From a virus: a DNA stretch of 64,000 nt. The stretch is taken from positions 27,276 to 91,275 of IMG/VR virus record IMGVR_UViG_3300014819_000003. The stretch is one strand, 5' to 3'. Within the stretch, counting starts at the first letter, position 1. Each line of letters starts with the position of its first letter. The notes below the pieces were generated by a model. That model saw only the letters and a list, made by a program, of their open reading frames with translations. It was not told where the DNA came from and searched no databases. Shown piece by piece: positions 1 to 64,000 of this stretch. The position numbers were made by a program, and so were the translations under genes.

Positions 1-1
1 C

Positions 2-172
2 GTTATTGGAACGTCTGATCTATATGGCGTAAACCCAGTTGATGTTTATAAGACTTATATTGGAACTAATAAGATTATTTTTGATGATGATGAAGGTTTG
101 ACAGTAGATGCAGATAAAATCAAGGTATATACCGATACAACATGGACAATTCAGGTAGGTACACCAGTATAA
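2..172 (+). CDS. 3' end of an upstream gene (partial, ...TWTIQVGTPV*)
   Basis: Open frame from window edge to TAA at 170-172. Confidence 0.6.
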   Translation, partial: VIGTSDLYGVNPVDVYKTYIGTNKIIFDDDEGLTVDADKIKVYTDTTWTIQVGTPV

Positions 173-174
173 TC

Positions 175-183
175 TGCTATACT
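175..183 (+). promoter_or_regulatory. Extended -10 promoter TGCTATACT, leaderless start at ATG 191
   Basis: TGn+TATACT, 7 nt before ATG 191; no SD. Confidence 0.6.
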
Positions 184-190
184 TATGGAT

Positions 191-574
191 ATGAGTAGTG
201 GAAAATTGCCAAAAGTTGGTAACGTCAGGCGCAAAGTTATAGAAAAAAACTACGCTTGGGGTCTTTATGTGTACAAAAAGTCCAATGGTAAGTGGTTTAC
301 CGATGGTGAGGGTAGTGTTTTAAATATTCCAGCAATGCGTGGAGACTTATCAAAGATTGCTGAACTCAAGAAGGCTGCCATGTATTATGGCGATGAAGGT
401 GACGGAGAATGTATTTTTGTACCTGGTTTAAGCAGGGTAACAGAAGAACAGTATTCAGAAATGGTAGACAGAATGAAACAAGGTCTTATTCCTAACCTCA
501 ATGATATGGGTGCTGTATACGATGCTCAACAAACCCTAAAGAAACATGGAAGGGATACGTTTGACAGTGAGTGA
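191..574 (+). CDS. Hypothetical phage protein preceding portal
   Basis: ORF 185..574; start moved to ATG 191 on promoter spacing. Confidence 0.7.
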   Translation: MSSGKLPKVGNVRRKVIEKNYAWGLYVYKKSNGKWFTDGEGSVLNIPAMRGDLSKIAELKKAAMYYGDEGDGECIFVPGLSRVTEEQYSEMVDRMKQGLIPNLNDMGAVYDAQQTLKKHGRDTFDSE

Positions 575-2168
575 AAATTTTGAATATATTCAGGCAGGTC
601 TGAATACACAACAAAAAGAACCCAATCAATTTGCAGGATTAGATCCTTTTGCAAAGTCTTGGGATGATCTTAAAGGTTTAAATGGAATTGATAACAACTT
701 CCGTCGTAGAACAACTAGAAATCTTACAAAGGTTGCATCTGAAAGTCCTGCATATTTAGAATCTGCTGGTGCTACGCCAATGGGCGACGGTAGCGGATCA
801 AAACAATTAAATGCTGGCACGGTATATAGAAACGGCTACGGATTATTTGACGTAATTACTCCACCATATAACATGTATGAGTTGGCTAACTTTTATGATA
901 CAAACTTTGCTAACCATGCTGCTATTGATGCTAAGGTAGAAAATGTTGTTGGTTTGGGATACCGTTTTGATATTACAGATCGCACAATGCTTAGTTTTGA
1001 AATGAGTGACGACGAGGGCAAGGTAGATAGAGCAAGAAATAGAATTGAACGAGCAAAAATTATGCTTCGTGACTGGCTTGAAGGTCTTAATGATGATGAC
1101 TCATTTACAACTACAATGGAAAAGGTTTATACAGATCTACAGGCTACAGGTAATGGATTTCTTGAGGTTGGTCGTAAGGTAAATGGCGAGATTGGTTATA
1201 TTGGACATATTCCAGCAACTACAGTTCGTGTTCGTCGTTTAAAAGATGGCTTCTTGCAGATTATTGGAAATAAGATTGTTTACTTCCGTAACTTTGGTGC
1301 AAGAAATGCAAACCCAGTAACTTCGGATCCAAGACCAAATGAGATTATTCATCTTAAGCAATACTCACCACTAAATACATTTTATGGCATTCCAGATATT
1401 CTTTCTGCATTACCTTCTCTAATCGGTGATCAATTAGCATCTCAATATAATATTGATTACTTTGAAAACAAGGCTGTTCCACGCTATGTTATTACAGTAA
1501 AGGGCGCTAAGTTATCTGCTGATGCTGAAGATAAGATGTTTAGATTCTTGCAGACAGGCCTAAAGGCTCAGTCTCATAGAACTCTTTATATTCCACTTCC
1601 AGGCGATAGTGAAAACAATAAAGTTGAATTTAAGATGGAGCCTATCGAAAACGGTATTCAAGAAGGATCATTTAAAGAATATCGTAAGCAAAATCGTGAT
1701 GATATTTTGATTGCTCATCAGGTTCCTATTTCTAAACTTGGTGGCTCTGATTCTGCTGCTATTGCTGCTGCGATTTCTCAGGATCGTACATTTAAAGAGC
1801 AGGTATCACGTCCAGCCCAAAGATACCTAGAAAAGATGATTAATAAGGTTGTTAAAGAAAAAACTGATGTTCTTGAGTTGAAGTTTAACGAACTAACATT
1901 AACAGACGAAATTGCACAGTCTCAGATTTTGGAACGCTATGTTAAGACTCAGGTTATGACTCCTAACGAGGCTCGTGAGAAGTTAGATCTTCCACAACGT
2001 CCAGACGGAGATAGCCCATTTGTTATGAGTCCACGTCAGGCTACTGATGCTAGGGCAGATTTGGCAGGAAATCGACAAAGAGATACCGAAAGAACAAATA
2101 ATAACTCTGATTCTCCATCCACAATTTCAGGAAGAAATCCACAGGGAGAAGGGCGTTCATCCACATAA
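546..2168 (+). CDS. Portal protein
   Basis: 540 aa; GNGFLE, EIIH, YGIP, YFENKAVP, MTPNEARE motifs typical of HK97/PBSX-type portals; precedes protease and capsid. Confidence 0.92.
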   Translation: MEGIRLTVSENFEYIQAGLNTQQKEPNQFAGLDPFAKSWDDLKGLNGIDNNFRRRTTRNLTKVASESPAYLESAGATPMGDGSGSKQLNAGTVYRNGYGLFDVITPPYNMYELANFYDTNFANHAAIDAKVENVVGLGYRFDITDRTMLSFEMSDDEGKVDRARNRIERAKIMLRDWLEGLNDDDSFTTTMEKVYTDLQATGNGFLEVGRKVNGEIGYIGHIPATTVRVRRLKDGFLQIIGNKIVYFRNFGARNANPVTSDPRPNEIIHLKQYSPLNTFYGIPDILSALPSLIGDQLASQYNIDYFENKAVPRYVITVKGAKLSADAEDKMFRFLQTGLKAQSHRTLYIPLPGDSENNKVEFKMEPIENGIQEGSFKEYRKQNRDDILIAHQVPISKLGGSDSAAIAAAISQDRTFKEQVSRPAQRYLEKMINKVVKEKTDVLELKFNELTLTDEIAQSQILERYVKTQVMTPNEAREKLDLPQRPDGDSPFVMSPRQATDARADLAGNRQRDTERTNNNSDSPSTISGRNPQGEGRSST

Positions 2169-2176
2169 TATCCACA
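2117..2176 (+). repeat. Four ATCCACA direct repeats (2117, 2137, 2159, 2170)
   Basis: Read directly; spacings 20, 22, 11 nt; resembles DnaA box core. Confidence 0.55.
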
Positions 2177-2192
2177 TAGTGATATAAACGGA

Positions 2193-2201
2193 TGATATAA
2201 T
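2193..2201 (+). promoter_or_regulatory. Extended -10 promoter TGATATAAT for protease/capsid operon
   Basis: Intergenic TGnTATAAT 9 nt before ATG 2211; no TTGACA. Confidence 0.65.
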
Positions 2202-2210
2202 TAACCTGCA

Positions 2211-3503
2211 ATGATTATAAACAAAGCACACTGGGTTACAGAAGGCGACAGCGTTCGCTTTTCTATGCCCATTGGCAAAATTGATCAGGAACGTCGTATT
2301 GTATCAGGTTTTGCAACATTAGATAACATTGATAAACAAAATGATATTGTAACTACGGAAGCAAGCATGACTGCTTTTAAAAAGTTCCGTGGCAACCTTC
2401 GTGAAATGCATCAACCCAGTGCTGTCGGTAAGGTTGTTTCTTTTAAAGAGGATCGTTACTTTGATCCAGAAACAAAGAAGTTTTATAGTGGAGTTTATGT
2501 TTCTGCATATGTTTCTAAAGGTGCACAAGATACATGGGAAAAAGTTCTTGATGGAACTTTGACTGGTTTTTCAATCGGTGGAAACATCAAAAAGTTTGAT
2601 GATGAGTTTAATGCAGATATGGATAAATCAGTGCGTATAATTAAAGAGTATGAATTGCATGAATTATCACTCGTAGATAATCCTGCTAACCAATTCGCTA
2701 ATGTTATCTCTATTGAAAAAGGACAACTCGGCGGGTATTTGGCAAAAGCAGTAGTTGATACAGTGTATTGGTGCAAACAAGACGATATTGTTCGTCTATC
2801 TCCTGAAGATAAGGAAGCATGTCCTACTTGCGATACTTCAATGTCAAACATTGGTTTTGTTGAGTCGGGCGATGACAATATTGAAACATTAAAGTTCTTA
2901 GTTGATAGTGCAAAAGGCATTAGGACAATTAAGATGACTAAGGAGGATAATCCTATGACAGAAGAAACAGAAGTTGTAGCAGAGGCACCAGCCGAAGCAG
3001 CACCAGTTGTTGAAAATGTTGAGGTTGCTCCAGAGGCTACAGCAGAAGTCGTAGCAGAAGAGGCACCAGCAGTTGCTGAAGAAGCACCTGTTGATACTGA
3101 AATTGTTAAGGCTGATGAAGTTGCTCCTTCAACAGAAGAAGTTGTAGAGAAGAAAGAAGATGTTGTTACAGATATCGCCAAAAATGTAACAGACATTAAA
3201 GACTCTCTAACTAATGCCTTGAGCAGTCTAGCAGAAACCGTTAAGTCACTTCAGGCTAACGTTGATGCAATTACAAAGTCCCTTGAAACCGTTACAGGTG
3301 AAGTTAAGTCTGTAGCAAGTGAGGTTAAAGAAGTAAAGGGTTCTTTCGATGAGTTTGGCAAGCGAGTAGATGCAGTAGAAGCAGATACCGCTTTCCGCAA
3401 GTCTGGCGATCTAGGCGAGATCGTGCAGGAGTTTTCAGAAATGAAGACTCAAAAATCCCTATGGGGCGGACGTTTCCTCACAAATGCCGACCTATTTAAG
3501 TGA
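2211..3503 (+). CDS. Prohead maturation protease fused to acidic/coiled-coil scaffold
   Basis: REMHQ..VG, GFSIGG, ELSLVDNPAN motifs of HK97-type protease; Glu/Ala/Pro-rich linker and coiled-coil C-terminus. Confidence 0.9.
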   Translation: MIINKAHWVTEGDSVRFSMPIGKIDQERRIVSGFATLDNIDKQNDIVTTEASMTAFKKFRGNLREMHQPSAVGKVVSFKEDRYFDPETKKFYSGVYVSAYVSKGAQDTWEKVLDGTLTGFSIGGNIKKFDDEFNADMDKSVRIIKEYELHELSLVDNPANQFANVISIEKGQLGGYLAKAVVDTVYWCKQDDIVRLSPEDKEACPTCDTSMSNIGFVESGDDNIETLKFLVDSAKGIRTIKMTKEDNPMTEETEVVAEAPAEAAPVVENVEVAPEATAEVVAEEAPAVAEEAPVDTEIVKADEVAPSTEEVVEKKEDVVTDIAKNVTDIKDSLTNALSSLAETVKSLQANVDAITKSLETVTGEVKSVASEVKEVKGSFDEFGKRVDAVEADTAFRKSGDLGEIVQEFSEMKTQKSLWGGRFLTNADLFK

Positions 3504-3529
3504 ACATAAACCAAATGGAGGTGAACAAT

Positions 3530-4648
3530 ATGTCGGAACAAGAACAATTAATTAAGGCTGCTGAAGCGGGTGCTTTCGTATCTGGCGGGATTGGTGGCGC
3601 AACTGCTACTGATCGTGACAGCAACGTATCTCCTGCTACTTCTCTTGGTAACGTTACTGGCGGAACTTTCGGTTCAATTACTGGACCTAACGCAGTAAAC
3701 CCAACAGGAAGTAACAGTGGTATTCTAAACCCTGAGCAGGCTCGCCGCTTTATCGACTACGTGTGGGATGCAACAGTTCTCGCCAAGGATGGTCGTAGAG
3801 TTACAATGCGAGCAAACACCATGGAAATCGAAAAGGTTAACGTGGGTGAGCGTGTAATCCGTGCTGCTGCACAAGCAGATGACGCATACACAAACGCAGG
3901 CGCAACATTTACAAAAGTAGAACTAACAACCAAAAAGATTCGTCTTGACTGGGAAGTTTCTACTGAGTCTCTAGAAGACAATATTGAAGGAGCGGCTCTT
4001 GAAGACCGTCTCGTTCGCTTGATGACCAATGCATTCGCAAATGACATTGAAGATCTAGCGATTAACGGTGATGGTGCTACAGGCAACTTCCTCTCAATCA
4101 TGTCTGGCTTTATTAAGCAAACTCGTGGTACAGTAGGCAACGCTGCTCATGAAGCAGATGTTACCGTATCTAACAACGAGTGGACTCCACAAGTAATGCA
4201 GGATATCATTCTTGCAATGCCACGTAAGTATCGTGCACTTAAGAGCAATCTTAAGTTCTATGCAGGTACTGACGCATTCCAGGGTATCGTTAAGAATAAC
4301 GGTACACTCGCTGATGCTATTGCTGAAGCGATTGCTGGACAAACACCAGGTAGCACACAGGCTAACCGTCAAGCATATCTTGATGGTCTAGGACAGACAT
4401 TCGGTGGTTCTCGTACCACCCGTGTTCTTGGAGTGGATGTACTTGAGGTTCCTTACTATCCAGCAGGATATGTAGATCTCACATTCCCTGAGAACCGTGT
4501 CTGGGGCTTCCAGCGTGATATCACGGTAAACCGTGAATACAAGCCAAAGAAGGATACTGTAGAATATACAGTTTTCGTTCGCTTTGGTATTGCATGGGAA
4601 GAGTTGGATGCAGTTGCTTATGGCGACGCAGACAGCGCAGATTCCTAA
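3530..4648 (+). CDS. Major capsid protein (HK97 fold)
   Basis: SD GGAGGTG before ATG 3530; GILNPEQARRF, LEDNIEG, AINGDG motifs; biased codon usage; followed by terminator. Confidence 0.92.
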   Translation: MSEQEQLIKAAEAGAFVSGGIGGATATDRDSNVSPATSLGNVTGGTFGSITGPNAVNPTGSNSGILNPEQARRFIDYVWDATVLAKDGRRVTMRANTMEIEKVNVGERVIRAAAQADDAYTNAGATFTKVELTTKKIRLDWEVSTESLEDNIEGAALEDRLVRLMTNAFANDIEDLAINGDGATGNFLSIMSGFIKQTRGTVGNAAHEADVTVSNNEWTPQVMQDIILAMPRKYRALKSNLKFYAGTDAFQGIVKNNGTLADAIAEAIAGQTPGSTQANRQAYLDGLGQTFGGSRTTRVLGVDVLEVPYYPAGYVDLTFPENRVWGFQRDITVNREYKPKKDTVEYTVFVRFGIAWEELDAVAYGDADSADS

Positions 4649-4666
4649 AATTAAATAAGCAGTATT

Positions 4667-4698
4667 AAGAGGGAGCGGAATAAACCCCGCTCCCTTTT
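4667..4698 (+). terminator. Intrinsic terminator after major capsid gene
   Basis: GGGAGCGG/CCGCTCCC stem followed by TTTT. Confidence 0.85.
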
Positions 4699-4732
4699 AG
4701 CATCTCTGGTATAATGACAGTGGAGGAATAAT

Positions 4733-5065
4733 ATGTTAAATGTAGAAGATTTAAAAACAAAAAGCGTATTTGAAATTAAATCATTTGCAAAGAAAAATAA
4801 TATTGATCTCAAAGATGCAAGAACAAAAATAGAAATGTTAAATATTTTAGAGGGTAAAGAAGTAGTACAAATAGCCAAAAAAAAGGTGCCAGAAAAAGTT
4901 GCTATTTACTCAGAACGAAACAAGCATAATAGCGATAAAAAAATTGGCTCACTCAAAGTTGGTTATAATATAGTTAGTAAGGAGGCAGCCGACTGGTGGC
5001 TTTCTCGCAAGGGAGTTAGACTAGCAACGCCCCAAGAGTTAGCAAAACACTACGGTATAGACTAA
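4733..5065 (+). CDS. Small basic protein with N-terminal helix-extension-helix (Rho-N/SAP-like) motif
   Basis: LKTKSVFEIKSFAKKNNIDL..RTKIEML pattern; own TGGTATAAT (4707-4715) and SD GGAGG. Confidence 0.55.
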   Translation: MLNVEDLKTKSVFEIKSFAKKNNIDLKDARTKIEMLNILEGKEVVQIAKKKVPEKVAIYSERNKHNSDKKIGSLKVGYNIVSKEAADWWLSRKGVRLATPQELAKHYGID

Positions 5066-6036
5066 TGGAGATTTTAAGGATTCCCCCATATCCACTTGAA
5101 ATTGAGTATACAGTGCCGACAGCAAGCACATCATATTTTCTTGTTATAGAAAGTAATGATAGAAATGAAGAATTGGTAGATGTAGCGGTTACATCAAACT
5201 CAAGTTCTGTGGTTTCTTATACTCTATCTGACACTCTTGCAAAGTATGATGAGCACTACGCCCTAACAATTTATGAAAAAAATGGTGCTAATCGTGGAGA
5301 TATTGTTGTTGAAGATAATTTAGAGATAGTAAGACCATATGTTGATCCAAATACACTTGCAACTACTGCCACAGAAATAGCACAATATAGAGAATATGAG
5401 GCTTTGGCTCGTCAAATTATTGATGCCTATGTTCCAGATGGATTTTATTTTACAACAGAATGGCTACAGGTAGTAGGACAAGGCACAGATTATATGCCTA
5501 TTTGGATGCGTGGATATAAGGTTCTTAAGGTGTATGAAAATGCTGAGAAGGTTTGGGATGTTGATGACGCTGATGGTCCAGCCCTTGACGAATATGACTA
5601 TAGCATTACAAAAGATAAAACAGCAATTATTAAAGATCCAGTCGCTGGTGTAGATAACTGGAATAGAGATGAGCGCAAACCAGCAAGAACTGCTATGGCA
5701 GCATCAGACTCATTTGATTGGTATGATACTGGAGATAGTGCAAATATTCAAACCTTCAAGGGTGGAGTAAGTTTTCCAGAAGGTGCAGACTATATGTTTT
5801 ATATTGAGGCAGGGTATAAAGTAGTTCCTAACGATATTAAAGATGCAACTAATATGCTTATTGAAGATATCAAGTGTGGAAAGTTAGATTATTATAAACG
5901 ATATGTTGATAACTATAGAACAGATCAGTTTAGTATAAAGTATAACCCTATGATGCTAGAGGGCACTGGAAATCTTTTAGTAGATAAAATTTTAGATAAA
6001 TATGTAAATGTGGTAACTCGTCCTGGAGTATTATAA
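5065..6036 (+). CDS. Head-to-tail adaptor/connector
   Basis: Position; ARQIIDAY, AGYKVVPNDIKDAT, TGNLLVDKILDKY patterns typical of adaptors. Confidence 0.7.
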   Translation: MEILRIPPYPLEIEYTVPTASTSYFLVIESNDRNEELVDVAVTSNSSSVVSYTLSDTLAKYDEHYALTIYEKNGANRGDIVVEDNLEIVRPYVDPNTLATTATEIAQYREYEALARQIIDAYVPDGFYFTTEWLQVVGQGTDYMPIWMRGYKVLKVYENAEKVWDVDDADGPALDEYDYSITKDKTAIIKDPVAGVDNWNRDERKPARTAMAASDSFDWYDTGDSANIQTFKGGVSFPEGADYMFYIEAGYKVVPNDIKDATNMLIEDIKCGKLDYYKRYVDNYRTDQFSIKYNPMMLEGTGNLLVDKILDKYVNVVTRPGVL

Positions 6037-6485
6037 TGGTGATCTGCGAAGATACCGACTTTATTTATCCTATGAAGGCTGATGTTTATTATCCTATAAT
6101 TACTCAAGGCGATTATGGACAACCAAAAAAACAATGGGTTCTTGATAGAACAATAGCCTGTAATGCAACATCAGTAGGCGGTGCTGGTGAAGAAAATATT
6201 AAACCAGAAGTTTTTCTTCAATATGAAAATAAGTTAGTTGCTAGAACAAAAGCAGATCCAAGAATTTCTTCTCAAAAAGGAACAAACGCTATATCAAATA
6301 TTCTAATAACAAATGTTAGACATGCTAATGATGAAATTATATATAAAGAAACCGCAGGAGTTCGTGCTGGTAAGTCAACAATATTTGAAATTGCTACAGT
6401 AGAGCCATATGTTGGTCCTTTTAATACAGTAGAATATTATAAAATGTTGTGGCGTAGAGCAGAAAACCAGAATGTTGGTGACTAA
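6036..6485 (+). CDS. Head closure/stopper protein
   Basis: 149 aa beta-rich, GDYGQP motif, synteny. Confidence 0.6.
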   Translation: MVICEDTDFIYPMKADVYYPIITQGDYGQPKKQWVLDRTIACNATSVGGAGEENIKPEVFLQYENKLVARTKADPRISSQKGTNAISNILITNVRHANDEIIYKETAGVRAGKSTIFEIATVEPYVGPFNTVEYYKMLWRRAENQNVGD

Positions 6486-7162
6486 TGATAGTCTCTTTCG
6501 ACTTTAAAAAGTTTCAAAAAACAATGAATAATGTTGTTGATTATTCGTATGGATTTATTGATGGCATTGAAAAAGGTAAACCTAAGTTTTTAGAAAAATT
6601 AGGCAGGGAAGTTATAGTAGCACTAGGCCAATATATAGACCTCAATGCCAGGGCAAATCCTTCAGCAATGCACCATGTATACGAGTGGTATAGAACTGGA
6701 AGTCCAGCATCAAGACTATTTGATATAGATTTTGTAGTTAATAAGAATGGCCTTGTTTTATTTTCAAATTTTAAACAATCAAGGTCTATGTCTGCAGATG
6801 CAACTACGCCATTTTTTAATAAAGCAAAAATAATGGAACAAGGTAGAACAGTAGTAATAAAACCTAAAAGTGGATCAGTTCTTGCCTTTGAAGATGGTGG
6901 ACAAACAATATTTACAAAAAAACCAATTACAGTTAGAAGTCCTGGAGGAGACGAAGTTCAGGGATCTTATGAAAAGGTTTTTGATGAATTTATGGTTAGA
7001 TATTTTAAACAGTCATTTATTCGTGCTTCTGGTCTTTATGATTATATTAAAAAACCAACGGCATTTAAAAAGAATATTCGTGCTGGAGCAAAAGTAGGTA
7101 GATCAAAAGGCGTTAGTACTGGTTTTAGTTGGATAGCAGATGCAAGAATTGGGGTAGAATAG
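6485..7162 (+). CDS. Neck/tail completion protein
   Basis: Synteny between stopper and tail terminator. Confidence 0.5.
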   Translation: MIVSFDFKKFQKTMNNVVDYSYGFIDGIEKGKPKFLEKLGREVIVALGQYIDLNARANPSAMHHVYEWYRTGSPASRLFDIDFVVNKNGLVLFSNFKQSRSMSADATTPFFNKAKIMEQGRTVVIKPKSGSVLAFEDGGQTIFTKKPITVRSPGGDEVQGSYEKVFDEFMVRYFKQSFIRASGLYDYIKKPTAFKKNIRAGAKVGRSKGVSTGFSWIADARIGVE

Positions 7163-7166
7163 AACA

Positions 7167-7745
7167 ATGGCAGATAATGTAAAAACAACTGGATACCCTC
7201 CACTTTTTCTTAATGCATATATAAATGCACAATTAGAAAGATTTGGTCTTATTGCAGAAAGCCAAACAATGCTTCCTCCGCCATTTATTCCAGCAAGCGT
7301 TCCAACAAATATAGAAGATTTATATAATGATCAGATTCAAATTCGTGGAACTGAAAAGCCAATCCTAATAATGTATGATCGTCTAACTAGATTTAGGCCT
7401 ACTCCGTTTTATAGACATAAAAGAGAGCAGTTGATATATTTTATATATACTGCTCAAGATGAAACTCTTCTAAATATAATGAGAGTAATAACTGAGGCTT
7501 TAGATCGTGAAGATGCTGCAGCACAAGACATTAATTCTTGGCTAAAGTCAAACCCATTAGCCTATGCCCCAACAAATGTATTTTTTCACAATGTTAGGGT
7601 TTATCAGGCTGACGAAAGCAGGGATGTAGTAGAACTAGCCTCTGCCAAGACCTTATTTGTTAATAAGATCATAATTGAATATGACTACCACACAAACGAT
7701 ACAATAACCATAGGTAGCACGTCCTATACTAATATCTATACCTAA
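7167..7745 (+). CDS. Tail terminator-like protein
   Basis: Immediately upstream of tail tube; leaderless (TAGAAT-N6-ATG). Confidence 0.5.
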   Translation: MADNVKTTGYPPLFLNAYINAQLERFGLIAESQTMLPPPFIPASVPTNIEDLYNDQIQIRGTEKPILIMYDRLTRFRPTPFYRHKREQLIYFIYTAQDETLLNIMRVITEALDREDAAAQDINSWLKSNPLAYAPTNVFFHNVRVYQADESRDVVELASAKTLFVNKIIIEYDYHTNDTITIGSTSYTNIYT

Positions 7746-7816
7746 AAAATACTGTTATACTTAGTAACGAGGAAACACGCCCACTTATTCAACAAGGAAA
7801 AAAGAGGTGAAACAAT

Positions 7817-8458
7817 ATGCCAGCATATACCCGTGGTACGTCTAACAACATCATCGTAGGTGCCGCAGCGTTCTTTATCTGCGATACTACTTTGGATGCT
7901 GACGTTTTTTCAGATTATCCATTTGTAAGCACAGAGTCGTATAAATCAACTTTGTCTGCAAGTTCTTTCTGGACAAACGTTGGTTACACAATGAACGGTC
8001 TTGAGATGCAATTCCAGCCTGACTTCGGTGAGGTTGCAGTTGACCAAGTACTCGATGTTGCTAAACTTTACAAGCAAGGTATGCAGGTAAACGTTGCTAC
8101 AGCATTTGCTGAAGCAACTCTTGAGAATCTACTCTATGCTCTTGCATTCGCAGATGATCAACTCACTGGTACAAAGTCAACTTCCGCAGGCCGCCGTCTG
8201 AATCTTTCAGCAGGCGAACTCGGAGAGTGCCCAGTAGAGCGTGGTATCGCAGCCGTCGGTCCTGGTACTGGTGACTGTGATTCATCTGGTAACGTAGAAC
8301 GTGTCTATGTCGGATACCGTGCGCTTTCAATTGAAAACGTAACTGTTTCGGCAAAGCGTGATGAACCTTCAATGTTTGAAGTTTCATTCCGTCTACTTCC
8401 AGAAGATGCATCTGGCGCATATGGTAAGATCGTAGATCGTACTCATACCGCATCATAA
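7817..8458 (+). CDS. Major tail (tube) protein
   Basis: NIIVGAA, VGYTMNGL, EATLENL, VSFRLLP motifs; promoter TGTTATACT 7753-7761, SD GAGGTG, terminator downstream. Confidence 0.85.
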   Translation: MPAYTRGTSNNIIVGAAAFFICDTTLDADVFSDYPFVSTESYKSTLSASSFWTNVGYTMNGLEMQFQPDFGEVAVDQVLDVAKLYKQGMQVNVATAFAEATLENLLYALAFADDQLTGTKSTSAGRRLNLSAGELGECPVERGIAAVGPGTGDCDSSGNVERVYVGYRALSIENVTVSAKRDEPSMFEVSFRLLPEDASGAYGKIVDRTHTAS

Positions 8459-8477
8459 TCTTAAAATAAGATTAATA

Positions 8478-8515
8478 ACAGCCCACTCCCTAATATGGGG
8501 GTGGGTTTGTTGTTT
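8478..8515 (+). terminator. Intrinsic terminator after tail tube gene
   Basis: AGCCCACTCC/GGGGTGGGTT stem plus T-rich tail. Confidence 0.75.
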
Positions 8516-8532
8516 ATGGTAAAATGGTTTAA

Positions 8533-9258
8533 ATGGCTACTGAGATATATAAAATAGAAAAAATAAACTTGGTTGATGGAACAGAACTTGAAATAGTTCC
8601 ATTAAAAATTAAATACCTAAGAGAGTTTATGACAACATTTGATGCCATACGTGTAACAAAAAATGATCAAGAAGCAATATTAGTATTATCAGAATGTGTT
8701 AGAGTATGTATGAAACAATATCATCCATCTATATCTAAAACAATAGAAGATATTGAAGAAAATCTTGATCTTCCAACAGTATATAAAATATTAAATGTTG
8801 CTGCTGGCATTAAGGTGGATAAAAAATCAGAAGAGCCTGTAAAAGATCAAGCAACTAATAGTGGTCCAACCTGGGAAACATTAGACTTAGCAAATTTAGA
8901 ATCTGAGGTATTTTTGCTCGGTATTTGGAAAGACTATGATGAATTAGAAACTTCTATGTCTATGCCAGAACTTATGGCTACCATTTCAAGTAAGCGTGAA
9001 CTAGATTATGAAGAAAAGAAGTTCTTGGCAGCAATTCAGGGAGTAGACCTAGATGCTAACTCTAAGTCATCAGATGGCAAACAGCGAGGGCAGCAAGAAT
9101 GGGAAGACCTTAAAGCAAGAGTATTTAGTGGTGGTAAGGCAAGAGATGGAAATGACATTCTTGCACTTCAAGGACCTGCTGCTGAAAAGGCAGGGTTTGG
9201 TATTGGTATGGGTCTAGATTATGATGACCTACGTGATCCTTCAATAATGAAAAATTAA
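8533..9258 (+). CDS. Tail assembly chaperone, long (GT-like) form
   Basis: N-terminal ~110 aa paralogous to 9309..9638, plus C-terminal extension (WKDYDELETSMSMPEL); between tube and TMP. Confidence 0.75.
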   Translation: MATEIYKIEKINLVDGTELEIVPLKIKYLREFMTTFDAIRVTKNDQEAILVLSECVRVCMKQYHPSISKTIEDIEENLDLPTVYKILNVAAGIKVDKKSEEPVKDQATNSGPTWETLDLANLESEVFLLGIWKDYDELETSMSMPELMATISSKRELDYEEKKFLAAIQGVDLDANSKSSDGKQRGQQEWEDLKARVFSGGKARDGNDILALQGPAAEKAGFGIGMGLDYDDLRDPSIMKN

Positions 9259-9308
9259 AAAATAAGCGTTTTGTGCTATAATTACATTTAGCCTATATAG
9301 GAGGATAA

Positions 9309-9638
9309 ATGGCAACAACAACGTATGAGAGCCAAGAACTTTCCCTTATGGATGGTACGAAAATCACAGTGAGACCATTAAAAATCTCATTGCTTCGTCC
9401 TTTCATGACTAAGTTCGAAAAAGTGGCAGCGGTGGCAGACGATAACGAAAAGTCAATGACTCTTCTTGTCGAATGTGTGGAAATTGCTATGAAGCAGTTC
9501 AATCCAGAACTCGCTGATGTTAAGAAACTTGAGGAAGTTCTAGACCTTCCAACAGTTTATAAGATCATTGAGGCTGCTTCGGGGGTCAAACTCCAAGACG
9601 CATCTGCTTTGCTAAATGCAGCACTTGCAACAAACTAA
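9309..9638 (+). CDS. Tail assembly chaperone, short (G-like) form
   Basis: Directly before TMP; promoter TGCTATAAT 9274-9282 and SD GGAGG. Confidence 0.75.
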   Translation: MATTTYESQELSLMDGTKITVRPLKISLLRPFMTKFEKVAAVADDNEKSMTLLVECVEIAMKQFNPELADVKKLEEVLDLPTVYKIIEAASGVKLQDASALLNAALATN

Positions 9639-9663
9639 ATAAGAATAGTGAGAGGTGTCATAA

Positions 9664-12600
9664 GTGGCTGATGTTAACGCAAATATTGGCGTACATATTG
9701 ACACCTCTGCAACTATTGCTCAACTCAAGGCACTACGTGCTGAGATATCTAGATTTAATCAATCTGTAATAAAATCAAGCGCTTCTGCTGCTATAGCACA
9801 GCGTGATCTACAAACCAACCTAGTAAATGCTATAAATGCCACTGGCAAATTCCATGCCAAGATGGGCTTAATTAGAACATCTACAGAGTCCTTTACACAT
9901 GCCCTTGAAACCAATAAACTTTCAATGCGTGAGTACTTCAGGTACGCTGGCGGGGCAAGTACAACATTCCGTAAACTATTTACAAAAGAATTTGACACTA
10001 TAAGTCAGGTTGCTGCAGACCGTGTAAAGAGAATGCAGACTCAATATGTTAAGTTGGGTCGTGATGCATCTGGAGCAATGAAGGCAATATCCATAACTCC
10101 TACAACCTTAAATATGAAGGACTATGGAACTCAAGTTGCAATGGCAGCACAGAGACAGGCACTTTTAAATCAATTATTGAAACAAGGATCAACTAATCTA
10201 TTAAATTTTGGTAAGAATACTCAATGGGCTGGTCGCCAGTTGATGGTTGGTTTTACAGTTCCACTAGCCTATCTTGGAACATCAGCAGCCAAAACATTTA
10301 TGGCAATTGAAGAACAGGTTATCAAATTTAAACGTGTTTATGGTGAAATGTTTACTACTTCAGACCAAACAAATAAGGCTTTAGAGGACGTTAGAAGGCT
10401 TGCTGAAGAATTTACAAAATATGGTGTTGCTGTAGAAAAAACAATTGAACTTGCAGCAAAGGCTGCTGCTACAGGTAAGATGGGTGCAGATCTTACTGCA
10501 CAGGTTGCAGAAGCAACAAGGCTTGCTGTTCTTGGTGGAGTTGAACAAGAAGAGGCTCTAGATACAACAATTTCATTAACAAATGCATTTGGAATAGCGG
10601 CTGCAGATTTAAGTAAAAAGATTGACTTCCTTAACGCAGTAGAAAACCAAACAGTTGTATCTATTGAAGATTTAACTATTGCAGTTCCAAAGGCTGGACC
10701 AGTTATTCAGCAACTAGGCGGTAATGTAGAAGACCTTGCATTCTTTTTAACTGCCATGAAAGAAGGTGGCATTAATGCATCTGAAGGTGCTAACGCTCTA
10801 AAGTCTGGTCTTGCATCTCTTATTAATCCAACAGATAAAGCATCCAAAATGTTGGGTGAGTTGGGAATTAATATTAAGGGAATTGTTGAAGCAAATAAAG
10901 GAAATGTAAAAGGCGTAGTTCTTGATTTTGCTGCAGCATTAGACACTCTTGATCCACTAAATCGTGCTCGTGCTATTGAACAATTATTTGGTAAATTCCA
11001 GTTTGCTCGTTTATCTACTTTATTTTCAAATGTTTCTAAAGAAGGAACACAGGCATCAAGGGTATTAGATTTAGCAACTGCATCAGTTGAAGAACTTGCT
11101 ATTATTTCAGAACGAGAATTAAAAGCAGTAGAAGATGCTATTGGAACAAATTTTAAAGAAGCAGTTCAGCAGTTAAGACTTGCTTTAGAGCCAATAGGAA
11201 AAGAATTTTTAAAAGTTATCACCCCTATAGCACAAACCATAGCAAACCTTTTAGATAAATTTAATAATCTTGGCGACGGAACAAAGAAATTTATTGTTAT
11301 TGCTACAACATTAGTAGGGGTAATAGGACCAACATTTTTGATGACATTTGGTTTGCTTGCTAACGCAGTTGCTAATATTATTAAATTATTTACAACAATG
11401 CGTGGTGGATTTTTAAGGCTTAAAGGTGGATCAGCAGTCCTTGCAGAACAAACAAATTATTTAACCAAAGAGCAAATGGAGGCAACAACTGTTGCTGCTG
11501 CTCTTGATCAAGCACATAATAGATTAACTCAAAGATTTACATCAGAGGCTGTAGCATTACAGAAACTAAGAGCAGCATTTGATAGTGCTTCTGCAGCGCA
11601 GGCAAGATTTGCTGCTACCAATCCAGGAATGATGATTCCAGGATTTAAAGGTGCAAAGAAATTTAATTTTGGAACCATGAAAGTTCCAGGGTATGCAAAA
11701 GGAACTGACACAGTACCTGCAATGCTTACACCTGGAGAAGCAGTTATTCCAGCAGACATAGCACAAGATGAAAGATTTAAACCAATCATTCAGGCACTAG
11801 TAACTGGAGATCTTCCAGGATATCAAGATGGAACTGAGGGAGTTGGTAAACAGTCTGGAAGAAAACTCAAACAAACAGTATTTTTTGATTTTGATGATAC
11901 CTTGGCTAGAAGCACATCTGCTATAGAACAATGGAAAGCAGAACGTGGAATCACTGGCAAGACTACACCAGAAATGTATGATGCATTTAATAAAGATGTT
12001 GTTGCTGGAAGAAAAGTTCCAATCATACAAGAAAATATTGATAAACTAAAAAGACTTCAGGCTGCTGGTGTTGATGTTAGAATTTTGACTGCTAGAACTG
12101 CAAATGAAACTAACTTAGAATCACTTAAAAAAGTTTTAGCATCAAATGGTGTAATAATCCAAGATAGTAAAATTCAATTAAATAATACTGGAGATACTGA
12201 TGCAAAATTTAAAGCATCACATATTAAGGGCTTTTTAAAAGATAATCCAGATTCTAGAGCACAGTTAATAGATGACAAAATAGAAAATGTAAAAGCAGTA
12301 AGAGCACTAAGTTCTGCAAAAGATATGTCTAAGAGATTTGGTGCTGTTGTTACCTCTGCTGCTGTCGAACCTGCCGAGTTTGTTAAGATGAAAGACGGAG
12401 TTCTTGGAGTTAAGTTCCAAGGAAGAACTTATCCAGTTGGAGAAAATGAAGCAAAAGCAAAAGCAGTTGTTACTAAACTCAATGATGAACTCGCTGCTCA
12501 AAAATCACAAGAAGGAAGAATTAAAACTGCAAACTGGGCAACAAACAGATTTGGGGAACTAGTAGATGCTAGAGACAAAGGTAGATTAATAAGCACATCA

Positions 12601-15600
12601 AGAATTTGGCGTAAAGAACGTGGTAGAGGTGGAATTAATTATGTAGTTAGAAAAGCGCTAAATGATCTTGCTGGTGGAAGCAGTTATGAAAACCTAATTA
12701 AGGCTCGTCAAAATTCGGAACAAAAACTTGTTATGCAGGCCTTGGAAGACTATCAAAAGAGGACTGGAAAAGCCTTAACACCAAAACAAATTGAGCAGGC
12801 TTTACAGATTCAAGCATCACATGTGTGGCCAAGTAAAGATGAAACAGGAAGACAACTTAAGTTTGATGATCCATTAAAATGGCAGCGTGGTCATGTATTT
12901 GATGATTTAGGAATTCTTAATAATTATTTGAATAGAACTGGAACAACTAGAACTGGTCAGCCTACAGCATTTCAGAAAGTTGCAGATGCATTTTTACAAG
13001 ATGATGAATTTACTAAACAATCTGGATTAAATAAACAACAACTTTATAAAGATTTAGAATGGGCTAGACAAAATAAACAACCAACAACAATGCAGGAACT
13101 GCAATCTATCAAGAGATTAGCAGAACTTGATCAAATAATGAGTAATGCTGGAGTTTATACAAATAAGTCAGTAATTGATAGACTTGGTATTCGTGGAGTT
13201 GGAAACTTACAGTCACTAGCGAATGGTATTTATCAAGCAGAAGTGTCTGGTAAATTAGTTGCTGCTCGTGGTCCAGAATGGGCTAAAGGACTTGCAGCGA
13301 GAATATTAGATTTAGCAAGTATGAAATCTGTAGCAAAAGGTGGAGCACCATTAGCAGAATATGATTTTGCTGTTGCTAGAGGAGAAAGAATAAAATCAAC
13401 TGCTGGATCACGTACAGTAACAGGTGCAACTGGAAGAAAGAAACCAGCATCTACTAAGGCTGTAGGTCCTTCGGCTGGTCCAAAAGATACCAGATTGATT
13501 ACATCAAAAGGCGTAAAGTCTATTACTCCAGTAAGAGTTGGTCGTTTTGCTTATGGAGCAGAGGGTGGATTTGGAGATCAACGTGTTGCTGGTTCAACTA
13601 CCGCTCAAGAAATAGCAAGAGAACGAAGAATAAGTCTTAATGAAGCAAAGAAACTTCTTGCACAAGAAAGAAAACTTGCTGAGGCAAGAGCAGCGGGTAC
13701 TGACGTAACAGAAGAATCTGGTAAAGCAACATCTCAAAAAACTGAACTAGATAAAAAACAATTACAGCAGATGAGATATGAAAGAGTTTCTAGAATATCA
13801 TCTCCAGTTGCAATGGCATCTGGAACTGCAGTTATGGCTGGAGCAATGATGGGAGCGCCAGAAGGATTTACAAAAATGATGCTAGGCGTTTCTGTTATTT
13901 CTTCAATCCTACCATTAATGACAAATCCATGGATGCTTGCAATTGCTGCAGTTGTAGGTACTGGTGCATTATTATTAAAATTTAATAATGATATAAAGAA
14001 GGCAAGAGAAGCAGGCATAAATCTTGCCAAAGCAATGACAATGAGTGCTGATGATGTAAAAGAATTAAGCATGATGACTGGAAAACCTAGTGCGTCAGAA
14101 ATTGCAGATAGACGTAGAAAAAATATTCTTGGTGGTGGAATAACAGAGCCACAACGTCAATTTGGTCAAAATGTTTTAGAAAGTGAATTTGGTAAAAAAT
14201 TATTGGCTGATGTTCAAACATTGTCTAAAACTGGAATGCAGCCAAAAGATGTTGCAAAAAATATTTCTACACAGTTAGGGCAAGCAGTTCTTCAAGGAGT
14301 AATAACTATGAAAGAAGCAGCAAGTATTGCTTCTGCTCTTGGAGAAAAATTAGGAAGTTATGAAATACCATTAAATATTACTGGTAATTTAAATCAAATA
14401 TTTGGTCCAAATGGAGAAAATTTAAAAACAGATCCATTAAGAATTGCTTTAGAAATTAAAAAAGATTCAATAAATACACAAGCACAAGCATTTCAACAAG
14501 CAATAGCAAATAGAAAACCAACAGTTGGCCTTGGTGCAGCACAAACTATTGGTGGTGCTACTGCTGCTGGTGCTGCAATTGGAGCAGGAATTGGTGCATT
14601 TGGAGGTCCATTTGCTCCAGTTACTGCCACTGGTGGTGCTGCTATTGGTGCTGTGGTTGGTGCAATTGGCGGTACTGGTGCAGCAATTATTAATGAAGGT
14701 GATAAAGCAAAAAATGCAAAGTTAGATGCGGCAGCACTTCAGTTAGGTATTGAACTTGTAGCACAAAACCAAGATCTTGTAGACTCACTTAATCAACAAT
14801 ATGATGTCAAAGTTAAACAGGCCAAGACAACTGCAGAAATAGATGCTATAGAAAAAGAACGTAAAGCAGCGGTAGATAGACTAAATGCAGAAAATACAAA
14901 AACACTACAGTTGTTGATTGAACAAAGAAAACAAATGGGCGACGGTACATTTAATGCTGCTATTAAGGCTGCAGCAGATGCAATGTATAAAGAAGGCCCA
15001 ATGGCTGTTTTCAAAGATCAGGCACTAGAAGCATTAAATTCTTTAGAGAGTTCAGATTTTAAAGCACAACTACAACTTGGTTTTGCATCTGGAGATATAG
15101 ATCCGCTTACATTAACAAATATATTAAACCTATCTGCACAAAATAAACCTATACAGCAAGATATACAATTTTTAATTAATACAGAAGGTTTTGCAGACAT
15201 GGCCGTGCTTACGCAACTTCTTAACTCAGTTGCTATTGATCCAAAAACAGGAAAAGCAGACCCACTAGTTTTTCAAACTATTTTAAGTTATATAAATAAA
15301 AATGAACAAACTTTTGATGAAGATCTTGAGGCAGTTCGTCGTATTGCTGATTTTAAAGGTGCATACAACGTAACACTAGACGCAAAAACAAATGGTATTG
15401 AAAAACTTCAAATTGCTACAACAGCATTAAAACAAATTGAAGATCTTCCAGAAAAAGTTACTAAACAAGCACTTATTGATGCAAATACAAACGGACAGTT
15501 TAATGATATTATTGCAAACTGGTCAGCACTTTCTCAAGGTAAAGATTTAATTAATAAAAATCTTATAGTAAATTATAAAGTCGGTGCAATAGATCCAAAT

Positions 15601-18600
15601 TTGCAAAATGCTGCTAAGGCTGCAAACCAAAGTGTTCCAGAATTTTTGGCTAAAGGGTTTGTTGCTCCAACACCAACTAATATTCCGCCAACAGAAACTC
15701 CTGGGCCTAAAAAGGGTAGAGATACAACACTTGATGAATTATTAAAAAGACTTAAGTTTATTCGCAAAGCATCTATTGATGCACAAGGAGGAGTAAAAGA
15801 ACTAGAAAGAATAACTGCTGGCAAAGGACTTACCAAGTTTAATGGAGTAGTACAACAACTTGCTGCTGGTCCAAAAGGTGGTTTTAATAGAGAGTTTATT
15901 TCATTCCTTGAGGGAATGGATAATGCAACTCGTAAAACATACATGACCATTAAAAATGGACAGGTCATTCTTACTAAACAAGGCAAGGCACTCAAAGAAG
16001 CATTTAATGAAAAAGTAATAGGTGAATATCAAGTAGCACAGTTCCAAGCAGTTCAGGATACTAAGGCTCAGGGTGCAGCACTTGCTAAATTACGTGCTGC
16101 TGGAATTGATTCTGCCACCGCTCTTGAAATGGTCGCTGACGCTAATCTTGCAGTAGCAATAAATAGCAAAAATATTTCATCTGCAGAACTTAAGAATATG
16201 GCTACACAAGCCCAGGAAGCAAAAGATAAAGTAAGAGAACTAAATCTTGAACTTCAAGGAACTGTTACAACAATGGTTGGTCGTGGTCAAGAACTAGATG
16301 AAACAATTAAAGTTATATCAAGAATAAAAGAAATAAATCCAAATGTTTCTTCTGAATTCCTACAGGCTCTTGCTTCTGATAAAACTGCTGTTCAAGGTTT
16401 TTATGATGCATTTTTCAAAGGTGCACAAAATAATGTACCTAATCTAAAAGATTATATAGATACATACTTTAAGAATAATCAATTAGAAGTAACTCTTAAA
16501 GGTATTTTAGATCCACAAGAACTTGTAAGACAGGCTCAAGAAGCATTTGATAAAGCATCATCTACTATTGATAAATATCTAAGTGCACAAAGAGCACAGG
16601 CAACTCTTCAGGTTGCACCACCAACACTAATGAATGAACTAGGTAGAAATCTACAAGTTGCACAAGATACATTAGTAGAAGCAGAAACAAATCTACAAAA
16701 TATAAAGGATGCAACTGGAAGAACTATAACAAACTATCAGTCCGAAATAGATGCCCTAAGACGAGAACTTGATGCTGGACTAGAAATAGAAATCAGAAAA
16801 CTTACTGAACAGATAAAGGCTGAACAGGATAAGATTGCTGCAGAATATGACAAGCCAATTGAAGGTCTTCGTAAGAACATTGAAAAAATTCAAAGAGATA
16901 TTGAGATTAATTTTACAAGACCAATTGAAGAGTTAAATAATCAAATTGATGATATTCAGCGAGGTATAGAACTAAACTTTGATCGTCCAATTGCTACACT
17001 ACAAGAAGAATCATCTGACCTATCTAATGAATTAACCTTGATGGATAAGGTTGCAGAGTCTATAAATAAGAAATATGATGAACAAGCAGCAGCCTTGCAA
17101 AAAGTTGCAGATATTAATCAAGAAATATCTGATCAACAAAAGGGACAATTAGATCTTGCTGGTGCATTAAGCCGTGGAGATGTTGCTGCTGCTGCTCAGG
17201 CTGCACAAGAGATGAGAGCACAGGCAGCGGCACGTGCAAAAGAACGAGCATCTGGAGTAATAGAAGCAGCAAGACAGGCAGAACTTGGAGGACTACGTTC
17301 TGCTACTGGAATGACCAGAGCACAAATAGAAGAACGTCAGTTCCAAATTAGCCAACAAATATTCCAACTTGAAGAACAAAAAGAAGCACAGTTAACTAAA
17401 GTAACTGAACTTCAAGATCAAATTTATGCTAAAACACAACTTCTTGAAGTTGAACAACGTAAGATTCGTGACCTTGAAGACCAGATTTATGCAAAAGAAG
17501 TTGCACGTCAAGCAGCACTAGATGCCTTAATTCCAAAGCAAGAACTATTAACAGATTTGGAAAAGAAACGTGCTGCCGCTCTTGAAAAGATTGCAGAAAA
17601 AGAAGATGCTATATCAAAAATTAAAAACTCACAAGCATATAAAGATGCTGAAAAGGCTGTTGCAGATGCTCAAAAGGCTGTAGATGCTGCTCAAAAGAAA
17701 CTTGATGATATTGAAAAGAAATTAAGAGATGCGCTTGCTAAAGTTGATGCACAACAAGCAAAATGGGACGATATTAAACTTGGTATTGAAGGTGCTCAAG
17801 GCGCTGTAAAAGACTTTGATGCAGAGTTAGCAAATGCAAAAATAGCAGCAGATAAATTAGCAAAGGCAATTGCTAGTGTTGTTTCTGCAGATGCAAACAT
17901 TACTGGCGCTGATGTATTTGGAAATGGTTTAGGTACAAGTACGGTTACAGATGAATATGGATTAGATCCAAAAGATCCAGACTATCAAGAAAAACGTAGA
18001 GCAAGACAGGGTATTGGAATGGGTGCAGGTACAAAAACTGCAACAAAAGAAACTGCAACAAAGGCTCTTGCAACCAACCTTAATTCAGCAGCAACTTCTG
18101 CTACAGTTGTTCAAACAGCACTAGGAAAAATAGCAGAACTATCTAAACTTTCTGCTGTAGATCAAGAAAAGATTGCAACCTCTATTGTAAAACAGGCAGA
18201 ACAGTCTGGACTGTTAAAGAGTGCAGAAGAAGCAATAACTCAGTTTATTAAAGATCAGGTGACCCCATCAGAACAAATAGCAACTAATACTAAGAATATG
18301 CTTGATTCTTTAGTTGCTGCAATAGTACCAGCCAATACAATTGCTGGAATATTTAATTCAATTTTAAGCACTGCAAATGCAATTTATCAAAGAATCTTAA
18401 GTTGGAATACAACAGTAACAACAGTACATAATATTATAGAAAATGTAACAAGAAACATTACAGAATATATAACACAAATAATTAAACAAGTAGTTGATAC
18501 TGGTCCAGGTAAGATGTATGGTGGAAAGATTACTGGATACATGGGTGGAGGTATGGTAAAGCCAATGTATCTTGCTGGTGGTGGCGCTATTGGATCTGAT

Positions 18601-18987
18601 ACCGTGCCAGCGATGCTAACTCCTGGTGAGTTTGTTGTTAATAAAGCATCTTCACAAGCATTTGCTCCTTTCTTAACAGCAATTAATGAAAGTAAATATC
18701 CTTCAATTTTGGCTAAAAATATATCAAATGCTAGACCAATATATCAAATTCCAATACAAACATCTTTATCTCAGCCATCATATGATATATCCTCTCCAGT
18801 ATTTAGTGCATCTCCAACAAATATTGCAAATGCTGCCTATAACGATAACTCCAGTTCAGTGTATAATTATAGTGTTGGAATTAGTGTTGGTGGAACAAAT
18901 GCTTCTCCAGATACAATAGCAAAGGCAGTAATGAACGAAATTAAATATCTAGACTCTCAGCGAGTTAAAAGTCAGAAGGTTTCATAA
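9664..18987 (+). CDS. Tape measure protein with internal HAD-like domain
   Basis: 3107 aa; TP901-type TMP core, two DTVPAMLTPGE motifs, hydrophobic segments, long coiled coils; FFDFDDT..LTAR..K..IDD insert. Confidence 0.92.
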   Translation: MADVNANIGVHIDTSATIAQLKALRAEISRFNQSVIKSSASAAIAQRDLQTNLVNAINATGKFHAKMGLIRTSTESFTHALETNKLSMREYFRYAGGASTTFRKLFTKEFDTISQVAADRVKRMQTQYVKLGRDASGAMKAISITPTTLNMKDYGTQVAMAAQRQALLNQLLKQGSTNLLNFGKNTQWAGRQLMVGFTVPLAYLGTSAAKTFMAIEEQVIKFKRVYGEMFTTSDQTNKALEDVRRLAEEFTKYGVAVEKTIELAAKAAATGKMGADLTAQVAEATRLAVLGGVEQEEALDTTISLTNAFGIAAADLSKKIDFLNAVENQTVVSIEDLTIAVPKAGPVIQQLGGNVEDLAFFLTAMKEGGINASEGANALKSGLASLINPTDKASKMLGELGINIKGIVEANKGNVKGVVLDFAAALDTLDPLNRARAIEQLFGKFQFARLSTLFSNVSKEGTQASRVLDLATASVEELAIISERELKAVEDAIGTNFKEAVQQLRLALEPIGKEFLKVITPIAQTIANLLDKFNNLGDGTKKFIVIATTLVGVIGPTFLMTFGLLANAVANIIKLFTTMRGGFLRLKGGSAVLAEQTNYLTKEQMEATTVAAALDQAHNRLTQRFTSEAVALQKLRAAFDSASAAQARFAATNPGMMIPGFKGAKKFNFGTMKVPGYAKGTDTVPAMLTPGEAVIPADIAQDERFKPIIQALVTGDLPGYQDGTEGVGKQSGRKLKQTVFFDFDDTLARSTSAIEQWKAERGITGKTTPEMYDAFNKDVVAGRKVPIIQENIDKLKRLQAAGVDVRILTARTANETNLESLKKVLASNGVIIQDSKIQLNNTGDTDAKFKASHIKGFLKDNPDSRAQLIDDKIENVKAVRALSSAKDMSKRFGAVVTSAAVEPAEFVKMKDGVLGVKFQGRTYPVGENEAKAKAVVTKLNDELAAQKSQEGRIKTANWATNRFGELVDARDKGRLISTSRIWRKERGRGGINYVVRKALNDLAGGSSYENLIKARQNSEQKLVMQALEDYQKRTGKALTPKQIEQALQIQASHVWPSKDETGRQLKFDDPLKWQRGHVFDDLGILNNYLNRTGTTRTGQPTAFQKVADAFLQDDEFTKQSGLNKQQLYKDLEWARQNKQPTTMQELQSIKRLAELDQIMSNAGVYTNKSVIDRLGIRGVGNLQSLANGIYQAEVSGKLVAARGPEWAKGLAARILDLASMKSVAKGGAPLAEYDFAVARGERIKSTAGSRTVTGATGRKKPASTKAVGPSAGPKDTRLITSKGVKSITPVRVGRFAYGAEGGFGDQRVAGSTTAQEIARERRISLNEAKKLLAQERKLAEARAAGTDVTEESGKATSQKTELDKKQLQQMRYERVSRISSPVAMASGTAVMAGAMMGAPEGFTKMMLGVSVISSILPLMTNPWMLAIAAVVGTGALLLKFNNDIKKAREAGINLAKAMTMSADDVKELSMMTGKPSASEIADRRRKNILGGGITEPQRQFGQNVLESEFGKKLLADVQTLSKTGMQPKDVAKNISTQLGQAVLQGVITMKEAASIASALGEKLGSYEIPLNITGNLNQIFGPNGENLKTDPLRIALEIKKDSINTQAQAFQQAIANRKPTVGLGAAQTIGGATAAGAAIGAGIGAFGGPFAPVTATGGAAIGAVVGAIGGTGAAIINEGDKAKNAKLDAAALQLGIELVAQNQDLVDSLNQQYDVKVKQAKTTAEIDAIEKERKAAVDRLNAENTKTLQLLIEQRKQMGDGTFNAAIKAAADAMYKEGPMAVFKDQALEALNSLESSDFKAQLQLGFASGDIDPLTLTNILNLSAQNKPIQQDIQFLINTEGFADMAVLTQLLNSVAIDPKTGKADPLVFQTILSYINKNEQTFDEDLEAVRRIADFKGAYNVTLDAKTNGIEKLQIATTALKQIEDLPEKVTKQALIDANTNGQFNDIIANWSALSQGKDLINKNLIVNYKVGAIDPNLQNAAKAANQSVPEFLAKGFVAPTPTNIPPTETPGPKKGRDTTLDELLKRLKFIRKASIDAQGGVKELERITAGKGLTKFNGVVQQLAAGPKGGFNREFISFLEGMDNATRKTYMTIKNGQVILTKQGKALKEAFNEKVIGEYQVAQFQAVQDTKAQGAALAKLRAAGIDSATALEMVADANLAVAINSKNISSAELKNMATQAQEAKDKVRELNLELQGTVTTMVGRGQELDETIKVISRIKEINPNVSSEFLQALASDKTAVQGFYDAFFKGAQNNVPNLKDYIDTYFKNNQLEVTLKGILDPQELVRQAQEAFDKASSTIDKYLSAQRAQATLQVAPPTLMNELGRNLQVAQDTLVEAETNLQNIKDATGRTITNYQSEIDALRRELDAGLEIEIRKLTEQIKAEQDKIAAEYDKPIEGLRKNIEKIQRDIEINFTRPIEELNNQIDDIQRGIELNFDRPIATLQEESSDLSNELTLMDKVAESINKKYDEQAAALQKVADINQEISDQQKGQLDLAGALSRGDVAAAAQAAQEMRAQAAARAKERASGVIEAARQAELGGLRSATGMTRAQIEERQFQISQQIFQLEEQKEAQLTKVTELQDQIYAKTQLLEVEQRKIRDLEDQIYAKEVARQAALDALIPKQELLTDLEKKRAAALEKIAEKEDAISKIKNSQAYKDAEKAVADAQKAVDAAQKKLDDIEKKLRDALAKVDAQQAKWDDIKLGIEGAQGAVKDFDAELANAKIAADKLAKAIASVVSADANITGADVFGNGLGTSTVTDEYGLDPKDPDYQEKRRARQGIGMGAGTKTATKETATKALATNLNSAATSATVVQTALGKIAELSKLSAVDQEKIATSIVKQAEQSGLLKSAEEAITQFIKDQVTPSEQIATNTKNMLDSLVAAIVPANTIAGIFNSILSTANAIYQRILSWNTTVTTVHNIIENVTRNITEYITQIIKQVVDTGPGKMYGGKITGYMGGGMVKPMYLAGGGAIGSDTVPAMLTPGEFVVNKASSQAFAPFLTAINESKYPSILAKNISNARPIYQIPIQTSLSQPSYDISSPVFSASPTNIANAAYNDNSSSVYNYSVGISVGGTNASPDTIAKAVMNEIKYLDSQRVKSQKVS

Positions 18988-19634
18988 TGACTACCTCGGC
19001 ATACTTAAGCGGGAGAAAAAGATATCAGCGTCCTCAAGCAATACTGTGGTCTAATAATTCTGGAACCTTAACTGGTGGTCTTTATGTTCCTAATGGATAT
19101 GAAGTCGGAGCAGATACTGCTGAGACTGATCCAGATCTACTAAATCAATTTATTATATTATCTGATCACAATAGAAGCGAAATGTCTTTTACTCCACAAA
19201 GAATAGAACAGCGTCAGCGTACTATAAACGGTCGTATGCGTTCTTATCATATTGCAGACAAGTTACAAATTAGTTTTTCTTGGAGTATGTTGCCATCTAG
19301 ATCACATTATCAAGTAGCAGCATTTGATGATGCAACAGGATTATCTCCATATCAGAATAATACACAAGAGTTTACTGCAGATGGTGGAGCAGGCGGGGTA
19401 GCAATATTAGACTGGTATAACTCTCATACTGGACCATTCTGGATGTATTTGGCATATGATAACTATGCTAACTTTAAAGAAAATGGAGAAGTTGTAAATA
19501 ATTCTTTTGGCCACCTTGCACAATATAATGAAATTATTCAGGTATATTTTGCAGACTTTAACTACTCTGTAGTCAAGCGTGGTGGAAATAATTTTGACAT
19601 GTGGAATATATCGGTAACACTGGAAGAGGTCTAA
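18987..19634 (+). CDS. Distal tail protein-like
   Basis: Directly after TMP; RTINGRMRSY and terminal ISVTLEEV typical of Dit. Confidence 0.7.
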   Translation: MTTSAYLSGRKRYQRPQAILWSNNSGTLTGGLYVPNGYEVGADTAETDPDLLNQFIILSDHNRSEMSFTPQRIEQRQRTINGRMRSYHIADKLQISFSWSMLPSRSHYQVAAFDDATGLSPYQNNTQEFTADGGAGGVAILDWYNSHTGPFWMYLAYDNYANFKENGEVVNNSFGHLAQYNEIIQVYFADFNYSVVKRGGNNFDMWNISVTLEEV

Positions 19635-19635
19635 A

Positions 19636-22600
19636 GTGTTTGTAAGTGAAGCATTAAAGACCCATCTTGAAACATCAGCAACAATAAACTTACAGTCTTT
19701 AGTTTTGGCTGAGTGGAATATGAATATGCCAGATAATATTTTTAAGGTTGGAAACTATCGATATAGACCTACAACAACTGGCTCTATATATAGAACACTC
19801 CCATCCACATTTGATCAGTTAGATGCTGGTAACTACTATACTGGCGCTACTGATGCAGATGTAGTTATAGATGGTGGTTTTGATAATACTGGTACACCAC
19901 AACAATTTACATTAACTAAAGATAAAATGAAAATGATTTATTCTTTAGAAGATTGTTTAAAACCATTTAGACCTAGATCTGGAATTAATAAAGCCTTATA
20001 TGTTTCTGGTAGATATCTTGCAAATTCTGGAGCAAATCTTGCAGAGCGTCCAAGATACTATATGCCATCAAGATATGATCAATTTAGATACTGGACTTCT
20101 TATAGAACAGAAGAAGGCGCTGAATATGGAATTGCAAAAAATGTATCAAATGGATTATATTTTATTGATGATGCCGTTCCATTTGTTGTTTATAAAGAAC
20201 CAGTTCCAGTAAACAGAGTTGTAGTAAAAATGCAAACAAATGTTGGATCTGTAGACCTTGGTCCATTTGCTACAAACACAGGAAGCATTAGCGATCCTTT
20301 ATTTGGAGATGCTAATAAAACAACTCCAGCAAGATGGAAAATTCAATATCTTGATGGAACAAACTGGACTGATCTATACGTAATTAATGAGTTTGATACA
20401 AGAGATAACGAAACAAATTCTTCTATTATAAGTTCAGATGGATATGTTGAATTAGAATACGGACTAATCATTCCAGATGCATATAAAGATATTTTTATAT
20501 TTGCAGAACAACTATCATCAGATACTATGCTTCCAGAATCCAATATTACTGGATATGCATATTTAATTGTAGAAAACGATGGAGAAGTTGGAACCTTTCA
20601 TATTTGGACTGGCACAGAATATGAAACATTTACTCCAACATATGGTTGGTCTCTTGGGTCTGAAACAATAACAAATCAAACAAACTTTGTAAATGATTTA
20701 ACATCTCCGCAAACATTTACTGATGGAGTTGGCGGCGGTACAAAGTATAGACAATTTCAATACCTAAAGGGATTACGCATAGTAGTAGATACTATGAATA
20801 AACTAGATTCAACATTTGATCTTATTGAAATGTCACCACGTTTAGTAGTAGATATATCTGATAAGGTTATTGACTATAGAGTAACAAAGATGCTCTCTGA
20901 TCTTGGAAATAGTTCTATTCCAGTAGGTCAACTACTCGCATCAACTGGACAGATGACAATGTTTGATGATGATCAAGCCTTTAATGATAATAATACTAAT
21001 AGCATAGTTTCTAACTACCTCCGTAAAAATATAAAATTTAATTTCTATGAAAAAATTATAAATGTTGATGGCTTTGATTATTTTATACCAATTAAAACTT
21101 TATACTCAGATGGTTTTCCACAAGCAGACGTTACTGGGGCAACAGTTTCTTTAGGACTAAGAGACTTTTATTTCTTTTTAGAGTCAATGCCAGCACCAAG
21201 ACTATTGATGACTGAAACCTCATTAAGCATGGCCGTATCAACGCTTTTAGATTATATTGGTTTTTCAAATTATACTTTTAGAAGAGTAACTGGTGAATCA
21301 GATCCTGTAATACCATTTTTCTTTGTTGCACCAGATCAAAGCGTTGCAGAGGTCTTAAACCAATTAGCAATAGCAACACAGACAGCAATGTTCTTTGATG
21401 AATACAATAACTTTATTGTAATGAGCAAAGACTATTTGCTTCCAGAGTCAGGAAATCGTAGCACTGATTTTATATTATCTGGATCAAATAATCAAACAGA
21501 TAATGGAGTTATTAAAAACTCAACATCTGGAAATCTTCCAAATATAATTTCAATATCTTCGCAGGATAAAAAAATATATAATGATGGCAAAATTACATAT
21601 ACTACAAGATATATTCAAAGAACTTTTGGTGTAAGAAAACAAGCAGATAAGTTAGAATCTGAACAAACATGGATTTACCTACCATCACTGCTATGGGAAG
21701 TTGCTGGTACTGAAGAAACCAGATCAAGAAACAATGCAGCACAACAGGCAAGTGCTTATGCTTTAGGTGCTATTCCAATTAACTCCTCCTTAACATCTTC
21801 AGTTCCATCTGTATCTAATGGTGCTGTAATAAATAACATTATGGATCTTGGAGAGGGAATATTTTATTTGCCAAGGTATCAAGGATACTTCTATTCTAAT
21901 GGAGAGATTATAAAATTTGATGCAGTTCAATTTAATATAACTGGAACTGGAAATGTATGGATTAGTAGTAATCAAGAATATCAGAGATACTTTGCTTCCC
22001 TGCCATTTAACGGAAAGATCTATCCTACAGGGCTAGTTAGAATATATTCCTTGCCATACTATGAGACGGTAGATGGAAATACAAGAATGAAATCTGGAGC
22101 AGTCTATCAACATGGTCGTGGACAATTTGGAACACCAGTTGTAGAACATACTGCTGGTATCAATGAGTATTGGACAAATAATGATTATGTTCGTGGTTGT
22201 GATATGCAAACTCAGTATTTATTTACAACTGTATTAGATGAAGATATAAATCCTCCATCTACAACAGTGGCTGCTGCTGGACAAAATAATACACTGGCTA
22301 GACAAACAACTAGAAATGGTATTATAAAAAATTTTATGGCAACAAACTATTTAACAGAAACACAAGTTAATAACTTAAAAAGCACTCAATCTGGAACTAT
22401 ACAGTCCTCTGCTTTTGTTATGAATGGCCCATCTTTTAAAACTACAGAAACACCATTAAACTTTGTTTCATACGTTTATAAAAATTTAGATAATGCATAC
22501 AGGCACTTTGGAACAAGATTAAGAATCATAGGCAAGATTGAAAACAATGAAGTTCGTGGACAAACTCCAATTGGCAGCACTCCATATTTCCAAATTACTG

Positions 22601-23955
22601 GATCTGGTACAAATCAAAATATTAGCATAGGTGGAGGATCTGGTGGTCTAGCAGTTCTTCTAAATCCAGAAACAAACAATGGATACTATTTTGAGATAGT
22701 TGCCCTTACAGAAAATAATATAGAGCAATACCTAAAGCGTGACAGTAAAACTGGTCAAGCGCAGGTATCTGTAAACAATATAGTTTTTTATAAAGTAAAA
22801 AAGGACTCATCAAACAACAATGCCATTCCTATTAAACTTTGGGGTGGCCTAACAAATATATTAGTAGATGATGGAAGATTTACTGGACAGTATAGAAGGA
22901 CGGCAGAAGAAAATCCAACAGTATATGATTTGTCCGTAGAGTATCAAGATATAGGAAACTTTAGAAGATTCTATCTATATATAAACAATAAGTTAATTAA
23001 AATTGTTGATGATAAAGATCCACTTCCAGTTTATAATAACATGGCTCTTTTTGTAAGAGGATCTTCAAGATGTATGTTTGAAAATATATATGCCTTAACA
23101 AATAATTATGCACAAAATACTGTATTTACAGTTGGAGAAACTTTGTCAAGTGCTTTTGGAGATAAAGAGATTGATGCTAATGAATCATTAAGAAAATATG
23201 CAATGAGTGGTATTGTTCAATCTACATACCTGTCTGGAATTAGTACGCAACAGCCACCTAAATACAATATGTACTTTGATGAGTTCGGCAGTATTATGCG
23301 TGAGTGTGCATATTTTGATATTAGATATGATCGTGCGTACCCTGCTCTTTATGCAAAAATAGCACCGACATTTAATAGAATGAAAGGCTATAGCATATCT
23401 GGATTTCAGGCTGATTCATATGGAGCAGAATTTTTAGTGTTTAACACTACGGATACTGTACTAGTTCTTGATGATACAAGTGGTAACTATTTAAGAATTT
23501 TAGGTATAACATTTACCCAAGATACAACACATGAATTATCTGTTGATGAATACTTTAAAAAGAAAAGCAATTTATCAGATCCAGAATTTGAAGGTGATTC
23601 AATAACCACTTCTGCCTTAGTAGAAAAATCTAAATATGATGAGATAAAACTAAGTAGATTGATATATGGTAAAAGTGAATTTGCTTTAGAAAGTCAATAC
23701 ATTCAGTCTCAAGATGATGCAGAAAGTATACTTGGATGGATTATAAATAAAACTAAAGATCCAAAAAAGGCAATAGGTTTAGAGGTGTTTACAATTCCTA
23801 CCTTGCAGTTAGGTGACATTGTTACAGTTACATATCAAAATAATGACGGTCTAGATTTAGTTACAGATTCGGAAACAAGATTTGTAGTATATAATATTGA
23901 TTATTCTAGATCAAATGCTGGACCAAGTATGACTTTATATTTGAGTGAGGTGTAG
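19636..23955 (+). CDS. Tail tip/baseplate hub protein
   Basis: 1439 aa after Dit; C-terminal YIQSQDDA..PTLQLGDIVTV hub motif. Confidence 0.7.
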   Translation: MFVSEALKTHLETSATINLQSLVLAEWNMNMPDNIFKVGNYRYRPTTTGSIYRTLPSTFDQLDAGNYYTGATDADVVIDGGFDNTGTPQQFTLTKDKMKMIYSLEDCLKPFRPRSGINKALYVSGRYLANSGANLAERPRYYMPSRYDQFRYWTSYRTEEGAEYGIAKNVSNGLYFIDDAVPFVVYKEPVPVNRVVVKMQTNVGSVDLGPFATNTGSISDPLFGDANKTTPARWKIQYLDGTNWTDLYVINEFDTRDNETNSSIISSDGYVELEYGLIIPDAYKDIFIFAEQLSSDTMLPESNITGYAYLIVENDGEVGTFHIWTGTEYETFTPTYGWSLGSETITNQTNFVNDLTSPQTFTDGVGGGTKYRQFQYLKGLRIVVDTMNKLDSTFDLIEMSPRLVVDISDKVIDYRVTKMLSDLGNSSIPVGQLLASTGQMTMFDDDQAFNDNNTNSIVSNYLRKNIKFNFYEKIINVDGFDYFIPIKTLYSDGFPQADVTGATVSLGLRDFYFFLESMPAPRLLMTETSLSMAVSTLLDYIGFSNYTFRRVTGESDPVIPFFFVAPDQSVAEVLNQLAIATQTAMFFDEYNNFIVMSKDYLLPESGNRSTDFILSGSNNQTDNGVIKNSTSGNLPNIISISSQDKKIYNDGKITYTTRYIQRTFGVRKQADKLESEQTWIYLPSLLWEVAGTEETRSRNNAAQQASAYALGAIPINSSLTSSVPSVSNGAVINNIMDLGEGIFYLPRYQGYFYSNGEIIKFDAVQFNITGTGNVWISSNQEYQRYFASLPFNGKIYPTGLVRIYSLPYYETVDGNTRMKSGAVYQHGRGQFGTPVVEHTAGINEYWTNNDYVRGCDMQTQYLFTTVLDEDINPPSTTVAAAGQNNTLARQTTRNGIIKNFMATNYLTETQVNNLKSTQSGTIQSSAFVMNGPSFKTTETPLNFVSYVYKNLDNAYRHFGTRLRIIGKIENNEVRGQTPIGSTPYFQITGSGTNQNISIGGGSGGLAVLLNPETNNGYYFEIVALTENNIEQYLKRDSKTGQAQVSVNNIVFYKVKKDSSNNNAIPIKLWGGLTNILVDDGRFTGQYRRTAEENPTVYDLSVEYQDIGNFRRFYLYINNKLIKIVDDKDPLPVYNNMALFVRGSSRCMFENIYALTNNYAQNTVFTVGETLSSAFGDKEIDANESLRKYAMSGIVQSTYLSGISTQQPPKYNMYFDEFGSIMRECAYFDIRYDRAYPALYAKIAPTFNRMKGYSISGFQADSYGAEFLVFNTTDTVLVLDDTSGNYLRILGITFTQDTTHELSVDEYFKKKSNLSDPEFEGDSITTSALVEKSKYDEIKLSRLIYGKSEFALESQYIQSQDDAESILGWIINKTKDPKKAIGLEVFTIPTLQLGDIVTVTYQNNDGLDLVTDSETRFVVYNIDYSRSNAGPSMTLYLSEV

Positions 23956-23956
23956 T

Positions 23957-24925
23957 ATGGCACGTCTTGAAGATGATGCAATTCCACCAATTATTAAAAA
24001 ACCATCTACATCTGAGTTTGATACTGCAATAAGAAATATTAAACAAATAATTGCAGATTCACAAGCAGCAAGAGAGGCTAGACAAAAGGCTGCTGCAGAG
24101 AAAAAAGCACAACTTGATGCACAACGTGAGGCTGCATTTGCTCCGATATATGAAAGAATAGAAACTGCAAGGCAGAATGTAGCAGCAATTAAAGAAGATT
24201 TAGCAGATGGAGTTTATAAAGGTACTCCGATAGTAACTCCAACTCCAACACCTACTCCAAAACCAAAAACTGTAACAGGTGTAACTTATGTAGGAACATG
24301 TTTAAATAGAAAAAAGATAACATCGTATTCTGATGGAACAACAACTTCAGAGTCTGCACCAGAAAATTGTGATGATGGTAATAATGGAGGATTTAGCACA
24401 AGTCTAATAGATACACCGACTACGCCTACTCCAACGCCACCACCAACTCCTACAAAGCCTCCAGCCCCACCACCTCCTCCACCTCCACCACCTAAAACAG
24501 CACCTATAGATACTGTATTAATTGATCAAGAAGCAGTAGATATTGAGATAATGCAAGATCTTATATGGGAAGATATTGGTGGACATGAACTTATTAATAT
24601 TGCTAGAAATGATATTGTTAATGGACAAACTGTTTCGTATCAGCCAATAAAAAATTTAACAACAATCAATCAGCAATATAATCCTAATAATATTGTTAGT
24701 CTTCAAAATACCTCCGATAAATACTTTGCAAACTTTTCAATTAAACTTGAAACAAAGACTTTAGAAGAGGGCGAGGGTAGCGGACCAGACGGAGCATATG
24801 TATATATAGAAGATGCTACAGGGGATCTAATAGTAGAACTTATCAACTTAGAGCCTGATGAACAAATAGAAGTTCAAATCAGCCTAAGTGGTACAATATA
24901 TGAGGCGGAGTTTAATGAATCATGA
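23957..24925 (+). CDS. Minor tail protein with Pro/Thr-rich linkers
   Basis: SD GAGGTG; TP repeats and polyproline tract; tail-tip cluster. Confidence 0.55.
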   Translation: MARLEDDAIPPIIKKPSTSEFDTAIRNIKQIIADSQAAREARQKAAAEKKAQLDAQREAAFAPIYERIETARQNVAAIKEDLADGVYKGTPIVTPTPTPTPKPKTVTGVTYVGTCLNRKKITSYSDGTTTSESAPENCDDGNNGGFSTSLIDTPTTPTPTPPPTPTKPPAPPPPPPPPPKTAPIDTVLIDQEAVDIEIMQDLIWEDIGGHELINIARNDIVNGQTVSYQPIKNLTTINQQYNPNNIVSLQNTSDKYFANFSIKLETKTLEEGEGSGPDGAYVYIEDATGDLIVELINLEPDEQIEVQISLSGTIYEAEFNES

Positions 24926-26055
24926 TAACTAATACTGGTAAGAATATTATTGGCAAGTACCTGCTTGGACAGGCACCTGCATATGCATCCTATATAGCCG
25001 TTGGATGCGGTCCAGAGCCTCTATCAACAGCAGACCCATATGGTAACTACGCCACAAAAGAAAACCTTGACTTTGAAATGTTTCGTGTACCAATCTCATC
25101 AAGAGGTTTTATTAATGATGCGGGTATAACAAAACTAGTATTGACTGCAGAATTGCCGACGGAAGAAAGATATGAAATAACAGAAGTAGGATTATATTCA
25201 GCAGGAACAAACCCATCTGCTGGAGCATATGATAGTAAGACTGTATTTGCATTTACTACTGGAGAGACGTGGCAATATCATTCTGCTACCTCGGCAGTTG
25301 AGATAGATACTATAACTGTAGCACTTGATGATCCAAGTGTCGGTGGAGCAGAAGATGACATAATTGCAGTATCAGATGTTGTATTTCAAACAAACGCTGA
25401 TAATGCTACATTCTATAATGTAGATAGAGCAGATAGATATGAAAGATGCAGATTTTTTAATAACATAATTGTAATACAAGGAGATACTGCCGAATTAACA
25501 TCCGCAACATCTGGTTTTACAATTGTTGCAGGATCTGATCATATTCATAAAACTGGTATTGATGTAGACTTTACAAGAAATGCACCAACTGATGAACTTC
25601 GTCTTGCATTTTCTATTATAAACAAAGACGGTGGATCTGCCTCATCTCCTACTAAAGTAAAAATATTGGTTGAGTTTGCTGATACTGAAGGTGGATCTCC
25701 AGAATATGCTAGGTTTGAAGTTGAAGCACAAGACGGTGTAGGAAACTATGATTTTGCAAATAATAGATATTATGTTGTAACAAAACAACTTCAAGATCTA
25801 ATAGTTACAAATAACTTTACATGGGATGCAGTAACTGTTGTTAAGATTTATGTTTCAACAGAGGTTACAGGAAGTCCATCAGATGATTACTATGTGGCAC
25901 TAGATGCTATGCGATTAGAAAATGTAACTACGTCTAACCCACTTTATGGACTAACTGGTTATACCGTCGTTAAAAATACAGATGCAGAAACTGTTATTAA
26001 ATCACCAAATACCAGTAACTATATAGAATTTAGATTTTCTGTCGGAGTTTCATAA
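24922..26055 (+). CDS. Minor tail/baseplate protein
   Basis: MITNTGK..YIAVG..ITEVGLY N-terminal pattern of tail fibre/baseplate attachment domains. Confidence 0.6.
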   Translation: MITNTGKNIIGKYLLGQAPAYASYIAVGCGPEPLSTADPYGNYATKENLDFEMFRVPISSRGFINDAGITKLVLTAELPTEERYEITEVGLYSAGTNPSAGAYDSKTVFAFTTGETWQYHSATSAVEIDTITVALDDPSVGGAEDDIIAVSDVVFQTNADNATFYNVDRADRYERCRFFNNIIVIQGDTAELTSATSGFTIVAGSDHIHKTGIDVDFTRNAPTDELRLAFSIINKDGGSASSPTKVKILVEFADTEGGSPEYARFEVEAQDGVGNYDFANNRYYVVTKQLQDLIVTNNFTWDAVTVVKIYVSTEVTGSPSDDYYVALDAMRLENVTTSNPLYGLTGYTVVKNTDAETVIKSPNTSNYIEFRFSVGVS

Positions 26056-26474
26056 TGGCAAATAAAATTTTAAGAATTCCAAAAAATCAACTTCCACCAG
26101 TTCCATCAGACAATAAATATTCTGTTAGATTTAGAGTTGTATCAGAAGATAAAAACAGATCTTCTCATTGGTCCCCAATTCATATAATTGATTCTACTGC
26201 CCCAGTAGCAGTTAATGGAACTGTTGTTGTTAATGGAAGCGCAATAACTGCAATTTGGGAAGACGAAGAAGGTCGTCCATATTATGATGTTTTTGTAAAA
26301 TTTGATTCTGGAACATATCAATATCACGGCACCACTGGAGTTCATAGTTATAATTTTTTAAAAGCGGCTGCAGCAACTAGCACAGTTCGTGTAGCAGTAC
26401 AAATCGCTGGAGCACCACCAAAAGCAAGAAATGCAACATTAGAAATTTGGGAATCATCAGTAACCTCATTGTAG
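26055..26474 (+). CDS. Minor tail protein (FN3/Ig-like)
   Basis: Beta-rich, YSVRFRVVS..SHWS pattern. Confidence 0.45.
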   Translation: MANKILRIPKNQLPPVPSDNKYSVRFRVVSEDKNRSSHWSPIHIIDSTAPVAVNGTVVVNGSAITAIWEDEEGRPYYDVFVKFDSGTYQYHGTTGVHSYNFLKAAAATSTVRVAVQIAGAPPKARNATLEIWESSVTSL

Positions 26475-26506
26475 GCTCTACTGGTATAATTGACTAAAGG
26501 AGAAAT

Positions 26507-26950
26507 ATGGCAAAAGTACCACTACCAGAACGAGGTCAGCCTCTTGATGTAACTTATATTTATCAATTGGCAGAAACCATCAACGATCTGGCAACTCAGG
26601 TATCATCTGCTACCTATAACTATACTACTATTGATACTGTTAGTGCTGGAAAACAAAGTGTAAAAACATCAGAGGCTAGAGTAATCGGCGGGTATGTAGA
26701 AGTAGCCAATAACTCTACAGTAAGCGCAGGTAATGAAAAGACTTTTTCATACGACTTTCCATCAGACTTTAAATATGCACCAATTGCTACAGCAACACCT
26801 ATTAACATAGGTAATACACCAGCAGGACAAAATGTTACAGTTATTTTAAAATCAGTAACTACATCAAGAGTTGAAGGCGTAGTTCGCTTTGGTGCATCTG
26901 GCGATCTTTCGCTTAACGTAAATATTATTGTTGTTGGTATTCCAAACTAA
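26507..26950 (+). CDS. Minor tail protein with H-type lectin/gp53-like C-terminus
   Basis: FPSDFKYAPIATAT...VNIIVVG pattern; promoter TGGTATAAT 26482-26490, SD AAGGAG. Confidence 0.5.
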   Translation: MAKVPLPERGQPLDVTYIYQLAETINDLATQVSSATYNYTTIDTVSAGKQSVKTSEARVIGGYVEVANNSTVSAGNEKTFSYDFPSDFKYAPIATATPINIGNTPAGQNVTVILKSVTTSRVEGVVRFGASGDLSLNVNIIVVGIPN

Positions 26951-26959
26951 GGGGTAATT

Positions 26960-27154
26960 TTGGTTCTTCGTTGCAAAAAGTGCAATGGCAGAATGTTTGT
27001 TGACAGACAGTATTCTAGTCAGATACACTTAGAGATATATTGCTTGGCGTGTGGTAATAGGAAGTTTTTCCATCCCCCGTCAGACAGCAAGGAGGGTTTA
27101 TGGCTCATGGCCCAAGAAACATTGAGAGCAAAGACTATAATAACAAGCCTGTAA
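26960..27154 (+). CDS. Small zinc-ribbon protein
   Basis: CKKC..CLAC. Confidence 0.6.
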   Translation: MVLRCKKCNGRMFVDRQYSSQIHLEIYCLACGNRKFFHPPSDSKEGLWLMAQETLRAKTIITSL

Positions 27155-27642
27155 TTAAAGGTAATAAAAAGATTTGGTTTCTTAATGGTGACCTTGTAAG
27201 ACTTTATCATAGTTCTAGATCAACAGGAATGGTAACTGTTTATAATATTACAAAAGATAGATTGGAAACTTGCTTGCGATACGATTTTAGAAAAAATAGA
27301 GAAAGAGCGTTCACTGTATCAGAAACTGCTCAACTTGTCAATAGGCATCGTAAATATTTTCCATCATTAGTGAAAAAAGGAATTATTCCACCACCTATGG
27401 GATCACAGCCTGGAGGGGTTCGTGGTTGGCAAATAAGAGCATATTATTCCGAATCGCAAGTTAAAGAGATTCGTGATATACTCGCTAGTTATCATCTAGG
27501 TAGACCTAGAAAAGATAAGTTAATTACAAATGGAATTACACCAACAAAGCAAGAGTTGACACGCAGAATTGGTGATGGTATACTGACATATACGAAAACT
27601 GAAGATGGAAGATTTGTTCCAGTTTGGTCAGAAAAGATTTAG
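27100..27642 (+). CDS. MerR-like helix-turn-helix DNA-binding protein
   Basis: FTVSETAQLVNRH..GIIPPP..RAYYSESQV; SD AAGGAGG. Confidence 0.65.
   Translation: MAHGPRNIESKDYNNKPVIKGNKKIWFLNGDLVRLYHSSRSTGMVTVYNITKDRLETCLRYDFRKNRERAFTVSETAQLVNRHRKYFPSLVKKGIIPPPMGSQPGGVRGWQIRAYYSESQVKEIRDILASYHLGRPRKDKLITNGITPTKQELTRRIGDGILTYTKTEDGRFVPVWSEKI
27556..27584 (+). promoter_or_regulatory. Sigma-A-type promoter for replication genes
   Basis: TTGACA-N17-TATACT with extended TG, inside 3' end of HTH gene. Confidence 0.7.
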
Positions 27643-27657
27643 TCCTTGGGAGGGGCA

Positions 27658-27867
27658 ATGGAAAAAGAGAGCACAAAGGTATCAGCAACACTTGGCTACA
27701 CACTTAATCTTGGTAACTTTCAGTCATTGAGAGTTGATCTTGGAGTTGTAGATAATGTTCGTGATAATGAAAATGTAGACGAAGCAATGAATCGTATATA
27801 TGATTTTGTTGAGAGCAAAGTTATTGAAAAGGTTAATGAAGCAAAGGCAGCACTGGTAGAAGAATAA
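27658..27867 (+). CDS. Hypothetical protein (TLNLGNFQSLRVD)
   Basis: SD GGAGGGG; coupled to next gene. Confidence 0.7.
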   Translation: MEKESTKVSATLGYTLNLGNFQSLRVDLGVVDNVRDNENVDEAMNRIYDFVESKVIEKVNEAKAALVEE

Positions 27868-27868
27868 T

Positions 27869-28177
27869 ATGGCTGATCGCAAAGACCGTATGGCTTTGCT
27901 CAGTCGGTATAACAAACTGCATTTGCAAAGGTACGAAAAGAAGTCTACACTCAACCTTAATGTTGAGCAATGGGCTGCTGATGCACTTGTTGAATCATAT
28001 GGACTTCAGCAATGTTATGATTTACTAACATATTATTTTGAGATATCTAAAAATCCATCTTGGAATAGTTTTGCTTATAACGCACAAGATTTGCTTGATG
28101 GTAAAATTGCTATAGAACAAGATTTAAAAGAACGTGAAGAGCGCAGGGCAAAGGCTAGGGAGTGGCTAAATGGTTGA
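27869..28177 (+). CDS. Hypothetical protein, possible helicase loader
   Basis: Overlaps start of DnaB; helical. Confidence 0.45.
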   Translation: MADRKDRMALLSRYNKLHLQRYEKKSTLNLNVEQWAADALVESYGLQQCYDLLTYYFEISKNPSWNSFAYNAQDLLDGKIAIEQDLKEREERRAKAREWLNG

Positions 28178-29396
28178 TATAGAATCTAAATTAATTTCTG
28201 CAGTTCTTAATGATAAACAGATACATGTATTACTTCAGGCTAATGTAGAAAATATTATGCGAACCCATACAGATGTATGGCAGTTCATTCGTAGGTATGC
28301 TGAGACTAATGGCTCAGTACCTCCAGTTTCTTTGGTAGTTGAGAAGTTTAGAGATTTTGTTCCAGATAAAGAAGTAGGCGCTACCAAACATCATCTAGAA
28401 GAATTGCAAGTTGAGTATTTAAATGAAAGCGTAAAAGACATTCTTAGATCTGCAGCATCAGAGGTGCAGGCAGGAAATGGAACAGCAGCACTAAATGATT
28501 TAATTACAAAAACATCAGAGTTGAAGAAAAATACTTCAACCATTCGTGATATTGATGCTACAGATATTCAGTCTGCTATCGCATATTTTGAAAATGTCCG
28601 TAAGGAACAAGAGTTAGGCAAGATAGGTATCAGAACTGGTCTGCCAGGATTTGACAATTATCTCCCATCTGGAATCATGCCAGGTCAACTCGGTATCTTT
28701 CTTGCCTATCCAGGAATTGGTAAGTCATGGCTATCTTTGTACTTTGCAGTACAGGCATGGAAGCAAGGTAAGACTCCGTTGGTTATCAGTCTTGAAATGT
28801 CTGAGGTAGAAGTTCGTAACCGTGTCTATGCAATTATGGGTGAAGGCTTATGGTCGCATCGTAAACTTAGCAATGGTGAAGTAGAAATAGATATGCTTAA
28901 GAAATGGCATACAGATAGAATTGAAGGCAAGCCACCATTCCATATTATTTCTAATGATAACGGTGGCGAGATTACTCCATCTGTAATTCGTGGCAAGATA
29001 GATCAATATAAACCAGACTTTGTTATTGTTGACTACTTGCAACTTATGAGTCCAAACCAAAAGTCTGATAATGAGACGGTACGAATGAAGAACCTTTCAC
29101 GAGAACTAAAACTTATGTCTATTAGTGAAGAAGTTCCTATTATCTCTATTTCTTCTGCTACACCTGATGATGTTACAAATCTAAATACCGTGCCAACTTT
29201 GGGTCAAACAGCATGGTCACGACAGATTGCATATGATGCAGACTGGGTTCTTGCACTTGGTCGTGCAGCAAACAGTGATATTATTGAATGTGCATTTAGG
29301 AAAAACCGTAATGGTTTTATGGGAGACTTCCTAATTCAGGTTGACTTTGACAAAGGCTATTACAGATATAAAGACTTTGAGGCTGCAAATGTTTAA
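28170..29396 (+). CDS. dnaB: Replicative DNA helicase (DnaB-like)
   Basis: AYPGIGKS, ISLEMS, VIVDYLQLM, IAYDAD, KNRNG. Confidence 0.92.
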   Translation: MVDIESKLISAVLNDKQIHVLLQANVENIMRTHTDVWQFIRRYAETNGSVPPVSLVVEKFRDFVPDKEVGATKHHLEELQVEYLNESVKDILRSAASEVQAGNGTAALNDLITKTSELKKNTSTIRDIDATDIQSAIAYFENVRKEQELGKIGIRTGLPGFDNYLPSGIMPGQLGIFLAYPGIGKSWLSLYFAVQAWKQGKTPLVISLEMSEVEVRNRVYAIMGEGLWSHRKLSNGEVEIDMLKKWHTDRIEGKPPFHIISNDNGGEITPSVIRGKIDQYKPDFVIVDYLQLMSPNQKSDNETVRMKNLSRELKLMSISEEVPIISISSATPDDVTNLNTVPTLGQTAWSRQIAYDADWVLALGRAANSDIIECAFRKNRNGFMGDFLIQVDFDKGYYRYKDFEAANV

Positions 29397-30312
29397 TGAA
29401 ACATACACAGAAGAACAAGTAGAGCGAGTCCTAAATGGGGTAGGTATTGAACCTGCATCAGAGACAGAAAGTAACTTTATGGTTTTCTGTCCGTTTCATA
29501 ATAATTCTCGTACGCCAGCAGGAACTGTATCCAAGGAAAAGGGTTTGTTCTTTTGCTTTGGCTGCCAGACAAGCAAGAATCTTGTAGAGTTTGTTATGGC
29601 TATATCAAATAGATCTTATTTTGAATCTGTTAGATATATTAAGCAGAAAGATAGCGAGACAGACATTACACAACTTGTAAACAAAAAGTTGTATGTTGCT
29701 CCTGAATTTGTGCAGTTTGACGAGGTATTAATCAAGAGACTAAACAATCAAGCACTAGAAACACCAAGAGCCATGAACTATTTTCATAGTCGTAGAATAA
29801 CAGAGGCATCTGTTAATAAGTTTACTCTTGGATATTCAGATAAGCAAGACTATGTGACAATACCAGTTCAGTCTCCAGATGGCATGACTATTGGTTTTGT
29901 AGCAAGATCTATAGAAGGCAAAGAGTTTAAAAATACACCAGGTCTTCCAAAATCAAAGATACTATTTAATCTTCATAGAGTTAGATCGTCTAAATTTATT
30001 TATGTAGTTGAATCATCTTTTGATGCAATCAGATTAGACCAAGTAGGTTTCCCCGCAGTTGCTACCCTAGGGGCTAATGTTTCATCTGTTCAGATGGATC
30101 TATTGGAAAAGTATTTCAGCGATGTTATACTTGTAGCAGACAATGATGAAGCAGGTTCTACAATGATAGAGCGTATTGTTGGAAAGATAGGCTCAAAAGT
30201 ATCTGTTTTAAACATTGACAAAAAATATAAAGACATAGGCGAAATGAGCGACGAGGAAATCAAAAAACTAGAATATAAGTTTGACAACTCTATAGTCGCT
30301 ATGCTAAAATAG
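29389..30312 (+). CDS. dnaG: DNA primase (CHC2 zinc finger + Toprim)
   Basis: CPFH..CFGC; VVES.FD, ATLG, DND. Confidence 0.9.
   Translation: MFNETYTEEQVERVLNGVGIEPASETESNFMVFCPFHNNSRTPAGTVSKEKGLFFCFGCQTSKNLVEFVMAISNRSYFESVRYIKQKDSETDITQLVNKKLYVAPEFVQFDEVLIKRLNNQALETPRAMNYFHSRRITEASVNKFTLGYSDKQDYVTIPVQSPDGMTIGFVARSIEGKEFKNTPGLPKSKILFNLHRVRSSKFIYVVESSFDAIRLDQVGFPAVATLGANVSSVQMDLLEKYFSDVILVADNDEAGSTMIERIVGKIGSKVSVLNIDKKYKDIGEMSDEEIKKLEYKFDNSIVAMLK
30281..30310 (+). promoter_or_regulatory. Sigma-A-type promoter for SSB/DnaE
   Basis: TTGACA-N18-TAAAAT with extended TG. Confidence 0.6.
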
Positions 30313-30330
30313 AAAAAACAAGGAGAAACA

Positions 30331-30984
30331 ATGACAATAGTAAAAGGGCTAAAGAATATCAACGCTCTAGTTGATAAGCCAAAATATGAAGGTACTGGAT
30401 CAAAAGTCCGCTGGCTCAAGTTGGCAGACGGTCAATCAGTAAAAATTCGTTTCATTGAAGAGTTGGATGAAGACTCTTCTAACTACAATGACAAGCGTGG
30501 TCTTGCTCTTGTTGTTAAGGAACATACAAACCCAAAGGACTACAAGCGCCGTGCTCTAGACACAATGGAAGCAGAAGGCCGTGACTGGGCAGAAGAAATG
30601 CATCGTAAAGATCCAAAGGCTGGATGGCGAGCACGTCTTCGTTTCTACTGCAATGTGTTAGTAGACGATGGTCTTGAAGAGCCATATGTTGCTGTTTGGG
30701 CAATGGGTGTAAGCAAGCAATCTGCATTTAATACAATTCGTGAGTATGCACTAGAAACTGGTAGCATCTCAAACCTAACATGGAAGTTGAAGCGTAACGG
30801 TCAGGGAACTGAAACAAGTTACACACTTATTCCAGGAGTTCCAGATAAGGAACCATATGACTGGTCTAAGGTTGAGCCATTCCCACTAGAGAAGGCTCTC
30901 AACAAAATTCCATACGCTGAACAAGAGGCATTCTATCTCGGATTTGATACACCATCTGCTGGTTCATCAAATATTGAGTGGTAA
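30331..30984 (+). CDS. Single-stranded DNA-binding protein (gp32-like OB fold)
   Basis: WLKLADGQSVKIRF, KRNGQGTETSY; between primase and polymerase. Confidence 0.7.
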   Translation: MTIVKGLKNINALVDKPKYEGTGSKVRWLKLADGQSVKIRFIEELDEDSSNYNDKRGLALVVKEHTNPKDYKRRALDTMEAEGRDWAEEMHRKDPKAGWRARLRFYCNVLVDDGLEEPYVAVWAMGVSKQSAFNTIREYALETGSISNLTWKLKRNGQGTETSYTLIPGVPDKEPYDWSKVEPFPLEKALNKIPYAEQEAFYLGFDTPSAGSSNIEW

Positions 30985-30991
30985 TTAACTA

Positions 30992-33900
30992 GTGTCTTAC
31001 GTTGGGCTTCATGTCCACACCCATTACTCTTTGATGGATGGTGTGGCAACTCCGCAGGAATATGTAAAACGTGCCGTTGAACTCGGTATGCCTGCAATTG
31101 CGATTACAGATCACGGTACTCTATCAGGGCACCGTGAGATGTATCGTACCTGCAAGGAAGCGGGTATTAAACCTATTCTTGGCGTAGAAGGATATATTGC
31201 ATACGATAGATTTGATAAGCGTGATAAGTCTGAAAGAACTGGTCCACTTGATCTTAACTATTTTCATATTGTCCTTCTTGCCAAGAACCAACAAGGCCTA
31301 GAAAACCTAAATAAATTAAATGAAATTGGTTGGACTGAAGGTTTCTATAAGAAACCAAGAATTGATTTTGAAGTTCTACAAAAATATAAAGAAGGCATTA
31401 TTGTTTTATCTGCCTGCATGAGTGGACTCATTGCAAAAGCAATTGAGGTAGGAGAATATGCAGAAGCAAAGAAACATATTGAATGGTTTAAAGATAATTT
31501 TGGTGATGATTTCTATATTGAAGTTATGCCACACAACAAGCAAGAAATTAATGAATCGCTTGTTGAACTTGCCAAGGCATATTCTGTAAAGATTGTTGTA
31601 ACGCCAGACTGCCATCATTCTACTGTTGATCAAAAGATTATTCAGGAAATGATGTTGCTTCTTAATACCCACGCAAAATTGCAAAAGGATGTTACATACG
31701 AAAAATCTAAGAAGCAAAAAGACATGATGGATCGTCTTGATTATTTATATGGGGCAGACCGTCAAATGTCATTCCGTTCTTTTGATATTCACTTATTGTC
31801 TCGTGATGAAATGGCAAATGCCATGGCCGAGCACGGTATAAAAGATGAACAAATGTTTGCATCAACTTTAGAGATAGCAAATAAGGTAGAAGACTATGAT
31901 ATTAAATCTGGTTTAAACCTATTGCCAGTACAGTATAAGAAGCCACTAGAAGAGTTAAGATCTCTTGCTATGGAAGGCTTGAAGAATCTTGGTTTGGTAG
32001 ACAAACAAGAATATCTTGATAGGCTTGAAGAAGAACTTTCCGTGATTGAGGAAAAGAATTTTGCACCATACTTCTTGGTCGTATACAACATGTTAAGTTG
32101 GGCTAAGAAGCAAGAGATTATGGTTGGTCCAGGTCGTGGATCTTCTGCTGGTTCATTACTTTGTTATGCCATTGGAATTACAGATATTGATCCAATTAAA
32201 CACGGACTTCTGTTCTTCCGTTTTATTAATCCTGAGCGTAATGACTTTCCAGATATCGATTCAGACATTCAAGATTCACGCCGTGATGAAGTAAAAGACT
32301 ATCTTGTTAAGCAGTATCGTCACGTCGCATCTATTGCAACATTCTTAGAGTTTAAAGATAAAGGCGTAGTACGAGATGTTTCTCGTGCATTAAATATTCC
32401 ATTGCCTGATGTAAATAAAGTATTGAAGACTGTAGATACATGGGATGATTTTGTAACATCTAGAAACTCTGAATGGTTCCGTGAAAAATATCCAGAAGTA
32501 ATTATTTATGGTGAACAACTTCGTGGTCGCATTCGTGGTACTGGTATTCATGCTGCTGGTGTTGTGACTAGTAAAGAGCCAATATTTAGACATGCTCCTA
32601 TGGAAACTCGTTCTTCTCCAGGATCTGATGAGCGAATTCCAGTAGTTGGTGTTGATATGGAAGAAGCCGAAAAGATTGGCTTAATTAAGATTGATGCACT
32701 TGGACTTAAGACTCTTAGTGTAATTAAAGATTGTATTGACATTATCAAAGAACGAGAAGGTACAAAGATAGATCTCCTTAAGATTGATATGGATGACAGC
32801 AATGTTTATAATATGTTATCTGATGGATATACTAAGGGCGTATTCCAGTGTGAAGCAACTCCATATACTAATCTTCTAGTTAAGATGCGTGTTAAAAACC
32901 TTGCTGAACTTGCTGCTTCTAACGCACTAGTTCGTCCAGGTGCTATGAATACAATTGGTAAAGATTATATTGCTCGTAAACATGGTCGTCAAAACATTGA
33001 TTATTTGCATCAGATTCTAAAACCTTTTACAGAAGAAACATATGGGTGTATTTTGTATCAGGAACAAGTTATGCAGGCCTGCGTTCAACTTGGCGGTATG
33101 ACAATGGCAGAGGCTGATAAGGTTCGTAAGATCATTGGTAAAAAGAAAGATGCAAGAGAATTTGATGTATTCAAAGATAAGTTTATCAAAGGCGCTTCTG
33201 CTTATATTAGTCCAAACAATGCATTAGATTTATGGCATGACTTTGAAGCACATGCGGGGTACTCATTCAATAAATCACATGCTGTTGCTTACAGTACCGT
33301 ATCATATTGGACAGCATGGCTTAAATATCATTATCCACTAGAGTTTATGTTTGCACTTCTCAAGAATGAGAAAGACAAAGATGCAAGAACAGAATATCTA
33401 ATTGAAGCAAAGCGTATGGGTATTCCAATTAGATTACCACATATCAATGAATCAGAAATTGATTTTAAGATTGAAGGCAAGGGTATTAGATTTGGTTTAT
33501 CTGCAATAAAGTGGATATCAAATACAATTGCAGAACGATATATTGCAGCAAGGCCGTTTAAATCTTTTAAAGAGGTAGAAGAATTTACCTTTACAAAAGG
33601 TAATGGTGTTAATAGTCGTGCTTTGCAAGCCATGAACTCTGTTGGTGCTTTAACTTTTCCAGACAATCCAGCAGATCCAGATAAGGTAAGAGAAAATGTT
33701 TATGAGTACCTTAACTTGCCAGAGTTTAATATGCAAATACCACAACACTATTATGCTTACATAAATGATATTGAAGAGTATGAAGAAAAGGGTGCATTCA
33801 TATTGATGGGTATGGTAAAATCAATTAAGAGATCAAAAGGATGGTCACGGGTAGAGTTGTTAGATAAAACTGGAAGTGTGGGAATTTTTGATGAAGAAAA

Positions 33901-34267
33901 CACGGTTATTGAGGCAGGTCGTACTTATATTATTCTTGCAAATGATAATAGGATTGTATCTGCAGTTCCAGTTGATGAAATATCTCAATCCAAAGATGCC
34001 CTAGTTAAGTTTCTAAATTACAAGATGCTACCTTATAAAGAAGGCGAGCACTATGTTGTATCATTCAAGCCCAGAGTTACAAAGGCTGGAAAAAAGATGG
34101 CATCTCTTACTGTTGCAGATGCAGGCAGAGAATTACATGCTATAACAGTATTTCCAACTGCATTTCCAAAAGCATACATGAATGTTCAAGCAGGAAACGT
34201 ATATAAATTTGAATTTAAAGAAACAAAAGATGGAACTACAATAATGGAGGATGTAATAAATGTTTGA
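30992..34267 (+). CDS. dnaE: DNA polymerase III alpha subunit
   Basis: PHP HVHTHYS/TDHG, GRGSSAGS, PDIDSD, GIHAAG, KIDALGL, YSFNKSH. Confidence 0.96.
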   Translation: MSYVGLHVHTHYSLMDGVATPQEYVKRAVELGMPAIAITDHGTLSGHREMYRTCKEAGIKPILGVEGYIAYDRFDKRDKSERTGPLDLNYFHIVLLAKNQQGLENLNKLNEIGWTEGFYKKPRIDFEVLQKYKEGIIVLSACMSGLIAKAIEVGEYAEAKKHIEWFKDNFGDDFYIEVMPHNKQEINESLVELAKAYSVKIVVTPDCHHSTVDQKIIQEMMLLLNTHAKLQKDVTYEKSKKQKDMMDRLDYLYGADRQMSFRSFDIHLLSRDEMANAMAEHGIKDEQMFASTLEIANKVEDYDIKSGLNLLPVQYKKPLEELRSLAMEGLKNLGLVDKQEYLDRLEEELSVIEEKNFAPYFLVVYNMLSWAKKQEIMVGPGRGSSAGSLLCYAIGITDIDPIKHGLLFFRFINPERNDFPDIDSDIQDSRRDEVKDYLVKQYRHVASIATFLEFKDKGVVRDVSRALNIPLPDVNKVLKTVDTWDDFVTSRNSEWFREKYPEVIIYGEQLRGRIRGTGIHAAGVVTSKEPIFRHAPMETRSSPGSDERIPVVGVDMEEAEKIGLIKIDALGLKTLSVIKDCIDIIKEREGTKIDLLKIDMDDSNVYNMLSDGYTKGVFQCEATPYTNLLVKMRVKNLAELAASNALVRPGAMNTIGKDYIARKHGRQNIDYLHQILKPFTEETYGCILYQEQVMQACVQLGGMTMAEADKVRKIIGKKKDAREFDVFKDKFIKGASAYISPNNALDLWHDFEAHAGYSFNKSHAVAYSTVSYWTAWLKYHYPLEFMFALLKNEKDKDARTEYLIEAKRMGIPIRLPHINESEIDFKIEGKGIRFGLSAIKWISNTIAERYIAARPFKSFKEVEEFTFTKGNGVNSRALQAMNSVGALTFPDNPADPDKVRENVYEYLNLPEFNMQIPQHYYAYINDIEEYEEKGAFILMGMVKSIKRSKGWSRVELLDKTGSVGIFDEENTVIEAGRTYIILANDNRIVSAVPVDEISQSKDALVKFLNYKMLPYKEGEHYVVSFKPRVTKAGKKMASLTVADAGRELHAITVFPTAFPKAYMNVQAGNVYKFEFKETKDGTTIMEDVINV

Positions 34268-34577
34268 TGAATTAGCAGAAGAAATACATAAAAATGCAGT
34301 AGACAAAGGTTTTTGGGATAGAACTGCAGACCCAATATTTTTAGCAAAACAAATGATGATGATTGTATCTGAGGTATCAGAAGCCATGGAAGCAGTTCGT
34401 AAAGAAATGAATCCAGAACAGATATCAGATGAGTTTGCAGATATTATTATTCGTACCATTGATCTTTATGCTGGTATGGTTGAGGCGGGGTATGTAACAA
34501 AATCACTAGACTATGCAATTAAAGAAAAGATGGAACGCAACACACATAGACCAAAGAAGCATGGGGTAAGATTCTAG
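34260..34577 (+). CDS. MazG-like nucleotide pyrophosphohydrolase
   Basis: SEVSEAMEA..DEFADIIIR. Confidence 0.8.
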   Translation: MFDELAEEIHKNAVDKGFWDRTADPIFLAKQMMMIVSEVSEAMEAVRKEMNPEQISDEFADIIIRTIDLYAGMVEAGYVTKSLDYAIKEKMERNTHRPKKHGVRF

Positions 34578-35593
34578 TGACAGTTACAGTTGAAGAGGTA
34601 TTGGCACAACTAAATCCCAAACTAAGAAAGAATATTCTTGTTGGAGATGAAATCCCAAAGACTGAATATGCAACAACTCCTAGTTTCGGTTTAAACCGTG
34701 CACTTAATGGTGGTTTGCCATATGGTAGACAAGTTCTTATTTGGGGTAGCAAGTCAAGTGCTAAATCATCCTTTTGCCTACAGTTAATTGCTGAAGCACA
34801 AAAAGAAGGCAAGATCTGTGCGTGGATAGATGCAGAAATGTCATACGATAAAACTTGGGCAGAAAAACTAGGCGTAGATATATCTAAGTTAATTGTTTCT
34901 CAGGCTCGTACCATCAATGAGATGGTTGATGTTGGAGTAAATCTTATTGAGGCTGGCGTAGATATTATTGTTGTTGATTCAATAACATCATTGCTTCCTG
35001 CTATTTATTTTGAGAAAGACTCTACAGAACTTAAACAGTTAGAAAATACTAAACAGATTGGTGCAGAGTCTCGTGACTTTAGCAATGCGTGGAAGATGCT
35101 TAACTATGCTAACAATAAGGTAAAGCCTACATTGCTTGTATTAATATCACAGTCTAGAAATAACATCAATGCTATGTACACAAGCCAACAGCCTACAGGT
35201 GGACAGGCTACAAAGTTTTATTCGTCTACTGTCATAAAGTTATTTTCGTCTGAATCAGATAATCAGGCAATCAAGGGGAAGATACATGTTGGAGATAAAC
35301 TCATTGAGGAAAAGATTGGTCGCAAAGTTCGTTGGGAATTACAATTCTCTAAAACTTCGCCTGCCTTCCAGAGTGGTGAGTATGATTTCTATTTTAGAGG
35401 TGACAATCTTGGCGTTGATACTATTGGCGATCTTGTCGATACCGCTGAACTTGTTGGTCTGGTTAGTAGAACTGGTGCATGGTACCAACTAGAAGATGGT
35501 ACTAAGGTTCAAGGCAGAGATGGTCTTGTTAATCGTGTTAAAGAAGATTTAGATTTGCAGAACATGCTTAAGAGCAAGTTGGAAAATGTCTAG
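34577..35593 (+). CDS. recA: RecA/UvsX-like recombinase
   Basis: GGLPYGR, WIDAE, IVVDS, ISQ, GGQATKFY, GAWY; variant Walker A GSKSSAKS. Confidence 0.9.
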   Translation: MTVTVEEVLAQLNPKLRKNILVGDEIPKTEYATTPSFGLNRALNGGLPYGRQVLIWGSKSSAKSSFCLQLIAEAQKEGKICAWIDAEMSYDKTWAEKLGVDISKLIVSQARTINEMVDVGVNLIEAGVDIIVVDSITSLLPAIYFEKDSTELKQLENTKQIGAESRDFSNAWKMLNYANNKVKPTLLVLISQSRNNINAMYTSQQPTGGQATKFYSSTVIKLFSSESDNQAIKGKIHVGDKLIEEKIGRKVRWELQFSKTSPAFQSGEYDFYFRGDNLGVDTIGDLVDTAELVGLVSRTGAWYQLEDGTKVQGRDGLVNRVKEDLDLQNMLKSKLENV

Positions 35594-35774
35594 CAAATTT
35601 GTAGTATACAAAGGTAAGTTCTGGTGCAAGACTTGTGGAAAAGAAGTTAGCACAATAAGAATTTATCCAGAAACTGGTATGGGTTCTTGGATGTGTTCTG
35701 AGAAACATTTATCAGAGGTTCATGTTTTTCAGGTTGGATATAAAAAGAAGAAGGACTATGAGCGAGAAGAATGA
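35586..35774 (+). CDS. Small zinc-binding protein
   Basis: CKTC..CSEKH. Confidence 0.6.
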   Translation: MSSKFVVYKGKFWCKTCGKEVSTIRIYPETGMGSWMCSEKHLSEVHVFQVGYKKKKDYEREE

Positions 35775-36069
35775 AAGTAAAAGAATCGGTGCTAAACAGC
35801 ACAAGAATTCTGGTCGTAATACTAAAAAGGGCGATGCTACATGGCGTAGTTTTGTTATTGACTTTAAAGAATCAGAAAAGTCATTTACCATCAATCAAGA
35901 CATATGGGCCAAGGCAGTAACAGATGCTCTTAAGGCTGGCAAAGATAAGTCTCCAGCCGTTGTTATTATTTTGGGCAAGGGAAATAAAAAGACCCGCCTA
36001 GCATTAATAGAGTTTGACTTACTAGATCAACTAACATGGGAAGCAAAATATGACAGAGACAACACATAA
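35758..36069 (+). CDS. PD-(D/E)XK Holliday-junction-resolvase-like nuclease
   Basis: E..NSG..KGD..IDFK pattern. Confidence 0.6.
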   Translation: MSEKNESKRIGAKQHKNSGRNTKKGDATWRSFVIDFKESEKSFTINQDIWAKAVTDALKAGKDKSPAVVIILGKGNKKTRLALIEFDLLDQLTWEAKYDRDNT

Positions 36070-36361
36070 AAATACAATAGAACAAGTTAATGGTTTGACA
36101 GAAATTGCAGAGTATATGCAAGATGAAGAACTTACTACTGCATTAACCTTCATTGCCAAGATAATCTTAAAGCCAGACATTCCGCTAAACGTAGCAACAG
36201 TAGAGATAGTTAGACTACAGGCTATTGCAGCAAAAATGTCATTTAGGGCTACGTGGATGGCCAATGTGGATAAGAATGATAGAGGAAAGAAGAACATTTA
36301 CTATACCGCTGCAGAAGCAATCAATAATCTGGTATCTGCTCTTAAGTATACGATACGCTAA
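36050..36361 (+). CDS. Hypothetical helical protein
   Basis: ORF coupled to neighbours. Confidence 0.65.
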   Translation: MTETTHKNTIEQVNGLTEIAEYMQDEELTTALTFIAKIILKPDIPLNVATVEIVRLQAIAAKMSFRATWMANVDKNDRGKKNIYYTAAEAINNLVSALKYTIR

Positions 36362-36387
36362 CTGATATAATAGATAAAAAGGTATAT

Positions 36388-37227
36388 ATGACAAAAAACT
36401 TATTGAAGCAGGTAATGGTAAAGGGAGAACCTAAACCAGTAAAGAAAGAAAGTGATTTTAAACTAGATGGTCTTGTAGAAAAGATTAACTCTGGTTATAC
36501 AATCAAGAATGAACCAAAGCATCAAACCAAGAAAACTTTTGCACCATCAACCCTGGCCTACAACCATGGTGAGTGTCCAAGATACTGGTATCTAGCATTT
36601 TCTGGTGTGACATTTGAAGATAATTCAAATGCTTTTGGTGTTGCCAATAGAACAAATGGCACATATGGTCATAAAAGAATTCAAGATGCACTTATTAATT
36701 CTGGTATTGCTAAGATCTTTCAGGAAGAAGATAAAGAAACTGGCAAGGTAAAAGATACTACAGAATTAAAAATCTCTAATGAGAATCCACCTATATTTGG
36801 ATATGGCGACGGTATTCTTAATTGGAACGATGAAGAAGTAATATTAGAAATCAAAACTGTACCAAATGAAGGTTTTGAGTATCGTAAGAATACTGGTAAG
36901 GCAAAGAAAGATCATATTTTTCAAACTCTTATCTATATGAAGATTCTTGGATATAAGCGTGGAATTATTCTGTATGAAAATAAAAATAATCACGAACTAC
37001 TGCCAATATTAATTGAAGTAGATGATTATTATCGTGACTACATAAATAATGCATTTGAGTGGATGAAAACTGTAAGAGCAAGTTGGATGAAGAATGAACT
37101 TCCAATTAAAAATTATAGATCCAACTCAAAGATCTGCAAAGGTTGTCCTATTCAGAAGGCATGTGAGCAGGCTGGTGCGGGAGTAGTGAAGATTGCTTCA
37201 CTGGAGGAATTGCGTGAAACAATGTGA
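36388..37227 (+). CDS. Cas4-like/PD-(D/E)XK exonuclease
   Basis: CPRYW, GTYGH, DG..LEIK, Q..IY, C-terminal CKGC..C cluster; promoter TGATATAAT 36363-36371. Confidence 0.85.
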   Translation: MTKNLLKQVMVKGEPKPVKKESDFKLDGLVEKINSGYTIKNEPKHQTKKTFAPSTLAYNHGECPRYWYLAFSGVTFEDNSNAFGVANRTNGTYGHKRIQDALINSGIAKIFQEEDKETGKVKDTTELKISNENPPIFGYGDGILNWNDEEVILEIKTVPNEGFEYRKNTGKAKKDHIFQTLIYMKILGYKRGIILYENKNNHELLPILIEVDDYYRDYINNAFEWMKTVRASWMKNELPIKNYRSNSKICKGCPIQKACEQAGAGVVKIASLEELRETM

Positions 37228-37507
37228 AAGGTGCGATACCAAATTTAAACCAAAGGTAAGTTATCAAATTTACTGTAGTGAAAACTGCAGAGATGAAGCG
37301 ACCAAAGAAAAGATCGCTGAAAGATATCAGATAACACGCAGACAAAAAAGAATAGGTAAGCGTAGAATCTGCCTTGGTGGATGTGGAACACAACTTTCAA
37401 TTTATAATGACTCTGGTTTTTGTGCTAACTGTAATGTGCATGAAAAAGCAGTAGAAAAAATGTTAAAAGAATTAAAAGGAATTGTTGAGTATGAGCAAGA
37501 TAACTAA
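37214..37507 (+). CDS. Zinc-finger protein
   Basis: CERC..YCSENC..CLGGC..CANC; SD GGAGG before GTG 37214. Confidence 0.65.
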   Translation: MKQCERCDTKFKPKVSYQIYCSENCRDEATKEKIAERYQITRRQKRIGKRRICLGGCGTQLSIYNDSGFCANCNVHEKAVEKMLKELKGIVEYEQDN

Positions 37508-38072
37508 TCAACCAGAAGTGATTTGTGCAATAGACGCAAGCACTAATAATCTTGCTTTTGCTTTTTACTGCTGGAAAGATATAACTCAGTATGGCAAGAT
37601 TAATTTTGAAGGCTCTAATATATACGAAAAGGTTATAGATGCAACTGCTAAGGTGAAAGCCTTTTTTGAATTATATAATAAAACTACAGCAATAGTAATT
37701 GAGCATACAGTGTTTATGAACAGCCCAAAGACTGCTGCTGATCTGGCTTTAGTTCAGGGTGCAATTATTGGTGGCGCTGGATTAGCAAATATAGATATTG
37801 TGGGCAGGGTATCTCCAATAACATGGCAGTCATTTCTTGGCAATAAGAAACTAACAAAGGAAGAACAACTTCAGATAAGATCAGTTAATCCAGGTAAGTC
37901 AGATTCTTGGTATAAATCTTATGAAAGAGATTTTAGAAAACGTCGCACAACTAAACTATTAGAAGTTATTTATGATAAAAAAATAGAAGATTACGATGTG
38001 GCAGATGCAGCAGGTATTGGTCATTGGGCTATCAATAACTGGGACAAAGCCGTGAAATTTGACAAGGGGTAG
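37491..38072 (+). CDS. RuvC-like Holliday junction resolvase
   Basis: AIDAST, IVIE, PITW, DVADA. Confidence 0.8.
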   Translation: MSKITNQPEVICAIDASTNNLAFAFYCWKDITQYGKINFEGSNIYEKVIDATAKVKAFFELYNKTTAIVIEHTVFMNSPKTAADLALVQGAIIGGAGLANIDIVGRVSPITWQSFLGNKKLTKEEQLQIRSVNPGKSDSWYKSYERDFRKRRTTKLLEVIYDKKIEDYDVADAAGIGHWAINNWDKAVKFDKG

Positions 38073-38074
38073 CC

Positions 38075-38230
38075 ATGGGTGTTAAAATGTATCAGAATGA
38101 AATGTGGCTCAAGAAGCGTTATCACATGGATAAAAAGAGTCCAGAAGATATAGCAAAAGAGTGCGGGGTAAGCGTAGAGACTATTTATGTATACCTTGCT
38201 AAATTTGGATTAAGGAAGTCAAAAAGATGA
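38075..38230 (+). CDS. Small HTH protein (51 aa, not in ORF track)
   Basis: MGVKMYQNEMWLKKRY..SPEDIAKECGVSVETIYVYLAKFGL. Confidence 0.7.
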   Translation: MGVKMYQNEMWLKKRYHMDKKSPEDIAKECGVSVETIYVYLAKFGLRKSKR

Positions 38231-38472
38231 CAGAGAAATTTAATATTGTAGTAGATCAAGTAAATCATCCGTTGCATTATACAAGCGACCCATCAGGTGT
38301 TGAATGTATTCAAATTACACGTCATCGTAATTTTAATGTTGGCAACGCATTTAAGTATCTGTGGAGAGCGGGTCTAAAGAATGAGGAAACTCAAATTGAA
38401 GACTTGAAGAAAGCCATCTTCTATATTCAAGATGAGATTAACAGACTAGAAGGTAAATATGTCAGACACTGA
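38227..38472 (+). CDS. DUF3310-like protein
   Basis: DQVNHPLHY..GVECI..GNAFKYLWRAG.K..EDLKKA. Confidence 0.85.
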   Translation: MTEKFNIVVDQVNHPLHYTSDPSGVECIQITRHRNFNVGNAFKYLWRAGLKNEETQIEDLKKAIFYIQDEINRLEGKYVRH

Positions 38473-38998
38473 AATAGAACTCGTCAAACATCTTGATGAG
38501 GTCAATAAGGTAGTTGAAGAATACTTAAAGGGTAATGATCCAACTAGAATATCAAAAGAACTTGATCTTCCACGTACAAGAGTTGTCGCTCATCTAAATG
38601 AGTGGCGAGTCATGGCATCTGCTAATGATGCTATTCGTGCTCGTGCTAAAGAAGCACTCGTAGGTGCAGATGCACACTACACAAAATTAATACAGCAGGC
38701 ATATGAGGTTATTGAAGATGCTACTACCACAGCAAACCTTAGTGCTAAAACTACAGCAATTAAACTTGTTATGGATATTGAAGCAAGACGAATTGATATG
38801 CTCCAAAAGGCTGGCTTGTTAGAAAATAAAGAACTAGCAGAAGAAATGATAGAGATTGAAAAACGACAGGAAGTTCTTGTTGGTATTCTTCGTGATATTG
38901 CATCAGAGCATCCAGAGGTTAGAGATTTAATTATGTCAAGGCTATCTACCATAGCCAAAGAGGGCGAGGTAATAACAATTGTCCACGATGTTCAATGA
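38459..38998 (+). CDS. Probable terminase small subunit
   Basis: N-terminal HTH plus helical oligomerisation region; overlaps TerL start. Confidence 0.6.
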   Translation: MSDTEIELVKHLDEVNKVVEEYLKGNDPTRISKELDLPRTRVVAHLNEWRVMASANDAIRARAKEALVGADAHYTKLIQQAYEVIEDATTTANLSAKTTAIKLVMDIEARRIDMLQKAGLLENKELAEEMIEIEKRQEVLVGILRDIASEHPEVRDLIMSRLSTIAKEGEVITIVHDVQ

Positions 38999-40760
38999 TT
39001 TCTTTGATGCTCTAAAAGATGAGCAGTTTGAAGAAAATCCAGTAGACGTAAAGACGTTTGTGGAGTCTCCAGATTATTTGGGACAACCACCACTTTCGGC
39101 TATTCAATATGACATTGTTGAGGCAATGAGCCAGATCTATAAGAAACCAGATTTGCAAAATCTTTTAGGAATGGATGTAGGAGCAAAACACTATGACAAA
39201 TACACAAAGAACGAAATTATTCTTCAACTTGGGAAGGGCAGTGGGAAGGACCATACCTCTACTGTTGCCTGTGCTTATGTTGTATATAAGTTACTATGCC
39301 TTAAAGACCCTGCGAGATACTTTGGTAAACCGTCGGGAGACGCAATAGATATTATTAACGTTGCTGTAAACGCAGAGCAGGCTAAAAATGTTTTCTTTAA
39401 GGGCTTTAAAAATAAGATTGAAAAATCTCCATGGTTTGCAGGAAGATATGATCCTAAAGTAAATTCTATTGGTTTTAATAAATCTATTACAGTTTACTCT
39501 GGACATTCTGAGCGTGAATCTCATGAAGGTCTAAACTTATTTATGGCAGTTCTTGATGAGATTTCTGGTTTTGCATCTGAAGTAGGAACTGGTAATGATC
39601 AAGGTAAGACTGCTGATAATTTATATAAAGCATTTCGTGGAACTGTAGACTCTCGTTTTCCAGATCTTGGTAAAGTTGTTCTTCTTTCATTCCCCCGTTA
39701 TGCTGGAGACTTTATTTCGAAGCGGTATGAAGATGTAATAATGGAAAAAGAAGTAATAGAACGTAGACATACCTTTACTATTAATGAAGAACTACCAGAA
39801 GGTCCAGATAATCAATTTGAAATTGTTTGGGAAGAAGATCATATTCTGTCATATAAATATCCTAGAATGTTTGCACTTAAAAGACCTACTTGGGAAGTAA
39901 ACCCTACTCGTAAAATAGAAGATTTTAAAATTGCATTTCTTACAGATATGGGAGATGCCATGATGAGATTTTTATGCACACCAACATTTTCATCTGACTC
40001 ATTCTTTAAACAAAGAGATAAGTTAGAAAAATGTATGACACTCAGAAATCCTATAGATCCTCACAGGAGATTTGATTTGACCTTTAAGCCAGACCCTGAT
40101 AAACTATATTATGTACATGCAGACTTAGCACAAAAACATGACAAGTGTGCTGTTGCTATAGCGCATGTAGATAAATGGGTAAATGTACAGGTAATAAAAG
40201 ATTACGAACAGGTTGCACCTATCGTAGTTGTTGATGCCGTTGCTTGGTGGGAGCCAAAGGTAGAAGGACCTGTAAATTTATCAGAAGTAAAAAATTGGAT
40301 AATTAATCTTCGTAGAGAAGGATTTAATATCGGAATGGTGACATTCGATAGATGGCAGTCGTTTGATATTCAACAGGAACTAAAAGCCGTTGGTATGAGA
40401 ACTGATACTGTATCTGTTGCAAAGAAGCACTATGAAGATCTTGCTATGATGATTTATGAAGAAAGAATTGCAATGCCAAGAATACCATTGCTTCTTGAAG
40501 AGATGGCAGAACTCAAGATTATGAAAAATAATCGTGTTGACCATCCCCGCAAGAAATCAAAGGACTTGGCTGATGCCGTTTGTGGGGCGGTATTTGGAGC
40601 AATATCTCACACAAGTAGGGACTCTAATCTTGAGATTGAGGTTCATACATGGAGTTCTGCCAGCCGACTTGCGGAAAAGAATAAGTCTATGGTAGAATTG
40701 GAAACTAGGGAAGTTCCTGACGATGTTAGGGATTTCTTGTCAGAATACAAATTAATCTAA
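38979..40760 (+). CDS. Terminase large subunit
   Basis: Walker A GKGSGKD, Walker B AVLDE, nuclease HADLA..D, FDRWQS, DHP..SKDLAD. Confidence 0.92.
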   Translation: MSTMFNDFFDALKDEQFEENPVDVKTFVESPDYLGQPPLSAIQYDIVEAMSQIYKKPDLQNLLGMDVGAKHYDKYTKNEIILQLGKGSGKDHTSTVACAYVVYKLLCLKDPARYFGKPSGDAIDIINVAVNAEQAKNVFFKGFKNKIEKSPWFAGRYDPKVNSIGFNKSITVYSGHSERESHEGLNLFMAVLDEISGFASEVGTGNDQGKTADNLYKAFRGTVDSRFPDLGKVVLLSFPRYAGDFISKRYEDVIMEKEVIERRHTFTINEELPEGPDNQFEIVWEEDHILSYKYPRMFALKRPTWEVNPTRKIEDFKIAFLTDMGDAMMRFLCTPTFSSDSFFKQRDKLEKCMTLRNPIDPHRRFDLTFKPDPDKLYYVHADLAQKHDKCAVAIAHVDKWVNVQVIKDYEQVAPIVVVDAVAWWEPKVEGPVNLSEVKNWIINLRREGFNIGMVTFDRWQSFDIQQELKAVGMRTDTVSVAKKHYEDLAMMIYEERIAMPRIPLLLEEMAELKIMKNNRVDHPRKKSKDLADAVCGAVFGAISHTSRDSNLEIEVHTWSSASRLAEKNKSMVELETREVPDDVRDFLSEYKLI

Positions 40761-40780
40761 AAAGAAAACTAAGGAGAAAA

Positions 40781-41932
40781 ATGAATTCATTTAAGAAGAT
40801 TGCGCTTGTATTGGCTGCAGCCCTTACTGGCTCGGTATTCGCAATTCCATCGGCTCATGCTGCACCTATGTCTGTCGCTTTGACAGTCAATGGCTCTGCA
40901 CCTGCAACCGCTGGTACGGCTACAACTACTGCTGTTGAACTTCCAGTTCCAGCAGATAACTCTGTAGACGCTGCTGATGCCCTCAAGTTTGTTGTTACTG
41001 TAGATACAGGAACAGCAGTTACTGTGTCCGCAACAAACGCATCTATTATTCTTGCAACAGCAACCGCTGCTGCACCAGTAACCGCATCTAGCGGTTCTGC
41101 TTCAACAACAATTGCAACTGGAACTGGCACAACTGCTACATTCTTTGTCTTTACAAAGACTACTGCAGTAGGTACTGTTTCTGTTTCAAACCAAGGTGAA
41201 ACCAAAGTTTATTATGTACAAGGTGCAGTCGGAAAGATCAATGATATTTCGGTATCAGGTCTTGATGTTGGCGCTTCAGGTACACAAGTAACTTTGACTG
41301 TAACTGCCAAAGACGTATTTGGTAACAAAGTTTCTGGAAAATCAATTACCGCAGTAGTTGCTAATGGAACTCTTGATACTACAACTGCTACAACTGGTAC
41401 AGGTCTTACAGATTTTGGTACTCGTGATTTTAAAGTAACACTTCCAACTACTGGTTCGGCTGCTGTTATTTTCTCAGTCACAACTGCATCTGATCTTGCA
41501 ACCGCTGTAACTGGTTTCAATACCGTTACTTCATCTGTTGCAAAAAATATTGCTGTCCGTGATCTTGCTGCAGAACTTGTTGCAATGACTGCTGCAAAGG
41601 CTGCTGCCGATGCTGCTCTAGCAACTGAAAAGGCTGCTCGTGCTGCTGATGCTGTAACCGCTAAGGCTGCTGCTGATGCTGCTGCTGCAACTGCTGCTGC
41701 TGATCTAGTTAAGGCTAATGCAGAAATTGCAACGCTAAAGGCTAATGCAGTTATTGCTAAGGCTGCTGCTGATAAGGCTCTTGCTGATGCATCTGCTGCA
41801 CACGCTGCAGAACTTGCTAAGGTAAAGGCTGATAATGATGTAGCACTAAAGGCTGTAAAAGATGCTTTCAACTCACTTGCAAAGAAGTGGAATGCAAAGA
41901 ATCCAAAGGCTAAAGTTGCTTTAGTTAAGTAA
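40781..41932 (+). CDS. Secreted Ala/Thr-rich Ig-like surface (S-layer-like) protein
   Basis: Signal peptide MNSFKKIALVLAA..AHA; invasin-like VTAKDVFGN; Ala-rich coiled-coil tail. Confidence 0.7.
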   Translation: MNSFKKIALVLAAALTGSVFAIPSAHAAPMSVALTVNGSAPATAGTATTTAVELPVPADNSVDAADALKFVVTVDTGTAVTVSATNASIILATATAAAPVTASSGSASTTIATGTGTTATFFVFTKTTAVGTVSVSNQGETKVYYVQGAVGKINDISVSGLDVGASGTQVTLTVTAKDVFGNKVSGKSITAVVANGTLDTTTATTGTGLTDFGTRDFKVTLPTTGSAAVIFSVTTASDLATAVTGFNTVTSSVAKNIAVRDLAAELVAMTAAKAAADAALATEKAARAADAVTAKAAADAAAATAAADLVKANAEIATLKANAVIAKAAADKALADASAAHAAELAKVKADNDVALKAVKDAFNSLAKKWNAKNPKAKVALVK

Positions 41933-41948
41933 TTAATACTTAAAAGAT

Positions 41949-41982
41949 AGGGCGGGATTTAAATATCCCGCCTTTTTCTTTT
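41949..41982 (+). terminator. Intrinsic terminator
   Basis: GGCGGGAT/ATCCCGCC plus TTTTTCTT. Confidence 0.85.
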
Positions 41983-42033
41983 GCAATAAAATGATATAAT
42001 TAACTATATAATTACATATATAAGGGAGATAAA

Positions 42034-43557
42034 ATAAGTAAAATCCTACGCATAATTGCAGTGGTGGGGATTTTATTTGCAAGCATTGGTTTTCCAAACA
42101 ATGCGTATGCAGAATGTGTTAACTATCTTCAATCTCAAACTATAGCAGCAGCCTATGAAGGCGACGCAGAACCTACAGTTCATACAATGGATACCTGTGG
42201 TGGAGACGATACTTCTTATCAAATACCAATAGCAACTACAATTACATTTGATGGTGTTCAATATTCTAGTGTTTATGCAACAACTAATTCAGTAATTACA
42301 TTTGGTCAACCAGATAATACATACTGGGCTTATCCAAATACTCCTTCTATTTCTTTATATTCTATGGATTGGGTAACTGGTTGGTATGGTGCTCCAAATA
42401 CTTTAGATATATTGTATTCTGAAGGTGGATTTCAACTTAATATGCAAGCAATCCCATTTGGAAACTGGAATGCACAACCAAGTAATATTAACATTCTTGT
42501 AGCAATTACAAATACTGGTGGTATTTCTGTAGCATATAGTTATCAAGGGCCAGAATATCAAAACTTAAGAACTGGCGTTAGATTACATGATGGATCTATT
42601 GTTTCATTAGAAGCATGGGGAGCAACACAAATACAACCAGGGTCTACTCCAACACTTGAACCAGAACCAGTTGTAGTTGGACCAACACAAGAACAACTAG
42701 CAGTTCAAGAAGAAATGCGTGTAACTGCTAACTTAATTGCAAATGCTATTGCTAGTTTACAAAATGAACCTGATCCAGAGCCAACTCCTGTGCAAACTGA
42801 ACCAGCCGAACCCACTCCAACTCCAACGCCTGAAACAACTTCTGAACCAGAACCAACTCCAACTCCTGAGCCATCGCCCACTGTTGAGCCTTCACCAGAG
42901 CCTTCACCTCAGCCAACGGATATAGATCCAACCCCAGAGCCATCACCTGAGCCAACTCCAATTGAACCTTCTCCAGAACCATCTCCTGATACTACCACAG
43001 AACCAGAAATAGTTATAGTTGAACCAGAAATAATTACTCCAGAAGATCCTAGATTTCCTGATGAAGAAATTATAATTCCAGTTCCAGATAAAACAGAAAA
43101 CACAGAAGTATCTGAAGATATGTCAAGATTACTTGCAGATCTTACAAGTAGTCAAACACTAGCAACACTAAGCCCAGAACAAAAGGCTGCAGTAGCATCA
43201 ACTCTTGGTATTAAATCTAGCGAAGTAGCAAAAGTAGCAGAACTAGCCAAATCAAATGAGGCAGTAGCAGAGGCATTACAGGAATTTGGTGCAAGGGCAA
43301 ATGAAAACCTTGATGCCACAATGCCTTATACACTGGCAGATGCTGTGACAGAAGTTCAAGCAGAAAAATTACTAGAAGATCCAATAGGGGCAATTGCAGC
43401 AGTATTTACAAATATAGATTTAGATAAACTTACAAGTCCATCTGAGTGGGGTAGCGATATGACAGATGATCAAAGAGAAAAGGTTCAAGAAGTTATTATT
43501 CCAGTTATTTTGGTTTCTAACATTATTAGTTCTGTCATGTCAACAAGGAGGATATAA
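42034..43557 (+). CDS. Secreted/membrane-anchored protein with Pro-Glu-Thr repeat stalk
   Basis: Signal peptide if started at ATA 42034 (track start GTG 42061); beta-rich N-domain, EPSP/PTP repeats, hydrophobic C-terminus. Confidence 0.7.
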   Translation: MSKILRIIAVVGILFASIGFPNNAYAECVNYLQSQTIAAAYEGDAEPTVHTMDTCGGDDTSYQIPIATTITFDGVQYSSVYATTNSVITFGQPDNTYWAYPNTPSISLYSMDWVTGWYGAPNTLDILYSEGGFQLNMQAIPFGNWNAQPSNINILVAITNTGGISVAYSYQGPEYQNLRTGVRLHDGSIVSLEAWGATQIQPGSTPTLEPEPVVVGPTQEQLAVQEEMRVTANLIANAIASLQNEPDPEPTPVQTEPAEPTPTPTPETTSEPEPTPTPEPSPTVEPSPEPSPQPTDIDPTPEPSPEPTPIEPSPEPSPDTTTEPEIVIVEPEIITPEDPRFPDEEIIIPVPDKTENTEVSEDMSRLLADLTSSQTLATLSPEQKAAVASTLGIKSSEVAKVAELAKSNEAVAEALQEFGARANENLDATMPYTLADAVTEVQAEKLLEDPIGAIAAVFTNIDLDKLTSPSEWGSDMTDDQREKVQEVIIPVILVSNIISSVMSTRRI

Positions 43558-43564
43558 TACGATT

Positions 43565-43930
43565 ATGGACAAGATTAAAACTATCTTATCAAAGATGCCC
43601 AAGGTAAAGGTTAAGGTGCCTAAAGTAAAGGTTAACTTACCCAATCCTAACCTTAAACCATGGCTTGAGAAATTAAAGCCATATATGTCAAAGGTATGGG
43701 AAGTCCTAAAGAAGACCCCACAGTGGGGCTTAAAGGCTCTAAAAGGCCTTCTAGTATGGTTTGGCAAGGCAGTCAAGGAAAGTATTGCCCAATTATGGAC
43801 TCTACTTGGATTTTTTATTGCTTGGTTGACCCTTACTGGTACCGCCCAACAAATCGTGGGAATCGCAACAATATTATCAACAATTATATGGCTTGCAACC
43901 ATATCGCTTCGTGAGGAAAAGGAAGAATAA
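43565..43930 (+). CDS. Membrane protein (basic N-terminus, two TM helices)
   Basis: Leaderless TATAAT-N6-ATG; WTLLGFFIAWLTL, IVGIATILSTIIWL. Confidence 0.65.
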   Translation: MDKIKTILSKMPKVKVKVPKVKVNLPNPNLKPWLEKLKPYMSKVWEVLKKTPQWGLKALKGLLVWFGKAVKESIAQLWTLLGFFIAWLTLTGTAQQIVGIATILSTIIWLATISLREEKEE

Positions 43931-44154
43931 TGAAAGATAAAACAATGTACCTGCTTTCACTTATGGTAGGAATTGCTATTATTACTGCTATCGTTGGAGA
44001 CTATGTAGTTGCTGCTCTTGAGACCACAAAAACAGGTGAGCCACAAGAAGTTTCTTCTGATGTTATGACCCTTGTACAAACCGCTCTTGGTGGCGTTATT
44101 GGTATTTTAGGTGGTTATTTTGGGGCTAAAGCCTCAAAAGACAAAGACGAATAA
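43930..44154 (+). CDS. Holin-like two-TM protein
   Basis: Two hydrophobic helices, GYFG, charged C-terminus; near endolysin. Confidence 0.55.
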   Translation: MKDKTMYLLSLMVGIAIITAIVGDYVVAALETTKTGEPQEVSSDVMTLVQTALGGVIGILGGYFGAKASKDKDE

Positions 44155-44171
44155 CTGGTATAATGGGGGTT

Positions 44172-44366
44172 ATGCTAAAAATAGTTGGACTTGCCTTATT
44201 GGGGGTATTATTAACTGGATGTAACTACGACGGTAGTTATCGTTATCCATGTCAAGATCCAGCAAATTGGAAAAGTGCTGAGTGTAAACCACCACTTTGT
44301 AATGTAAATAATACATGCCCATCAGACTTAAATACTAACATTAAAGAGGAATCAAAAAATGGCTAG
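44172..44366 (+). CDS. Small Cys-rich lipoprotein
   Basis: Lipobox LLTGC, four further Cys; leaderless TGGTATAAT-N7-ATG. Confidence 0.65.
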   Translation: MLKIVGLALLGVLLTGCNYDGSYRYPCQDPANWKSAECKPPLCNVNNTCPSDLNTNIKEESKNG

Positions 44367-44802
44367 AGAGCGATTAACTCCACAAGATTTAGATGCTAGA
44401 TTAAAGTTTATTTTAGGAATAACACTTGGATCTATTCTTTTCCTAACTTCTGTAGGAATTTTATATGGTCTATTATTTGTTACCCAACCTATTGGAGCAC
44501 AGTCAGAAAATGACAAGATGTTCTTCAATGTGCTTGGTAGTGTTGCTACATTTATTACTGGTACCCTTGCAGGTTTGCTAATTGGTCAATCTGGTGCTAA
44601 GGATATTATGAAGGCACAACTTGACAATAAAGAAATGGATGCCAAGAATACGCAGGCAGATAAGAAACTAGAATCAGAATTAGAGATTAATGAACTAAAG
44701 GCAGAAGTAGAGGCAGATGCAGTAAGAGCACGTCTTGACGCAAAACCTAATGGACAGATGCCAGCAGAACAACCAGTAGACTTAGATTGGGATAAGGATT
44801 AA
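44359..44802 (+). CDS. Two-TM membrane protein with coiled-coil tail (holin-like)
   Basis: Two TM segments; directly upstream of endolysin. Confidence 0.55.
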   Translation: MARERLTPQDLDARLKFILGITLGSILFLTSVGILYGLLFVTQPIGAQSENDKMFFNVLGSVATFITGTLAGLLIGQSGAKDIMKAQLDNKEMDAKNTQADKKLESELEINELKAEVEADAVRARLDAKPNGQMPAEQPVDLDWDKD

Positions 44803-44803
44803 T

Positions 44804-45343
44804 ATGACACAAGATTTTCCAGTACCAGCAGAAACACCAAAGGCGCCACATGGTAGTGCTGCCCGTTTAATTCAGATTGCTAAATCTCAAGTAGGATATA
44901 TTGAGGGACCAAAAGATAACGAAACGAAATATGGAGCGTACACCAAGGCAAATTTTCAACCTTGGTGTGGTAGTTTTGTAATGTGGTGTGCAAACGAAGC
45001 AGGTGTTAAGGTTCCAAATACAGTTTATACGCCAGGTGGCGCTGCTGCATTTAAGAAAAAGGGCGCTTGGATTGATGGCGATCTTGCTGATCCTGAGCCA
45101 GGAGATATTGCTTATTTTGATTTTCCAGCAGATGGCGTTGATCGTATCTCCCATGTTGGAATTGTTATTGAAGACAACGAAGATGGAACTGTATGGTGCG
45201 TTGAAGGTAATACTTCAAGCAGCAAAAAGGGCAGCCAAAGAAATGGCGGAGAAGCATGTAGACAACTCCGTGCATTTAAGAAAAATAAGAAAAATGTTCC
45301 AATATCTATAGTTGGTTTTGGTCGTCCTAAGTTCAAAATATAA
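44804..45343 (+). CDS. CHAP-domain endolysin
   Basis: PWCGSFV, PGD, HVGIV, EGNT, GFGRP. Confidence 0.88.
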   Translation: MTQDFPVPAETPKAPHGSAARLIQIAKSQVGYIEGPKDNETKYGAYTKANFQPWCGSFVMWCANEAGVKVPNTVYTPGGAAAFKKKGAWIDGDLADPEPGDIAYFDFPADGVDRISHVGIVIEDNEDGTVWCVEGNTSSSKKGSQRNGGEACRQLRAFKKNKKNVPISIVGFGRPKFKI

Positions 45344-45403
45344 TAGTATTTGACTTATAAGCCATAACTGGTATACTATATTTATATATCGTTTGGGGGA
45401 AAA

Positions 45404-45937
45404 ATGACTTGCATAGCGGTAGTTCGTGACCGTGTAACAAACAAAATCTGGATGGCTGGAGATCGTGGCGTATCAGATGATAATAGTATTAGTGTTTGTT
45501 CAAGTCCCAAGATTTGGAAAAAAGAAGGCTATCTATTTGGTTATGCAGGATCAATGGATGGAGATAGAATAAAACATTTATTTGTACCGCCAGAATTTGA
45601 AGGTCGTGGCAGTATTGATAAATTTATGTATAGTAAATTTCTTAAAGCCTTGCGTAAATTTTATGAAGAGTGGTGGGTAGATACATCTCCATCATCTGAT
45701 TTTGGAATGATTATTTGTGTGCGTGGAAAAATATATGAACATAATGCATCAGATATGTCATTAACACAATATGAACAAGATTATTTAGCAATGGGATCTG
45801 GTGGAGATTTAGCACTTGGATCATTATTTTCTACACAAAAACAAAAGGATGCAAGAAAACGTGCAATGCAAGCAGTTAATGCTGCTATTACACATTCAAC
45901 ATCTTGCAAAGGTCCAATTGACATATTAAGCATTTAG
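45404..45937 (+). CDS. Ntn-hydrolase peptidase (HslV/proteasome beta-like)
   Basis: N-terminal Thr (MTCIA), AGD, PKI, GYAGS, AMGSGG. Confidence 0.75.
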   Translation: MTCIAVVRDRVTNKIWMAGDRGVSDDNSISVCSSPKIWKKEGYLFGYAGSMDGDRIKHLFVPPEFEGRGSIDKFMYSKFLKALRKFYEEWWVDTSPSSDFGMIICVRGKIYEHNASDMSLTQYEQDYLAMGSGGDLALGSLFSTQKQKDARKRAMQAVNAAITHSTSCKGPIDILSI

Positions 45938-45946
45938 GTATATACT
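45918..45946 (+). promoter_or_regulatory. Sigma-A-type promoter, leaderless start at 45953
   Basis: TTGACA-N17-TATACT-N6-ATG. Confidence 0.7.
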
Positions 45947-45952
45947 AAATAC

Positions 45953-46156
45953 ATGAACCACATTAATGAAGAAGATCTGTCTCCAGAGGAGCAGGAATTC
46001 GGTATCTGGCTTTCTAACGGTATTGATAGAGGCTGGATTAGTGAGCCATACTGCCATACGCATGACGGTGGTATGCAATATATGAGTGAAGAAGAAATAG
46101 AAGAGTGGGATCAAGGTGGAGATCCTTGTGAACACGTTATTAGAATATTTATTTAA
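45953..46156 (+). CDS. Small acidic protein with CxxH..CxH
   Basis: ORF with leaderless promoter. Confidence 0.65.
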   Translation: MNHINEEDLSPEEQEFGIWLSNGIDRGWISEPYCHTHDGGMQYMSEEEIEEWDQGGDPCEHVIRIFI

Positions 46157-46165
46157 AGGAGAAAA

Positions 46166-46993
46166 ATGAAAAAGGTAGTGGGTATATTAGTAATTCTATT
46201 TACTGCTGCGTATTTGCCAGCAGTATCTGCAGAAGAAAAACCAGCAATTGCAATTATTGATACAGCAATTGATACTAATGTTGTAAAGGTTTTTTATGAA
46301 GTTTGCGTAATGCAAGAAAAACGTTGTCCAAACAAACAAACATTTATGGAAGGTCCAGGATCTGCGACTCTTCCAGCATCACAACTATATAAAAATGGAT
46401 TTCATCATGGAACAGTAATGGCTTCCATTGCTGCATCTATTAATCCTAATATGAACATTGTTTTTGTTCGTATTGTTCCTATGGCAAATAATGGTCGTCA
46501 AGGTTTTTATGGAGAGAATGATTTAAATGGTGCATTTCAGTGGGTACTTGCAAATAAATCAAGATTTAATATTGTTGCAATCTCTGCATCATTAGGTAGC
46601 CATAGTTTTAAATCTATGACAAACTATTGCCCTGTGCGGGAATATCTTCGTAAGAGCATTACTGATTTACAAAGTCTAGGAGTAGCAACTGTTCTTGCTG
46701 CTGGTAATAATTATGATAAACAGCGTGTTGACTTTCCAGCATGTATTTCTGAGTCTATTGCAGTAGGTTCTGTTGGAGAACGTGGCAATATTGAAAACTA
46801 TAGTAATGGTGGACCAGATTTGGACTTCTATGCTTTAGGAACATATGATACTGCTCTTGGTAGGGCTATGGGTACTTCTGCTGCTACCGCTGCATTTGCT
46901 GCATACTGGGCAAAAAATTACAAGGGTACTTATCAAGCAACATATGATAATGTAAAATCATTATCTAAAGATCTTGTAGTATCAGTTAAGTAG
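46166..46993 (+). CDS. Secreted subtilisin-like serine protease (S8)
   Basis: Signal peptide; IIDT, HGT, AAGN, GTS catalytic motifs. Confidence 0.85.
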   Translation: MKKVVGILVILFTAAYLPAVSAEEKPAIAIIDTAIDTNVVKVFYEVCVMQEKRCPNKQTFMEGPGSATLPASQLYKNGFHHGTVMASIAASINPNMNIVFVRIVPMANNGRQGFYGENDLNGAFQWVLANKSRFNIVAISASLGSHSFKSMTNYCPVREYLRKSITDLQSLGVATVLAAGNNYDKQRVDFPACISESIAVGSVGERGNIENYSNGGPDLDFYALGTYDTALGRAMGTSAATAAFAAYWAKNYKGTYQATYDNVKSLSKDLVVSVK

Positions 46994-47005
46994 TGATATA
47001 ATAGA

Positions 47006-47060
47006 TAGTGCACCTGCCAAACGGGGGTGCACTACTTACTCGCTTAATAAGGAGGCAATT
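47006..47060 (+). promoter_or_regulatory. Structured hsp20 5' UTR, ROSE-like RNA thermometer
   Basis: 9-bp hairpin 47006-47034, then CUCGCUU-AAU-AAGGAG pairing over the SD with bulged G; promoter TGATATAAT 46994-47002. Confidence 0.65.
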
Positions 47061-47492
47061 ATGGTAAGTTCATTTGCATTGGATCTATTTAAGGATCCAT
47101 TTTTTATTGGTTTCAACAGAGAGTTGGACCGACTTTCAAATATCCATCGTGAGGCTGTTCGTCAATCTTTTCCACCATATGATTTGGTGAAACTTGATGA
47201 GGACACCTATAGGATATCTCTTGCAGTTGCTGGTTTTAACAGCAGCGAAGTAGAGGTTTCTGTGGATAATGGAAGTTTAATTATCAAGGGTGAGAAAACC
47301 GATGAGGCTTCTACAGAAGTCTTACATAAGGGTATCGCAACCAGAAAGTTCACACGCACCTTTGCTCTTGGAGAGTATATGGAGGTTGATCGTGCTGAAA
47401 TGGCAGACGGTATTCTTAATGTCTTTGTGGAAAGAAACATTCCCGAAGAAAAGAAACCTAAAAAAATCGCAATTAAGTCTACAAAAAAGTAG
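47061..47492 (+). CDS. Small heat shock protein (Hsp20/IbpA-like)
   Basis: FPPYDL, LAVAGF, LHKGIATRKFTRTF, DGIL, PEEKKP. Confidence 0.93.
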   Translation: MVSSFALDLFKDPFFIGFNRELDRLSNIHREAVRQSFPPYDLVKLDEDTYRISLAVAGFNSSEVEVSVDNGSLIIKGEKTDEASTEVLHKGIATRKFTRTFALGEYMEVDRAEMADGILNVFVERNIPEEKKPKKIAIKSTKK

Positions 47493-47511
47493 ATAACATT
47501 TAGTTATATCA

Positions 47512-47540
47512 TTGACAATAAATGTTTTCAATGTTATAAT
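47512..47540 (+). promoter_or_regulatory. Perfect consensus sigma-A/70 promoter
   Basis: TTGACA-N17-TATAAT with extended TG. Confidence 0.85.
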
Positions 47541-47546
47541 TGATTC

Positions 47547-47622
47547 ATCCCAATGGGCAGTCTTTTTTCCTTTCTCTTCTGCCCAAGGGTACGGACACCT
47601 GAGCATGTGTATAAACTGCTCA
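47547..47622 (+). ncRNA. Candidate structured small RNA/leader: hairpin with 18-nt pyrimidine loop plus H-type pseudoknot
   Basis: TGGGCAG/CTGCCCA stem; ACAC/GTGT and TGAGCA/TGCTCA pseudoknot. Confidence 0.55.
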
Positions 47623-47639
47623 TAAATAAAGGAGTAATA

Positions 47640-47816
47640 ATGCCTAAGTATGACTACAAGTGTTCTTCTTGCGGTTCTACTATTGAGTTTGAGCGAGGTA
47701 TAGGAGAAGATAGAGAGCCATCATGCTGCTCTAATATAATGACTCGTATATGGAATTCTGTTCCAGGTGTTATGTTTAATGGTTCTGGTTTTTATTCAAC
47801 GGATAATAGAAAGTAG
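47640..47816 (+). CDS. FmdB-family zinc ribbon protein
   Basis: MPKYDYKCSSCG..FNGSGFYSTD; SD AAGGAG. Confidence 0.85.
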   Translation: MPKYDYKCSSCGSTIEFERGIGEDREPSCCSNIMTRIWNSVPGVMFNGSGFYSTDNRK

Positions 47817-47831
47817 AGATATAATTACATT

Positions 47832-48092
47832 ATGAATTCTATTGTAAAAGAGCATCCTAGCGTAAATCAAAAGGAATGGCAACTAAAGGCAGTAGATAGA
47901 TGTGATAGTTGTGGGGCACAGGCTTATGTAATGGTAAAAGGATCAACTGGAGATCTAATGTTTTGTGGTCATCATTATGAAAAAATAATGAACAATCCAG
48001 ATGCTTATACAAAGATGATGGCATTTATGCTTGAGGTTATTGATGAGCGTGAACAACTAATAGATAATAGACTGATTGGAAGTCATAACTAA
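47832..48092 (+). CDS. Actinobacterial-type zinc-binding protein
   Basis: DRCDSCGAQAYV..LMFCGHH; leaderless. Confidence 0.65.
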   Translation: MNSIVKEHPSVNQKEWQLKAVDRCDSCGAQAYVMVKGSTGDLMFCGHHYEKIMNNPDAYTKMMAFMLEVIDEREQLIDNRLIGSHN

Positions 48093-48499
48093 TGTACCAG
48101 TATTATGTAAGAGAAGTAAAAGGCGTAGTAGATGGAGATACCATCGACGTTTTAATCGATTTAGGTTTTAATGTTTTATTTGAACAGCGTGTTCGTTTGG
48201 CTGGTATTGATACGCCAGAATCTAGAACATCTGATAAGTTTGAAAAAAGTCTTGGTCTTGAAGCCAAAGAGTATCTTAAGAAACAACTTAAAGATGCTAA
48301 GTCTATTGTAATTAAAACAGAAAAGATGGATTCATCTGAAAAATATGGACGTATTTTAGGATGGTTATATGCTAATGGTGATACAGAATCTATTAATGAT
48401 AAAATGATTAATGATGGATATGCTTGGGGATATCTTGGCGAAACTAAAATTAAAGATTTTGCAGCCTTGGCAGCACAAAGAGCCAAGTCTAAAAAATGA
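48092..48499 (+). CDS. Staphylococcal-nuclease-like (SNase) protein
   Basis: VVDGDTID, RLAGIDTPE, KYGRILG. Confidence 0.88.
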   Translation: MYQYYVREVKGVVDGDTIDVLIDLGFNVLFEQRVRLAGIDTPESRTSDKFEKSLGLEAKEYLKKQLKDAKSIVIKTEKMDSSEKYGRILGWLYANGDTESINDKMINDGYAWGYLGETKIKDFAALAAQRAKSKK

Positions 48500-48750
48500 A
48501 AACAATTTACTATTTCACGGCTGATTGGTGTCAGCCTTGTAAGCGTACCCGTCCAATAGTAGAAGAACTTAATCGTGAACAAACTGAGGCGGGATTTCAA
48601 ATTATAGACGTTGATGATAACCCAGAACTTGTAAAATCTTTTAGCATACAGTCGGTGCCTACGTTTATATTAATTGATAATGGGGAAGAGATTGGCAGGA
48701 TAATAGGTGGACAGACTAAAGAGAGTTTGGAAAAATTTATTTATGAATAA
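48496..48750 (+). CDS. Thioredoxin
   Basis: WCQPC, SVPTF. Confidence 0.88.
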   Translation: MKTIYYFTADWCQPCKRTRPIVEELNREQTEAGFQIIDVDDNPELVKSFSIQSVPTFILIDNGEEIGRIIGGQTKESLEKFIYE

Positions 48751-49075
48751 AGATAACGATGAAATAGAAAAACTAATTCTCGCTGGTGGTATACAGGTTG
48801 CGGGGGTAGATGAGAATGGTGAATTGTTATATCAGTTCACTCCTAAAATGAAAGATATAAATAAACATTTATATGAAGATCATCTAAACTTTGTAAATTC
48901 AGAGATTATGAAACTATGGGAGTCAGGCTACGTTAATATTGATTTATTTGCTGAAGAGCCTATAGTGACTTTGACTAAAAAGGCCTTTATTCCAGATGCC
49001 CTTGCAAAATTAACAAAGCAGCAACGTTGGTCTTTAGAGGAAATAAAAAGGCTGCTTAAGAGGCGAGAAGTCTGA
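48743..49075 (+). CDS. Hypothetical protein
   Basis: ORF coupled to thioredoxin. Confidence 0.6.
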   Translation: MNKDNDEIEKLILAGGIQVAGVDENGELLYQFTPKMKDINKHLYEDHLNFVNSEIMKLWESGYVNIDLFAEEPIVTLTKKAFIPDALAKLTKQQRWSLEEIKRLLKRREV

Positions 49076-49087
49076 TATAATTTTGGT

Positions 49088-50158
49088 ATGCCATATCGTG
49101 TAGGTGCTAAAGGGTCTTACGGTTGTTCTGGCTACCCTGCCCTTAAAGTGGGTACAAATGAAGTAATGGGGTGCCATGATACACGAGCACAGGCTGCTGC
49201 ACAAATTTATGCTATTAATCGAAGCGAAGGCAAAATTGGAAAAGCCATGAATGAAATCAAAGAAGGCGATTTTGTTATGGGTGCAACCACAGAAGGTTTA
49301 ATTCATGGTATGGTTGAACACATTATGACTGAGGGTGGAGTTCTTGGAACACCTGGAACTAGATATGCTCTTGAGTCAATGCCACCAGAAAATCCTGCTA
49401 TGTCTGTTAGGGTTTATAAAGAAGAAGATGGTGGTTGGGAACCTACTGCTTACAGCATTGGAATGATGTATGCAGATGCAGAAAAAATAGATATTGAGGA
49501 GCATAATATGGATGCTGAAGAAACAATGAAATCATATCATTCTGATAATGAAGATGAAGATAAATGGGATAACATTAGAAAAGAGTGTTGGGTTGGATAC
49601 GAACAGCAGGGTATGAAAGAAAAAAATGGACGTATGGTTCCAAACTGTGTTCCAGTAAAAAAATCTGATGATATTGATAAAGCAAAAAAGCCAAACTATG
49701 ATGAAATGATTAAGCCACGTCGTGGAGGATCTACACCTGCTAATCCAAGGCTCTATGCAAGAATTCAGCGTGAAGCAAAAGATAAGTTTGATGTATATCC
49801 ATCAGCAGTAGCAAATGGATGGGTAGTACAAGAATATAAGCGTCGTGGTGGAACCTATAAGAGCGATGGTATTGAAGCAGAGAAGCGTGAATTCTCTACA
49901 GCATCTCGTGAAAGAATGGCAGAGGCTGGAACTGCAATGCCAGATGGATCTTTTCCAATTGCAAATGCTAATGATCTTCGTAATGCAATTCAGTCTGTAG
50001 GTCGTGCAAAAAATTATGAGGCTGCGAAGAGACATATTATTCGTCGTGCAAGAGCACTCGGTATGACAGATATGCTTCCAGAAGATTGGCGTAACTCTAC
50101 TAAGAAGGGTGGCGATTGGGCTGGATCAGTATTTGATCTTAATCCTTTCGTAAAGTAA
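49088..50158 (+). CDS. Modular protein of small head-associated-type domains (putative capsid cargo)
   Basis: At least five short modules separated by K-S/K-A/K-E sites; C-terminal WAGSVF; leaderless. Confidence 0.6.
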   Translation: MPYRVGAKGSYGCSGYPALKVGTNEVMGCHDTRAQAAAQIYAINRSEGKIGKAMNEIKEGDFVMGATTEGLIHGMVEHIMTEGGVLGTPGTRYALESMPPENPAMSVRVYKEEDGGWEPTAYSIGMMYADAEKIDIEEHNMDAEETMKSYHSDNEDEDKWDNIRKECWVGYEQQGMKEKNGRMVPNCVPVKKSDDIDKAKKPNYDEMIKPRRGGSTPANPRLYARIQREAKDKFDVYPSAVANGWVVQEYKRRGGTYKSDGIEAEKREFSTASRERMAEAGTAMPDGSFPIANANDLRNAIQSVGRAKNYEAAKRHIIRRARALGMTDMLPEDWRNSTKKGGDWAGSVFDLNPFVK

Positions 50159-50298
50159 TGTCATCAGGAAAATATAAAAGACATGATGGTTTTAATCCAG
50201 TTCAGATTAAAGATGGAAACATTGTTCGTCTTCGTAAAGATGGAACAGTAAAAGCAATTCTTGGAAAATACGGGGAGTATAAGAAAAATGACAAATAA
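50158..50298 (+). CDS. Small basic protein (46 aa, not in ORF track)
   Basis: MSSGKYKRHDGFNPVQIKDGNIVRLRKDGTVKAILG..; TAATG coupling. Confidence 0.6.
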   Translation: MSSGKYKRHDGFNPVQIKDGNIVRLRKDGTVKAILGKYGEYKKNDK

Positions 50299-50689
50299 CA
50301 TTAAGGTTGTACAGCCATCAGACATACATAAAGAAGAAACATATACACCAACTTCAGGTATGAAATCTGCTGCTCGCCGTGCTCTTCGTTGGAAAGAAGA
50401 AGGCAAGGCAAAAGGTGCAGGAACTCCAGTAGGTTGGGGTCGTGCAACAGATATTGTAGCGGGTAGATCAATGTCTCTCTCTACAGTAAAAAGAATGTAC
50501 TCTTTCTTTTCTCGTCATGAAGTTGACAAAAAAGGAAAAGACTTCTATAATAATAGTAACCCTTCCAATGGTCGCATCATGTGGGATGCATGGGGAGGAG
50601 ACGCAGGATTTTCTTGGTCACGTAAAATTGTAGAACGTGAAAAGAATCGTGCACAAAAGGCTTGGGAAGGCAGCGCATTTAATCGCTAG
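50288..50689 (+). CDS. Head-associated-type domain protein (putative capsid cargo)
   Basis: PTSGMKSAARRAL..TVKRMYSFFSRHE..WGGDAG; C-terminal KAWEGSAF. Confidence 0.65.
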   Translation: MTNNIKVVQPSDIHKEETYTPTSGMKSAARRALRWKEEGKAKGAGTPVGWGRATDIVAGRSMSLSTVKRMYSFFSRHEVDKKGKDFYNNSNPSNGRIMWDAWGGDAGFSWSRKIVEREKNRAQKAWEGSAFNR

Positions 50690-50700
50690 GGGGTAGCGTA

Positions 50701-50871
50701 ATGGAAGATTTAAGTATTGAAGATTTAAAACAGTTGATTTCTTTTTATAAACAAAGATCATCTGAGTTAGAGTTTTCTAATTTGCAATGGCAGTTGAGAT
50801 ATGCTAAATTACAATCATCTTTATCTCAGCCAATTCCAGCAACTAAGGTAACAAAAACAAAATCTGAGTAG
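50701..50871 (+). CDS. Small coiled-coil protein (56 aa, not in ORF track)
   Basis: MEDLSIEDLKQLISFYKQRSSELEF..; fills gap after GGGGG SD. Confidence 0.6.
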   Translation: MEDLSIEDLKQLISFYKQRSSELEFSNLQWQLRYAKLQSSLSQPIPATKVTKTKSE

Positions 50872-50882
50872 CGGATAATAAA

Positions 50883-51299
50883 ATGGAATACGCACTTGCT
50901 AGTGTATTTGCTTTAGCATTGTCTTTTATTTTAATAAGTTTAATTGGATCTAGAAAAAAATTATCAAGAAAAAAAATAATTTATCGTCAAAGCGATACGC
51001 ATAATTTTCTTAAAGAGTTCTTTTCAAGAGATACTGAAATGGAAAATAAAACAACACAGTCTAAAAAAAGGCAAGAAGAGCGTGGAACAAAGATTATTGT
51101 TACAGAAGATGATAAGGCATATTGGGTAATAGATAATATTTTTTATACTACAAATGTTATAAATGGTAGGCCAGACTTTGATAATGCAAGGCCTATAGAT
51201 ACTTCAAATATGTCTAAGAAAGAACTTGACAAAATGCTTTTTATACTGGATAATTTAGGTAGAGGTGATAAGAATGAACGTGGTAGTTCAGGGAACTAG
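50883..51299 (+). CDS. N-terminally membrane-anchored hypothetical protein
   Basis: Hydrophobic N-helix then basic patch. Confidence 0.6.
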   Translation: MEYALASVFALALSFILISLIGSRKKLSRKKIIYRQSDTHNFLKEFFSRDTEMENKTTQSKKRQEERGTKIIVTEDDKAYWVIDNIFYTTNVINGRPDFDNARPIDTSNMSKKELDKMLFILDNLGRGDKNERGSSGN

Positions 51300-51624
51300 C
51301 GATTTTAACGAATATAACATATTCCTTCGTGCTATGGGAGTTGCTATGTCTGGCATGTCTGAAGATGATATAGAGTTAAATGTTTATTCTGTAGGCCCTG
51401 CCAAAATTAATTCTATGGTTATGGAGTTTGTGAATCTTTCAGAACGTGGAATGAAGGCTAGAGGTAAAAAGATTAGGTACTATAAGGTTCCGTTTTCTTG
51501 GGTAGAAGAAAATATGGAATACATGAATTACTTTGCGTTTATGAGTAAACCAAAGCAGCCAGTATCAAAATTGATAGCCAAGGCAGAATTACAAGGGAAA
51601 GAAATAGGAATTTTTAGGTATTAA
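51274..51624 (+). CDS. SLOG/YspA-like Rossmannoid protein
   Basis: VVVQGTSDFNEY resembles the SLOG start motif; SD GAGGTG. Confidence 0.45.
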   Translation: MNVVVQGTSDFNEYNIFLRAMGVAMSGMSEDDIELNVYSVGPAKINSMVMEFVNLSERGMKARGKKIRYYKVPFSWVEENMEYMNYFAFMSKPKQPVSKLIAKAELQGKEIGIFRY

Positions 51625-51625
51625 T

Positions 51626-52588
51626 ATGACACAACAAGATCCAAGATTTTTTTGCTACAAAGAAGAATACTTTGGTGGCACAGAATATATGGCTAGATAT
51701 TTTCATAAAAATGTAGCCCCATTTTTGCCACAACTAAAACAATACAACTGTTTAATTTTGCCAGGGCAAACAGATAAACCATATGCTGAATTGATATACG
51801 AACCAAAAGAAATTATTATATGGCTACATAATCTAGTAGATCAATTTGGTTTTCAACTTTATCATCTTTTTACAGATAAAAGATTTATAGATAAAATCAA
51901 ATACATAATTACTGTATCTGAATATCATAGACAAGACGTTATTAACAAGACTGGTATTGATCCAAACAAAGTTATTGTTATCTATAACGCTATTGATCCT
52001 ATTGAAAATGATCTTTCAAGGTTTGAAAATGTAGATGTTCCACAACTCATATACACATCTTCGCCAGGACGAGGGTTGGAAATAGGTTTAACTGCACTAT
52101 CCAAATTAGATATTGAATTTAGACTTAGTATTTTCAATGAAATAGTTCCAGACCTAGTAAGAATAGATGATGGCAATAGAAAAATACTAGAAGATCCACG
52201 TTTCTTTTTCTATGGTAAAACCCCGCATAAAACAGTTCTAGATCATATGTCACGTTCGCATATCTTCATGCATACAAGTAATTGGCATGAAACGTTCTGC
52301 TTGTCTCTTGTAGAGGGCCTAAGTGCTAACTGTTTGTCTGTATACAGTACTTTTGGATCTTTAGGGGAAGTAGGATCTGGATTTGGTTTGCCATACGATA
52401 TAGAAAATAATACACAAAAAGATATAGAAAAGCATGTACAAGTTTTTTCTAATAAGATTACTAAAGCAATTGAAATGATCAAAAAGGGAGATTTTGATCC
52501 AGGTAATCAAGCAGAAACTATAAATAATAAGTTTTCTTGGGATAACTTTAAAAATGCTTGGATTGATTTTTATGAAAAGAGAATATAA
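51626..52588 (+). CDS. Glycosyltransferase GT-B (GT4-like)
   Basis: GGTE, WLHN, VSEYH, YTSSPGRGL, ETFCLSLVE. Confidence 0.85.
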   Translation: MTQQDPRFFCYKEEYFGGTEYMARYFHKNVAPFLPQLKQYNCLILPGQTDKPYAELIYEPKEIIIWLHNLVDQFGFQLYHLFTDKRFIDKIKYIITVSEYHRQDVINKTGIDPNKVIVIYNAIDPIENDLSRFENVDVPQLIYTSSPGRGLEIGLTALSKLDIEFRLSIFNEIVPDLVRIDDGNRKILEDPRFFFYGKTPHKTVLDHMSRSHIFMHTSNWHETFCLSLVEGLSANCLSVYSTFGSLGEVGSGFGLPYDIENNTQKDIEKHVQVFSNKITKAIEMIKKGDFDPGNQAETINNKFSWDNFKNAWIDFYEKRI

Positions 52589-52798
52589 GTGATTATAAAA
52601 GATTTAAATCAAATGGAAAAAATAGTTTCCAAAAACAAAAACCTAAATTGGGTTGGTTGGGATATTGCAGATCGTCGTCGTACAGAGGCTGGCAGAACTG
52701 CTATTAACGGTGTTAGAGTAGATGGTCAATGGTACGTCCAGACAATTTATCCACTTACTAGCAACGGATGGGATTTACCGAATAAGTATAGGATGTAA
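52589..52798 (+). CDS. Hypothetical protein
   Basis: ORF coupled between GT and WhiB. Confidence 0.6.
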   Translation: MIIKDLNQMEKIVSKNKNLNWVGWDIADRRRTEAGRTAINGVRVDGQWYVQTIYPLTSNGWDLPNKYRM

Positions 52799-52801
52799 GC
52801 C

Positions 52802-53083
52802 ATGAAGCAGCACCTCTGGAAAGATGATGCTTTGTGTCTAGGATCAGATACAAATATATTCTTTGATGTATATGAAGAAAAAACAGATACAAGAGAGTTT
52901 GTTGATTCTCTTTGTCGTACCTGCCCAGTAGCAAGACAATGTTTTGCTGTTGGTGTCTCTGGTAAAGAGTGGGGCATATGGGGCGGGGTATATTTAGAAG
53001 AAGGCGAAATATCAAAAGAATTTAATAATCATAAGACTAAACAAGATTGGTCTTATACTTGGCAAGCATTAACGATGGGATAG
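52802..53083 (+). CDS. whiB: WhiB-family Fe-S transcription factor
   Basis: W..ALC..FF..CRTCPV..C..GIWGG. Confidence 0.9.
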   Translation: MKQHLWKDDALCLGSDTNIFFDVYEEKTDTREFVDSLCRTCPVARQCFAVGVSGKEWGIWGGVYLEEGEISKEFNNHKTKQDWSYTWQALTMG

Positions 53084-53085
53084 TT

Positions 53086-53316
53086 ATGTATACGGATAAT
53101 ATGCGTAGGGCTTTTCGTTCTATACCTGCTCCAAATAATTTTGCTATTTCTCTTATTGACAATGAGCACTTTCTTACGATAAAATTAGATGAGAAGTCGT
53201 TCTTGCCATTAACACATGACGAGAAAATAGAAGCGGTGAAATACGTCACCCTTGTTAAGAAGGCTTTAGAGATGGAGGGGGCTGTTGTGCTAGTAACACG
53301 AGAGCCATTAAAATGA
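53086..53316 (+). CDS. Hypothetical protein
   Basis: ORF after WhiB. Confidence 0.65.
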   Translation: MYTDNMRRAFRSIPAPNNFAISLIDNEHFLTIKLDEKSFLPLTHDEKIEAVKYVTLVKKALEMEGAVVLVTREPLK

Positions 53317-53444
53317 TAAAATTATTATTCAAATCTTTAGTTTGCATTGCCAAAGATCATCAGTTTATTGATGTTGGCAAATGCCCCTTTACTGGTAACA
53401 AATATAAAATGTGCACAAGGTGTCAAGAAATGGTAACAGCATAA
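53313..53444 (+). CDS. Small Cys/His zinc-binding protein (43 aa, not in ORF track)
   Basis: MIKLLFKSLVCIAKDH..CPFTG..CTRC; overlaps both neighbours. Confidence 0.55.
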   Translation: MIKLLFKSLVCIAKDHQFIDVGKCPFTGNKYKMCTRCQEMVTA

Positions 53445-53941
53445 TGCAAACCTTTTTACCTCATTCAACATTTACTAAATGTGCTCAGGCTCTTGATAAT
53501 AAAAGACTAAACAAGCAGATACTTGAAGGCTATCAGATTCTTAATGTTAATTCTGGTATGTCAAAAACTGGTGGATGGCGTAATCATCCTGCAGTTCTTA
53601 TGTGGAAAGGTCATGAAGGCAGTCTACTTGAATACATAGGAGAGATGGTAAAAGAAGCAAAACTTCGTGGCATAAATACCGACGGTAACGAAAATAACAT
53701 TAAAGCCTTATTTAATAAGGTAGGAGACATGTGGAATTATGATGTTCCAACATGGATGCATGATAATGTAAAACTTATGCGTGTTATTACTACACATAGA
53801 TCAAACCTATTTAAGAAAGATCCTTTGTATTATGCTAGGTATCAGGTTGCTATGAATAGTCCTTATAATACTCCTTGCTGCCCTGATCGTAAAATACCGT
53901 GCCAGTACTACTGGGTAACACATGAAAGTAGAGTACAATAG
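53444..53941 (+). CDS. Pyrimidine-dimer DNA glycosylase (DenV/MSMEG_6728-like)
   Basis: MQTFLP, LDNKRLNKQ, HPAVLMWKG, HRSNL..KDP. Confidence 0.8.
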   Translation: MQTFLPHSTFTKCAQALDNKRLNKQILEGYQILNVNSGMSKTGGWRNHPAVLMWKGHEGSLLEYIGEMVKEAKLRGINTDGNENNIKALFNKVGDMWNYDVPTWMHDNVKLMRVITTHRSNLFKKDPLYYARYQVAMNSPYNTPCCPDRKIPCQYYWVTHESRVQ

Positions 53942-53945
53942 TAGT

Positions 53946-54380
53946 ATGGAGATATTAACAATAGTATTAGGAATCTTTACAATATCTTTTGCAATAGCAT
54001 ATGCTGTATCTGTATCAAGAATAAAAAAAATGACAGAAGCGTTTGCTCAAGTTCTAATAAGTCAGGCTCAACTAGAAGCAGCATATGAAAATTATGCAAA
54101 AGCAAAAAGCATTGTTGATGATACAGATGTTCATACTCAAAGTTTTATTAAATTTCTTTCAGATTCTCGTGACTGGGCATTTCAGTATATTGAAGAAGTT
54201 CAGGGTGGTTTAAAAAAGTTTATAAATGAAATACAGCCACAAATAGAATACTATGACAAATATGGCGCTGCGGTTGAAGGTATGGTTGCTCCACATGATT
54301 TTGCATTGAAAAAGATATCTGCAGAATTAAAAGAGTTAAAAAAACTTTTACCAGAAGAAACGCCAGATGATAGACGCTAG
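53946..54380 (+). CDS. Membrane-anchored coiled-coil protein
   Basis: Leaderless TACAAT-N6-ATG; N-terminal TM. Confidence 0.6.
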   Translation: MEILTIVLGIFTISFAIAYAVSVSRIKKMTEAFAQVLISQAQLEAAYENYAKAKSIVDDTDVHTQSFIKFLSDSRDWAFQYIEEVQGGLKKFINEIQPQIEYYDKYGAAVEGMVAPHDFALKKISAELKELKKLLPEETPDDRR

Positions 54381-54564
54381 AGGAATACCAACCTGCAGAT
54401 GCCCAAACTGTGGAGATACCTTGTTTAGGGCATTAGTTTCTTTTGATCCAGATACTTATACAATAGGAATGTACCATTTAGATATTCAATGTCACAGTTG
54501 TGGTGCACTTGCTACTGCTCCGACACCATTAGATAACCCTACAGAAACCAATGATCAAATATAA
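54367..54564 (+). CDS. Small zinc-ribbon protein
   Basis: CPNCG..CHSCG..TAPTP. Confidence 0.65.
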   Translation: MIDARGIPTCRCPNCGDTLFRALVSFDPDTYTIGMYHLDIQCHSCGALATAPTPLDNPTETNDQI

Positions 54565-54718
54565 ATTAAAACGAGCAGAAGAAGTTTATGCATATGATTA
54601 CCCAGTATGCGAGATAAAAGATTGCACAGAAAAAAGTGACAGACTTGCAATGACAGAAACAAGATTTGTTGACTTCTGTAAAAAACATCACGAAGAATAT
54701 ATATTGGGAGAGTTATGA
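54551..54718 (+). CDS. Small zinc-binding protein (55 aa, not in ORF track)
   Basis: CEIKDC..FCKKH; overlaps both neighbours. Confidence 0.55.
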   Translation: MIKYKLKRAEEVYAYDYPVCEIKDCTEKSDRLAMTETRFVDFCKKHHEEYILGEL

Positions 54719-54873
54719 GAGAAATATTACTATCAGTATTAACAGGTTTTGGATGCGGTATTGCATTTGCTGCATTCAAATTGCCAGTTCCAGCCCCGCC
54801 AGTTTTTTCAGGCGTAGCAGGAATTATTGGGCTTTGGGCTGGCTATGCTATACTAGTTAAAGTCATATCCTAG
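54715..54873 (+). CDS. XapX-domain (DUF1427-like) small membrane protein (not in ORF track)
   Basis: MREILLSVLTGFGCGIAFAAFKLPVPAPPVFSGVAGIIGLWAGY. Confidence 0.8.
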   Translation: MREILLSVLTGFGCGIAFAAFKLPVPAPPVFSGVAGIIGLWAGYAILVKVIS

Positions 54874-54882
54874 GAGGAACAA

Positions 54883-55134
54883 ATGACACAAAAAGAACTA
54901 AAGGCAATGCTTGCATCATACGCACGTTCAGTCGTTGGTGCAGCAGCAGCGCTGTACGCTGCAGGAGTAACAGATCCAAAAGATCTATGGGCAGCACTTG
55001 TTGGTGCGCTAATTCCAGTAGCAGCACGTGCAGTCAATCCTAACGATCCAGCATTTGGACGTTTGCCAGCAGCATCTGCTGTTGAGTCGGCTTTGAAGAA
55101 GGCTAAGTCAAAGAAGGCTAAAGACGCAGAGTAA
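54883..55134 (+). CDS. Holin-like membrane protein
   Basis: SYARSVVGAA..LIPVAARAVNPND.AFG; promoter TGCTATACT 54846-54854, SD GGAGG. Confidence 0.55.
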   Translation: MTQKELKAMLASYARSVVGAAAALYAAGVTDPKDLWAALVGALIPVAARAVNPNDPAFGRLPAASAVESALKKAKSKKAKDAE

Positions 55135-55151
55135 TTAACTATTCTGTTATA

Positions 55152-55187
55152 GAGAGCGGGCTTAGAAATAGGCCCGCTTTTTATTTT
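55152..55187. terminator. Terminator between convergent units
   Basis: AGCGGGC/GCCCGCT stem with T run. Confidence 0.8.
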
Positions 55188-56230
55188 AAAGAATCAAACA
55201 ATTCTAAATATTTATCTTTAAGAATTTCTGGAGAAAAAGATTCAATACCTATATCTAAAGCCTTCTGTTTAAGTTGCATTTGATCCTTTTTTCTCATACT
55301 AATATAGTTGTCAATAAGTCTTGCTAATTGTTTGGGGTCACCTGAATATACATCAATAATAGATTTTGCTCTAAATTCTCCAACTTTTTCTGCATCTATC
55401 AACCATTCTTTTGGCAAAACTTGATTATTAGGTGATAGGTCTGTCATAAAAACTGGAAGCCCACTGATCAATGCTTCATTCATTGGAAGGCAAAGTCCAG
55501 CATATCTTCTTGGCAAAATCATAGCGTCATATCCAGCATATAGATCTTCTCTGTTTTTTATATTTTGATGACGAAACGAAACTCGTGGATCTCGTGGTCT
55601 TCCTTCTAATTCAGTCTGGGAAGTTATAACCAAACTATAATCTTCTTTAGAATATTTTAGCATCTCAAGAACTGTATCTGTACCATTTCTATCTCTGGCA
55701 GCCTTTTTTCCAGCCACATGTAAAATACGATTATGAGTTCTAGCCATGTTTTCATTTCTTGCTTTATTGAATAGACTTATATCTGTTGGTGGGGGTAAAT
55801 GAATAAGTTTAGCCTGATCTCCAAACCTAGTCTGCATTTCTTCAAACTTCCATAGGCTAGGTGCCACAAGAACATCTGGAAGAGACTCATCTTTACGCTC
55901 TATATTGACTAAAAACTCATAGTTATATTGCAGTATTGTTTTAACACCCATGTCTCTTGCTATATCTATAAATAAAGAAGAATAAAATGTTTCACAAGAA
56001 AAAACTACATCTAAATCTCTAAGGAATGATATTATTTCTCCACGCTTAGGAAATCCAAATCTAGTGACTGCTTGTTCATAGCCTTGATACCAATCAATAT
56101 TTTGTTTATTTTTATTAAATGAACTAGAATCAATTATAAGAACTTTTCTTGGATTTAACATTTTTACAAGTTCTCTGGTTTGATTACCGAGGCCAGTATT
56201 ATCGCACCTTACTATCATTCCCAGGTTCAT
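55181..56230 (-). CDS. Glycosyltransferase GT-B (GT4-like)
   Basis: TGLG, DRNGT, GLCLPMNEALISGLPV. Confidence 0.8.
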   Translation of the reverse strand: MNLGMIVRCDNTGLGNQTRELVKMLNPRKVLIIDSSSFNKNKQNIDWYQGYEQAVTRFGFPKRGEIISFLRDLDVVFSCETFYSSLFIDIARDMGVKTILQYNYEFLVNIERKDESLPDVLVAPSLWKFEEMQTRFGDQAKLIHLPPPTDISLFNKARNENMARTHNRILHVAGKKAARDRNGTDTVLEMLKYSKEDYSLVITSQTELEGRPRDPRVSFRHQNIKNREDLYAGYDAMILPRRYAGLCLPMNEALISGLPVFMTDLSPNNQVLPKEWLIDAEKVGEFRAKSIIDVYSGDPKQLARLIDNYISMRKKDQMQLKQKALDIGIESFSPEILKDKYLELFDSLK

Positions 56231-56976
56231 TCTTTATACCCCCAGACTAAATCATCTGTAGTAAACTTTCTTGTTCCTTCACGACCATCTAAATGATATG
56301 ATCTTTTTATTCCACCTTCTGGATGATAGATCCAAAGTTTATGTTTGCTCCAACCAAGATCTCCATGAATTTTGCAGTCTTCAATTACAATACCATGAAA
56401 ACCATCTTCAATAAATGTTCCTTTCCATGCTTTTTGTAAAACCTCATTTCTATAATATATGACTCTAGATAAATGTGGTCTCTGACTCCACTGAGAAGTT
56501 TTCATAAATCCATCTTCTAAACCAAACATTAAATGATTATGTTCGTGTGGAATCTGTTGTTCAAAGTGAAATCTAATTGTATTTGCTTTATCATACTCAA
56601 ACATATCTAAACATTTTTGCCAATCAATATTATCAGATGTAAGTGGTGCATCACCTTCAACATAAAGCAGTATTGGTGTTTTTATTAGATTTATTGTATC
56701 AAGCATCATATTAGTTTGATGCTCATGATTTCTAAATACTACTGGCAATACATTTTTCCACTCGTGCATACACTTCCAAAGAACTCTATTTTTATATTCA
56801 TCATAATCTTTTTTACGATCTCGCTGTTCTTCACGAAGTCCATCTATCTGCATAATTATTTCATTTTCTGGAAAGTGTTTACGAATAGCAGCAACTGTTT
56901 CGTCTATAATTCTGGTATCTGGATGGCTAGGCAAAACCGAGGTAGCCATAACAATAGTAACATCTCTAAGATGCAT
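56227..56976 (-). CDS. Glycosyltransferase GT-A-like
   Basis: IMQIDG, LLYVEGD, HLDGR. Confidence 0.65.
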   Translation of the reverse strand: MHLRDVTIVMATSVLPSHPDTRIIDETVAAIRKHFPENEIIMQIDGLREEQRDRKKDYDEYKNRVLWKCMHEWKNVLPVVFRNHEHQTNMMLDTINLIKTPILLYVEGDAPLTSDNIDWQKCLDMFEYDKANTIRFHFEQQIPHEHNHLMFGLEDGFMKTSQWSQRPHLSRVIYYRNEVLQKAWKGTFIEDGFHGIVIEDCKIHGDLGWSKHKLWIYHPEGGIKRSYHLDGREGTRKFTTDDLVWGYKE

Positions 56977-57832
56977 TTAGATCCTCCATGATTTTAAATG
57001 CAAAATCTCTTTTATATTTAAGCCACCAGCATACCACCTTATGAAGGTTTGCAGGATAGTCATTCATTAGTTCTAGATATATTTTAGATAAATCATTCCA
57101 GTCATGTGTTAGTTGTACTGGTATAGATTTGCCATAAATATAGTCATAGTAGTTTATTTCTCTGCCCTGCGAATCTTTTCTATCTCCTATGGGTAAGGTA
57201 AGCATTTCTATAGCCTCAAAGAATCTAAATGAATCTATTACTTGTGCACCAGATGGTGCTGGAGCAACCTTAGCGCTTGCTAATTTTCGATAGTACTCCT
57301 GTGGTGGGTCACCCTGTGCAAAGCCCTCTGTAGGGCAGTACAGAGCGTTTTCCATGCTGGACATGGCCTTGGCTAACTCCTGCCTGCGTTGATGTGTAAT
57401 CTGTCCGCCAAAATAAATATTATGTTGTTTAATAGGATAATTAGGAAGATTGTTTTTTAGATGTTGAGGAACGCCGATAAAAAATCTATTATATTTTTCG
57501 TGTTTCTGGTGCGGGTATTGAATCCAAATACTTATATTAGGATGTTTAATGGCATCAGCATTAAACAAAGCACACTCATCTCCCGTTATAAATAATACAA
57601 CACGATTAAGGTTTGCTAATTCTTGATTGATTTGTTCTTCACTACCTGCGTTTCCTTGACCTGGTATTACAACAAAAGCCCTATCATCTTTTGGTATATT
57701 ATTTACTACAACTTGTTCTATATGATTACGTTCAAATGAGGATCGTAGTAGTTCATAATCCCATTTGCCATCAGCAGAGTCAAGTAGATTTGTAGAAAAA
57801 ATATAGGCTTTTATCATTTTATAATCTTCCAT
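56966..57832 (-). CDS. Exostosin/GT47-like glycosyltransferase
   Basis: YFGGQ..R, YYRKL..APAPSG..DSFRFFEA. Confidence 0.65.
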   Translation of the reverse strand: MEDYKMIKAYIFSTNLLDSADGKWDYELLRSSFERNHIEQVVVNNIPKDDRAFVVIPGQGNAGSEEQINQELANLNRVVLFITGDECALFNADAIKHPNISIWIQYPHQKHEKYNRFFIGVPQHLKNNLPNYPIKQHNIYFGGQITHQRRQELAKAMSSMENALYCPTEGFAQGDPPQEYYRKLASAKVAPAPSGAQVIDSFRFFEAIEMLTLPIGDRKDSQGREINYYDYIYGKSIPVQLTHDWNDLSKIYLELMNDYPANLHKVVCWWLKYKRDFAFKIMEDLNAS

Positions 57833-58401
57833 AAATCTTCTTCTACAATTAATTTTTCTATTAAATTATTATTGATTTGAGATTCATATTGTTTAATTGC
57901 TTTAATTTTTAAATCTGCATAACTTGTATTTATTTTATATAAGTTATATTTTGAATTAAATTTATATAGTCTTTTTAAATATAGTTCAGGATATAAAATT
58001 TTATATGGCAACTCTGCATAAATAAAATATGTTTTATTAAAATTGTCCATTAAACTAAAAAGAATATTGGATAAAAGTAAATGGTCTGGATGATGTATTC
58101 CCAATGGAATATAAATATTTTCATAATTAATAATAGTATCTTTTATCCAACTCAATAATAAACTTTCATCTTGTTTTCCATAAACATCATCTAATAAATC
58201 ATTATTAATAATGCTTGCACCAATTATTTGACAGGCGTACTCATGTTCTTTACGAAGCAATGTGTGTTTTTTAAAGCCAATATCATCATCAGGAATTCCA
58301 GCAAACGCTGATGCAATGGTAAAATTATTGTTTATACTAATATAGTCTCCCATAGAAAATATTGCATCATCTGTATGTGGAGAAAAAATTAAACTATTCA
58401 T
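57814..58401 (-). CDS. PIG-L/LmbE-family N-deacetylase
   Basis: SPHTDD, R..E, HPDH, YESQ; very AT-rich. Confidence 0.8.
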   Translation of the reverse strand: MNSLIFSPHTDDAIFSMGDYISINNNFTIASAFAGIPDDDIGFKKHTLLRKEHEYACQIIGASIINNDLLDDVYGKQDESLLLSWIKDTIINYENIYIPLGIHHPDHLLLSNILFSLMDNFNKTYFIYAELPYKILYPELYLKRLYKFNSKYNLYKINTSYADLKIKAIKQYESQINNNLIEKLIVEEDLWKIIK

Positions 58402-59147
58402 TTTCTAAAATACCAATGAGCCTCATGATTTTTTGCTAAAAACTCTCCACGATACCCTAGTGATTCTAAAAACCCTATTGTTTGCTCTGGAGTAGTGTTG
58501 TAGTCACGAATTCCAAGATCATCATGAATTGATATAAATATTTTTAAACTATTATTTTTTAATGTGTCTTCCGCACCTTTAAGAACTAAAAGTTCTGCAC
58601 CTTCAACGTCCATTGTAATTGCACTGGGCATTATGCCTGTTTCAGAAACAAAGTCATCAAGTTTAATAATTGGTATTTGTTCAGTATTATCATGAATATA
58701 TACATATTTATTTTTATCAATAATTGGACCTAAAGATCCTTTACCCCATCTATTAAGATCAGAACCTTCTCTGGTATCTGTTGTAATATCACCCATTAGT
58801 CCAGAATAACAACCACGTGGATCTATATTAAATCTTTTATACCACAATGCATGTATGTTGCCCCAAAATTCTGGAGTAGGCTCAATTAAAACCATATTTT
58901 CTGGTCCAACTATTTCAGCATAAACAAGGTTGCACCAACCAGACTCTGTTCCAATGTCAAAAAGAACATCACCTTTGCTAAGATGCTGTTTCATGCTTTC
59001 AATTCTTTCTCGTTCCCAATAGTCCCAAACATCCCAACTTGCTAGTGGCTCATTAAGAGTAAGTGTATAATCATAATTGAAACTTTCACCCTGACGAAGA
59101 TATCCAACTTCTTTCCATTTAATGTCATCTCTTTCTATAAACATCAT
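58398..59147 (-). CDS. FkbM-family methyltransferase
   Basis: FDIGTESG, IEP, LDDF, MDVEGAELLVLKG. Confidence 0.85.
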   Translation of the reverse strand: MMFIERDDIKWKEVGYLRQGESFNYDYTLTLNEPLASWDVWDYWERERIESMKQHLSKGDVLFDIGTESGWCNLVYAEIVGPENMVLIEPTPEFWGNIHALWYKRFNIDPRGCYSGLMGDITTDTREGSDLNRWGKGSLGPIIDKNKYVYIHDNTEQIPIIKLDDFVSETGIMPSAITMDVEGAELLVLKGAEDTLKNNSLKIFISIHDDLGIRDYNTTPEQTIGFLESLGYRGEFLAKNHEAHWYFRK

Positions 59148-60097
59148 ATGCCCAACTCCTTTAGTATTTGTTCCCATCTATGAACATATGTATGCTCACG
59201 TTTAGTTCTTTCATGCCCTCGTAATCTTATCTGCTCTCTTTCATCATCATGTTCTAAATAATAATCTATCTTTTTCTTAAGATCATCAAGATTACCGTGT
59301 TCGTACCAAACAACTTCATCATCTTTAAAATATTGATCAAGACCAACTATCTTAGGATAAATAGTAAACCCACCACGACCAGTACTTTCAAACAATCTAT
59401 CACTTGTATAATATGGATAGTTAAAGTTAATATTTAATGTGTCACCGATTGCAATTTTACTACGAGCATATATACGATTAAGTGCATCGCCTCTTACAGT
59501 TCCAGTATCACCATCTCCACCCACATGACAAAAACGATCCGCATATGTTTCTCTTAAGAAATCTATAAGTTGTGGCCTAAAAGGATACTCTTGATGATAC
59601 CTTTTACTTCCAACAAAAATAACATCATAATCGTAATACTTTTTATTTTTATCTGGATGAATATAACATTCCTTGTCATAAACTCCAGGTGGCATAAAAT
59701 GACCTTTAACCTTTGTATTTTTATTAAACCAGTCTGCCATTAGTTTATCTACAGTAAAAAAGTGACCTATTGATCTATAGAAACCATCATTTTCAAGATC
59801 CTTTTGTCTGTTGATACCAAACCAAAGATCAAGATGATATGTCATTGTTGGTATTCCGTGCTTTTTTAATTCATGCAAAACATCAATCATATCTATGCTA
59901 CCAGGAGTTTGCCATCCATGAGTATGAACCCATATAAATAAATCAGAGTCAAGAGCCTCACTATAAATTACTTTAGCCTTTACCTTACGCTCTTGTAGTT
60001 TTATTACCGTGTGACCTAATGATTCAAGCGATGCCGCATGATGATTTTCGCTAGAATAGGGAACTTCAAAGTTTCCTAAAAAAGTAATTCGTGCCAA
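59144..60097 (-). CDS. Glycosyltransferase (CgeB/Glyco_trans_1_2-like)
   Basis: DVIFVGS, SDRLFE, HTYVHR; SD GGAGGT before TTG. Confidence 0.75.
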   Translation of the reverse strand: MARITFLGNFEVPYSSENHHAASLESLGHTVIKLQERKVKAKVIYSEALDSDLFIWVHTHGWQTPGSIDMIDVLHELKKHGIPTMTYHLDLWFGINRQKDLENDGFYRSIGHFFTVDKLMADWFNKNTKVKGHFMPPGVYDKECYIHPDKNKKYYDYDVIFVGSKRYHQEYPFRPQLIDFLRETYADRFCHVGGDGDTGTVRGDALNRIYARSKIAIGDTLNINFNYPYYTSDRLFESTGRGGFTIYPKIVGLDQYFKDDEVVWYEHGNLDDLKKKIDYYLEHDDEREQIRLRGHERTKREHTYVHRWEQILKELGI

Positions 60098-60118
60098 ATT
60101 ATACCTCCACTTCTAAAT

Positions 60119-60136
60119 ATTATATCATGCTATAAT
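60119..60136. promoter_or_regulatory. Back-to-back divergent extended -10 promoters
   Basis: Minus TGATATAAT (60119-60127) abuts plus TGCTATAAT (60128-60136). Confidence 0.6.
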
Positions 60137-60153
60137 TGTTTGACGGGGTAAAA

Positions 60154-60846
60154 ATGAATTTTGTATACATATGTCGTGGTGGAGAGAATGAAGAACTTAG
60201 ATATTCTCTTAGATCAGTTGCTGCCAGTTTTCCAGACTCTAACATATGGGTTGTTGGCGGTATTCCAAAATGGTATTCTGGTAGTAAAATATCCATAGAG
60301 CAAAACGCTGGCAAATGGGCTAATGCTATAAATAACTTAAATGCAATAATTGAATCTTCCGATATACCAGAAGAGTTTGTTTTGATGAATGATGATTTCT
60401 TTATCATAAACAAGATAGACTCAATTAAACATTATCATGAAGGTCTTTTGCTTGATAAGATAGAAAAATATAATGAACTTAAAATGGATCCCAACTATGT
60501 AAAAAAACTTGGGCATACCTATGCAAGACTACAAAGAATGGGAGTAGAAAATCCAATTAGTTATGAAACGCATACTCCAATGACCATGCTAAAAGGCAGA
60601 TTAGAAGAGATTATGCAGTACTGTCCTCCTAGTTTATGGAGATCAATGTATGGCAATGTTCATCATGTGGGCGGGGAACAAATAAAAGACGTAAAGGTAT
60701 ACTATCGTGATAGATTTGCAACTATATCTCATGATTATACAGCGTCAGATTTACCAGTATTATCAACAGATGATGAGTCTTTTGTAACTGTAAGAGATTT
60801 AATATTAAAGAAAAAGTTTACAAAGAAAAGTAAATACGAAAAATAA
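60154..60846 (+). CDS. Stealth-like sugar-phosphotransferase/GT-A protein
   Basis: ELRYSLRSV and FVLMNDDFF match Stealth conserved region 2; HTP. Confidence 0.6.
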   Translation: MNFVYICRGGENEELRYSLRSVAASFPDSNIWVVGGIPKWYSGSKISIEQNAGKWANAINNLNAIIESSDIPEEFVLMNDDFFIINKIDSIKHYHEGLLLDKIEKYNELKMDPNYVKKLGHTYARLQRMGVENPISYETHTPMTMLKGRLEEIMQYCPPSLWRSMYGNVHHVGGEQIKDVKVYYRDRFATISHDYTASDLPVLSTDDESFVTVRDLILKKKFTKKSKYEK

Positions 60847-60848
60847 AA

Positions 60849-61538
60849 CTATCGCATGAAATGATAGTCCCCATCAGGGCCATTATCAGAGAACATTCCC
60901 ATACTATTAAAGCCTTGTGATGCAAGGTAGTCAATAATAACTTCTTTCTCAGGAGATCCTATATTATATTCTACATCTCTTAGTTCTACTATAAGGTGCT
61001 CGCAGGACTTTAATGATTCCGTTGCCCCCATGAGAACATCTAATTCAGCACCCTGAACATCAATTTTAATTAATTGTGGCTTATTCAACATTTTATATTT
61101 AGCGAGATCGTCGAGAGTTATTGTTGTCATTTCAACAATACTTTTATCATCAAAAAGATATTCTGCTGCTGGACTGTATTTAGGATTTTCTCTATAATAA
61201 GAGTTACCAGCAAAATTTTCGTTATTCTGATAAAACTTAATTTGTTTTCCAGATTCATTGCTAAGTGCTCCAATAAAATACTGTAGTCTACTTTCTAAAT
61301 ATAAAGTTTCAAATGCATCAGTTGCATCAAATAAAACTATCTCACTGTCTGGCCAAATCATTTCTGCTCTTTGTGTCCAATGTAGAACACACGCACCTAT
61401 GTCATATATTGTTGTAGGATAAAAATCAAATTGATGTTTTAGCCTAACTAAATAATCATGATGGTTTGTTGGTAGATTTTTATAATCACTTACCTTTTTT
61501 ATATTTTTAAGTATGCTTTCAGAGTATTGCTTTGCCAT
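60849..61538 (-). CDS. FkbM-family methyltransferase
   Basis: YDIGA, TLDD, IKIDVQGAELDVL. Confidence 0.85.
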   Translation of the reverse strand: MAKQYSESILKNIKKVSDYKNLPTNHHDYLVRLKHQFDFYPTTIYDIGACVLHWTQRAEMIWPDSEIVLFDATDAFETLYLESRLQYFIGALSNESGKQIKFYQNNENFAGNSYYRENPKYSPAAEYLFDDKSIVEMTTITLDDLAKYKMLNKPQLIKIDVQGAELDVLMGATESLKSCEHLIVELRDVEYNIGSPEKEVIIDYLASQGFNSMGMFSDNGPDGDYHFMR

Positions 61539-61887
61539 TAAGATATCCTATCGCTCTTTCTAATCTTAGCACATCATCCTGAAAGACACCAATGCCACGA
61601 TTACAGTTATGACATAAAAAGCCTCTAAAAGAGTCTGTTTCATGATTATGATCTACAACCCAAATACTTGCATTTCCACCAGATCCCTTTAACTGATCTT
61701 CATTCTTTAGGCATATGGGGCATATATATCCTGGATTTGGATATCCATATTGTTCTTTTAGTTCTTCTCTACGCTTTGCTAATTTTTTTGCACAGTTTTT
61801 ACACTCTGGTCTTAGATATCTTCCACCGCTAGATGGCGAAAATGCAGACTCATCTAGTTCAAACTTACACTTACTACATGTTTTCAT
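61519..61887 (-). CDS. Endonuclease VII-like HNH nuclease
   Basis: CSKC, CPIC, VDHNH..RGFLCHNCNRGIG. Confidence 0.85.
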   Translation of the reverse strand: MKTCSKCKFELDESAFSPSSGGRYLRPECKNCAKKLAKRREELKEQYGYPNPGYICPICLKNEDQLKGSGGNASIWVVDHNHETDSFRGFLCHNCNRGIGVFQDDVLRLERAIGYLNGKAIL

Positions 61888-61889
61888 AG

Positions 61890-61960
61890 AGCGGATAGCG
61901 GGAATCGGACCCGCACATTAACCTTGGCAAGGTTACGCACTACCACTATGCAATATCCGC
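61890..61960 (-). tRNA. tRNA-Gly(GCC)
   Basis: GCGGATA/TATCCGC acceptor, TAACC-TTGCCAA-GGTTA anticodon arm, U discriminator; no encoded CCA. Confidence 0.9.
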
Positions 61961-61964
61961 ATAG

Positions 61965-62038
61965 TAGAGCAGGTAGGACTTGAACCTACGATAACCGAAT
62001 TATGAGTTCGGGGCCTTGACCAACTTGGCTACTGCTCC
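61965..62038 (-). tRNA. tRNA with CAT anticodon (Ile2 or elongator Met)
   Basis: GGAGCAG/CTGCTCT acceptor, CCGAA-CTCATAA-TTCGG, GTAGG-TTCAAGT-CCTAC; no encoded CCA. Confidence 0.88.
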
Positions 62039-62039
62039 G

Positions 62040-62192
62040 CTATTTTTCACTAATTAACTTTTTAATATTATTAACTTTAGTATAAGCATCTCCACCAGCA
62101 TCAATTAGTTCCATAACCTCATCAAATGCTTGCTTGCGAGCCTTTTTACATCCGTTACAAGGACAGACCCAAGACTTACTTTTGTTTTCCAA
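62040..62192 (-). CDS. Small Cys-rich protein (CPCNGC)
   Basis: 3' part of ORF 62040..62261; start uncertain. Confidence 0.45.
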   Translation of the reverse strand: MENKSKSWVCPCNGCKKARKQAFDEVMELIDAGGDAYTKVNNIKKLISEK

Positions 62193-62970
62193 GGTCTTGC
62201 TTTCTCTTGATCTTACCTTCTCCAACACCAGTCCAATACATGTTGTAGTAGTTAATATCATAAGAGAATGTCTTTAGGTGTGCAACATGTGCGCCAGTAT
62301 GTGCATATGCTTGAATACCAGCCTGTTTTGCTTTTCTAAAAAATGAAACATCTTCACTAATAAATTTATTTGCTGCTTGTTGGTTTTCTCCAAATACAGA
62401 AAATTCTCCAGCAACTTCACGAACCTTTGGAACAACTGATCTATGCATTAGAACAAAACCAAAGCCAGCAACATCAACAGGAATTAATTGATTCTGTGGC
62501 ATAGGATGAATTGCTCTTGTTACATATTGGTTATCTGTGTCCATATAAAGAGCAGGTGTTGGCTCCATTAGACTTTGTTCATTTTCTTGGCTTACAAAAT
62601 ATACACCTGTTACTAGTGGTTTACTAATCTTGTCTGCTGAATCCCACAACAATTGGAATGCATCCATGCTCATGACAATATCTGAGTCTACCCACATCAA
62701 CCAATCACTTTGCATGTTATCGTACCAGTAATCAATAAGAGATTGTCTTTGTCTTGCAATTTGATTACCTTGAACACGAATACTGCTTGTTACTTTAATT
62801 CCCCTGCGCTGTGCTTCAAGCAGGGTATTTAACAAACCACTTGCAAATCTTCCTTCTACTGTACCACCATCACACCATGCAAACGATACTGTTTCCTTAT
62901 CGCTATGTCCAGATGTTGGCTTGTCTTGAATATTTTTAGGTTGTGCTTTACTAGGCTGCTTCTTGGCCAT
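62176..62970 (-). CDS. Glycosyltransferase GT2-like
   Basis: IARQR, WVDSD, AGFGFVLMHR, SEDVSF, HLK. Confidence 0.8.
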   Translation of the reverse strand: MAKKQPSKAQPKNIQDKPTSGHSDKETVSFAWCDGGTVEGRFASGLLNTLLEAQRRGIKVTSSIRVQGNQIARQRQSLIDYWYDNMQSDWLMWVDSDIVMSMDAFQLLWDSADKISKPLVTGVYFVSQENEQSLMEPTPALYMDTDNQYVTRAIHPMPQNQLIPVDVAGFGFVLMHRSVVPKVREVAGEFSVFGENQQAANKFISEDVSFFRKAKQAGIQAYAHTGAHVAHLKTFSYDINYYNMYWTGVGEGKIKRKQDLGKQK

Positions 62971-63079
62971 TCTTATGCTCCTTTAGATGACGTGATAATG
63001 TATCGTGAGCAAAGATCCCCCAACGGACTTCAAGTTCTTTCCCACACTTGTCGCAAACTGCTACTCTACCTTTTTCCAT
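62951..63079 (-). CDS. C2H2-type zinc finger microprotein (42 aa, not in ORF track)
   Basis: MEKGRVAVCDKCGKELEVRWGIFAHDTLSRHLKEH; TTGACA-N17-TACAAT-N6-ATG. Confidence 0.65.
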   Translation of the reverse strand: MEKGRVAVCDKCGKELEVRWGIFAHDTLSRHLKEHKNGQEAA

Positions 63080-63114
63080 AAATCTATTGTACACTAACTG
63101 TTTTTATTTGTCAA

Positions 63115-63558
63115 TTATTCACAAATATATGAAAATGACATATGAAATTTATCTTCAGTTGCAGCATTCATTGGTGTATTAAAATCCATTGGTTCGTCGT
63201 ATCCAGATCCTGCATGTTGCCACAATGTCATAGTTGAACTGGATGGAGATAAATGTCCTTTTAGCGAATAATGTCTCAATGTTGGCGATGTATCATGTGC
63301 AGATCCACCATAAACATCTGTATGATATTTTGACGCAAATGGAATGGTTAGTGAATATTGTCCAGTTCCAAAATTTGTAACAGTTGTATATAAAACATCA
63401 ATTTGAACCATCACCCAGTTGCCAATTTTAATATATGATCCAGTTGCTGGAGTTCCAGTAAATGTAAGACCTGTACCAGACCATGTTGGACTATATGAAT
63501 TTATCTCAGTTGTAAGTCCGCCTACATCACCAAAAGCAGGATGCGTAAAACGTGCCAT
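63115..63558 (-). CDS. Beta-rich protein resembling tail-fibre/receptor-binding C-terminal domains
   Basis: YSPTW..GSYIKIGNWV..LTIPF pattern. Confidence 0.5.
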   Translation of the reverse strand: MARFTHPAFGDVGGLTTEINSYSPTWSGTGLTFTGTPATGSYIKIGNWVMVQIDVLYTTVTNFGTGQYSLTIPFASKYHTDVYGGSAHDTSPTLRHYSLKGHLSPSSSTMTLWQHAGSGYDEPMDFNTPMNAATEDKFHMSFSYICE

Positions 63559-63839
63559 TAGTCTTTAGACTCCAGCCCAGTTTTAATAACTGCAGCAGTT
63601 AATCCGCTTGTGGAAGCAACAATGTAGAGGTGATCTTTCGACGGTAGTTCAAAAGATATTGAATGATTAGGAAGAATCCTAAATCCATAACTAGATGTTG
63701 TAACTCCCTCGCCACCTACATAAACATATCCTGCGGAATTATTATTTTGGATCGTAATATCAAAGCCAGAGTGAGTGGAACCAGGAGTTAGTTTGGTTGC
63801 GCTATCACTAGCGAGTGTATATATCTGATGTTCTGTCAT
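63558..63839 (-). CDS. Small jelly-roll-type protein, possible virion decoration
   Basis: IQNN..VYVGG..VT..GF.I.P; leaderless TGATAAAAT-N6-ATG. Confidence 0.5.
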   Translation of the reverse strand: MTEHQIYTLASDSATKLTPGSTHSGFDITIQNNNSAGYVYVGGEGVTTSSYGFRILPNHSISFELPSKDHLYIVASTSGLTAAVIKTGLESKD

Positions 63840-64000
63840 GGCTCTATTTTATCATCCTTGTTAACTATATCGTAATGATATGCATCAGAGTCTTCTGTAA
63901 TCCATTTAGCAGCGTCTTCTACGTCCCATTTGCGGGTATTGATCAAGCGATGTATAACAGGCTTACCAGGCTTAGTAGTAAAAGAAGGCTCTAGAGCAAA
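63836..64000 (-). CDS. 3' end of a gene entering from beyond the window (partial)
   Basis: Open frame FALEPSF..KIEP* overlapping next start (ATGA). Confidence 0.55.
   Translation of the reverse strand, partial: FALEPSFTTKPGKPVIHRLINTRKWDVEDAAKWITEDSDAYHYDIVNKDDKIEP

Follow-up and report, generated by a model that had tools for sequence, protein, structure and literature searches.

A predicted HAD phosphatase cassette occupies a joint-delimited slot in the tape measure protein of a siphophage

We found that the tape measure protein (TMP) of a siphophage carries an internal cassette, which is predicted from its sequence and modeled fold to be a HAD phosphatase of the DxDxT class with all four catalytic motifs intact (Table 1). 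With moderate confidence, we favor the view that a slot delimited by a conserved joint holds a Pnkp-like HAD phosphomonoesterase, which would be delivered at infection. The window analyzed here is a stretch of 64,000 nucleotides from the phage record, which is ~91 kb long and 84% complete.

Table 1. Features of the tape measure gene and of its inserted cassette (positions within the window).
Feature	Position (nt)	Strand	Details
Tape measure protein gene P0001	9664..18987	+	single ORF, 3,107 aa; GTG start
PF10145 PhageMin_Tail core	10402..10992	+	aa 247-443, inside conserved N-terminal 640 aa
First hydrophobic segment	11287..11391	+	aa 542-576; Kyte-Doolittle scan
Internal joint	11626..11835	+	aa 655-724: KKFNFGT, PGYAKGT, DTVPAMLTPGEAVIP...PGYQDGT
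Inserted cassette	11836..12399	+	aa 725-912, 188 aa; holds the predicted HAD phosphatase domain
HAD domain core	11866..12354	+	aa 735-897, about 165 aa
HAD motif I, FFDFDDT	11881..11901	+	aa 740-746: nucleophile D742, acid/base D744, T746 (predicted roles)
HAD motif II, ILTART	12082..12099	+	aa 807-812: T809, then R811
HAD motif III, DAKFK	12199..12213	+	aa 846-850; K850 = invariant K121 in A3
HAD motif IV, LIDD	12265..12276	+	aa 868-871; D870, D871 = invariant D141, D142 in A3
QxSH domain, conserved TMP domain	12400..13563	+	aa 913-1300; confident core aa 1019-1214 (nt 12718-13305)
GRFAYGA motif, end of module zone	13540..13560	+	G1298, A1299 invariant
Second hydrophobic segment	13927..13983	+	aa 1422-1440; Kyte-Doolittle scan; surroundings conserved family-wide
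Glycine-zipper-like hydrophobic segment	14611..14694	+	aa 1650-1677; Kyte-Doolittle scan
C-terminal joint	18511..18699	+	aa 2950-3012, includes DTVPAMLTPGEFVVNK

The ORF is a genuine TMP of the PF10145/TP901 family, as its domain, gene neighborhood and length all fit. Its product matched PF10145 with 91.3 bits (cut-off 33.2) and the TMP family phrog_10030 with an E of 4.5e-102; portal, protease, chaperone-like and minor-tail genes lie on its flanks, and the start codon sits 8 nt past a GAGAGG ribosome-binding site. IMG/VR contains at least 558 related TMP loci. Over its N-terminal 640 aa, the protein shares 90% identity with the related TMP P0005 and ~29% with Streptomyces and Gordonia phage TMPs. 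In another relative, L046, the stretch comparable to the glycine-zipper-like segment matches the Pfam Gly-zipper family.

The internal joint has the form [FY]xxGT...DTVPAMLTPGE...[FY]xxGT. Of 81 family TMPs, 77 possess it, at aa ~690, and F667, G670, G676, D682, P690, G691, E692 and G723 are invariant among 18 related TMPs. The initial annotation had described short [FY]xxG motifs around the insert, which are present as quoted, starting at residues 665 (KKFNFGT), 675 (PGYAKGT), 718 (PGYQDGT) and 1293 (GRFAYGA). They are conserved family features in the 18-TMP alignment, with G1298 and A1299 invariant alongside F667, G670, G676 and G723, and [FY]xxG[TAS] occurs 7 times in the TMP versus 2.9 +/- 1.7 times in shuffles. 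A second copy of DTVPAMLTPGE (aa 682) had also been reported near the C-terminus; it lies at aa 2979, within a region 47% identical to the internal joint over 43 aa (E 2e-9), indicating that the two joints are paralogous. The coding of the identical 11-mers differs by many synonymous changes. The C-terminal joint motif occurs near the C-terminus in most family TMPs, and cultured phages of Nodularia, Paracoccus, Stenotrophomonas and Pseudanabaena also have it in their TMPs. By sequence comparison, DTVPAMLTPGE thus appears to be the mark of a conserved joint that is present both internally and at the C-terminus.

Within the cassette, the HAD motifs quoted earlier were all recovered, each at or no more than 3 nt from its reported position. 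In A3, a 70-sequence alignment of the HAD family, D742, D744 and T746 of motif I correspond to the invariant D13, D15 and T17, and motif II to the invariant T80, A81 and R82 columns; the cassette retains 13 of the 13 residues that are invariant in the family. The motifs go beyond chance because they are invariant columns of A3 and the segment is modeled with a HAD fold. phrog_415 matched aa 734-881 (E 6.4e-14) as well as the nearest solo relatives, and Pfam HAD models scored below their cut-offs on the cassette (PF18143 HAD_SAK_2, 18.2 vs 27.5 bits). Between this TMP and P0005, identity is 71% in the HAD segment, without a gap, and 55-66% in its flanks; we count this difference as pointing to selection.

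The AlphaFold (AF2) model of the cassette (pLDDT 80, pTM 0.76) bears out the proposed HAD fold, with the T4 Pnkp 3'-phosphatase among the best structural matches. All Foldseek matches listed were HAD-superfamily phosphatases, and of the 1,000 chains ranked highest by Foldseek, 341 reached Z >= 8. In VIA-align the T4 Pnkp phosphatase domain came top (5uj0_B, Z 13.1, rmsd 2.8 A, 131 aligned), followed by Pnkp1 (4xru_D, Z 12.3) and other HADs (Z 11-12.3). Rows less than 1 Z apart count as tied, so that T4 Pnkp is tied with Pnkp1 and a capsule-polymerase HAD, and leads other HADs by ~1-2 Z. The cassette shares with T4 Pnkp and Pnkp1 (5uj0, 1ltq, 4xru) the DxDxT HAD fold with a minimal cap, as well as an Arg two residues past the motif II Thr/Ser, where TAR aligns with the SGR of Pnkp1 (LSGR, weak E); its sequence similarity to either enzyme is not significant.

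Unlike T4 Pnkp, a soluble early enzyme, the HAD domain forms part of a structural protein, with no fused 5'-kinase and no partner ligase detected in the record (84% complete). The TMP contains no kinase domain. Across this 91-kb record, no Pnk-type kinase (PF13671, all controls matched) and no PF09414 RNA ligase (controls matched) were found; the RNA ligase model PF09511 also gave no match there, and its controls matched nowhere either. A gene with PF01467 was likewise absent from the record. The lack of a detectable RNA ligase or Pnk-type kinase weakens the case for a self-contained heal-and-seal pathway.

By sequence, the cassette belongs to the small phage HAD family phrog_415, together with standalone and ‘Swiss-army-knife’ HADs (PF18143, PF11019); the jumbo-phage literature assigns the latter to RNA 3'-phosphate removal (PMC7824862). 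Members of this family occur free or fused to a Pol-beta NTase palm, PF01467, CCA-type NTase, RNase T exonuclease, 2H or NUDIX domain, and also inside giant non-TMP phage ORFs; here the domain lies inside a TMP, and in the tree it nests among solo members of ~195 aa. The copy in the cassette is without the DYSEF cap segment that is conserved in its family, and its specificity may therefore differ from that of its relatives.

Among relatives, the cassette is present only in P0005 and the 100%-identical P0004. A HAD HMM matched 0 of 80 related IMG/VR TMPs, and phmmer of the HAD against 1.84 billion representatives found no other TMP. In relatives lacking the cassette, [FY]xxGT runs directly into VxFxGxxY. 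The initial annotation had proposed a swappable effector slot, and this held in part: the HAD segment is inserted at a defined position, and two of the 80 loci (L038 and L040) carry another enzyme-like domain at the exact cassette boundaries, but most fillers in relatives contain no recognizable enzyme. The domain in L038/L040 is cytidylyltransferase- or nucleotidyltransferase-like (full-length PF01467 match, 27.9 bits, cut-off 21; motifs FTSAH and SATKLR), and direct sequence comparison finds no similarity between the L040 cargo and the NTase domains that occur in fusions with the HAD family of the cassette. Moreover, an unrelated PF10145 TMP, L166, carries an independently acquired HAD insert of the same family, which falls into another clade of the HAD tree. 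These comparisons thus show, at the level of predicted domains, that the cassette is an optional insertion, that the same slot takes a different enzyme in other phages and that an unrelated TMP captured the same HAD family independently.

The neighboring QxSH domain had been proposed as further swapped cargo and as a possible His-Me finger nuclease. The former did not hold, as the segment is a conserved TMP domain that is not exchanged among near relatives: QASH...NNYLN is present in all 30-odd database relatives and ~28 of 80 IMG/VR loci. QASHVWP starts at aa 1050 (nt 12811, previously given as 12808) and WQRGHVFDDLGILNNYLN spans aa 1073-1090; H1053 is invariant, and W1073, D1081, N1086 and Y1088 are near-invariant. 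Regarding a nuclease, H1053 closes a predicted beta-strand and is followed by a loop, a second strand and a helix with N1086, N1087 and Y1088, a beta-beta-alpha-like pattern. However, no fold, profile or family search links the segment to His-Me nucleases. The core (aa 1019-1214) has no Pfam, NCBIfam or PDB sequence or profile match, and its best PDB structural matches (Foldseek E 0.5; VIA-align Z 4.5, to unrelated folds) include no nuclease, although a small His-Me motif could be missed. Its sole BFVD match is another TMP, ESM Atlas returned only unnamed viral clusters, and the helix Asn N1086, although conserved in 20 of 22 sequences, is replaced by Gly in L007 and L014. We therefore consider it very improbable that this core is the nuclease while the HAD is a decayed or structural, non-catalytic filler, a role that also sits poorly with catalytic residues that are all kept and a segment better conserved than its flanks.

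Three other explanations grant the cassette a HAD domain and differ on where, or on what, it acts. It may act outside the cytoplasm on an envelope substrate, such as a phosphorylated sugar, a lipid carrier or a wall-polymer phosphate, as the TMP crosses the wall. TMP-borne envelope enzymes are an established case (TM4 TMP, PMC1796659; T5 pb2C, reviewed in PMC12617516), and the hydrolase motifs of TM4 and T5 pb2 resemble the cassette in forming an enzymatic TMP module, dispensable for tail assembly and active during entry. Those modules act on the wall, whereas the phosphatase predicted here belongs to a family whose associations are with nucleotide and RNA enzymes. The HAD lies between the first two hydrophobic segments, such that either membrane face is possible, and a capsule-polymer HAD (8a0m) and class B/C acid phosphatases come within 1-2 Z of the best match. 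Against this, the fusion partners of the HAD family are nucleotide and nucleic-acid enzymes and none is an envelope enzyme, and no wall-binding module signal accompanies the HAD domain. In addition, HAD enzymes act on monoesters, and the phosphodiester bonds in wall polymers are not usually among their substrates. Thus, we regard an envelope substrate as unlikely.

An injected protein phosphatase, acting on phospho-Tyr, -Ser or -Asp and blunting a kinase- or phosphorelay-based host response, seems less likely still: MDP-1 and the Legionella proteins Lem4 and Ceg4, all HAD protein phosphatases, are structural neighbors (Z ~11), but they score below the Pnkp-type matches and have no sequence-level link to the cassette, and the family fusions indicate nucleotides and RNA. 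We give an equally low likelihood to an undelivered cassette, either cut off at the adjacent joint in tail assembly or active solely in the cell that produces the phage. In favor of this, the joint immediately precedes the cassette on its N-terminal side, and the tube lumen would be a tight fit for a folded HAD. Lambda gpH and T5 pb2 are cleaved in assembly, with gpH losing a C-terminal piece, and cleavage to gpH* and gpHC takes place somewhere near the glycine-rich region of gpH (PMC12617516); no such cleavage is known for the present TMP. Residues 732-771 of gpH (FATGG...GEFVFTKEA) align in register with the 96-copy joint profile at 1.0 bit, but this likeness is not significant (rank 5 among gpH and 500 shuffles; BLASTP E 0.5). 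Moreover, the cassette is internal, so that its excision would need two cuts, and ~2,200 conserved TMP residues, including the tip-proximal C-terminal joint, follow it. The TMP-borne enzyme of Thermus phage P23-45 is found in virions (PMC10770324).

That TMP-RNA polymerase fusion provides, by analogy, the closest precedent for the delivered phosphatase that we favor. In P23-45 gp96, a TMP of 5,002 aa, the N-terminal part is a virion RNA polymerase that is injected (PMC10770324). In both phages, a giant siphophage TMP carries in its N-terminal part an enzyme proposed to act in the cytoplasm at DNA entry. The P23-45 enzyme is a ~1,100-aa polymerase at the extreme N-terminus, conserved in its group and shown to be active, whereas the present one is a predicted phosphatase domain of about 165 aa, internal at a joint-delimited slot and optional among relatives. 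Polyvalent proteins (PMC5512222) and Sle1/Tme (PMC13277306, PMC11126660) are likewise single large delivered polypeptides with exchangeable domains. However, polyvalent proteins as so far described are delivered by the head or a T4SS, and PMC5512222 names neither TMPs nor phosphatases; Sle1/Tme are TMP-related modular CIS effectors of contractile injection systems rather than phage tails.

We propose that the HAD domain, as a segment of the TMP, is carried inside the tail lumen, where it is probably incompletely folded, and that it exits with the TMP on infection and then refolds. Side by side, 3-6 folded 18-kDa domains would not fit a 3-4 nm lumen; the proposal therefore has to assume that they are unfolded or staggered in some way, or have been cleaved beforehand. 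In the host, the enzyme would remove a phosphate from a nucleic-acid end or a nucleotide before phage gene expression, as a pre-made takeover or counter-defense activity. The substrate is the weakest step of this explanation.

A broader hypothesis, which we rate well below an even chance, is that the TMP joints of giant siphophages serve as a general protein-injection platform. The phage RNA-repair toolkit would supply small Rossmann-type enzymes that act on nucleotides or RNA ends, and the slots would take these up: a Pnkp-like 3'-phosphatase in the present phage, a HIGH-motif nucleotidyltransferase in L038/L040. Threaded through the tail in a non-native state, these may reach the host cytoplasm before the DNA, refold there and neutralize RNA-cutting or nucleotide-based defenses before phage genes are expressed. 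For the present phage, the finding means that the tail probably brings a ready-made predicted enzyme into the host.

The uninterrupted ORF heading the table below encodes a tape measure protein (TMP), which matches phrog_10030 ("tail length tape measure protein") at E 4.5e-102 and contains PF10145 at aa 247-443 (91 bits). Its start codon is GTG, 8 nt downstream of a GAGAGG ribosome-binding site. Genes for a portal, a prohead protease, an Ig-domain protein and two chaperone-like proteins lie upstream, and minor tail proteins are encoded downstream. Taken from an IMG/VR virus record of 91,275 bp (84% complete by CheckV), the window covers its right-hand 64 kb. The N-terminal 630 aa of the TMP are ~29% identical to Streptomyces and Gordonia phage TMPs, and blastn and tblastn searches of 50,697 cultured-phage records returned no match to the region or to the HAD domain. 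Ahead of the TMP gene, two neighbouring genes (8533-9258 and 9309-9638) both show a phrog_10504 match in the first ~100 aa of their products; they look like a duplicated tail-chaperone-like pair, not an obvious G/GT frameshift arrangement. A 215-aa gene follows the TMP gene, and directly after it comes a 1,439-aa minor tail protein (19636-23955), in which four stretches match phrog_10359, suggesting internal repeats.

Features of the tape measure protein, its HAD domain and the second enzyme cassette
Feature	Location	Strand	Description
TMP gene	9664-18987	+	uninterrupted ORF, 3,107 aa
HAD motif I	D742, D744, T746		invariant in 70-sequence alignment
HAD motif II	T809 with A810, R811		invariant in 70-sequence alignment
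HAD motif III	K850		invariant in 70-sequence alignment
HAD motif IV	D870, D871		invariant in 70-sequence alignment
PF01467 cassette of L040 (related TMP locus in IMG/VR)	L040:5173-5715	+	same slot as window HAD; L038 same place

The initial annotation had proposed a HAD phosphatase within this TMP, and the proposal was borne out: the catalytic set is intact, AlphaFold predicts a HAD fold, and Foldseek with this model retrieved HAD phosphatases only. All the motifs it quoted are in place, with a single offset of 3 nt for QASHVWP. In PHROGs, phrog_415, named "polynucleotide kinase", matches aa 734-881 (E 6.4e-14). Pfam HAD models all scored below threshold (Acid_phosphat_B, 22.5 bits; HAD_SAK_2, 18.2 bits), as did the HAD matches in NCBIfam, and a sequence search of the PDB returned nothing significant. 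A phmmer search of 1.84 billion representatives with the HAD core yielded six proteins at E <= 1e-3, namely the window's own cluster and five small proteins of 191-351 aa; a profile built from these matches recovered more than 1,600 proteins of ~195 aa each, mostly from aquatic metagenomes. The invariant columns of a 70-sequence alignment are exactly the HAD catalytic set. The AlphaFold model of the cassette (aa 725-912; pLDDT 80, pTM 0.76) has an alternating strand-helix core, with low confidence confined to a short cap region. Its best re-aligned structural match is the T4 Pnkp 3'-phosphatase domain (5uj0_B; Z 13.1, rmsd 2.8 A over 131 residues), followed by Pnkp1 of the Pnkp1-Rnl-Hen1 repair complex (Z 12.3) and other HADs (Z 10-12). 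Because the lead of T4 Pnkp over other HADs is small, "Pnkp-like" is our best guess as a label, not a membership call. A DYSEF-type cap segment is almost invariant in the standalone family members, whereas the window's copy lacks it.

This HAD phosphatase is competent-looking and forms an optional cassette, sited in a slot that the joints of a modular TMP delimit. Of the 34 database TMPs with similarity to aa 690-1290, P0005 (3,116 aa, 58% identical to the window's TMP over that range) and P0004 (100% identical) alone contain it. The remaining relatives align at aa 690-730 and then again from aa ~915-1040 onward; the ~190 residues that they lack lie between [FY]xxGT (PGYQDGT here) and VxFxGxxY (GVKFQGRTY here). 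The HAD-family HMM matched none of the best 80 of at least 558 related TMP loci in IMG/VR. Compared with P0005, the window's HAD segment shows 71% identity and no gaps, the flanking joint 66% and the following segments 55%, and all invariant HAD residues are retained. A tree of 328 HAD domains groups the two TMP copies as sisters (support 1.0), placed on a long branch among standalone proteins. A recent horizontal origin of the cassette was rejected because of this long branch and the flat G+C across the cassette.

The joint that precedes the slot is a region of the form [FY]xxGT...DTVPAMLTPGE...[FY]xxGT. The internal copy (aa 655-724) has a paralogue at the C-terminus (aa 2950-3012), with which it shares 47% identity over 43 aa (E 2e-9). 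Their DTVPAMLTPGE peptides are identical and differ at many synonymous positions in the coding sequence, which means that the peptide is kept by selection and does not reflect recent duplication. Both copies occur in most TMPs of the family and three in some (L040, at aa 691, 3229 and 4283, and L072-L076); among cultured phages, TMPs from Nodularia, Paracoccus, Stenotrophomonas and Pseudanabaena phages contain the motif as well. When a profile built on 96 copies of the joint was compared with lambda gpH, it aligned in register with aa 732-771 at 1.0 bit, ranking 5 of 501 (gpH plus 500 shuffles). Homology to the glycine-rich cleavage region of gpH is thus not significant and the published cleavage site is imprecise (PMC12617516), so that a kinship between joint and gpH may be taken as a lead only.

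In 15 loci, a downstream conserved domain begins directly after the joint, at aa ~730-745; in L003, L004 and L023 it begins ~75 residues later, behind unassigned filler, and in L038 and L040 at aa 904. The insert of the latter two TMPs (3,554 aa in L038, 4,353 aa in L040) comprises 170 aa, from right after FSKGT to VTLFDKEY, the same boundaries as those of the HAD cassette. It matches the whole cytidylyltransferase-like model PF01467 (27.9 bits; cut-off 21) and contains FTSAH and SATKLR, which we take to be forms of two signature motifs of that superfamily. This is the only other enzyme cassette found at the slot among the best 80 of at least 558 TMP loci; Pfam revealed no enzyme in the other slot fillers or in ten variable regions taken as representative, the latter giving glycine zippers only. 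The swappable slot envisaged in the initial annotation therefore rests on one clear second enzyme, and a broad repertoire did not emerge. A PDB phmmer search with this PF01467 cassette gave ankyrin-like matches only, judged spurious. Direct kinship between the two cargoes was also rejected, phmmer detecting no similarity between the L040 insert and nucleotidyltransferase domains fused to the HAD family. Across L002-L081, TMP genes encode about 2,385 to 4,353 aa, and the distance from the first joint to the second hydrophobic region varies from ~180 to ~860 aa, with at least 15 unrelated sequence clusters in this zone.

The segment following the HAD cassette (aa 913-1300) had been considered a possible His-Me nuclease and part of the exchanged cargo. 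Exchange was not borne out among near relatives, and the searches gave no support for a nuclease. The segment is present in every near relative, and is thus not swapped at close range; more distant TMPs have unrelated sequence at its position. Its profile matched about 28 of the best 80 of at least 558 IMG/VR loci, in each case immediately following the joint or the joint's insert. Only L1027, G1035, H1053, P1140, A1153 and R1202 are invariant in 22 diverse copies; W1073, D1081, N1086 and Y1088 are near-invariant, N1086 being Gly in two. In the mostly helical model (pLDDT 74, above 82 for aa 1019-1214), H1053 ends one strand; a variable loop and a second strand follow, then the helix GILNNYLN, a predicted local pattern compatible with a beta-beta-alpha finger. 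Foldseek against the PDB found no known fold (best E 0.5), wide VIA-align reached only Z 4.5 with unrelated folds, and Pfam, NCBIfam, PDB phmmer and PDB profile searches returned nothing. A lambda-repressor-like match at E 0.08 was dismissed. The ESM Atlas gave unnamed viral clusters only, and BFVD a single match, another TMP. We treat the segment as a TMP-specific domain with a probable functional His.

A degenerate DNA pattern for FDFDDTLA matched at least 120 IMG/VR loci (L082-L201). Among the matches listed, most lie in ORFs longer than 1,000 aa (median 1,178), many of them deep within ORFs of 2-3.4 kaa. PF10145 was present in only one of the 13 largest HAD ORFs scanned, and PGE-type joints, sought in the 120 loci listed, in the same locus alone. 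This locus, L166 (L166:1862-10978:-), encodes a 3,039-aa TMP in which PF10145 covers aa 131-314 and aa ~1057-1201 form a HAD of the same family; joints lie downstream of this HAD (DTVPATLREGDFV at aa 1380 and DTVPAMLTPGEFV at aa 2860). Outside the joints, no similarity to the window's TMP was detectable, and the two HADs fall in separate clades of the HAD tree. Capture of this HAD family by TMPs has therefore happened at least twice.

The other giant HAD ORFs do not look like TMPs because they have no PGE-type joint and the 12 largest scanned have no PF10145. These ORFs (1.5-3.4 kaa; for example, L088:3687-13808:+ and L082:4309-14091:+) have the HAD at aa ~1,000-2,600, and the non-TMP ORFs showed almost no Pfam or PHROG matches and none to cultured phages. 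In their alignment, the consensus has a zincin-like GxHExxH motif, and the C-terminal region is conserved over a long stretch; one ORF has an AAA_33/Zeta-toxin-type kinase. The ORFs are similar to the "polyvalent proteins" delivered by virions that Iyer et al. described (PMC5512222), and probably are polyvalent injected proteins. Longer HAD-family proteins are fused to a Pol-beta-type nucleotidyltransferase palm (PF14792; about 40 of the 120 proteins listed), PF01467, CCA/poly(A)-polymerase heads (PF01743), RNase T (PF00929), 2H phosphoesterase (PF13563) or NUDIX domains, and PHROGs identified cytidyltransferase/NMNAT-like domains in two of them. A comparison of jumbo phages attributes to the "Swiss-army-knife" HAD family the removal of linear phosphates from the ends of broken RNA (PMC7824862, section 3.4.9). 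This company lends circumstantial support to an early, injected, nucleotide- or RNA-directed activity. The phage record (84% complete) has no PF09414 RNA ligase, AAA_33 kinase or PF01467 gene, which counts against a self-contained repair pathway; in the Rnl1 test of the record, its own controls matched nowhere.

We infer that the HAD rides in the tail as part of the TMP, would exit with it, and may act at once in the host. On this reading, three to six copies of a folded domain would have to find room in the tail lumen. The domain is located in the N-terminal quarter of the TMP; one hydrophobic segment (aa 542-576) precedes it and another (aa 1422-1440) follows. The N-terminal part of the P23-45 TMP is an active virion RNA polymerase (PMC10770324), by analogy a precedent for delivery of a cytoplasmic enzyme by the head-proximal part of a TMP. 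Action of the HAD in the envelope is a live alternative; so is action on proteins, and so is cleavage of the TMP at the joint.

TMPs are usually viewed as rulers and channel formers that carry a wall hydrolase at most. P23-45 is one published case of a cytoplasmic enzyme carried by a TMP, and the phosphatase cassette, the nucleotidyltransferase of sister phages and the L166 capture would each make that case a pattern. We found no description in the literature of a HAD phosphatase or nucleotidyltransferase inside a TMP; the window contributes a clean exchange of enzymes at one slot (HAD versus PF01467), together with an independent HAD capture (L166). Taken together, the three TMP enzyme cases suggest that the tail lumen is a delivery route for pre-made enzymes. 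This idea has consequences for phage survival in the first minutes of infection, for the storage of globular domains within a 3-4 nm tube and for the rule that ties TMP length to tail length.

Follow-up and report, generated by a model that had tools for sequence, protein, structure and literature searches.

The window analysed here is a 64,000-nucleotide stretch of the 91-kb record of an uncultured lake phage, for which 124 greedy genes were listed. It encodes a group of head genes and, about 46 kb away, a distal pair of genes whose products end in a peptide resembling the C-terminus of the scaffold (Table 1). The head genes follow the order portal, protease-scaffold and capsid. A profile search assigned the protease-scaffold to the head maturation proteases (phrog_9427, E 1.6e-119), and the protein also matched the Pfam families PF04586 (Peptidase_S78; 30.2 bits, cut-off 21) and PF14550 (S78_2; 26.1 bits, cut-off 24). 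Its residues 1-230 were 57-59% identical to capsid maturation proteases of Streptomyces BE-cluster phages, while residues 300-410 gave weak matches to coiled-coil families in Pfam. For the capsid gene, the ATG at 3530 is the likely true start. The LIKA site that the original prediction had placed in the capsid N-terminus is present, and a similar site is conserved near the capsid N-terminus of relatives, in which the motif MSEQE..[LI][IV]K-[AN] was kept and the sequence downstream of it varied.

The two distal tagged genes, named ORF 49088 and ORF 50288, flank a small untagged ORF that had no family match in Pfam or the PHROG profiles; the related record G005 carries a similar ORF of 52 aa at the same position. 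The second tagged gene encodes 133 aa if it starts at the ATG at 50288, or 142 aa if it starts at a TTG at 50261. The ATG, which was the start read initially, is the most likely one, and several relatives begin there. The neighbours of the cassette are non-structural, namely a thermonuclease, annotated by tblastn, and, identified by eye, a thioredoxin, a glycosyltransferase and a WhiB-like protein. The cassette lies downstream of a consensus sigma-70-like promoter (TTGACA-17-TATAAT). Given these neighbours and this promoter, late expression of the cassette is not evident, which weighs against the loading role proposed below. The PADLOC defence models gave no match.

Table 1. Positions in the window of the head genes, the distal cassette and their parts (a slash marks a putative cleavage point).
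Feature	Position	Strand	Description or evidence
Portal gene	546-2168		
Prohead protease-scaffold fusion, 430 aa	2211..3503	+	N-terminal S78 protease, acidic/coiled-coil scaffold, C-terminal tail
Scaffold C-terminal tail KSLWGGRFLTNADLFK, reference copy of the tag	3453..3500	+	Conservation in relatives
Major capsid protein, HK97-fold, presumed tail receptor	3500..4648	+	Pfam Phage_capsid; phrog_1623, E 1e-71
Candidate capsid N-terminal cut site LIK/A	3548-3559		
ORF 49088, tagged modular protein, 356 aa	49088..50158	+	Five small modules, disordered linkers
Module A, aa 1-53	49088..49246	+	Small Cys/His module, ends at junction IGK/A
Module B, aa 54-142	49247..49513	+	Beta-rich, Hva1_TUDOR-like (BLASTP)
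Module C, aa 166-192	49583..49663	+	Cys hairpin CW.GY...VPNCVP; phrog_9737, phrog_727, phrog_36547, phrog_4359
Module D, aa 200-260	49685..49867	+	DUF5872 (Pfam PF19197, E 5.8e-7, above cut-off), ends KRRGGTYK/S
Module E, aa 270-339	49895..50104	+	Basic helical, DGSFPI...GRA...LPEDW; phrog_80
C-terminal tag KKGGDWAGSVFDLNPFVK of ORF 49088	50102..50155	+	Family consensus K-[ST]-I-W-[SDG]-G-S-[IFL]-F-D-L-N-P-F-x-K
Small untagged ORF, 46 aa	50158..50298	+	
ORF 50288, tagged single-domain protein	50288..50689	+	Helical F domain and tail; phrog_2859, E 3.9e-32
C-terminal tag KAWEGSAFNR of ORF 50288	50657..50686	+	Family consensus K-[AV]-W-[EQ]-G-S-A-F

Modules of the distal proteins and their occurrence in head proteins

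The AF2 model of ORF 49088 resembles beads on a string, with pLDDT values below 50 at residues 50-53, 142-165, 193-199, 261-269 and 340-356, and its modules have been gained, lost and swapped among relatives. Residues G12, C13, G15, P17, G28, C29, H30 and K52 of Module A were invariant in 27 homologues, and some homologues begin at residue 54. Module B was matched by BLASTP (E 1e-6) to residues 139-216, the Hva1_TUDOR region, of the head polyprotein of Roseobacter phage CRP-811, and tblastn matches to Module C came from cyanophages and haloviruses; searched singly against Pfam, modules A, B and C were all without a match. Module E aligned with positions 547-586 of the 607 in the phrog_80 head maturation protease profile. 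It was also 56% identical to the C-terminus of Orf19 of Gordonia phage GMA6, and it occurs in 4498 representative clusters, often with no tail following the module.

ORF 50288 consists of a single domain, termed here the F domain. Its AF2 model (pLDDT 84) was all-helical with a low-confidence tail. Foldseek retrieved nothing from the PDB at E <= 0.001, a wide VIA-align search was discarded as a source of a PDB fold because its best Z of 4.8 falls in the noise range for helical proteins, and DUF6321, proposed by Atlas with a score of only 0.86, was kept just as a lead. Among the top 50 structural matches in BFVD, 15 were named prohead protease, XkdF, portal or capsid, and fusions with portals or with ParB, Dps and HAD domains occur among relatives of the F domain. 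Longer proteins containing the F domain number more than 5000; in 70 of the 120 best of them, the domain was followed by later modules with no C-terminal tag, most of these proteins ending in a TUDOR module, an observation that counts against loading.

Several of these modules were found in the same polypeptide as head proteins in other phages. In Roseobacter phage CRP-811 and Synechococcus phage S-CBS1, the F domain, Hva1_TUDOR, the S78 protease and the capsid protein follow one another in this order within one polypeptide, and Limnohabitans phage DC31 has a fusion of the F domain with an XkdF-like protease. In Vibrio phage 1.123.O, the F domain gene is flanked by a MuF-like gene on one side and the gene of the protease-scaffold on the other; its product, an F domain standing alone, lacks a tail like that of the scaffold of this phage, which also speaks against loading. 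Orf19 of GMA6 is a protease-scaffold encoded directly upstream of the capsid gene, and it ends in Module E followed by RKSLFAEFGIEV. Some relatives of ORF 50288 have a tail of this K-x-L-F-x-x-F-G type where the others have the W tail; the idea that it is a lineage-specific replacement was abandoned when both tail types appeared in one genome (L090). A search of the GMA6 coding strand for second carriers of the GMA6/DalanDe scaffold tail, using a degenerate DNA pattern for F-x-[DE]-F-G, returned Orf19 only, and a literature search found no usable virion proteomics for the module-bearing phages S-CBS1/4, GMA6 and Stanwilliamsviridae.

A C-terminal peptide and lysine sites shared with the scaffold

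The three C-termini read as originally described, with the scaffold ending in QKSLWGGRFLTNADLFK, ORF 49088 ending in the tag listed in Table 1 and ORF 50261/50288 ending in QKAWEGSAFNR. The pattern W.G.{1,2}F occurred six times in the 124 genes of the record, three of them within the last 13 residues, and W-x-G-x(1-2)-F within the last 15 residues was found only in these three proteins in the whole 91-kb record. When 15-residue tails were drawn from the composition of each protein, three or more matches were reached in 1 of 5000 trials, a P value that is optimistic, since the motif was defined after seeing the data.

We then considered related genomes, in which a search for the C-terminal motif had been proposed. 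It is conserved there: 315 of 5269 complete ORFs from about 240 related loci carried the strict motif, and 313 of these 315 were homologues of the three proteins, that is, of the scaffold or the putative cargo, although this specificity is partly circular because the loci were fetched by homology to the same proteins. All three tagged genes occupied the same syntenic places in the related records G005 and G002, and record G001 had a homologue of ORF 49088 with only a variant tail, W-E-N-S-A-F. In four related genomes the tail was confined to the scaffold and the distal cassette. Besides the scaffold, just one or two tagged genes were present per genome, a low number that weighs against loading. 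Record G006, which has the same scaffold tail, encodes only an untagged 404-aa fusion with an internal type-2 motif and no C-terminal type-1 tag, and this genome is likewise an observation against loading.

Within the family of ORF 49088, a MAFFT alignment of the 27 homologues (58-86% identical) showed that W344, G346, D350 and F354 were invariant and that S347 and K356 were kept in at least 90%, while the preceding linker varied. The distance from W to the end is usually 13 residues in this family, the same as in the scaffold, and the tag was disordered in the AF2 model. In the ORF 50288 family, the most constant positions of 71 distinct tails, counted from the W, were K -2 (94%), G +2 (88%), S +3 (85%) and F +5 (98%); across nearly all tags, a Lys was found 2-5 residues ahead of the W. 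Among the 302 tagged relatives of the distal genes, the module preceding the tag was of at least seven distinct kinds (F domain 131, DUF5872 68, DGSFPI 50, X2 8, X1 7, TUDOR-like 3, Cys module 2, other 2), the DUF5872 cases having Module D directly before the tag. The tag therefore behaves as a portable C-terminal unit.

The scaffold copy of the peptide was conserved as well. K-S-L-W-G-G-R-F-L and D-L-F were 100% kept in the scaffold tails of 22 distinct relatives, and the tail was near-identical, with one L-to-V change, in homologues of just 57-67% overall identity. KSLWGGRFL..DLF was invariant in the clade and still recognisable in Streptomyces phage Bordeaux, whose gp49 ends in SKWGGHFLSVSDIK despite a diverged mid-scaffold. 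A peptide that docks on the capsid would be expected to stay this constant across deep divergence. Because KSLWGGRFL was invariant in all relatives found, the scaffold tail offered no variation against which changes in the cargo tails could be set. An independent replicate was also sought in the cultured Streptomyces BE-cluster phages, which share the scaffold tail. In Bordeaux, a C-terminal W.G..F was seen in just one further ORF, gene 156 (ending in KGDGSWVGDLFEGIGDFFSDLIP); it was rejected as tagged cargo, as its W is not conserved in BoomerJR, Enygma or Bmoc, and the match was put down to chance. Altogether, sequence comparison indicates that the shared terminal peptide is real, under selection, portable and common to a bona fide S78 protease-scaffold.

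The scaffold had also been described as studded with hydrophobic-x-K-[S/A/G] sites, and the counts bore this out. Against a genome-wide background rate of 0.49 per 100 aa, [ILVFMT].K[SAG] occurred 10 times in the scaffold when 2.1 were expected (4.7-fold, Poisson P 8e-5) and six times in ORF 49088 when 1.8 were expected (P 0.009). All six sites of ORF 49088 lay in, or at the edge of, the low-confidence linkers of the AF2 model. In the 27 homologues, a junction motif consisting of a hydrophobic residue, [DGNE] and K, followed by A, S, G, R or E, was kept at every module junction. The linker position of the sites and the conserved junction lysines, like the fusions to head proteins in other phages, lend the packaging-tag interpretation support from context.

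Proposed capsid loading and its alternatives

Comparable peptides are already known from T4 and P1 (capsid-targeting sequences), from HK97 (the tail of the protease), from 80alpha (the SP/CpmB tail) and from encapsulin cargo, and by analogy the peptide described here would be a further one of this kind. In HK97, the capsid protein gp5 is cut after Lys, between K103 and S104, and the C-terminus of the gp4 protease is reportedly a capsid-targeting signal that can carry foreign proteins, a finding attributed to Duda, Oh and Hendrix in 2013. The present system would resemble HK97 in having an S78 family protease and a C-terminal segment directing into the procapsid; it differs in that the role of a separate scaffold is taken in HK97 by the delta domain of the capsid protein and that the HK97 signal is known only on the protease. 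HK97 is not known to have a further, naturally tagged group of proteins. Encapsulins use a short disordered C-terminal peptide that suffices to place diverse cargo inside an HK97-fold shell, with no portal, DNA or protease processing. The tags likewise are disordered C-terminal peptides on diverse proteins, but the window encodes a genuine phage capsid together with its portal and S78 protease, and the peptide is common to the scaffold. The comparison with encapsulin cargo, drawn in the original prediction, holds for the mechanism only and does not extend to a sequence relationship.

A precedent is Staphylococcus phage 80alpha, whose scaffold shares with CpmB of SaPI1 a 16-residue C-terminal helix-and-hook (RIIK); within the procapsid, both bind the same site of an HK97-fold capsid protein (PMC5644958). 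In both cases an extreme C-terminal scaffold peptide is copied on an otherwise unrelated protein, and the peptides of ORF 49088 and 80alpha both end in Lys. However, CpmB is a satellite-encoded alternative scaffold that alters capsid size and not a cargo, whereas the copies found here are the phage's own and are also placed on strings of small globular modules. RIIK was absent from the three tails (KSLWGGRFL..DLFK, W.GS.FDLNPFVK and KAWEGSAF), and W-x-G-S-x-F had no similarity to the 80alpha peptide. In T4 (IPI-III, Alt) and P1 (DarB), non-structural proteins are brought into the prohead by a short peptide that can be transferred to other proteins; in T4 the prohead protease removes this targeting sequence, and host entry of the proteins accompanies that of the DNA (PMC9024508). 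Those signals are N-terminal, the T4-type having about 10 residues, whereas the tag is C-terminal and mimics a scaffold tail; the N-termini of the three tagged proteins were unrelated to each other, with no shared T4-type leader. In addition, T4 employs an S77 protease that cuts after Glu, in contrast to the Lys sites found here, and its proteins are loaded onto a scaffold core. Polyvalent proteins of phages and conjugative elements, as presented in the passages searched of Iyer, Burroughs, Anand, de Souza and Aravind 2017 (PMC5512222), are chains of unrelated small domains predicted to be packaged, processed by protease and delivered to the host. ORF 49088 resembles them with five modules in one polypeptide, ORF 50288 having one. 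Differences are that both window proteins are small (356 and 133 aa) and encoded away from the virion genes. Pfam detected none of the polyvalent signature domains (MuF, the zincin-like metallopeptidase MPTase, ART, DarA-N, DdrB-ParB) in them, and the searched passages of the same paper contain no C-terminal scaffold-like tag. Relatives of the F domain, by contrast, do include fusions of the polyvalent type.

The most likely role of the end peptide shared by ORF 49088 and ORF 50288 is to load these proteins into the young capsid. According to the mechanism we propose, the last 10-18 residues of both proteins would copy the capsid-binding peptide at the C-terminus of the scaffold. During procapsid assembly, this peptide may dock on the capsid protein from inside the shell, where the scaffold tail would also bind, so that a sub-stoichiometric number of modular proteins would be enclosed. 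The co-packaged S78 protease would then degrade the scaffold and cut the cargo after Lys at the hydrophobic-x-Lys junctions, as suggested by the position and conservation of the sites, freeing small domains detached from the shell. More speculatively, the freed domains might remain beside the DNA within the head and function there as internal head proteins or, once delivered, in the next host. The combination of a scaffold-mimicking loading tag on a polyprotein with a head protease that cuts this polyprotein after Lys is a reading we favour with moderate confidence. As for the packaging tag initially predicted, the interpretation is partly supported, in that the tail is shared, selected, portable and present on an S78 scaffold, while the many close relatives of the cargo that are untagged speak against its strict form.

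Among the alternatives, the best placed, though unlikely, is that the tail binds another common partner, which might be the portal, the phage's own protease domain or a chaperone or protease of the host, and serves regulation or folding of the scaffold and the distal proteins alike, with no enclosure. A short, aromatic and disordered tail is of the type that many partners could bind, the genes stand among non-structural genes behind their sigma-70-like promoter, and some relatives manage without the tag. On the other hand, the scaffold C-terminus is the coat-binding element in studied phages (PMC5644958), the protease-scaffold was the only other carrier in the four genomes, and the modules that bear the tag recur in fusions with proteins whose destination is the interior of the prohead. 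Slightly less probable is that the tail and the hydrophobic-x-Lys sites are a processing signal only, read by a phage or host protease, so that the proteins would undergo maturation or breakdown in the cytoplasm and never be packaged. The enrichment of Lys sites in the scaffold and at the linkers of ORF 49088, and the Lys shortly before the W, would fit such a signal. However, S78 proteases are activated inside the procapsid, as judged from HK97 and T4, and processing leaves unexplained both the extreme C-terminal position at a fixed distance from the end and the in-cis fusion of the same modules to head proteins.

It is still more doubtful that the tail is an evolutionary leftover, the cassette having been put together by recombination out of parts of protease-scaffold genes (Module E plus tail, compare GMA6 Orf19), with proteins that act in the cytoplasm and a tail that has no loading role. 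This possibility draws on the Gordonia phage protease-scaffolds, which end in Module E plus tail, and on the wide, freely shuffled and often tail-less distribution of Module E. A leftover would nevertheless decay, whereas the tag is invariant at four positions in homologues as divergent as 58% identity, and it was retained after Module E loss and re-attached to seven other modules. Finally, chance likeness of the three tails, conceivable for a short motif defined after the fact, is highly improbable given the shuffling result, the homology of nearly all tagged ORFs to the three proteins and the hundreds of relatives, the conservation of the motif effectively refuting it.

Returning to capsid loading, we tentatively suggest, with somewhat less confidence than for the phage itself, that tailed phages with a fused S78 protease-scaffold may possess a natural C-terminal address label that is exchangeable and derives from the scaffold tail. 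Together with Lys-specific junctions, it would allow a polyprotein of small domains, variable in its make-up, to be loaded into the capsid and then cut there. Phages would in this way have their own equivalent of encapsulin cargo loading, with tail types (W-G-S-F, L-F-x-x-F-G and the acidic SLMEFEIL) matched to different capsid lineages. If true, a scaffold-like C-terminal tail plus hydrophobic-x-Lys junctions would be a readable rule from which the proteins that are packaged, and possibly injected, could be predicted across a large uncultured group of freshwater phages. The cleavage specificity of the S78 protease in such phages would also become testable, and HK97-fold capsids could be filled with chosen proteins by means of a peptide of about 15 residues. 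A capsid-internal role would moreover be suggested for several very common modules of unknown function, namely DUF5872, the Hva1_TUDOR-like module, the DGSFPI module with its 4498 representative clusters, and the phrog_2859 F domain, found in more than 5000 longer proteins.

A C-terminal tag on the scaffold and two distant proteins

The virus record (91 kb, 36% G+C, estimated to be 84% complete; the window is its bases 27276-91275) carries a standard head module of portal, protease-scaffold and capsid genes, in which the protease half has its nearest cultured relatives among Streptomyces BE-cluster phages (57-59% identity). The original prediction was that the scaffold shares its C-terminal peptide, W-x-G-x(1-2)-F (the tag), with the products of two distal genes, ORF 49088 and ORF 50288 (the cassette), and the three C-termini read as it had transcribed them. 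In the whole record, W.G.{1,2}F occurred six times in 124 greedy genes, three of them at most 13 residues from the end (scaffold, ORF 49088-50158 and ORF 50261/50288-50689). Composition-matched random tails gave three tagged proteins in just 1 of 5000 trials; since the motif was defined post hoc, the argument rests on conservation and not on this shuffle statistic.

Features of the head module and the cassette, with examples of a second tail type
Feature	Position	Description
Portal	546-2168	
Protease-scaffold	2211-3503	S78 prohead protease fused to acidic, coiled-coil scaffold, 430 aa; phrog_9427, E 1.6e-119; Pfam S78 and S78_2 above cut-off
Major capsid protein	3500-4648	HK97 fold
ORF 49088	49088-50158	Modules A-E and tag
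Module A	in ORF 49088	Cys/His module
Module B	in ORF 49088	Divergent Hva1_TUDOR-like module
Module C	in ORF 49088	CW.GY..PNCVP hairpin
Module D	in ORF 49088	DUF5872
Module E	49895-50104	In ORF 49088; basic, helical, DGSFPI..GRA..LPEDW
ORF 50288	50288-50689	Single helical F domain (phrog_2859) and tag
Second tail type	L090:1582-2079	
Second tail type	L223:1898-3112	
Second tail type	L278:1328-2782	GMA6 Orf19

We compared about 240 related IMG/VR loci and five whole records (G001, G002, G005, G006 and G007). The C-terminal motif was recovered in these relatives: 315 of 5269 complete ORFs were strictly tagged and 313 of the 315 were homologues of the three proteins, a partly circular specificity given that homology was the means of retrieving the loci. 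Scaffold homologues kept a near-invariant end, KS[LV]WGGRFL[TK]xxDL[FL]x, even at 57-67% overall identity, and Streptomyces phage Bordeaux gp49, whose central scaffold region is unalignable, ends in SKWGGHFLSVSDIK. Homologues of ORF 49088 ended in K-[ST]-I-W-[SDG]-G-S-[IFL]-F-D-L-N-P-F-x-K, with the W mostly 13 residues from the end, as in the scaffold, and those of ORF 50288 in K-[AV]-W-[EQ]-G-S-A-F plus 2-5 residues. In whole genomes, the tag lay on the scaffold and on one or two syntenic cassette genes; the sole other strict matches, short ORFs of 48 and 69 aa, look like chance. The shared tag is confirmed.

Tag portability and putative lysine processing sites

In relatives, the modules were deleted, inserted or fused across both cassette genes and the tag was still terminal. 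The module directly before it was the F domain (131 cases), DUF5872 (68) or module E (50), and more rarely X2 (8), X1 (7), a TUDOR-like module (3), the Cys module (2) or others (2). When 27 ORF 49088 homologues were aligned with MAFFT without anchoring, W344, G346, D350 and F354 were invariant and the preceding linker was variable. Terminal behind varied modules, with invariant residues after a variable linker, the tag behaves as an independent functional C-terminal unit and as neither a domain edge nor a DNA-level constraint.

Between modules B and C, where ORF 49088 residues 142-165 align, many relatives (e.g. L087, L107 and L110) had an additional zinc-ribbon-like stretch rich in Cys, CGCPTCKELNV.C.NCPVC, again with [ML]-[DGS]-K ahead of it. 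Module E, which matched no Pfam model in this analysis, is very widespread (4498 representative clusters at E <= 0.001, 1-3 copies per protein). A 46-aa ORF without family match or tag (50158-50298) overlaps both tagged genes, and G005 has a comparable 52-aa ORF in the same place. Actinomycetia phage DSL-LC01 encodes a protein of 603 aa whose annotation is capsid maturation protease (L268:3267-5078), with an F domain near its N-terminus; its gene follows that of a 3289-aa protein and immediately precedes a second protease gene, which contains S78.

The putative cleavage motif [ILVFMT].K[SAG] was enriched, with 10 sites in the scaffold versus 2.1 expected (4.7-fold, P 8e-5) and 6 in ORF 49088 versus 1.8 (3.4-fold, P 0.009). 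All six of the latter lie in or at the edge of low-confidence linkers of the AF2 model (residues 50-53, 142-165, 193-199, 261-269 and 340-356). Across the 27 homologues, a hydrophobic-[DGNE]-K followed by A, S, G, R or E was kept at every junction, for example IGK/A, IDK/A, MDK/R, MDK/E (before the inserted zinc-ribbon) and ATK/G (before the tag). The LIKA-type site at the capsid N-terminus also held, as [LI]-[IV]-K-[AN] about nine residues past the likely protein start. HK97 cleavage falls after Lys, between K103 and S104, and the predicted Lys cutting is consistent with this. Release of cargo domains by the protease is plausible from these patterns.

Capsid loading as a proposed role for the tag

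The best-supported reading of the shared tail, to which we give somewhat better than even chances, is a capsid-loading tag. The tag would bind the capsid protein, so that the modular proteins would be packaged, and the S78 protease would cut them at the Lys junctions; injection of the released domains into the host is speculative. Capsid loading is favoured because the sole other tag carrier is the protease-scaffold, and scaffold C-termini are coat protein-binding elements in studied phages (PMC5644958). It is also favoured because other phages have the cargo modules covalently joined to head proteins. In Roseobacter phage CRP-811 and Synechococcus phage S-CBS1, one polypeptide comprises, in order, the F domain, Hva1_TUDOR, the S78 protease and the capsid protein; in Limnohabitans phage DC31 the F domain is fused to an XkdF-like protease (translated sequence, by eye), and in Vibrio phage 1.123.O an F-domain gene lies between a MuF-like and a protease-scaffold gene. 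When the F-domain model was matched structurally against BFVD, 15 of the 50 best hits bore the name prohead protease, XkdF, portal or capsid, and others were ParB, Dps or HAD fusions. Finally, Gordonia phage GMA6 has a protease-scaffold (Orf19) whose gene immediately precedes that of the capsid protein and whose C-terminus is made up of module E (56% identity to ORF 49088 residues 266-342) and then a tail of another type, ...RKSLFAEFGIEV.

Several findings count against capsid loading. The tag is dispensable in some relatives: of the best 120 longer F-domain proteins, 70 continue past the F domain without a C-terminal tag, most being TUDOR-ended. G006 shares the scaffold tail, yet its sole cassette protein is a fusion of 404 aa, A-C-B-F-TUDOR, in which KALFANFGKDWTTSESLTDIFK is internal. 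In Streptomyces phage Bordeaux, a candidate tagged protein failed as a replicate. Module E is often protein-terminal without a tail, or internal. The cassette lies 46 kb from the head genes, and a perfect TTGACA-17-TATAAT promoter-like site (47512-47540) precedes its operon. Its neighbours (47061-48750 and 51626-53083; by eye) are Hsp20-like, FmdB-type zinc ribbon, thioredoxin, glycosyltransferase and WhiB-like genes, with a thermonuclease gene also nearby (one tblastn annotation), and by gene content this appears to be an accessory rather than a structural region. A second perfect TTGACA-17-TATAAT site (50523-50551) lies within the 3' end of ORF 50288.

Known capsid-targeting systems and other tail types

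Encapsulin cargo-targeting peptides are C-terminal, and the C-terminus of the HK97 protease reportedly targets proteins into the prohead (Duda and colleagues, 2013). A scaffold tail shared with a second protein is established for 80alpha, where the scaffold and SaPI1 CpmB each contact the capsid protein through the same helix-and-hook, made of their last 16 residues (PMC5644958). The capsid-targeting peptides of T4, which has a Glu-specific S77 protease, and of P1 DarB are N-terminal (PMC9024508). In the literature we found no described system joining a C-terminal, phage-encoded scaffold-tail copy, shuffled small-module polyproteins, Lys junction sites and an S78 protease-scaffold phage.

The W tail is not the only portable one: some relatives of ORF 50288, and other modules, end instead in a second type, K-x-[LI]-F-x-x-F-G ... 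[IV]-F-K-D. It is the type of the GMA6 Orf19 tail, which indicates that this type too is tied to a scaffold terminus. The terminal GMA6 tail reads KSLFAEFGIEV; the window scaffold has a comparable internal GSFDEFGKRVD (3345-3377), about 50 residues short of its C-terminus, and the type is also internal in the G006 fusion. A third, acidic type, ..[FL]..SLMEFE[IL]L..E, follows module E in other lineages (P0129, P0131, P0140, P0148 and P0153), which suggests that the tails behind module E may be matched to capsid lineage.
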